Source of the DNA: Nitrospirota bacterium
GTDB lineage: Bacteria > Nitrospirota > Nitrospiria > Nitrospirales > Nitrospiraceae
NCBI GenBank assembly: GCA_963703955.1
Contig: CAVPGK010000022.1
Span: forward strand, 1-23,981
Length of the DNA: 23,981 nucleotides
Direction: 5' to 3'
The notes under the pieces: model-generated
What the model was told of the DNA's origin: nothing
Databases searched by the model: none
What the model saw: the letters and a program-made list of their open reading frames with translations, nothing else
Translations under genes and position numbers: made by a program
Shown here: piece by piece, positions 1 through 23,981 of the stretch
Position numbering within the stretch: the first letter of the stretch is position 1
Layout: the number at the start of each line of letters is the position of its first letter

Positions 1-763
1 GTGAAACCCCGTTTGGGGCGTCGCTGGGGGTGGGGACGAAGAAGGGCGCTTCGAACAGGTTTTTTGTTCCCGAGTAGAACATCTGCAGACGCTCGACCAC
101 GCGGTCCCCGATCAAGACCTCGCCATGAATAGAGATTTTGCGGGAATCCCAGTCACTGTGCGGTCGGACGAGTGAACCGGAGAGCGTTCGGACCGAGGCG
201 GTCAATTTGACGTCGTCCTTGGCCATCAAGGGCTGGCCAGGGGCCGGGATCTCGATTTGAACAATGAAGCCGTAGAGGTGCAACACGATTCCATCATTGG
301 TAAGGTCGCGTCCCGGAATCAGCAGCACGGTCGTGCTGGCCCGCTGCGTCGCCGCCGGATAGTGCAGCGGGCCTTGCGCCGCAATCTCCACGAGTGTCGG
401 CCTCTCGAGGGACAATGTCGTCCGGAAGGAACCCGAGGGGCGCGTGGAGTAATGCGGTTCTTCCATCAGGCGAGGCGTTCGCATGATTTGATTTTGATCC
501 CCCGGCTCACCAAGCTGCATGCCTGAAGCCAGCAATCGGCCTGTTGCTACGTCGGTGATGGTCACGCGGGCCCCGCCCACGTCGTCTCCCAGCACCATCG
601 ATCCATGCGCCACCACCCGCACCATCACCTCGGTGTCCATGGGCGACTCAGGCTGCGACTCTAGATTCGGCGCCTCAGCCGTATGGCCAAGGCCGATGAC
701 TCCGCCCCAGAGAATGCCGACGAAGGTTATCCAACGGAAGTGCCGTAGATGAAGTTGGACCAA
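1..763 (-). CDS. Conserved hypothetical exported protein, running off the left window edge (not in the ORF track)
   Basis: Translated by hand: the frame is open from TTG 763 (alternative GTG 775) to position 1, with a GGAGG RBS at 779-775. Signal-peptide-like N-terminus (HFRWITFVGILWGGVIGLGHTAEA), then a beta-rich region VMVRVVAHGSMVLGDDVGGARVTITDVATGRLLASG. Confidence 0.75.
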   Translation of the reverse strand, partial: MVQLHLRHFRWITFVGILWGGVIGLGHTAEAPNLESQPESPMDTEVMVRVVAHGSMVLGDDVGGARVTITDVATGRLLASGMQLGEPGDQNQIMRTPRLMEEPHYSTRPSGSFRTTLSLERPTLVEIAAQGPLHYPAATQRASTTVLLIPGRDLTNDGIVLHLYGFIVQIEIPAPGQPLMAKDDVKLTASVRTLSGSLVRPHSDWDSRKISIHGEVLIGDRVVERLQMFYSGTKNLFEAPFFVPTPSDAPNGVS

Positions 764-872
764 ATCTGCATTCACCTCCCTGACAGCGGCGGGACTATCC
801 CGGACGAACCCATTCGGCGAAAACTTTTTCCCTTTCTCCTTCCTTATCTCATTGGAGAGGCTCATTGTAGTT

Positions 873-972
873 GAGGGTGGTGGCCTGACTCACTTCAACT
901 GCGCGCATCGAGCGAGCACATTCTGATCGTGCGCGGTCTGCGAGCACGGAAGTCAGTCAGGCCACCACCCTC
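873..972. repeat. Type II palindromic intergenic element, empty form
   Basis: 24-bp inverted arms 873-896 GAGGGTGGTGGCCTGACTCACTTC and 949-972 (1 mismatch). The core matches 15569-15604 plus 15695-15706 in reverse complement. Confidence 0.9.
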
Positions 973-981
973 CGTCCTTAT

Positions 982-3054
982 TCATTTCACCTTTGTCCCC
1001 GGCTCAGCATCATCCATCAGCGTCACCAATCCCCGCACTTCTTGATCCCCAGCCGCCAGCACCATGCCTTGCGACTCGATGCCCATCAGTTTGGCCGGTT
1101 TAAGGTTGGCCACAATCACGATTTTCTTCCCGACGAGCGGCTCCGGATCATACTTTTTCCCGATGCCGGCGACGATCTGGCGCTGCTCATCGCCGAGGTC
1201 AACTTGCAACTTGAGCAGTTTCTCCGACCTTGGCACCCGCTCGGCGGTCAACACAGTCGCCACCTTGAGCTGAATCTTTTGAAAGTCTTCGATCGTGATC
1301 TGGTGCCCACTAGGGACGGGTGCTGCGCCCCCCGGCGGCGCGGCTGGAGTGGGTGAAACCTGTGGTGAGTTGGCTTGCGGCTGCATCAACGTATGGTCGG
1401 CCACGCGAGACTCTCCTTGTGTCTTGGCCACGTCAATCCTAGGAAACAGTGGGCCGCCTTTCGCGATTTCTGTTCCCGGCAGGAGTCCGCCCCATGTGAT
1501 CTCAGCAGACAGGAGCGGCTTCGAAAAGTTCAACATCAGGCCAAGTTGGCGTTTCATTTCTTCGGCCGTTTGAGGCATGAAGGGGGAGAGAACCACGCAG
1601 AGGAATCGGAGTGTCTCCGCCGCGTGATACAGCACAGTCTCCAGCCGCGGCCTGTCCTCAGGTTTCTTGGCCAGTGTCCAGGGCGCAGTCTTATCGATAT
1701 ATTGATTACCGGCCTGAACCAGTTCCCACACCATTTCCAGAGCCCGGTTGAACTCCAGGTCAGTGACGCAACTCTCCACGACCTTAGGCGGGAGGTGCTC
1801 TGCGATCTGCCGTAGCTGTCGTTCCAGTTCCGTGTCGGCCGATATGTGTGGCTCCGGGATGGTGTTCTTTGCAAACCGTTCAATCAGCACGAGTGTCCGA
1901 TTGAGGAGATTGCCCAACCCATTGGCCAGGTCACTGTTGATTCGGCCTATCAGCGCCTCTCGGGAGAAATCACCATCATGGCCGAATGGCACCTCGCGCA
2001 AGAGGAAGTACCGAAAGGCGTCGGAGCCGAATTGATCGACCATCGCGTACGGGTCCACGACGTTTCCGCGGCTCTTCGACATTTTTTCGCCATTCACCGT
2101 CCACCACCCGTGCGCAAAGATTGTGCGGGGAGGCTCCAAACCGAGGGCTCTCAACATGGTGGCCCAATAGACGGAGTGGGTTGTAAGGATGTCCTTGCCG
2201 ATCAGGTGGTAATCCGCCGGCCACCACTGGTCAAAACGTCGCGGGTCTGAGGCATAGCCAGGGACCGAAATATAGTTCACCAGGGCGTCGAACCAAACGT
2301 AGGTCACATACTGAGGATCAAACGGAAGTTCAATGCCCCACGAAAGGCGAGCCTTGGGCCGTGAGATGGATAGATCTTCCAAAGGTCGTTGAAGGAACCC
2401 GAGGACCTCGTTTCTGCGCGCGCGGGGTTTGATGAAATCAGGGTGCTCCTCAATATAGGACTTGAGCCAGTCTTGGTACTTGCCCATCCGGAAAAAGTAA
2501 TTCTTTTCGCTCAGCCGTTCGACGGGACGCTTGCAATCCGGGCACAGAACGTTCTCTTTATCCTTCTGAATCCAAAAGGGGGCATTATCCCCCTTCCAAA
2601 AGGGAGCTTGATCGTCGGTCCAAAAGAGAACGTCTTTCTCTGTCCAGAACCGTTCGTCGAACGTGCAATACCAACCTGTGTAATCAGCAGAATAAATTTC
2701 ACCTTTCTCATAAAGTGCCTGTAAGGCGCTTTGGACGACCCCCTTGTGGCGAGGCTGTGTCGTCCGAACGAAGTCGTCGTTTGAGATAGTGAGTCGCTTC
2801 CACAGGTTTTGGAATTGAGGAGCGAGCTGGTCGCAATACCGCTGTGGGTCGATGCCGGCCTTTTGGGCAGCCTGCTGGACCTTTTGACCATGTTCGTCGA
2901 GGCCGGTCAGAAAGAACACCTCTTGCCCGGTCAATCGCCTAAAACGTGCCACAACATCGGCCGCGATCGTCGTGTAGGCGTGCCCGATGTGCGGGACATC
3001 GTTCACATAATAGATCGGGGTTGTGATGTAAAAGGTCTTGCGCATACCGGTCAA
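982..3054 (-). CDS. metG: Methionine--tRNA ligase with C-terminal tRNA-binding domain
   Basis: FYITTPIYYVNDVPHIGH (HIGH motif), KMSKS, a zinc knuckle ending CPDC, and a C-terminal Trbp111-like domain (ITIEDFQKIQLKVA...ESQGMVLAA). The start may be ATG 3045 rather than TTG 3054. Confidence 0.98.
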   Translation of the reverse strand: MTGMRKTFYITTPIYYVNDVPHIGHAYTTIAADVVARFRRLTGQEVFFLTGLDEHGQKVQQAAQKAGIDPQRYCDQLAPQFQNLWKRLTISNDDFVRTTQPRHKGVVQSALQALYEKGEIYSADYTGWYCTFDERFWTEKDVLFWTDDQAPFWKGDNAPFWIQKDKENVLCPDCKRPVERLSEKNYFFRMGKYQDWLKSYIEEHPDFIKPRARRNEVLGFLQRPLEDLSISRPKARLSWGIELPFDPQYVTYVWFDALVNYISVPGYASDPRRFDQWWPADYHLIGKDILTTHSVYWATMLRALGLEPPRTIFAHGWWTVNGEKMSKSRGNVVDPYAMVDQFGSDAFRYFLLREVPFGHDGDFSREALIGRINSDLANGLGNLLNRTLVLIERFAKNTIPEPHISADTELERQLRQIAEHLPPKVVESCVTDLEFNRALEMVWELVQAGNQYIDKTAPWTLAKKPEDRPRLETVLYHAAETLRFLCVVLSPFMPQTAEEMKRQLGLMLNFSKPLLSAEITWGGLLPGTEIAKGGPLFPRIDVAKTQGESRVADHTLMQPQANSPQVSPTPAAPPGGAAPVPSGHQITIEDFQKIQLKVATVLTAERVPRSEKLLKLQVDLGDEQRQIVAGIGKKYDPEPLVGKKIVIVANLKPAKLMGIESQGMVLAAGDQEVRGLVTLMDDAEPGTKVK

Positions 3055-3117
3055 GATAACAGGCCGCCTCCCGACAATGCTAGAGCAGAACCCGATCGGC
3101 GCAGGCGGTGGACGGCG

Positions 3118-4152
3118 TTATTGCAAGGCGACCTGTCCGGCACTGGGTGTGACGAGGATGTCCCGCAAGCGCAACAGAATATTCTCCAGGGCGATCAGCA
3201 GATTGATGTTGCGATTGGATGCCTGGGCGATGGCTTCAACCTCCGCTAACAGGTCCATCAGGTCGTCCGCCTGTACGTGCTGCGTGACGCTCTTGAGTTC
3301 CAACAGGTGATCCGGATTCAACAGGAGATCGGGGTCGGCCCCGACACGAAGGAGGAGCAGATCGCGCACCCAGAGCGTGATCCATTCCAGCGCCTCAGGT
3401 ATCCGATCGGCCTTGTGAAGCGCGTCGGCTGTGGCCAGCAACCTCGAGACGGACCGGAGCGCTGCCGGCGACAGCAAAGCGCGAAATTCGTTCTGGTTCG
3501 CCCGGATCGTCTTGACGTCGCCGGCAAGCGCCTGCCCGATACGAGCCTCCGTCAGCATCGTCAGCAAGCGGGCATCAGCCGGGGGCATGTTGCGTTTGAG
3601 GATTAGCGCGGCCTCTACCTGGGTATGCGCCGGCGGGACGAAGCGAATGCCCTGACATCGCGATCGGATTGTCGCAGGCAAGGCGAACGGCCTGCAGGTC
3701 ACCAGTACAAACAAGCTATGGGCCGGGGGTTCTTCAAGCGTTTTCAGGAGCGCGTTGGCTGCGCCCAGCGTCATCCGATCCGCCTCATCGAGGACGATGC
3801 TTTTGTATCGACCGATCAACGGACGATAGATAACCTGCTGTTCGATCTCCCGGATCTGCTCGATCTTGATTTGGGGGTTGGCCTGCTCGCGGTCCGGTTC
3901 GACCAGCAAGAAGTCCGGATGGGTTCGGGCTTCGATCTGGAGGCATGACCGGCATGCGCCACAGGTGTCCGGACTGTTCCCGCCGGCATCCGTGTCACAA
4001 TTGAGCGCCTGCGCAAACCGAAACGCGGTCAACCGTTTGCCGATACGATCCTCACCGTGAAACAGGTAGGCATGCGAGACGCGGTCGCGGAGGATCGATC
4101 CGCGCAACAGGGCCTTGGGGCCCTCGTGACCTATGAGATCGGCAAACGGCAT
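3118..4152 (-). CDS. holB: DNA polymerase III subunit delta'
   Basis: HAYLFHGEDRIGK, zinc module CGACRSC, HPDF, AANALLKTLEEPP, LPATIRSRCQ. Downstream of tmk, the usual arrangement. Confidence 0.95.
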   Translation of the reverse strand: MPFADLIGHEGPKALLRGSILRDRVSHAYLFHGEDRIGKRLTAFRFAQALNCDTDAGGNSPDTCGACRSCLQIEARTHPDFLLVEPDREQANPQIKIEQIREIEQQVIYRPLIGRYKSIVLDEADRMTLGAANALLKTLEEPPAHSLFVLVTCRPFALPATIRSRCQGIRFVPPAHTQVEAALILKRNMPPADARLLTMLTEARIGQALAGDVKTIRANQNEFRALLSPAALRSVSRLLATADALHKADRIPEALEWITLWVRDLLLLRVGADPDLLLNPDHLLELKSVTQHVQADDLMDLLAEVEAIAQASNRNINLLIALENILLRLRDILVTPSAGQVALQ

Positions 4153-4157
4153 AGTCC

Positions 4158-4245
4158 CAGGCTACTGAAAAGGCCATCCAGCGGATTCTCGGTCGCGTGT
4201 CCCCTCAACGTCCAAGAGCACGCCGCTTTTCATGCCTTGTTAGAC
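4158..4245 (+). repeat. Decayed type I element overlapping the tmk 3' end
   Basis: Colinear motifs CAGGCTACTGAAAAGGCCATC, TTCTCGG, CCTCAACG and GCCTTGTTAGAC match CAGGATGCTGAAAAAGGTCATC, TTCTCGG, CCTCAACG and GCCTTGTTGGAC in 5716-5890. Confidence 0.65.
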
Positions 4246-4921
4246 ACTCATGGACGATCATGGCGGCCTGATCGGCCACGGTATCCGGATCGAGTCGCGC
4301 ATCCAACAGGCGAATCCGTCCAGGGAAGCGGGTGTGCAGCTTGAGGAACCCGTTACGGACCCGCTCATGAAAGCGTACAGATTCGCGATCCAGCCGATTT
4401 TGTGAAGCGCCTTGCTGCCGGCGTCTGGCTAAACCCACCGCGACGGGCAGGTCGAACAACAAAGTCAGGTCGGGTGTGAGGCCGTTCGTCGCGAAACCGT
4501 TCATCGTACGAATGGCTCGTAAGGGTAGCCCCCGTGCGTACCCTTGGTAAGCCAGGGTGGAGTCGGAAAAACGATCGCAGAGCACCACCGCTCCTTCGCG
4601 CAAAGCGGGCTTGATGACCTCCGCCACGTGCTGGCTGCGAGCCGCAAAGATGAGAGCCGCTTCGCATTGAGGAGTCAGGGGGTCGGTCGCCGACGGGACG
4701 GCTGGTTGAGGTCGCGTGGAGGAAAGGCCCAACAAGAGGTCTCGGATGCGTTCCGCGATCGGCGTTCCTCCCGGCTCCCTAGTTTCAACCACGCGGTATC
4801 CTTGCTCACGAAGGAACTTGGCCAGCCGGGCGCACTGGGTGGTTTTCCCGCTGCCTTCAATTCCTTCCAAGGTGATGAAGACCCCTTGGCCGCGTCTTTT
4901 GGGGGGCCGGTTTCGGGACAC
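4205..4921 (-). CDS. tmk: Thymidylate kinase
   Basis: P-loop FITLEGIEGSGKTTQ, TREPGGT, LCDRFSDSTLAYQG, PDLTLLFD. Confidence 0.97.
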   Translation of the reverse strand: MSRNRPPKRRGQGVFITLEGIEGSGKTTQCARLAKFLREQGYRVVETREPGGTPIAERIRDLLLGLSSTRPQPAVPSATDPLTPQCEAALIFAARSQHVAEVIKPALREGAVVLCDRFSDSTLAYQGYARGLPLRAIRTMNGFATNGLTPDLTLLFDLPVAVGLARRRQQGASQNRLDRESVRFHERVRNGFLKLHTRFPGRIRLLDARLDPDTVADQAAMIVHECLTRHEKRRALGR

Positions 4922-4945
4922 AAACGACCTCGCCTCGATCAGGGC

Positions 4946-4974
4946 ATCCTATTCCAAGTCATTGAAAATGGCAA
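4946..4974 (-). promoter_or_regulatory. Predicted sigma70 promoter for tmk-holB-metG
   Basis: TTGCCA (4974-4969), 17-bp spacer, TAGGAT (4951-4946). Consensus match only. Confidence 0.6.
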
Positions 4975-4982
4975 GAAATGGC

Positions 4983-5011
4983 TTGCGGCATCAGGGCAAA
5001 GCTTGTATCAT
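4983..5011 (+). promoter_or_regulatory. Predicted sigma70 promoter for DUF502-glmU-glmS, divergent from the tmk promoter
   Basis: TTGCGG (4983-4988), 17-bp spacer, TATCAT (5006-5011). Consensus match only. Confidence 0.55.
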
Positions 5012-5021
5012 TGGACGGTTC

Positions 5022-5708
5022 ATGAACAACTCGGTGAAGTCACTCAGGGCCTCGCTAAAACGGTACTTTCTGACGGGGTTACTGGTCATAACCCCGATCT
5101 GGGGAACAGTGCTCATCCTGAAAACGCTTTTTCTGACTGTGGACAGCATTCTCGGCAATATGCTGTCACAAATCGTCCCTCCTGGATATTACGTTCCTGG
5201 ACTCGGCATTGTCACCCTCGTGCTCTTGGTGTTCGCCACGGGATTATTTACGGCGAACTTCATCGGGGGTCAGATCGTCAAGCTCTGGGAAGAACTTTTG
5301 CATCGGGTCCCGATTGTCCGTGGCATCTATTCGACACTGAAGTCAATGACGGATATCCTTTCCTTCAAGGAGAAGGAACGGTACAACCGGGTCGTCCTGA
5401 TTCAGTTTCCCAAGAACGGGCATTATTGCTTGGCCTTCGTCACCGGGGTCACTCACGGGGAAATACAAGAGATTACGAGCGACCCACTGCTGAATGTCTA
5501 CGTGCCGACGTCGCCGAATCCCACGTCCGGTTACTTCTTACTGGTGCCGGAAAAAGAGGTCGTGCCGTTAGAGATCAGCGTTGAAGAGGCTATGAAACTG
5601 ATCGTGTCAGGAGGCCTCTACACTCCGCCACAGTCCGGGTCTGGCTCTGCTCAGCCACGAGCGCCCGTCGCGAAAGCCCGGCCGGATCTGGAGGTCCCGA
5701 TCGCATAA
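5022..5708 (+). CDS. DUF502 family membrane protein
   Basis: LKRYFLTGLLVITPIWGT, RVPIVRGIYSTLK, VYVPTSPNPTSGYFLLVP, EEAMKLIVSGG. The start was moved from 4716 (which overlaps tmk) to ATG 5022, just after the predicted promoter. Confidence 0.9.
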   Translation: MNNSVKSLRASLKRYFLTGLLVITPIWGTVLILKTLFLTVDSILGNMLSQIVPPGYYVPGLGIVTLVLLVFATGLFTANFIGGQIVKLWEELLHRVPIVRGIYSTLKSMTDILSFKEKERYNRVVLIQFPKNGHYCLAFVTGVTHGEIQEITSDPLLNVYVPTSPNPTSGYFLLVPEKEVVPLEISVEEAMKLIVSGGLYTPPQSGSGSAQPRAPVAKARPDLEVPIA

Positions 5709-5714
5709 CTTTCT

Positions 5715-5975
5715 GCAGGATGCTGAAAAAGGTCATCAACTTCGTTCTCGGCTCGCAAGAATCCTCAACGGAGGACCCGGCCGCCTCACCGGCTCGGCGG
5801 CGCGCACAAACGTGGTGCTCCTTATTCGTCGCACCGTGCGCCCCTTGAGGGTACGCTCCGGGGTCCGAGCTTCCTGCGGCCTTGTTGGACGGGAATGGGC
5901 GCGTCCCCCAGGTAAGAGAGCTGGTCTTGGCCAGCTCGGGGCCGGGCGGGTGTAAGTGGCCTTTTTGAGCATCCT
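5715..5975 (+). repeat. Type I palindromic element A, carrying a 62-bp cassette and a hairpin module
   Basis: Inverted ends AGGATGCTGAAAAAGGTCA (5717-5735) and TGGCCTTTTTGAGCATCCT (5957-5975), 17/19 match. The backbone is colinear with 9636-9758. Confidence 0.9.
5918..5952 (+). repeat. Hairpin module copy 1
   Basis: GAGCTGG-TCTTGG-CCAGCTC-GGGGCCGGGCGGGTG. Confidence 0.9.
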
Positions 5976-6008
5976 ATCGGGAACAATTTCTTTCCATACT
6001 GAAATCAG

Positions 6009-7802
6009 ATGAAAGGTCTTGGCGCAATTGTGATGGCGGCCGGGCTTGGGAAGCGGATGCGATCCAAGCTCGCGAAAGTCTTACATCCGGTCGCTGGACG
6101 TCCGATGGTGCTCTATGCCGTCGATCTGGCTGAACGGATTGTCGACGAAGGTATTGCTGTGGTGGTCGGTCACCAAGCGGACAAGGTCCGGGCGATACTT
6201 GAGGCGCACCAGGCCGCGAAGCCTGAGGCGGCTGCCAGCCGGGGGGCTGCGAAGCGAGCCAAAGGGATGACTGCACACGTCACCAATTCGGGGTTCAGGG
6301 CGCTGTCCGTTCTGATCGCTGACCAGGCGCAGCAACTGGGAACCGGCCACGCAGTGATGCAGGCCCGAGCGGCGTTCCTTCGAGCCCGCGGAGCGGCGGC
6401 CTCCGTCTATGTCATCCTGAACGGCGACACGCCGTTGCTGACGGAGTCGACGATCCAGGAACTGCTCCGGACTCACGAAACCGAGAAGGCGACCGTCACG
6501 ATCTTGACGGCCGTCCTGGACGATCCGTCGGGCTACGGGAGGATCGTGCGCCACGGGAAGGGGCGCGTCTTGGCGCGCCTGGGGCGGGCGGGTGAAACTA
6601 GCAGGGGGCGCGTCCCTCGGGAAGGAGCGCGTCTTGGCGTGCTTGGGGCGGGCGGGTGCAATAATCCAGAGAGCCTGTCTCGGCAGGCTCAGGGCGGGCG
6701 GGCGCGACGGCGTCTGGAGAAGGCGGGTGAAGCGGAAAAATCGTACGGAGACCGGCCAGTCCTCCGCATTGTAGAGGATCGAGATGCGACGGATGCTCAG
6801 TCGGCGCTGCGAGAAATCAATGTGGGGACGTATGTCGTAGACGGCCCGTTCTTGTTCGAGGCGCTGGATACGCTTCAGCCTCAGAATGCGCAGCAGGAAT
6901 ATTATTTGACCGATATCGTGAAGCTTGCGGTAGAGCGCGGCCTCAAGGTAGCCGCGTTGATCGCGAAAAATGCAGACGAGGTGATGGGGATCAATTCGCG
7001 CCAGCAGCTCGCGGCAGCGGAACGGGTCATGCGGAAGCGGATCTGTGAGCATTGGATGGAGGAAGGGGTCACACTCCGCGATCCTGCTACCGCGTCGATC
7101 GATGCCGACGTCCGGATCGGACAAGATTCGGTCTTGCATCCACACGTCACACTTGAAGGACGGACGAGAATCGGGCAGGACTGCGTGATTCGATCGCACT
7201 GTAGGATCACGGATAGCGTGTTGGGCGATCGAGTCGTTGTCCAGGACTGCTGCGTGGTTCGCGAGGCCAAGCTCGAAGATGACTCGATGGTCGGACCGTT
7301 TGCGCATCTGAGGCCGGGCGCAATCATTCGTCGGGCGGCCAAGGTCGGCAATTTCGTCGAGATGAAAAAAGCCGATTTAGGTGAAGGGTCCAAAGCCAAC
7401 CATCTGACCTATCTGGGCGACACTAAGATCGGAAAAGGTGTCAATATCGGGGCCGGCACCATCACGTGCAACTACGATGGGTTTCACAAGTTCGAAACTG
7501 TGATCGAAGATGACGTGTTCATTGGCAGCGATACACAGTTGATTGCCCCGGTCCGGATCGGACAGGGCGCGGTCGTAGCAGCAGGTTCTTCAGTGACCAA
7601 TGACGTGCCGGCTGACGCGCTCGCCATTGCCCGTGCGGTCCAGGTGAATCGCGAGGGCTGGGCCGAGCGGCGGCGGGCGTTGCTGACCACCGGCGGCCAG
7701 GCTCAGACCACACCCATCAGGCGAGAAGCAAACACCATGGCGTCGAGCCTCTCGCCTCGCGGCAAGGGAAGTGCGGCGAAGCAAAGGAAGGTGGGAAGGT
7801 AA
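6009..7802 (+). CDS. glmU: Bifunctional UDP-GlcNAc pyrophosphorylase / glucosamine-1-phosphate N-acetyltransferase, enlarged by in-frame insertions
   Basis: AAGLGKRMRSKLAKVLH, QLGTGHAV, GDTPL, GYGRIVR, EYYLTD, hexapeptide repeats, GPFAHLRP, GNFVEMK, HLTYLGD, GAGTITCNYDG. 597 aa against about 450-460 aa in typical orthologues. Confidence 0.97.
   Translation: MKGLGAIVMAAGLGKRMRSKLAKVLHPVAGRPMVLYAVDLAERIVDEGIAVVVGHQADKVRAILEAHQAAKPEAAASRGAAKRAKGMTAHVTNSGFRALSVLIADQAQQLGTGHAVMQARAAFLRARGAAASVYVILNGDTPLLTESTIQELLRTHETEKATVTILTAVLDDPSGYGRIVRHGKGRVLARLGRAGETSRGRVPREGARLGVLGAGGCNNPESLSRQAQGGRARRRLEKAGEAEKSYGDRPVLRIVEDRDATDAQSALREINVGTYVVDGPFLFEALDTLQPQNAQQEYYLTDIVKLAVERGLKVAALIAKNADEVMGINSRQQLAAAERVMRKRICEHWMEEGVTLRDPATASIDADVRIGQDSVLHPHVTLEGRTRIGQDCVIRSHCRITDSVLGDRVVVQDCCVVREAKLEDDSMVGPFAHLRPGAIIRRAAKVGNFVEMKKADLGEGSKANHLTYLGDTKIGKGVNIGAGTITCNYDGFHKFETVIEDDVFIGSDTQLIAPVRIGQGAVVAAGSSVTNDVPADALAIARAVQVNREGWAERRRALLTTGGQAQTTPIRREANTMASSLSPRGKGSAAKQRKVGR
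6554..6732 (+). repeat. Cluster of hairpin module copies 2-4 plus fragments inside glmU
   Basis: Stem-loops at 6561-6580, 6625-6644 and 6671-6690, each followed by the G-rich tail. Head fragment at 6606-6614 and orphan tail at 6722-6732. Confidence 0.92.
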
Positions 7803-7804
7803 CC

Positions 7805-9634
7805 ATGTGTGGCATTGTCGGCTACGTCGGCGACCAGGATGCTGTCCCCATTCTCCTGAATGGTCTCAAACGACTGGAATATCGGGGGTACGATTCCGCG
7901 GGAATCGCCATCGTGCATCAGGGCAAGATCGAGGTGCGGCGCAGCGTCGGAAAATTGGCGAATCTGGAAAAGATGCTGAGCGGCAATGGCCTCAAGGGGA
8001 CCACCGGAATCGGCCATACCCGTTGGGCCACCCACGGTAAACCATCGGAGCAGAACGCGCATCCCCATCGGTCTGGGGGATACGTGCTGGTCCACAACGG
8101 CATCATCGAGAACTTCTTGCCGCTCAAGCAACAGCTCCAGAAAGAGGGCTATCGCTTCGAATCTGAAACCGACACCGAGGTCGTAGCCCATCTTATCGCG
8201 CGTGCACACAAACCAGGGCGGACGCTGGCGGACGCCGTCCTGGCGGCTACACAGGAGATCCGCGGCAGCTATGCCATTGCCGCCGTCTGTGAAGGCGAGC
8301 CGGATACGTTGGTGGCGGCCCGATCGGGCTGCCCGCTCGTGATCGGCCGAAACGGCAAGGCAACCGTGGTGGCGTCCGATGTCATGGCCATATTGGCGCA
8401 CACGCGGGATGTGACGTATCTCGAAGAAGGTGACTTGGCTGTGGTGACCTTGGACGAGGTCCGGATGATGGATGCCAAAGGGCATCCGATTACTCGACCA
8501 TCGACCCGCATTACCTGGGATGCGGAGGCGGCTGAAAAGAGCGGGTACCCGCATTTCATGTTGAAGGAGATTCACGAACAGCCGCAGACGATCCTGGATA
8601 CGATGCGCGGCCGGTACACCTTTGAAACCGGCGCGGCCGATCTTCCTGATATCGGCCTGACCGCAGATCAATTGGCGGCGGCGGGGAAGATCTGGATTGT
8701 GGCCTGCGGCACATCCTGGCATGCAGGTTTGGTGGGGAAATATTTGATTGAGGAGATGGTCAAGGCCCCAGTCCAGGTGGATATCGCCTCGGAATTTCGC
8801 TATCGCGATCCACTGGTTCAAAAAGATGATTTGTTTCTGACCATCTCTCAGTCCGGCGAAACGGCGGATACGCTGGCAGCGGCGCGAGAGGCCAAGGTGA
8901 AGGGAGCGAAGGTCCTGTCGATTGTGAATGTCGTCGGCAGTACGTTGGCCCGCGAATCGGACGGCGTGCTCTATACCCACTGCGGTCCTGAGATCGGGGT
9001 GGCGTCGACGAAGGCCTTCACCGGGCAACTGACGGCCCTCTATCTCCTTTCACTGCATCTGGGGCGTGTGCGAGGTCTGCTCAATGCCAATGACGGACGG
9101 ATCTGGCTCGAACGCTTTGTGTCACTGCCGAGCCGTGTTGAACACATTCTAAAACGCGAGGCGGAGCTCGTGGCCATTGCAAAGCGATACTACACCAAAC
9201 GGAATTTCCTGTATTTGGGGCGCGGCATCAACTATCCCATCGCCCTGGAAGGCGCGCTCAAACTGAAAGAGATCTCGTATATTCATGCGGAAGGGTATGC
9301 CGCCGGGGAGATGAAGCACGGGCCGATTGCGCTGATCGACAAAGACATGCCGGTCGTGGTATTAGCCCCCCGCGACCGCCTGTATGAAAAGACCGTCAGC
9401 AACCTCATGGAAGTCAAAGCCCGTAAGGCGCCGGTGATCGCCTTTGTCAGCGAGGGTGAACGAGATCTTGGCAAGGCAGCCGACGCCGTGTTTACGATCC
9501 CAGACGTGCCGGCGTTGCTCACACCGATCTTGTTCACGGTCGCGCTGCAACTGCTGGCCTATCACGTTGCCGTGCTGCGGGGGACGGATGTGGATCAGCC
9601 GAGGAATCTCGCCAAAAGCGTCACGGTGGAATAG
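7805..9634 (+). CDS. glmS: Glutamine--fructose-6-phosphate aminotransferase (isomerizing)
   Basis: MCGIVG, EYRGYDSAG, GHTRWATHG, SQSGETADT, C-terminal DQPRNLAKSVTVE. Confidence 0.99.
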   Translation: MCGIVGYVGDQDAVPILLNGLKRLEYRGYDSAGIAIVHQGKIEVRRSVGKLANLEKMLSGNGLKGTTGIGHTRWATHGKPSEQNAHPHRSGGYVLVHNGIIENFLPLKQQLQKEGYRFESETDTEVVAHLIARAHKPGRTLADAVLAATQEIRGSYAIAAVCEGEPDTLVAARSGCPLVIGRNGKATVVASDVMAILAHTRDVTYLEEGDLAVVTLDEVRMMDAKGHPITRPSTRITWDAEAAEKSGYPHFMLKEIHEQPQTILDTMRGRYTFETGAADLPDIGLTADQLAAAGKIWIVACGTSWHAGLVGKYLIEEMVKAPVQVDIASEFRYRDPLVQKDDLFLTISQSGETADTLAAAREAKVKGAKVLSIVNVVGSTLARESDGVLYTHCGPEIGVASTKAFTGQLTALYLLSLHLGRVRGLLNANDGRIWLERFVSLPSRVEHILKREAELVAIAKRYYTKRNFLYLGRGINYPIALEGALKLKEISYIHAEGYAAGEMKHGPIALIDKDMPVVVLAPRDRLYEKTVSNLMEVKARKAPVIAFVSEGERDLGKAADAVFTIPDVPALLTPILFTVALQLLAYHVAVLRGTDVDQPRNLAKSVTVE

Positions 9635-9758
9635 CAGGATGCTGAAAAAGGTCCCCAACTTCGTTCTCGCTCGGCCGAAATCCTCACGTACCCCCTGAGG
9701 GTACGCTCCGGTGTTCGCCCTCACTGCGGCCTTGTTGGATGCCCTTTTTGAGCATCCT
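9632..9758 (+). repeat. Type I palindromic element B, minimal empty backbone
   Basis: TAGCAGGATGCTGAAAAAGG (9632-9651) ... CCTTTTTGAGCATCCT (9743-9758). The leading TAG is the glmS stop codon. Confidence 0.9.
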
Positions 9759-9842
9759 TGAAAGTATCTGATCGTTAAGAGTTACCAATTCAGATGGTTT
9801 TGGTATTCGACTTTTGAAGGTCTAAACCAGTAAACTAAATAT

Positions 9843-10136
9843 ATGAACATCACCAAGCAAGAAGTCGAGCGTGTGGCCAAGCTGGCTCGGTTGGAGATCA
9901 CGGAGGACGAGAAGGAAGCCTTCAGCCGACAATTGAGCAGCATTCTGACCTACATCGAGCAGCTCAAAGGCATCGAGACGACAGGCATCGAGCCGACTGC
10001 TACGGTGCTGGACCAGACCAATGTGTTTCGTGACGATGTCGTTCGCCCGAGCCTTTCGGTCGAGCGGGCACTGGCGAACGCGCCGGAAGCCGACGAGGGA
10101 TATTTGAGAGTCCCGAAAATACTTGATAATCGGTAA
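9843..10136 (+). CDS. gatC: Asp-tRNA(Asn)/Glu-tRNA(Gln) amidotransferase subunit C
   Basis: ITKQEVERVAKLARL, ILTYIEQL, NVFRDD, ALANAP, YLRVPKIL. Upstream of gatA. Confidence 0.96.
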   Translation: MNITKQEVERVAKLARLEITEDEKEAFSRQLSSILTYIEQLKGIETTGIEPTATVLDQTNVFRDDVVRPSLSVERALANAPEADEGYLRVPKILDNR

Positions 10137-10213
10137 ACGTCACACGTACTCGGGAAGATGGTTGTCTCTTTCATTTGACCAATCAGGATAACGAATAGCG
10201 GGGTTTCGAAGTC

Positions 10214-10573
10214 ATGCTACGACAAATGCTCCGGGCGAAGATTCATCGAGCCACTGTGACCGAAGCCTGCCTGGAATACGAAGGAAGCATTACGGTTGAT
10301 GAAGATCTCCTTGATGCTGCGGGTATCTTGCCTTATGAGCTGGTGGTGATCTCGAACCTCAACAACGGTGAACGCTTTGCGACCTATGCCATGGCGGGAA
10401 AGCGTGGAGGTGGTGACATTGTTCTGAACGGTCCCACGGCGCGCAAGGCGGTGGTGGGAGATAAGGTCATCATCTTCTGTTACGAGTTTTATGCTGAAGA
10501 CGAGGCCAAACGCCATCGGCCGAAGATCATTTTCGTCGATGATAAGAACCGCATTGCTCCCAAACCGCAATAA
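10214..10573 (+). CDS. panD: Aspartate 1-decarboxylase proenzyme
   Basis: KIHRATVT, Gly24-Ser25 self-cleavage site (YEGSIT), Arg54 and Tyr58 (GERFATY), LNGPTAR. Confidence 0.96.
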   Translation: MLRQMLRAKIHRATVTEACLEYEGSITVDEDLLDAAGILPYELVVISNLNNGERFATYAMAGKRGGGDIVLNGPTARKAVVGDKVIIFCYEFYAEDEAKRHRPKIIFVDDKNRIAPKPQ

Positions 10574-10618
10574 CTGCCGACATCCTGCCATGGCCGACTG
10601 AGCGCGCCCGTCATTTCT

Positions 10619-12085
10619 ATGTCGATCCATAAACTCACTCTCCAGGAGCTTCAAGGTAAATTCACCAGAGCCGAGGTGACCGCCCGAGAGATTGTGCACG
10701 AGTATTTTCTACGTATTAATCAAGTCGAGCCTAAGGTCAAGGCGTACATTACCATGTCGAAGAAGCCCGCCTTGGCCCAGGCCGATGCGCTGGATGAGAA
10801 ACTCAAAGGGTGGCGCAAGACCCTCCCGCTAACGGGTATGCCGCTGGCAATCAAGGACAACATTTGCACGGAAGGGGTCCTGACGACCTGTGGGTCGAGG
10901 ATGTTAGGCACATTCGTTCCACCGTATGAGGCCACGGTCATCACTCGTTTGCGCAATCAAGGCTATCTCCTGCTGGGGAAAACCAACCTCGACGAATTCG
11001 CTATGGGGTCCTCGACCGAGAACTCGGCCTTTGGACCGACCAGGAACCCCTGGAACGTCAAATACGTCCCCGGTGGGTCGAGCGGGGGCTCCGCCGCCGC
11101 GGTTGCGGCCGACGAATGCGTAGCGGCGTTGGGGTCGGATACCGGAGGTTCTATCCGTCAACCAGCGGCGTACTGCGGTGTGGTCGGACTCAAGCCGACC
11201 TATGGACGCGTATCTCGTTACGGACTGGTGGCCTTCGCCTCGTCGCTGGATCAGATAGGGCCGATCGCGAAAACGGTAACCGATGCAGCCTTGCTGCTCA
11301 ATGTGATCGCCGGGCACGATTCGCTTGATTCCACTTCCGCCGATGTGCCGGTTCCCGACTATCTGCGGGCGTTGAAGAAGAAAGACCTTAAGAAGGTTCG
11401 AATCGGGTTGCCCAAAGAGTATTTTGCCGAAGGGCTCGATCCGGAAGTGAACCAAGCGGTCCGCGCGGCCGTGGAGGTTCTGAAAGACCTCGGCGGACAG
11501 ATCGTGGATGTGTCGCTACCCACCACAGGCGCGGCGGTGGCCACGTACTATCTGATTGCCACCGCCGAAGCCAGCTCGAACCTGTCCCGCTACGACGGGG
11601 TGAAATATGGGCTCCGTTCCAAACAGGCCAAAGACCTCCTCGAAATGTATATGAAGACGCGGCAGGAGGGATTCGGACCGGAAGTCAAACGACGGATTAT
11701 GCTGGGCACCTATGCGCTCAGCGCCGGCTATTATGACGCGTATTACGGGAAGGCCCAGGCGGTGCGGACGCTGATTCGCCGTGAATTCGCCACGGCGTTT
11801 CAGGAAGTGGATCTGATAGTGACCCCGGTGACGCCCACACCGGCGTTCAAGTTGGGCGAGCGGATCCAGGATCCTCTTCAGATGTATCTCTCCGATATTT
11901 ACACGATTTCGGTCAATCTCGCCGGGATTCCCGCGATCTCCGTGCCCTGCGGATTCAGCAAGGAGGGGTTACCGATCGGCCTTCAGATCCTAGGACGGCC
12001 GTTTGAGGAGGAGGCTGTACTTCGTGGTGCGCATGCTTACGAGCAAGCCACCGACTGGCGGCTCAAACGGCCGGTGACTCGATAG
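10619..12085 (+). CDS. gatA: Asp-tRNA(Asn)/Glu-tRNA(Gln) amidotransferase subunit A
   Basis: Amidase signature [63 protein letters not shown]. Confidence 0.98.
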
Positions 12086-12153
12086 GCGTTCCAACTCGGT
12101 CCGCAGATGACCGACGAGCCTGAGGAAAACGAGAAACAAAGGGAGGTGTGAAT

Positions 12154-12561
12154 ATGATGATGGAAATCGCCGCGATGATGGCCGCAATCGCCTTCGTCGT
12201 GCTGGTCGTGTACCTGGTCATCATGTTGGTGCAGATCAAAAAGACGGCCATCGAATCCGAACGCCTTCTCAGGCAACTCAACAGCGAGTTGCCGTCTGTG
12301 CTCAAAGAACTTCGTCTCGCCGGCGAACAGGTGAATGCGCTCGCGATCGAAGCAAGGGATGGCGTCGAACACGCCTCCGTGTTCCTGCACGCTGTAGGAG
12401 AGATGGGGGAAACAGTGCAACGGGTACACGGTCTGGTACGTGGTCAAAGCGGAAGTGTCATCTCCAAAGTCGTCAGTGTGATCGCCGGAGTCAAAGCAGC
12501 CTCCTCAGTAGTAAAAGGCCGTTTCTCCAGAGGCAAGAGTGACCCCAATGGGGCGGGTTGA
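12154..12561 (+). CDS. DUF948 (YoxC/YtxG-like) membrane-anchored coiled-coil protein
   Basis: N-terminal transmembrane segment AAIAFVVLVVYLVIML followed by a helical region. GGAGG at 12142-12146 precedes ATG 12154. Close to a YtxH-domain gene. Confidence 0.75.
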   Translation: MMMEIAAMMAAIAFVVLVVYLVIMLVQIKKTAIESERLLRQLNSELPSVLKELRLAGEQVNALAIEARDGVEHASVFLHAVGEMGETVQRVHGLVRGQSGSVISKVVSVIAGVKAASSVVKGRFSRGKSDPNGAG

Positions 12562-12705
12562 ACCCCGGCCGCGTTGAATGAGCTATCCTCCACACCCCCC
12601 TAGTAATTCCTTACTCGCTGATTGACTCCTGAAAATTCCTGAGCCATAACCCTGTTTGGGGCGGAGTGAGTCGTTCCGGAGTGACCTTCGTTCCTCAAGG
12701 TGGCT

Positions 12706-12891
12706 ATGGCGTCACGGATCGAAGATTACGGGCTCATCGGCGATACGCAGACCGCCGCTTTGGTGGCGCGGGACGGTTCAATCGATTGGCTATGCCTACC
12801 GCGTTTTGACTCGGGCGCCTGCTTTGCGGCGCTTCTGGGTACGCCGCAGCACGGCCGCTGGCGACTGGCTTCGTGGCTAAGGAAGGGGTAG
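12706..12891 (+). pseudogene. Truncated N-terminus of a glycoside hydrolase family 15 (glucoamylase/trehalase-like) protein
   Basis: [42 protein letters not shown] is the typical GH15 N-terminus. It stops after about 61 aa, whereas full proteins are about 600 aa, and no continuation was seen. Confidence 0.85.
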
Positions 12892-12973
12892 CGGTATAGC
12901 GGTATAAAGGGTAACGGGATAAAGTGGGCAGAGCTGAATCTTACCCCTCTACCCGCATTTTCCGCGTCGGTCT

Positions 12974-13582
12974 ATGAATCCGCTTGATGAGTACAGAAAG
13001 AAACGGTCCTTCACAAAAACGACGGAACCGCCTCCGACGAAAAAGATTTCGGAATCGGGACGCATCTTCGTTGTTCAGAAACATTCCGCGACCCGACTTC
13101 ACTACGACTTCCGGCTTGAAGAGGGCGGAGTGCTGAAGTCGTGGGCGGTGCCCAAGGGGCCGTCGCTCGATCCGGCGGTCAAGAGGCTGGCCATGGCGGT
13201 TGAGGATCATCCAGTCGATTACGCGGATTTTGAAGGCGTCATTCCTGAGGGCGAGTACGGGGGCGGGACGGTCATGGTGTGGGATCACGGCACCTATCGA
13301 GCGGAAGGGATGGACGACATCGCCGCCGCGCTGGGCAGGGGTGAATTGAAATTTAAGTTGAACGGGCGGAAGCTCAAAGGGTCATGGGTGCTGGTACGCA
13401 TAAGAGATCGTCAGTGGTTGTTGATCAAGCACCGAGACAGCTATGCGTCGACGGAGGAAGTGACTCTGTCTGAGCCGACCTCCGTCGTCAGCGGACGGAT
13501 CCTCTCCGAGATAGCGGCCGATGGGGGCGGCGACGTTGAGAAAGCCAAGACCGGAGACCCACCGAGAAGCTCCTCTCGATAA
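12974..13582 (+). CDS. Stand-alone LigD 3'-phosphoesterase (LigD_N) domain protein
   Basis: [79 protein letters not shown]. No ligase or polymerase domain follows. Confidence 0.92.
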
Positions 13583-13662
13583 GAGTCTGAACCGCGCTCG
13601 GTAAAGCGGCCTGACGTACGCTCCCTCCTCTCGTCGTCGGCAATCGCAGCCCAATCCCGCCG

Positions 13663-13691
13663 TTGACAGATGACGGCATATCGAATACTCT
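13663..13691 (+). promoter_or_regulatory. Predicted sigma70 promoter for the YtxH gene and gatB
   Basis: Perfect -35 TTGACA (13663-13668), 17-bp spacer, TACTCT (13686-13691). Confidence 0.65.
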
Positions 13692-13765
13692 CAGCCGAAA
13701 ACACTTTGTTTGCCGTACGTTTGCCTGTTTTCCGAACGGCCGGATCGAGAAAGGGAGGTGGGGCC

Positions 13766-14098
13766 ATGGAGAGAGATGAACGAGACCAAGGCGGGATTTC
13801 GGCGAGCACAGTCCTGATGGCTTTTCTTGGAGGGGCGGCGGTCGGGATCGTTGCGGCGCTCTTGCTCGCACCGCAACCGGGTGAGAAGTCGCGGGAACAA
13901 CTGAGAAAGTATGCGAGAAAAACAGGAGACAATTTGCGAGATCTGGCGGAAAAGGCCGAAGACACATGGGAATCGGCGGTTGAGAAAGGCCGCCAGTTCG
14001 TGGACGAACAAAAGAGCACCTTGAGCGAAGCGATCGAAGCTGGTCGCGAGGCGATGCGCCGGGAGCGTGATCGCCAGGCGAGTGAAAAAGAGAGCTGA
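13766..14098 (+). CDS. YtxH domain-containing protein
   Basis: [36 protein letters not shown] before ATG 13766. The stop overlaps the gatB start (TGATG). Confidence 0.88.
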
Positions 14099-15540
14099 TG
14101 TCATACGAAGTCGTCATCGGAGTGGAGGTGCATGCGCAGCTGCTGACGCAGTCTAAGATGTTCTGCGCATGCGGGACGGCGTTCGGCCTTCCGGCCAATA
14201 CACAAACGTGCCCGATCTGCCTAGGTATGCCGGGCACCCTGCCCGTGATCAACCGGCAGGCCGTGGAAATGGCGATAAAGACCGGCCTCGCGCTCAACTG
14301 CACCATCAGGTCCGTGAACCGATTTGCTCGGAAAAACTATTTTTACCCCGATCTCCCCAAGGGCTATCAGATCTCGCAGTACGAAGCGCCGATCTGCGAG
14401 AATGGTTGGATCGACGTCATTGCCGGCGGAATGCCGAAGCGCATGCGCATCCGTCGCGCCCATCTTGAAGAGGATGCCGGAAAGAACGTTCATGAGGAGG
14501 GAGCCGGGACGGGCCAGGCGATAAGTGACGTGGATTTGAACCGTGCGGGGACGCCACTCCTGGAAATCGTCACTGAACCCGATATGCGTTCATCCGATGA
14601 GGTCGTCGCGTATCTGAAGACGCTGCGGGACATCCTCGTCTACCTGGACGTATGCGACGGCAACATGGAAGAAGGAAGCCTGCGCTGTGAGCCGAACCTC
14701 TCGCTCAGGCCGATCGGTCAGAAAGAATTCGGTACGAAGGTGGAGTTGAAGAATATTAATTCGTTCAGGTTCGTTCAAGACGCCGTTGAGTATGAAATCG
14801 CGCGCCAGACGAGGGTGCTCACCGAGGGCGGGAGGATCAGTCAGGAAACGCGATTGTGGGACGTCAAGAAAGGGGTGACGTCGGTCATGCGCAGCAAAGA
14901 AGAGGCGCATGATTACCGATACTTCCCAGACCCTGACTTGGTTCCGCTCAGCATCTCCCAGGACCGTATCGAAGAAGTGCGCAAGGCCTTGCCGGAGCTC
15001 CCGGCTGCCCGGCACAAGCGATTTGTCGCAGACTATGGGTTGCCTGAGTATGACGCGGGCGTCTTAACGGCATCCAGGCCTCTCGCCGACTATTTTGAAG
15101 CCTGCGTCAGGCTATTGGATCAGCCGAAAACAGTGAGCAATTGGGTGATGGGCGAACTGCTGCGGGAGCTGAACAACAGCGGCACGGCCGTGGCCGCATC
15201 TCCAGTCGGCCCTGAGCGACTCGTGAGCCTGCTTAAGTTGGTGGAAAACGGGACGATCAGTCTCAAGGTCGCCCGTGAAATCTTCCCGGACCTCTACGCC
15301 AGCGGCAAGACGCCGGGGCAGATCGTGCAAGAGCGTGGGCTGACGCAGGTGTCGGACGAAGGGTCGTTGGAGAAGATCATCGATGACATCATGACGAAGA
15401 ATCCGGCCCAGGTTGCGCAGTACCGAGCCGGCAAAGAGCAGGTGCTAGGCTTTTTCGTCGGGCAAGTGATGAGGGGGTCGGGGGGAAAGGCGAATCCGGG
15501 TAAGGTAAATGAGTTGCTGAAGAAGAAATTATCCGGATGA
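14098..15540 (+). CDS. gatB: Asp-tRNA(Asn)/Glu-tRNA(Gln) amidotransferase subunit B
   Basis: [61 protein letters not shown]. Confidence 0.99.
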
Positions 15541-15547
15541 AGAGGGT

Positions 15548-15725
15548 GAGTGGTGGCACTGACTCCAGGTGCTCGCAGAGCGCGCACGATAAGAATGTGC
15601 TCGCCTTGGGAGAGGGCTCGTCTCGGCGAGCCCAGGGTGGGCGGGTGAAGAAAAAGGGGCGCGTCTTGGCGCGCCTGGGGCGGGTGGGTGAAATATGCGC
15701 GCAGTTGGAGTCAGTTCCACCACTC
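15548..15725. repeat. Type II palindromic element, filled form with hairpin module copies 5 and 6
   Basis: 20-bp arms GAGTGGTGGCACTGACTCCA (15548-15567) and 15706-15725 (1 mismatch). The core matches 873-972 reversed, with a 90-bp insert (15605-15694) holding stems 15614-15633 and 15657-15676. Confidence 0.92.
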
Positions 15726-15756
15726 CCAGTAAGCCCGGATTTTTCAGGTCGCATAG

Positions 15757-17064
<1,308 letters not shown>

Positions 17065-17170
17065 CACCAGCGCAGGTCCTGTCGACGGCCCCTCAGCGCC
17101 ATCCGCAATTGTGCCAATGGTAGTTTCTGAATAGAGAGAAGAAGTTGAGACTTGTGAGAAGGAGGAGAGG

Positions 17171-17530
17171 ATGACGAGACGGAACCGTAGCCATGGTAGC
17201 GTAAGACGACGCCGGCGAGTCTCTTGGGGGTTGATAGTCGTCGTCGGAGGGCTATTGGGCGCTATTCTGGTTACGTCGCTGTTTTTTGACGAGATGGGTG
17301 TGCGCAAGTATGTGATGATGCTCCAGCACGCACGGCAGTTGGAAAAGGATGTTCGGGATCTGGAGCGCCTGAACGCAGAGCTTCGAACGGATATTTATCG
17401 GATTCAGTATGATCCGGTCCGGATGGAGGAATTAGCTCGTGAGCGCCTGGGCTATGTGAAGAAGGGCGATACAGTCTACCAAATCGTGACGGACCAGGAG
17501 AACCACGAGAAACAAGAGAAGGGGAGATGA
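17171..17530 (+). CDS. ftsB: Septum formation initiator (FtsB/DivIC family)
   Basis: Basic N-terminus, one transmembrane helix, a coiled coil, and MEELARERLGYVKKGDTVYQ. Directly after eno. Confidence 0.85.
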   Translation: MTRRNRSHGSVRRRRRVSWGLIVVVGGLLGAILVTSLFFDEMGVRKYVMMLQHARQLEKDVRDLERLNAELRTDIYRIQYDPVRMEELARERLGYVKKGDTVYQIVTDQENHEKQEKGR

Positions 17531-17620
17531 GCCTGCTCGGGGGGGCACTCCGGGTGAAAGGGCTGGTCTTGGCCAGCTCGGGGCCGGACGGGTGACATAG
17601 TTGCTGGGGCGGGTGGGTGA
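17529..17620 (+). repeat. Hairpin module copy 7 with a flanking head fragment and orphan tail, no backbone
   Basis: GGGCTGG-TCTTGG-CCAGCTC-GGGGCCGGACGGGTG (17560-17594). Head GAGCCTGCTCGG at 17529-17540, tail GGGGCGGGTGGGTG at 17606-17619. Confidence 0.85.
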
Positions 17621-17622
17621 AA

Positions 17623-18510
17623 ATGAAATCCGGTACCGTCGCAATCATCGGACGTCCCAATGTGGGAAAGTCCACGCTTTTGAATGCGCTGCTCAAAGAA
17701 AAAATTGCCATCGTATCCGACAAGCCCCAGACGACGCGTATGCGTATCCTGGGAGTCGTCCATCGGCCTGACGCCCAGATCGTCTACTTCGATACTCCAG
17801 GACTGCACCAGCCTCAACACCAACTCAATAAGCGCATGGTCCGGACGGCCTTGGAGACCATGCGTGAAGTCGACCTGGTGTACGTGATGATCGAGGCCGT
17901 CCCTCCGTCTCCCGGGCCAGGTGATCGGGTGGTGGTTCAGCAAGTCGGCGAGGCGATTCGGAAGAGCGGCCAACCGGCGTTCTTGCTCATCAACAAGGTC
18001 GATCTGGTGAATAAGGCAAGGGTGTTGCCGTTGATTGAGGCGACCCGTTCTTTGCTGGAATGGACGGAAGTGGTTCCCTTGTCGGCCAAGACCGGCATCA
18101 ACGTTGAGCGACTGCTGGATCTGACGGTGAAGGTGTTGCCCGAAGGCGAGGCGCAATATGGAGAGGAGGTCATCACGGATCAGCCGATGCGGGTGCTCGC
18201 GGCGGAGATTATCCGTGAAAAGATCCTCCAGAAGGCCAGGGAAGAAGTGCCGTATTCTGTTGCCGTTGAGATCGACGGATTTGTCGAAGAAGGCAATCTG
18301 GCCCGCGTGTCTGCTACCATCCTGGTCGAAAAGGAGTCGCATAAAGCGATTCTGATCGGGAAACATGGAGACCGACTCAAGGCGGTCGGGACGTATGCGC
18401 GAATCGAGATGGAACGGCTATTCGACATGAAGGTGTTCTTGGAGCTCTGGGTGAAAGTCCGAGCCGATTGGCGTGAGAACGAGCAGGTGCTGACGGCACT
18501 GGGGTACTAG
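17623..18510 (+). CDS. era: GTPase Era
   Basis: GRPNVGKST, KPQTTR, DTPG, NKVD, KH domain ILIGKHG, LELWVKVRADW. Alternative GTG start at 17617. Confidence 0.98.
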   Translation: MKSGTVAIIGRPNVGKSTLLNALLKEKIAIVSDKPQTTRMRILGVVHRPDAQIVYFDTPGLHQPQHQLNKRMVRTALETMREVDLVYVMIEAVPPSPGPGDRVVVQQVGEAIRKSGQPAFLLINKVDLVNKARVLPLIEATRSLLEWTEVVPLSAKTGINVERLLDLTVKVLPEGEAQYGEEVITDQPMRVLAAEIIREKILQKAREEVPYSVAVEIDGFVEEGNLARVSATILVEKESHKAILIGKHGDRLKAVGTYARIEMERLFDMKVFLELWVKVRADWRENEQVLTALGY

Positions 18511-18900
18511 CAGGCTGTTGAAAAACTCGCGCGGTGGCTCGGTATGAACGTCGTGAGCAATACGACACGCGATACCATACCATCCTCCAGGATGTTCAAA
18601 AAGGCTCATTCCACCCGCCGACCCCAGGCGCGCCGAGACGCGCCCCTTCCCGTACAAGGCCGCAGCGAGGCGCACGGTGGGACGAATAAGGAGCACCACG
18701 CTTGTGCGCGCCGCCGAGTTGGTGAGGCGGCGGTGTCTTCAAGCCGAAGCGTAGTTGTCTTCACCCGCCCTGCCCGAGCGCGCCGAGACGCGCTCTTTCC
18801 CGAGACGGTACGTTGAGGCTTGAAAATAAAGCATGCGACTATCCAGCGAAGCTGGACATAGGAGATACGAAGCTGGAGGCCTTTTTCAACCTCCTGCTAG
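18507..18900 (-). mobile_element. Type I element C: MITE-like composite bounded by CTAG, carrying the 62-bp cassette and hairpin copies 8 and 9
   Basis: Outer inverted ends CTAGCAGGCTGTTGAAAAA (18507-18525) and TTTTTCAACCTCCTGCTAG (18882-18900), 17/19 match. Inner end AGGATGTTCAAAAAGGC (18589-18605). Hairpin modules at 18612-18652 and 18762-18802, cassette at 18669-18730. Mobility is inferred. Confidence 0.8.
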
Positions 18901-18935
18901 AGGAAGGATGAAAGGGAAGCCTCAAAGAGTCGGAC

Positions 18936-20363
18936 ATGCAGCCCATTGAGCAGAAGCGTCAAGCCGAGCGCGATCTTTTAAAGGATCTCGTGAAGGAGCC
19001 TGAGAAGGGACAGACGAAGTTTGACCTCGTGCAGGCGTCGTTTCAGCGCCTGCTTCGTCGCGGGGCGATCACGAATCTCGTGAAGATGCTCGGACGGATG
19101 CATCCCGCCGATATCGCGAAAGTCATTGAGCATCTATCATCGCCCAAAGAGAAGCGTACGGTGTTCGAATTAGTCCGTGGTGAAACGCAACGCGGGGAAG
19201 TCTTGAGCGAGTTGGGCGCGGAAAATATCGGCCATGTGCTGGCTGATATTCCACCGGCGGAAGTTGCGGGGCTGCTGAAGGATCTTGCGACAGATGACGT
19301 CGCCTACCTGTTGGGGGTACTGCCGGAGGAGCGGGCGAAAGAGATCCTCACTCTCATGAAGACGGAGGACTCTACTGAGATTGCCGACCTTCTAAAGTAT
19401 CCGAAGGACACCGCCGGCGGAATCATGACGACCGAGTTCTTTTCCTTGTCGGAAGATGCCACCGCTCAGGAAGCCATTCGTCGCCTTCAGCACGCGACCG
19501 ACGCGGAAATGGTGTTCTACATCTATGTGACGGATAAGGAGGATCATCTGGTCGGTGTATTGTCCCTGCGCCAACTCTTGACCGTCCCGCCGACAACCCC
19601 GCTGAAACACATCATGACCCGTGACGTGATCAGCGTGGCCGTGGACATGGATCAAGAGGAAGTGGCGCGCCAGGTCGCCCGGTACAACCTTCTCGCCGTG
19701 CCCGTCGTGGAAAAGGATCAGACTCTGGTGGGGATCATTACCGTCGATGATGTGGTCGACGTGATCCGTGAAGAGGCGACGGAGGACATGTTGAAGATGG
19801 CCGGAGCCGCGGAGGACACTCTGCTCACGTCTTCCAGTGTGGAGGCGGCGCGGCTGCGTTTTCCTTGGCTCTTCACGAATCTCGCCGGCAGCCTCCTGTC
19901 CGGAATCATTTTATGGTATTTCCGCTTTACGATTCAGGAAGTCGTGGCCATTGTGAGCTTTATTCCGGTCATTGCGGCGATGGGGGGCAATGTGGGATTG
20001 CAATCCTCCACGTTGATCATTCGGGGGTTAGCCACCGGCGGGATTGAGTTGGCCGACATGTGGAAAGTGTTTTTTCGTGAGGTGCGGATCGGCGTCCTCC
20101 TGGGGCTGGCTTGCGGGCTTCTCTTGACGGGCGCGGGGTGGCTGTGGCATGGGCAATGGTTTCTCGGCATGGTAGTAGGGGCATCGCTGATGATCGCGTT
20201 TCTTGTGTCAACGAGCATGGCCACCATCATGCCGATTCTCCTCAAGCGGCTCGGCGTCGATCCGGCTGTCGCGGCAGGACCGTTTGTGACGACGGCGAAT
20301 GACATTACCGGCATCACGATCTACTTGGCTCTGTCCACGGCGTTTCTGGACTATTTGAAATAA
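18936..20363 (+). CDS. mgtE: Magnesium transporter MgtE
   Basis: HPADIA N-domain, TAGGIMTTEF, CBS pair, GIITVDDVVDV, RFPWL, MGGNVGLQS, DPAVAAGPFVTTANDITG. Confidence 0.97.
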   Translation: MQPIEQKRQAERDLLKDLVKEPEKGQTKFDLVQASFQRLLRRGAITNLVKMLGRMHPADIAKVIEHLSSPKEKRTVFELVRGETQRGEVLSELGAENIGHVLADIPPAEVAGLLKDLATDDVAYLLGVLPEERAKEILTLMKTEDSTEIADLLKYPKDTAGGIMTTEFFSLSEDATAQEAIRRLQHATDAEMVFYIYVTDKEDHLVGVLSLRQLLTVPPTTPLKHIMTRDVISVAVDMDQEEVARQVARYNLLAVPVVEKDQTLVGIITVDDVVDVIREEATEDMLKMAGAAEDTLLTSSSVEAARLRFPWLFTNLAGSLLSGIILWYFRFTIQEVVAIVSFIPVIAAMGGNVGLQSSTLIIRGLATGGIELADMWKVFFREVRIGVLLGLACGLLLTGAGWLWHGQWFLGMVVGASLMIAFLVSTSMATIMPILLKRLGVDPAVAAGPFVTTANDITGITIYLALSTAFLDYLK

Positions 20364-20426
20364 CTCCAGCCTTCTCGCTGACCCTCGTCGAATCATGTTT
20401 TTCAATCTTGCGGTAAAGGAGAGGTC

Positions 20427-20894
20427 TCACGGGCGAGGGGAGGGAGCGAAGATCGTCTCAATATCCTGCACGCCGGCCTTCGCCTGTTCACGATAAGCCT
20501 GATATTGTTCATCGCGATAGGTGCTCAACACACGCTGATAGGCTCCCAGCGCCTCGTCGTACCGCTTGCGATGAGTCAGATATCGGCCGAGGTTCAGCCA
20601 GTTTTCGGCAGCCGCTTGGTTGGCCGTCTTCAACAGCACCCAATCCCGGTTGACCTGATTGTCTGCAAATGATTGTGGACTCTGTCTGATCTCTGCGCCG
20701 ATGGTGGATGCCAACGCTTCGAGCCGCTCATTTTCCAAAATAGCGGATCTCACACGGTCGGACTGAAGGTAAGCATAAAAATTGCGGATGTGGTCCTTTA
20801 TCAAGACGGTGCGTTGCTGATACAGATCCTTCGCGCAGCCGGTCCACAGGGTGACCAGCACACACAATACTATTGCCCTTGCAGGTGTTCGCAA
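20427..20894 (-). CDS. Putative lipoprotein with a TPR-like C-terminal helix pair
   Basis: Signal RAIVLCVLVTL plus lipobox WTGC. WLNLGRYL...RYDEALGAYQRVL looks TPR-like. Start codon uncertain. Confidence 0.7.
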   Translation of the reverse strand: MRTPARAIVLCVLVTLWTGCAKDLYQQRTVLIKDHIRNFYAYLQSDRVRSAILENERLEALASTIGAEIRQSPQSFADNQVNRDWVLLKTANQAAAENWLNLGRYLTHRKRYDEALGAYQRVLSTYRDEQYQAYREQAKAGVQDIETIFAPSPRP

Positions 20895-21014
20895 TGGTTC
20901 GTCTCTCGCGCGAGTCTAGCAAGTCCGGACGAAAATGAGAACGTCCGTCCATATGAACCGGCTGCGACAGGATGTCCCCCTTCGGCTATAGTTAATGGAG
21001 TCGTGGAGGACTGT

Positions 21015-21515
21015 ATGGAGAAAATTGGTGAATCCGTACGACCGCTGCTTGTCGGTATGACCGGCGGCCTGGTTGCCGGCATACTCGTCCTGGACATGAT
21101 GCTCCCTCTGGGGCTGGCAGGAATGCTCTATGTCGCCCTCGCGATGATTTCATTATGGTCGCCGAAGCGAACCTTTACTCTCACCGTAGCGGGCGCCTGT
21201 ACGGCGTTGATCCTCTTTGATTACCATCACGCTCCCCGCGAGAGTGAGACGGTGCTGGCCATCGCCAACCGCGGCCTGGCCTTGCTGGCGATTTGGGTCA
21301 CGGCGATTCTGTCTCTCTTACGCACTCGCGACCAGGAGGATATCCAGATTCTCCGGAGCCTACTGCCCTTGTGCGCGACCTGCAAAAAGATACGAGATCC
21401 GAGGGGAGTCTGGCATCAGCTCGAACAATACCTCAAAGACAACTCGCAAATGGAATTTTCCCGCAGTCTTTGTCCGGAATGCCGGAAAAAATGGGTGCCC
21501 GGAGCGACGGCCTAG
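21015..21515 (+). CDS. Small membrane protein with a C-terminal CxxCKKIRD...CPxC motif
   Basis: GGAGG at 21005-21009 before ATG 21015. About four hydrophobic segments, then LLPLCATCKKIRDPRGVWHQLEQYL...FSRSLCPEC. The ORF-track start at 20673 overlaps the opposite-strand gene. Confidence 0.8.
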   Translation: MEKIGESVRPLLVGMTGGLVAGILVLDMMLPLGLAGMLYVALAMISLWSPKRTFTLTVAGACTALILFDYHHAPRESETVLAIANRGLALLAIWVTAILSLLRTRDQEDIQILRSLLPLCATCKKIRDPRGVWHQLEQYLKDNSQMEFSRSLCPECRKKWVPGATA

Positions 21516-22591
21516 TGTAGTGCGTCTAACGCTTCTTTACATTGGGCGACTTTGGTCAAGATATTCCCCACCGAGGCGGTCCACACGAATACCCGGGGGT
21601 TCTGATTGTGATTGTCCAGGTACTGTGTGATCGCAGCGATCAATTCCCGCACATGCTGGAAGCTGCCGCGCCGGATGCGTTTGTCGGTGAGATCGCGGAA
21701 CCAGCGCTCGACCAGGTTCAGCCAGGAACTGGAGGTTGGGATAAAGTGCAGATGGAACCGCGGATGCCGTTGGAGCCAGGCTTTCACCCGTGGGTGCTTG
21801 TGCGTCCCGTAATTGTCCACGATCAGATGCAGGTCGAGCTCGGACGGGGTTTCGGCCTCGATCTTTGCGAGGAAGCGAATGAACTCCTGATGCCGATGCC
21901 GCGGCATGCAGTCGCCGATCACCTTGCCGTCGAGCATGCTCAGGGCTGCAAACAAGGTGGTCGTGCCATGGCGTTTGTAATCGTGCGTCATCGTGCCACA
22001 ACGGCCCTTCTTCAACGGAAGGCCCGGCTGGGTGCGGTCGAGGGCTTGGATCTGACTTTTCTCGTCGACGCACAGGACCAGGGACTTGTCCGGGGGATTG
22101 AGATAGAGCCCCACGACATCGTAGAGCTTCTCGACAAACTGCTTGTCGCGGCTGAGCTTGAAGGTCTTGATGAGATGGGGCTTGAGGTTGTGTCGCTTCC
22201 AGATCCGCCGCACCGTCGCTTCGCTGAGGCCTTGGGCCTTGGCCATACTCCGGGTGCTCCAGTGGGTCGCAGCCGGTGGGGTCGTGTGCAGTGTCGCCTC
22301 GACGACGGCCCGCACTTTGCGTTCGGGGATGCGTGGCAGACGACCGGGACGTGGCGCATCCTTTTCGAACCCTGCCAAGCGCAGAGCCAGAAACCGCTCC
22401 CGCCAAAGCTGCACCGTGGGTCTGGAGATGGTCAATGTTCGGGCGATTCCCTGATTGCTGACGCCATCGGCCGCCAACTGGACGATCCGCGCTCGCTGCA
22501 CCAGGCGAAAGGGGACACGCCGACCCTGGGCCCATGTCCTCAGGGCCGAGCGCTCCATAGGGGACAGCTGGATAGGGGCCGCGGTTCTCAT
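21512..22591 (-). CDS. IS630-family DDE transposase
   Basis: N-terminal HTH, HWSTRSMA, VLCVDEKSQIQAL, IVDNYGTHK, SSWLNLVERWF, with 35 residues between the second D and the E. Confidence 0.96.
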   Translation of the reverse strand: MRTAAPIQLSPMERSALRTWAQGRRVPFRLVQRARIVQLAADGVSNQGIARTLTISRPTVQLWRERFLALRLAGFEKDAPRPGRLPRIPERKVRAVVEATLHTTPPAATHWSTRSMAKAQGLSEATVRRIWKRHNLKPHLIKTFKLSRDKQFVEKLYDVVGLYLNPPDKSLVLCVDEKSQIQALDRTQPGLPLKKGRCGTMTHDYKRHGTTTLFAALSMLDGKVIGDCMPRHRHQEFIRFLAKIEAETPSELDLHLIVDNYGTHKHPRVKAWLQRHPRFHLHFIPTSSSWLNLVERWFRDLTDKRIRRGSFQHVRELIAAITQYLDNHNQNPRVFVWTASVGNILTKVAQCKEALDALH

Positions 22592-22649
22592 GCTCCAGAA
22601 GATAGAGAGGTCTGGACATATACGTCAAGTTATTTATGACGCACTACAC
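21515..22649 (-). mobile_element. IS630-family insertion sequence, apparently intact
   Basis: CTAGTGTAGTGCGTC (21512-21526) is the exact reverse complement of 22638-22652. Duplicated TA at 21513-21514 and 22650-22651 in a CTAG context. Single transposase ORF. Confidence 0.95.
22599..22628 (-). promoter_or_regulatory. Predicted IS630 transposase promoter
   Basis: TTGACG (22628-22623), 18-bp spacer, TATCTT (22604-22599), 7 nt before the ATG. Confidence 0.55.
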
Positions 22650-22879
22650 TAGCGCTGGAGTTCCGGTGATTCTGCCGACCCACCTCCCCACCCCGCCGGC
22701 GCACGATTTTGACATCCCATGGTTCGATCAATCGGATATGAACTGGTCCAGCACCGACCGAACTCTCAGCATAGTTCCTTGTGGTCGGTATCTGTTCTGC
22801 CAGTAATCCGGGTAAGAGAATGGGGATCTAGGTGCCGGACTCGAAAGCGGCGGGGCTTCAGTTCATTTCGTCCGCGCTG

Positions 22880-23377
22880 TCACCATTTCACAACAAATTT
22901 GACGGTCCTGGGTTCGTGGTCTGAGAAGGTCACCGTTGCCGTGCACGGCAGGGAACGTGATTCGTGTTGAAAGGTGGCTGCCAGGAGAAAGAAGGCGTAG
23001 CGCTCACTGATCGAATTTGCAGAGATAGTCAATGGTGGTGAATACACCTTGTCAGTACGCAATTGTTCTTGACCTTTGCTGGTTAAGAGGACGGGGAGTG
23101 AAGGCCCCAGAATAAGAAGCCGATCTAACGACGTACCATCCAGCGCGACGACTAGGCTCTTCACGACCACGGGTTGTTGGGTCTCATTGATGAATCTGAC
23201 ATAGACCCGTAGCAAGTATTGATTGGCAGCGCCACCCAATAGCCGCCCGTAGCGTGTCTGGGAATCCCCAATTTCTACGCCAAGCTGCTCTTTGCCGGTC
23301 GGCATTTCTGACACATCAACAAGCGGGGTCACACGACCACCTTCCGTGAGATCAGTTTTCTTTCGGGAGGAGCGCAC
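22880..23377 (-). CDS. Hypothetical protein, predicted beta-rich
   Basis: 165-codon ORF in a more AT-rich stretch with protein-like alternating strands (YLLRVYVRFIN, VVVKSLVVALDG, CTATVTFSD). No recognised family and the start is uncertain. Confidence 0.5.
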   Translation of the reverse strand: MRSSRKKTDLTEGGRVTPLVDVSEMPTGKEQLGVEIGDSQTRYGRLLGGAANQYLLRVYVRFINETQQPVVVKSLVVALDGTSLDRLLILGPSLPVLLTSKGQEQLRTDKVYSPPLTISANSISERYAFFLLAATFQHESRSLPCTATVTFSDHEPRTVKFVVKW

Positions 23378-23981
23378 GCTTCTGCCTTAAACTAGCCTTG
23401 CACGAGATCGATCAGCGGTGCTTTTACTGACTTGCTTCCCTCGCTGATGCAGCTTGGCACGACTGTCGCTGAGAACACTGGTGGTCCCGACACGAATTGA
23501 ACGTGCGACACGCGGTGTAGGAAACGGCTAAGTATACACGCGATCCCCGTGTTTCTGCAAGCGGTAGTCGTGCGGACGGTGTGCATGGACGGTCAAACCT
23601 TGCCACCTGTCCGCAACGCCGCAACCCAGGCGCAACCTACAATCCGTGCTGTAGCCCCATTAAAAAAGCGATTGCTCGCCCTCCCACCCACTCTGCATCG
23701 GCGTCCCTCCCACGGCATGCGCATGGGTCCCATTTTAGGCTCACACTGGAGGGACAAAACAGCTCCTCTGGGGCTGGACGCGATAGAGATTTTTCTCGAC
23801 GACGCGTTACCACTTCGCGCTCGGTCGGCATTTCGGCGTGTTGGCATCATCGGCACGAGCTCCTTTGTGGCCTTGCGAAGCACTCGGGCAACATGCCATT
23901 GCTAGCTTAGGTGATAGTTGCTATGCTTATACTCCCGTTCGAGATGCTTCTCACTCGGAGCGTACTGATGTCGTGAACGTT

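Follow-up and report, generated by a model that had tools for sequence, protein, structure and literature searches.

A short hairpin module of Nitrospirales, inserted at many unrelated sites about 45 nt at a time and without target duplication

Results

The module and its copies in the window

The window analysed here, the whole stretch of 23,981 nt of contig CAVPGK010000022.1 (Nitrospirota bacterium), contains glmU, the gap between ftsB and era, host repeats that we call type I and type II, and copies of a short module lying in each of these kinds of place (Table 1). The unit, 45 nt long, opens with GGG and three or four mostly A bases; a 7-bp stem follows, closed by the loop TCTYGG, and after it come the tail RGGG-Y-GGG-Y-GGGTG and a stretch rich in A. 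The stem sequence is partly free, and the loop is fixed. The first G tract is often lost: it is absent from 12 of 77 genome copies, including those with stems at 5918, 6671 and 15657, and from several lineages. The module itself has neither terminal inverted repeats nor a target duplication.

An earlier note on this DNA had listed nine copies, and we re-found exactly these, with the same stems, loops, strands and start positions. A pattern blind to the stem gave precisely nine matches in the window against 0.02 expected, a number that none of 100 shuffles reached. With a covariance model made from 42 copies, the nine window copies among them, these nine score 47-64 bits and everything else in the window 11 bits or less. 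The copy at 17560, taken earlier for a bare intergenic one, sits instead inside a decayed outer copy, and because the 5918 and 6625/6671 copies are nested as well, the inventory of the window comes to nine whole and three split copies. As for Rfam, a check that the earlier note had proposed, the module is not in it: the window has no matches, and a search with 5700-6800 returned two hits at chance level (E 1.8 and 2.6).

Table 1. Host repeats, modules and genes in the window, in order of position
Feature	Positions	Strand	Basis or remark
Empty type II host	897..948	-	between hairpin arms 873-896 and 949-972
Type I host MITE, modules at site A	5716..5975	+	terminal inverted repeats common to IS5-type element elsewhere in the genome
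Split outer copy, 5' half	5891..5905	+	sequence; GGG tract, 5' stem arm and first loop bases, 3' half lost
Module, stem 5918-5937	5911..5952	+	inside split outer copy; first G tract down to GG
glmU	6009..7802	+	open across the insertion
Module 1 in glmU, stem 6561-6580	6555..6594	+	
Split outer copy in glmU, 5' half	6604..6614	+	sequence
Module in glmU, stem 6625-6644	6619..6658	+	inside outer copy
Module in glmU, stem 6671-6690	6667..6704	+	tandem after 6625 copy (46-nt period); without first G tract
Outer copy in glmU, decayed 3' arm and tail	6709..6729	+	extra 45-nt unit here in one related-strain contig
Empty type I host	9635..9758	+	unfilled reference
Type II host, two modules inside	15569..15704	+	structured core of about 52 nt in the loop of a copy-specific hairpin
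Module, stem 15614-15633	15608..15647	+	
Module, stem 15657-15676	15651..15690	+	tandem (43-nt period); without first G tract
Nested double between ftsB and era	17539..17619	+	17560 module inside a decayed outer copy (17539-17550 and 17601-17619)
Module, stem 17560-17579	17552..17594	+	
Type I host MITE, modules at sites A and B	18589..18896	-	
Module at type I site A, stem start 18645	18612..18651	-	
Module at type I site B, stem start 18795	18762..18801	-	

Stem covariation, strand asymmetry and G tracts

The four dinucleotides reported earlier at stem positions 5-6 are present in the nine copies, and the covarying fold proposed from them holds in a larger set beyond the window. Its 78 distinct stems carry eight compensated dinucleotides; position 5 is paired in 65 of 78 and position 6 in 69 (26 and 38 when shuffled; 0/5000), and the loop stays constant. 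The covariation score, computed without phylogeny correction, is 0.561 against 0.151 shuffled and at most 0.15 when slid. Template switches that correct hairpins are also able to yield stem covariation.

The claim that all non-Watson-Crick pairs are G-T is true of the nine copies (5 of 5 pairs, 4 of them terminal) but fails genome-wide: in 77 copies picked blind to the stem, the 385 internal pairs comprise 343 Watson-Crick, 16 G-T, 11 A-C and 15 others, and the excess of G-T over A-C is not significant (p=0.44). Strand specificity had been read from the G-T pairs; the grounds for it are now that the T-G pair next to the loop is invariant, that the G tail is one-sided and that orientation is biased, as described below. 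Folding z-scores of the single strand lie between -1.0 and -2.3, which is modest. Four G3 tracts are found in 51/77 copies, in the order G3 tract, hairpin loop and three G3 tracts with linkers of 1-2 nt; the tracts are conserved and the linkers vary between copies. The module contributes 79 of the 167 G3 triple motifs of the genome, and a quadruplex appears in the predicted minimum-energy fold of 7/77 copies.

Host repeats, nesting and the 45-nt gain

The type I host is a MITE, whose terminal repeat and YTAG flanks are common to a DUF772/DDE element of the same genome; at one locus (L163) the identical 15-nt terminal repeat stands at both ends of a 366-aa DUF772 + DDE_Tnp_1 gene. Since this host is the MITE of an IS5-type element, many module copies are passengers and not independent insertions. 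Near-identical filled MITEs recur in genome G484.

We observed a near-fixed gain of 45 nt per copy without target duplication, which is new here. Filled host sites, which are not independent events, are longer by 45 or 46 nt in 64/91 cases and by 44 to 47 nt in 80/91. The gain upon self-nesting is 45 nt in 19/22 cases, and of 13 close pairs, in which neighbouring stems often differ, 9 repeat with a period of 45. The same length recurs whether the module sits in a tandem array, in another copy of itself, in either of two host repeats or in a gene; five host sites are among the unrelated, non-homologous places that show it. As for target duplication, a 4-mer is common to 19/59 flank pairs against 17.3 when shuffled, that is, none was detected. 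Neighbours within 150 nt are head-to-tail in 15 cases and inverted in 2. Insertion into other repeats and into genes, as the earlier note had it, is supported by the nested, host-repeat, GlmU and MiaB cases.

The fixed 45-nt gain, the self-nesting and the MITE nature of the type I host are absent from that note.

Two cases show that the module is mobile. In a filled/empty pair of orthologous loci, 81% identical, L111 has a single copy and L116 a nested one (+45). In glmU, a single contig from a related strain is longer by a further 45-nt unit, seen among the contigs listed, which came from 4 of 24 runs. The junction of the nested long form is identical in many genomes. Host bases beside the junctions are usually not preserved (judged by eye; a scripted count matched only 2 sites), which a clean cut-and-join would not predict.

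Genes carrying or adjoining the module

Insertions of the module keep reading frames. In GlmU, 72 aa separate GYGRIVR from the VEDRDA motif, against 8-18 aa in 21 relatives; relative to the best-scoring of these, with 12 aa, the loop has gained 60 aa, or 180 nt, equal to four units. The turn in question aligns near residue 148 of solved GlmU. A metagenome pattern search for the glmU junction gave no match. MiaB is longer by 30 aa because of a nested double. Between ftsB and era the outer tail of the double lies directly before the era start codon, and the module is absent from this gap in all six relatives that cover it. Relatives of ftsB reached only 57-61% identity. At L111/L116 the end of the tail supplies the apparent start codon of the next gene; genome-wide, the ATG of a long ORF follows the tail in only 2/77 copies.

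Orientation and flanks

Of 44 co-directional intergenic loci, 36 have the G-rich strand as sense strand. Replication was dropped as the main orientation signal, since where transcription conflicts with replication (whose strand was inferred crudely) orientation follows transcription in 10 cases against 2. Empty hosts are biased towards sense in the same way (18:4 and 14:2), so module orientation may reflect selection.

Three bases upstream of the first G tract there is a C in 128/180 copies, and six bases beyond the tail a G in 119/180 (background 0.29); outside recognised hosts the figures are 32/48 and 27/48. On either strand a plausible cut would then lie four bases after a C, which is the preference stated for bacterial topoisomerase I in PMC3467081; we treat this match to a type IA topoisomerase only as a lead. 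The right end of the G-rich strand lacks a C four bases before the cut, and a simple reciprocal exchange therefore does not fit. Both bases may belong to the element itself or be a legacy of shared composite ancestors. The 5' flank shows only a loose C-C-H-Y consensus and no fixed target tetranucleotide. The loop was considered as an internal guide for the flanks, whose consensus is complementary to it, and was rejected, since loop base 4 does not covary with the flank (p=0.88).

Distribution

This genome has about 80-100 copies. Among the genomes searched the module is confined to the order Nitrospirales, with loop and tail constant through three families and with copy numbers from 0 to >70 within one family. 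One prophage-like contig among IMG/VR carries it; plasmids and GenBank phages gave no match.

Discussion

How the module may move

We propose, as a reading that is quite possibly right, that the module is a 45-nt non-coding selfish element whose folded G-rich strand is recognised by loop and tail and moved in trans by a nick-and-rejoin enzyme. The G-rich strand would fold once single-stranded, the stem merely having to pair; the folded strand would then be excised and joined to DNA at another single-stranded site, such as a hairpin loop or the non-template strand of transcribed DNA, by an enzyme acting in trans. Later spread would come from hitch-hiking on the MITE and, probably, from gene conversion between repeats.

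As the earlier note had stated, no mobilising enzyme is encoded in the window. Beyond it, the 234 ORFs beside 99 module loci include one IS630 and one rve protein, and 59 of the 112 ORFs beside 20 clusters of this genome gave one IS3 and one imuB-dnaE2 pair. IS110 is present in this genome at loci without the module. GIY-YIG matches were mostly of UvrC size and none was bracketed by modules, 2/37 loci having one weak match each; Y2_Tnp matched in 0/5 genomes, a figure without weight because its control matched nowhere either. Ku is missing from 3/5 genomes tested and LigD polymerase is present in 2/5; with each in only two of the five, capture by end joining was dropped. The genomes used are not complete (reported values are 77-99%), and an enzyme gene may have been lost from them. 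Because no dedicated transposase tracks the element, it is more probable that a housekeeping enzyme, or one without a Pfam signature, moves it. A type IA topoisomerase is the lead candidate, although a doubtful one. The fullest form of the proposal, which we regard as unlikely, is a transposase-free element: a folded strand of 45 nt that the host's type IA topoisomerase would move at transcribed single-stranded sites, with selection on a population of stems keeping loop and G tail constant, perhaps as a quadruplex-duplex fold, and adding 15-residue peptides to core enzymes. On this view other nested Nitrospirales modules (the type II core and a 66-nt module) may use the same route.

The module might instead be a REP-like or IS200/IS605-like non-autonomous element whose HUH/Y1 transposase visits genomes and is then lost, a reading to which we also give a low probability. 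Single-stranded Y1 chemistry, as set out in PMC8266576, fits the hairpin with its fixed irregularity, the constant length, the missing target duplication and the head-to-tail junctions; REPs outlasting the loss of their gene are described in PMC6006769, and 72 of 121 family genomes have Y1 genes. Four of the 7 highest-copy genomes, however, lack Y1, and no Y1_Tnp was found in this one (82% complete); the module was at none of the 38 Y1 loci fetched (30 of 162 matches plus 8 more), and there is no Y1 among the 234 neighbouring ORFs. The HUH/Y1 lead of the earlier note thus gained no support. Its observation that a classical REP foot is lacking did, the canonical foot occurring in 1/77 copies on the G strand and 0/77 on the C strand, and the rarity of inverted neighbours also speaks against this reading.

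An RNA route, in which a structured RNA is cut from transcripts, reverse-transcribed and patched into breaks or hairpin tips, would account for the sense orientation, and tandem neighbours with unlike stems and mixed junction bases might resemble template jumping. We think it improbable: a reverse transcriptase (RVT_1) is missing from 5 of the 7 highest-copy genomes, the sole one of this genome is a broken DGR enzyme, empty hosts are equally sense-biased, and a fixed gain of 45 nt would be unusual for retro-insertion. G484 has one degenerate module copy about 1.4 kb from a reverse transcriptase; the other such loci fetched had no module. A DGR or retron product was considered and rejected, as there is no template-RT pairing and the variation is not adenine-specific on one strand, which also weighs against the RNA route at large.

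There is likewise only a small chance that no dedicated chemistry is involved, and that a few old insertions multiplied through MITE transposition, gene conversion and slippage, together with template switching during replication where hairpins and G tracts occur, the stems covarying because template switches repair palindromes. The transposase of the type I host in the genome, the filled MITEs of G484, the common junction of the nested long form and internal mismatches that look like strand-symmetric decay all agree with this, but it leaves unexplained the equal gain at five host sites, the tandem arrays, GlmU and MiaB, as well as the flank signature in free copies and the loop and tail fixed across three families. 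A host regulatory element under selection (ribosome-binding site, RNA stabiliser or quadruplex-duplex switch) would suit the sense bias, the number and conservation of the G tracts and the start codon at L111/L116, but is very improbable given the range of copy number within one family, the copies inside unrelated proteins and MITEs, the scarcity of start codons after tails and of predicted quadruplex folds, the lineages without the first G tract and the relatives with an empty ftsB-era gap.

Known elements of similar kind

The closest known kinds are cyanobacterial SDRs and Rickettsia RPEs. SDRs, reportedly described from Nostoc punctiforme by Elhai and colleagues in 2008 (Genome Res 18:1484) as SDR1-8, are said to be very small (21-27 nt) and lineage-confined, to show compensatory stem changes, to lie inside mini-transposons, heptamer repeats and copies of themselves, and to be moved by an unknown enzyme. 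By this definition the module resembles them in its tiny size, compensatory structure and nesting in itself and in mini-transposons; it differs from the SDRs, as so defined, in its 45 nt, fixed TCTYGG loop, three-tract G tail and occurrence in Nitrospirales. With IS200/IS605 non-autonomous elements it shares fixed length and the lack of target duplication, but it has no fixed guide-set target tetranucleotide, and target bases are usually not preserved. The type I host is an IS5-type MITE, whereas the module has no such ends of its own. RPEs, as presented in PMC3733652, insert in frame into working proteins, for which the GlmU turn is the module's case; sequence and size differ, and the module has a covarying stem, a fixed loop and the habit of nesting in itself and in MITEs. 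It is like REP/REPIN-RAYT sequences, as portrayed in PMC3733652, PMC8266576 and PMC6006769, in being a short GC-rich hairpin with many copies, mostly intergenic and sometimes in frame in genes, but lacks a GT[AG]G, CGTC or CnGA foot, inverted doublets and a flanked Y1 gene, and has a long G tail and head-to-tail and self-nested arrays. In 51/77 copies the order of its G tracts is that of the stem-loop-containing quadruplex sequences of PMC4477648, although its long loop of about 24 nt exceeds the 20-nt screen given there, the first tract is often lost and folding is here predicted.

How tiny palindromic elements move (SDRs, RPEs, CGTC-tagged REPs) is an old question, because most have no partner transposase. 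The module offers a short, exactly sized substrate on which nature has already run a mutational scan (78 stems with one loop); it also has a flank signature, and Nitrospirales genomes supply many copies. Candidate enzymes can therefore be tested directly on oligonucleotides. Given that no dedicated transposase was found, an ordinary host enzyme may move it. In nitrifying bacteria the module adds units of 15 residues to core proteins such as GlmU and MiaB, and it can mislead gene calling.

A covarying stem under a fixed loop

All nine copies of the module reported for the window were recovered with the same positions, stems and loops, and a search that leaves the stem unspecified picks out the same nine, against 0.02 expected. 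The genome of which the window is contig C22 (3.3 Mb, 82% complete; relatives labelled Nitrospiraceae or Nitrospirales) holds 69 copies in a strict scan and 77 in a stem-blind one; a profile search gave 98 matches at E ≤0.1, and matches at E ≤0.5 form 74 clusters. Density reaches 37.5 copies per 100 kb in the window against ~2.3 genome-wide (five clusters, P ~2e-4). The window is abundant in core operons. The copy at 17560, which the earlier note took for bare intergenic, is actually nested within a split outer copy, as are two others in the window.

Covariation of the stem is upheld in a larger set of 202 copies, with 78 distinct stems and eight compensated dinucleotides. Because the pattern that selects outside copies fixes stem positions 1, 3, 4 and 7, only positions 2, 5 and 6 offer a fair test. 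Position 5 is paired in 65 and position 6 in 69 of the 78 distinct stems (shuffled means 26 and 38; matched in 0 of 5000 shuffles), and 42 aligned copies show both-side changes in 62 cells against 18.4 shuffled, with a covariation score of 0.561 where slid partners reach at most 0.15; both tests ignore descent. The proposal that mismatches are always G-T on the G-rich strand fails genome-wide, where stems contain 16 G-T and 11 A-C pairs.

The TCTYGG loop can be closed by T-G and C-G pairs under a two-base tip, as a type of mini-loop; its variable base lies in that tip, and the T-G pair comes from single-strand folding. G tracts are kept and linkers vary. Four G3 tracts occur in 51 of the 77 copies in this genome but the first tract is absent in several lineages, so a quadruplex is possible but not required.

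Insertion in steps of 45 nt

Measured against the empty host consensus, filled sites gain 45-46 nt in 64 of 91 cases and 44-47 nt in 80, counts in which the anchor at type I site A is imprecise and the filled sites are not independent. Modules nested in their own loop add 45 nt in 19/22, and close tandem pairs have a period of 45 in 9/13. In GlmU, one turn has 72 aa here and 8-18 aa in 21/29 relatives with motifs located; the excess over the best-scoring relative (12 aa) is 180 nt, or four units, and four copies are present there. Elsewhere, in-gene modules add 30 aa to MiaB of another genome, ~29 aa to a phosphotransferase-like protein and ~28 aa to a permease. No target duplication was found at module flanks, and host bases at the junction, judged by eye, are often replaced while length is kept.

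Presence does differ between related copies: of two orthologous loci, L111 has a single module and L116 the same module with a second nested inside. A strain ~96% identical carries an extra 45-nt unit at 6722-6730 on one contig (depth 6.8), and the ftsB-era module is absent in all six relatives covering that gap. Loci L079 (in genome G485), L082, L090, L115 and L121 are included in the nesting, tandem, stem-pairing, covariation, gain and flank tallies, and genomes G405, G435, G452 and G485, marked unpublished, in the enzyme-family tallies; no main claim depends solely on any of these. At L111 and L116 the module tail supplies a GGAGG and, apparently, the next gene's start codon, and was possibly exapted as a ribosome-binding site.

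Hosts and passenger copies

In this genome the type I backbone and an IS5-type element have a terminal repeat and flanks in common. The IS5-type element of loci L163 and L165 has terminal repeats that correspond to those of the type I MITE and is the likely mobiliser of the latter. Near-identical filled MITEs recur in genome G484, so module copy number exceeds the number of primary insertions. A primary mechanism besides MITE carriage is still needed for the distinct site classes. In type I these are A, B and a third, reversed one, and in type II two opposite ones; the rest are the module's own loop and own tail, tandem positions, heptamer tracts and unique genes. Modules in heptamer tracts (L076, L093, L158, L084, L103) have one stem type in common, so that stem type follows host type. 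The type II core, sitting in hairpin loops with copy-specific arms, is an inserting module too; its empty copies are sense-biased 14:2.

Coordinates of features in the window and its genome (G000)
Location	Feature	Remarks
Window 873-972, 15548-15725	Type II core (~52 nt)	In hairpin loops; arms differ among copies
Window 5775-5840, 18669-18740	Second small module (~66 nt)	In type I MITEs; repeatedly self-nested in G484
Window 12706-12890	Short ORF, cut off	Resembles gene start; presumably glycoside hydrolase 15
Window 12974-13582	Stand-alone LigD phosphoesterase-domain ORF	Full-length LigD-sized gene and Ku elsewhere in genome
Window 21512-22591	IS630-type transposase	No relation to module
C6:154877-158104	IS5-type element (L163)	
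C10:126444-130049	Diversity-generating retroelement by layout (L031)	Presumably sulfatase-modifying-factor-type target gene, avd-like ORF, RT, template repeat
C10:213881-213988	Three-copy module cluster	Antisense, 3' end of imuB-like gene, directly before dnaE2-like gene

Distribution and relation to known repeats

The strict pattern matches 29 of 401 genomes of the phylum, namely this genome, 26/75 of its family and 2/2 of a sister family, and none of the remaining 323. In a scan of 185,579 species genomes it picked out 99 stretches; among the 80 matches listed, 79 carry the label Nitrospirota and one has no label. A covariance-model search, of the kind proposed in the earlier note, located the module in 35 of 80 chosen genomes (by family of the order 26/31, 5/5, 2/9 and 0/2, plus this genome and G484) and in 0 of the 31 outside Nitrospirales. 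Seven genomes have at least 45 copies, the highest counts being lower bounds near 75. A prophage-like IMG/VR contig (L161) also has copies, which lie between its head genes.

No Rfam family matched. The module fails REP tests and works like SDRs and RPEs, the former as Elhai reportedly described them in 2008. No description of it in Nitrospira, and none of a similar repeat, was found in the literature searched, most subscription journals being outside its scope. The passages considered from PMC3733652 do not mention Nitrospira, and PMC12306157 gives one table row of palindrome counts; the comparison also drew on PMC2700814, PMC3184786, PMC3116915, PMC6513891, PMC6006769, PMC4477648 and PMC8266576, and the supplementary repeat alignments of PMC2700814 and PMC3733652 could contain related motifs.

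Orientation, flanks and mechanism

At 36/44 co-directional intergenic loci, on crude gene calls, the sense strand is the G-rich one; where the inferred replication strand disagrees, orientation tracks transcription 10 to 2, and empty hosts are biased in the same direction as filled ones. Of 180 distinct copies, 128 have C as the third base upstream of the first G tract; downstream of the tail, the third base is A in 166 and the sixth is G in 119. Every host class shows this signature, with the exception of the downstream G in self-nests. It also appears in a set of 48 copies that lie outside recognised hosts, some misclassified nests among them. Contigs C8 and C20 assemble one 8-kb region twice at 97% identity, probably from two strains; right behind the module tail they show three substitutions in seven bases, where divergence in the surroundings is ~1.5%; this may be a mutation hot spot.

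The module is a covarying hairpin with fixed loop and tail that adds 45 nt without duplication, is tolerated in frame and hitch-hikes on MITEs. Our preferred reading, held tentatively, is that it would fold as a single strand, that loop and tail would be what is recognised, and that a trans-acting enzyme would nick and rejoin it. Putative cuts, one on the G strand just after its first G and one on the opposite strand between +2 and +3, would each have C at -4, a base that bacterial topoisomerase I prefers there according to PMC3467081; the signature could equally belong to the module itself. Topoisomerase IA as the nick-and-rejoin enzyme is a lead, and an unlikely one.

The HUH/Y1 enzyme first considered was not found in 4/7 high-copy genomes (those 77-95% complete), and Ku is present in 2/5 genomes tested. 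None of the Y1, RT, IS110 and GIY-YIG loci retrieved has modules on both sides, and no gene of these families adjoins the 99 module loci screened. That a Y1 formerly moved the module and was since lost is compatible with absence from genomes today, and we consider it similarly unlikely. Still less probable is an RNA route; RT was not found in 5/7 high-copy genomes, and that of L031 is disrupted by frameshifts and a stop. Spread without any enzyme is given equally little weight. A host function is highly improbable.

The module is a real, order-wide and apparently undescribed mobile element, belonging among small palindromic insertion elements, a kind already known. Three traits make the way such elements move directly testable here: an insertion step of exactly 45 nt, a loop that stays fixed while the stems are free to vary, and the absence of any transposase that tracks the module.

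Follow-up and report, generated by a model that had tools for sequence, protein, structure and literature searches.

A nested array of 45-nt hairpin repeats lies in frame in GlmU of a Nitrospirota bacterium and is likely translated as a passenger loop

The glmU gene of the Nitrospirota bacterium considered here carries a four-copy array of a 45-base hairpin repeat within its open reading frame. We think it quite probable that this array is non-autonomous mobile DNA, likely translated as a tolerated passenger loop of a GlmU that probably works. The gene lies in a window of 23,981 nt, the whole stretch of DNA that was analyzed. Its product scores 549.7 bits against the glmU model TIGR01173 (cut-off 366.85), with both domains present, and its best fold matches are GlmU structures; glmS follows directly at 7805–9634, the gene order glmU–glmS being intact. 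The gene and its insert are laid out as follows.

6009–7802, + strand: glmU, a 597-aa open reading frame and the sole copy found in the genome.
6552–6731, + strand: repeat-derived in-frame insert, 180 nt or 60 codons (4 × 45 nt), residues 182–241.
6552–6596, + strand: module D, intact, 45 nt (profile match 6552–6597).
6597–6614, + strand: putative 5′ arm of outer module A, up to the hairpin loop, assigned from the nested pattern seen elsewhere.
6615–6660, + strand: module B, nested in A (profile match 6615–6661), with TGC where most copies have TGA.
6661–6710, + strand: module C, nested in A, its 5′ end worn and its stem of the other subtype (profile match 6668–6702).
6711–6731, + strand: putative 3′ arm and G-rich tail of outer module A, diverged.
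6732–6758, + strand: remainder of the native variable loop (AEKSYGDRP), from comparison with relatives.

The original prediction placed 69 codons between the motifs GYGRIVR and VLRIVEDRD, and that count is correct; the whole stretch from GYGR to EDRD comprises 85 residues. It also assigned most of this DNA to module copies and fragments. Module DNA is indeed there, but the inserted part is 60 of the 69 codons (6552–6731), the rest being native loop, and what were called "fragments" are one further module, the fourth, cut in two by nested copies. One module (D) stands free and two (B and C) sit in the hairpin loop of the fourth (A), with piece lengths of 45 + 18 + 46 + 50 + 21 = 180 nt, the borders being uncertain by a few bases. 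As predicted, each of the three intact hairpin modules has a reading frame of its own; D and A share one frame, and B and C are read in two others. The four copies have diverged from one another, and the residues that they encode include 13 Gly, 12 Arg, and 7 Ala. The frame in which B is read has TGA in 55 of 89 genome copies, and the TGC codon of B corresponds to Trp in the two other array-bearing GlmU proteins described below.

Alignment with orthologues confirms that the insert is absent from relatives, with a net difference of +60 aa from the nearest empty one (G019/L002). Of 29 relatives' loci retrieved, 28 yielded the stretch from GYGR to EDxD, which measures 21–31 aa in every one of them; the same range holds for 115 of 117 other proteins in the database, the remaining two having 35 and 40. 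The turn itself therefore has 5–15 residues in this family, not the 4–5 first taken as typical, and the spread among relatives indicates that the insertion site is a naturally variable loop. A second lineage-specific extension is found at residues ∼70–100 of the same protein (6216–6310), where 59 residues separate GHQ from QLGT, compared with 27–36 in most relatives and 57–62 in three; it is modeled with low confidence and has no module match.

Two further GlmU proteins, whose assemblies come from different sources, have arrays at this very codon and share a core with this insert. P0003 is full length (613 aa) and has 101 residues in the loop. Judged by its peptides, it is without D (15 residues fewer), has an extra module nested in B, and has one more after A, which at the level of the protein gives three module-sized steps of −15, +16, and +15 aa. 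P0002 has 82 residues in the loop and, as far as the protein tells, apparently reads D in another frame; its gene is frameshifted further on, which is either an error or the mark of a dead copy and makes it weaker evidence than P0003. The DNA of neither was found when metagenome and genome contigs were scanned by pattern and by protein. The 60-aa insert, used as a query on longer proteins in a search that is weak for 15-aa peptides, returned only the three GlmUs; the protein search for carriers returns in-frame arrays only. The presence of three differently built arrays at one site suggests that modules are still gained or lost there.

The repeat was followed with a profile grown from the copies in the window and then run on the genome and on the reversed genome, giving 108 matches in 79 arrays in the former and none in the latter. 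Each module opens with a purine-rich 5′ flank, followed by an 8-bp hairpin and then a G-rich tail. The hairpin tip is an invariant GTC-YY-GGC with one T·G wobble, and because of this single T·G pair the two strands differ. Among 99 distinct cores the stem covaries, with Watson–Crick pairing of 0.93, 0.87, and 0.82 at the variable pairs, as against 0.45, 0.37, and 0.44 when shuffled, and 61 of these cores have four G3 tracts. A quadruplex appears in one folding prediction, made for the whole insert as DNA, and in none for a single module or for RNA. Of 41 arrays located between co-directional genes, 36 place the G-rich strand on the mRNA.

The repeat is widespread in Nitrospiraceae, the insert being matched in 114 of 150 genomes. 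A strict pattern occurs in 9 of 28 family genomes, with 45 matches in this one, whereas it occurs in none of 172 genomes from other families of the phylum. Among the matches listed, 114 of 116 genome-collection loci bear the name of Nitrospirota, or of some group inside it, in their titles, and in that sense the module is nearly confined to this phylum. Plasmids and viral contigs gave no module match, and the only Rfam match, at E 0.82, is attributable to chance. On different contigs of this genome (G000; C8:10196–10380 and C20:90833–91017) lie two three-module arrays that are near-identical and share identical upstream flanks; they represent either a duplicated region or a strain mixture in the assembly.

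Modules also sit inside other palindromes and MITE-like elements, of which empty forms exist. Examples from the window, together with one intergenic copy, are listed here.

5715–5975, + strand: MITE-like element upstream of glmU, holding a 5′ arm and a nested module (5910–5955).
15548–15725, + strand: larger palindrome filled with two modules (15605–15693); an empty form lies at 873–972, − strand.
17554–17622, + strand: intergenic module with a second G-rich tail, just before era (profile).
18610–18804, − strand: two modules within a MITE-like element (profile and end motifs).

Empty and filled host elements differ by 42–48 nt in 8 of 10 cases and show no consistent target-site duplication, the sites being diverged. 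A module nested in the hairpin loop of another has the same orientation as its host in 13 of 13 intergenic cases, although the pattern could find that orientation only; the added length is 45 nt in 7 of these 13 and a multiple of three in 9. That the unit stays near 45 nt even between genes suggests that frame-keeping comes largely from unit size. We considered in-frame totals as proof of selection on frame and gave the argument up, as it is weakened by the 14 of 23 non-coding insertions (one coding row left out) that are also multiples of three. Arrays lie at most 250 nt from a MITE-like end in 13 of 79 instances. The genome has 80 MITE-like end motifs, with the module housed at a fixed place near one end, and the window has MITE-like elements with inverted ends at 5715–5975, 9634–9758, and 18589–18899. 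Parsing the genome for the larger palindrome gave 13 copies in the empty form and 3 in the filled one. At six loci (L231, L204, L253, L261, L207, and L254), tail-outward module pairs lie 36–45 nt apart with the same MITE-internal segment between them.

Coding sequence is strongly depleted of arrays, holding 13 of the 79 in a genome of which ∼78% is coding by our own gene calls. Eight of the 13 are interior and in frame, four sense and four antisense; they lie in genes for an Lhr helicase, an alpha/beta hydrolase, a copper ATPase (linker), an SDR, an MBL-fold protein, PxpB, a proteasome-type ATPase, and GlmU. The other five occupy C-terminal tails, behind domains that are complete or almost so; two further arrays are probably mis-called starts. 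When six of the seven interior cases other than GlmU were compared with orthologues (the copper ATPase lying outside the comparison), the segment was absent there, with ∼13–45 extra residues here: 12–18 in Lhr, 13–14 in the SDR, 21 in the proteasome-type ATPase, 26–30 in the hydrolase, 42 in the MBL-fold protein (28 versus one of five orthologues), and 45 in PxpB, next to 60 in GlmU.

In other genomes, 101 matches had sufficient flanking sequence; 20 of them fall within open frames whose flanks look coding, and 18 of these have Pfam families. The hosts include a DNA polymerase III alpha-type PHP domain, a complex I chain 5 subunit, three AcrB/CusA-type pumps, and three M28 peptidases, the latter two triplets being non-independent, with shared sites. 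These cases rest on open frames and Pfam, the orthologue comparison having been made in this genome only. The expectation that module peptides would turn up in other conserved proteins is thus borne out by seven more genes here and ∼18 loci elsewhere. Alpha/beta hydrolase genes have antisense modules in four genomes (L151, L156, L238, and L042), at three or more places, and are a possible hot spot. Short protein repeats of another kind are found in metG (982–3054, − strand), whose knuckle region has three Trp-anchored repeats (FWTDDQAP, FWKGDNAP, and FWIQKDK) that are not module-derived by profile.

Differently built in-frame arrays in two other assemblies argue against an assembly artefact, one of two circumstances that the original prediction had named as able to overturn it. 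Short-read assemblies break at such repeats, and the 5′ junction of the insert is bridged by no contig searched. Against stitching stand the shared core and common codon of arrays from different sources, the mutual divergence of the four copies, and a soil-metagenome contig (run X1) that runs across the 3′ junction (6640–6842) with a single difference; repeat copies were almost certainly not joined to glmU by the assembler. RNA contigs (runs X10 and X16) match parts of glmU, none reaching the insert. Contigs of run X2 show 29 synonymous and 9 nonsynonymous differences, an excess that we set aside because the insert lies outside their cover. That splicing or translational bypass takes the array out, in the RNA or at the ribosome, and leaves the mature enzyme with a normal turn is very unlikely. 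The strong RNA structure predicted for the insert would suit such a route, but the three arrays are all in frame without stops, the usual TGA is missing where that frame is read, and the interior coding copies fall on either strand in equal number; moreover, our gene calls contain no frame-breaking mid-domain copy, although an element that is skipped could afford one, and no Rfam match was obtained.

Two other alternatives concern the state of the enzyme, which in its sequence bears no sign of decay. This GlmU has four departures from 90%-conserved columns, all mild (median of the others, 5); in the N-terminal domain there are three, again mild, where the family median is 2. As to the other circumstance named at the outset, an inactive copy here beside another glmU, tblastn found one copy only in the 3.3-Mb, 82%-complete genome, and the sole other match of the GlmU search was an intergenic array of the repeat itself. 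In the AlphaFold model the nucleotidyltransferase core has a pLDDT >90, and the insert is hung between strands 178–181 and 251–255 (blocks with pLDDT of 93–94). Residues 197–219 fall below 50, and helices at 184–194 and 221–246 are predicted with middling confidence (59–75), so that disorder may not extend through the whole loop. The insert-bearing GlmU probably still works, and the insert is likely translated, as a tolerated flexible loop. GlmU is widely held to be essential, with exceptions described in 10.64898/2026.06.23.733835. That the insert has crippled the uridyltransferase half, with another enzyme supplying UDP-GlcNAc, seems to us quite improbable. It does sit in the uridyltransferase domain, flanked by two conserved motifs (GYGR and IVE), alternative uridyltransferases are reported (GlmR in PMC10128056; NagU in 10.64898/2026.06.23.733835), and P0002 is frameshifted downstream; because the genome is 82% complete, a second UDP-GlcNAc enzyme could also be missing from it. 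The near-typical N-terminal domain speaks against this loss, as do the two full-length carriers, the intact glmU–glmS order, and the lack of a genome match to the GlmR/YvcK family (PF01933), in a search whose control rang in 11 of 14; in the corresponding NagU-type search the control was silent. We also find it improbable that the array has been recruited, either to give the protein a basic surface or to slow glmU–glmS translation through a stable structure in the mRNA. A core kept in three lineages ∼5% apart in their flanks would fit recruitment, as would the predicted RNA fold of the insert (−88 kcal/mol for the coding strand versus −49 for the other), the helices modeled in part of it, and the bias of the G-rich strand toward the mRNA. 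The insert core, however, evolves at roughly three times the rate of the enzyme: relative to P0003, 24 of 529 flank residues differ (4.5%) versus 4 of 30 in the shared core (13%; p = 0.056), and relative to P0002, 13 of 252 (5%) versus 7 of 30 (23%; p = 0.002, possibly inflated by errors). The three carriers also disagree in how many modules they have and in what order, unrelated proteins read the same DNA from both strands and in different frames, and 117 of 120 homologues have no array.

We return to non-autonomous mobile DNA, the modules of which were likely put into the GlmU loop one after another. We propose that the G-rich single strand would be recognized through its hairpin, with the GTC-YY-GGC tip, and copied into hairpin DNA by an enzyme acting in trans. 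The unit, at 15 codons, is open in five of six frames (six in copies without TGA), such that the majority of insertions would keep the frame; selection would clear most coding insertions and spare loops, linkers, and tails. A module in a permissive loop would itself be a target, allowing the loop to grow or shrink in steps of ∼15 residues. The route of mobilization is the weakest step of this explanation, and we offer it tentatively, as something that may well prove otherwise.

No Y1 transposase (PF01797) was found in this 82%-complete genome, and no module was contained in 34 distinct Y1-transposase loci, taken as the best ones in 63 of 101 genomes. Among DUF559 loci, 1 of 30 had a module, far from the gene. 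GIY-YIG genes in the module's own genome showed no link to it, nor did a search for inward-facing module pairs around a small gene reveal one; the module was found beside no small nuclease gene. Stand-alone DUF559 genes in family genomes (L089–L107) are bracketed by inward-facing repeats of at least two types, each a hairpin with a G-rich tail, and these repeats of like outline are a lead only as to the mobilizer. The 359-aa open reading frame at 21512–22591 (− strand) is a putative IS630-family transposase. A bolder reading, which we regard as doubtful, is that the module is a codon-sized selfish 45-bp element with a G-quadruplex-prone tail, homing into hairpin loops, including its own, without an enzyme of its own. 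If this were true, protein loops would have been lengthened across the nitrifier family in quantized 15-residue steps, even in housekeeping enzymes (GlmU, the DNA polymerase III alpha-type PHP domain, and the complex I subunit), and this lineage's GlmU would show such growth as a living series. For the quadruplex, this reading draws only on the 61 of 99 cores and the single folding prediction given above.

Apart from mechanism, GlmU offers an unusually clear series, in which one loop of a normally essential enzyme is found empty and filled three ways, and these alleles make the neutrality of repeat-derived loops directly testable. The 45-nt unit would explain frequent frame-keeping without selection on each event, and the ∼25 tolerated sites form a natural map of permissive loops. 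Where repeats are said to drive the creation of protein sequence, what results in GlmU is a loop that evolves fast and probably has no function.

In-frame palindromes in conserved genes are already known, whereas this repeat family is apparently undescribed, no account of it having been found in the openly listed literature. In outline the module resembles the repeats that flank DUF559 genes in the same bacterial family, which likewise have a hairpin and then a G-rich tail with GGGTGA, but the stem and loop differ and the module profile does not match them. Unlike a MITE, the module is without terminal inverted repeats, and it is a passenger in MITE-like hosts. Elhai et al. in 2008 reportedly described SDR elements of 21–27 nt that lie in frame in genes. 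The SDR of Nostocaceae are very small mobile repeats with a palindromic target, which for SDR5 is HIP1 (PMC3116915, PMC5861425); compared by description only, the module is about twice their size, belongs to another phylum, and has another target. Multicopy sequences within Geobacter genes have also been reported (PMC2700814), and one Nitrospira genome figures in a count table of PMC12306157.

The other close parallels are the tagged REPs and the RPE. GTAG- and CGTC-tagged REPs are short hairpins that are single, paired, or clustered, some of them inside known proteins; their clusters code for 43–82 aa, CGTC families have no linked transposase, and some REP families lie inside larger palindromes (PMC3733652, the main text of which does not contain "Nitrospir"). 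The module likewise is a short hairpin, clustered, found in proteins and inside larger palindromes, and without a linked transposase. It has no unpaired terminal tag, however; the CGTC of its commonest subtype is in the stem and covaries, and its arrays are head-to-tail or nested whereas REPs are mainly inverted dimers. In the loci searched it also lacks the flanking RAYT (Y1 tyrosine transposase) of GTAG REPs and REPINs. The RPE of Rickettsia is a palindromic repeat found between genes and in frame in conserved proteins, in 19 genes, and one enzyme that bears an RPE, Gmk, is translated and retains activity, its affinity for substrate being altered (PMC2229807). The module too is a dispersed palindrome, intergenic and in-frame intragenic and absent from the orthologues compared. 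The original comparison of the glmU insert with RPE thus holds for a repeat-derived in-frame insertion in a conserved single-copy gene, given the empty orthologues, the three arrays at the site, and no second glmU found. Compared by features, an RPE is a 105–146-bp stem-loop with terminal inverted repeats; the module is 45 bp, a short hairpin with a G-rich tail, nests in itself, has no terminal inverted repeats, and resides in free-living Nitrospiraceae. Failing the tests of REP tag, RAYT, and MITE and not being an RPE, it would work like these systems without belonging to any of them. With it, the mobile palindromes known to write new protein sequence, a short list, gain a free-living phylum and a repeat family that is apparently undescribed.
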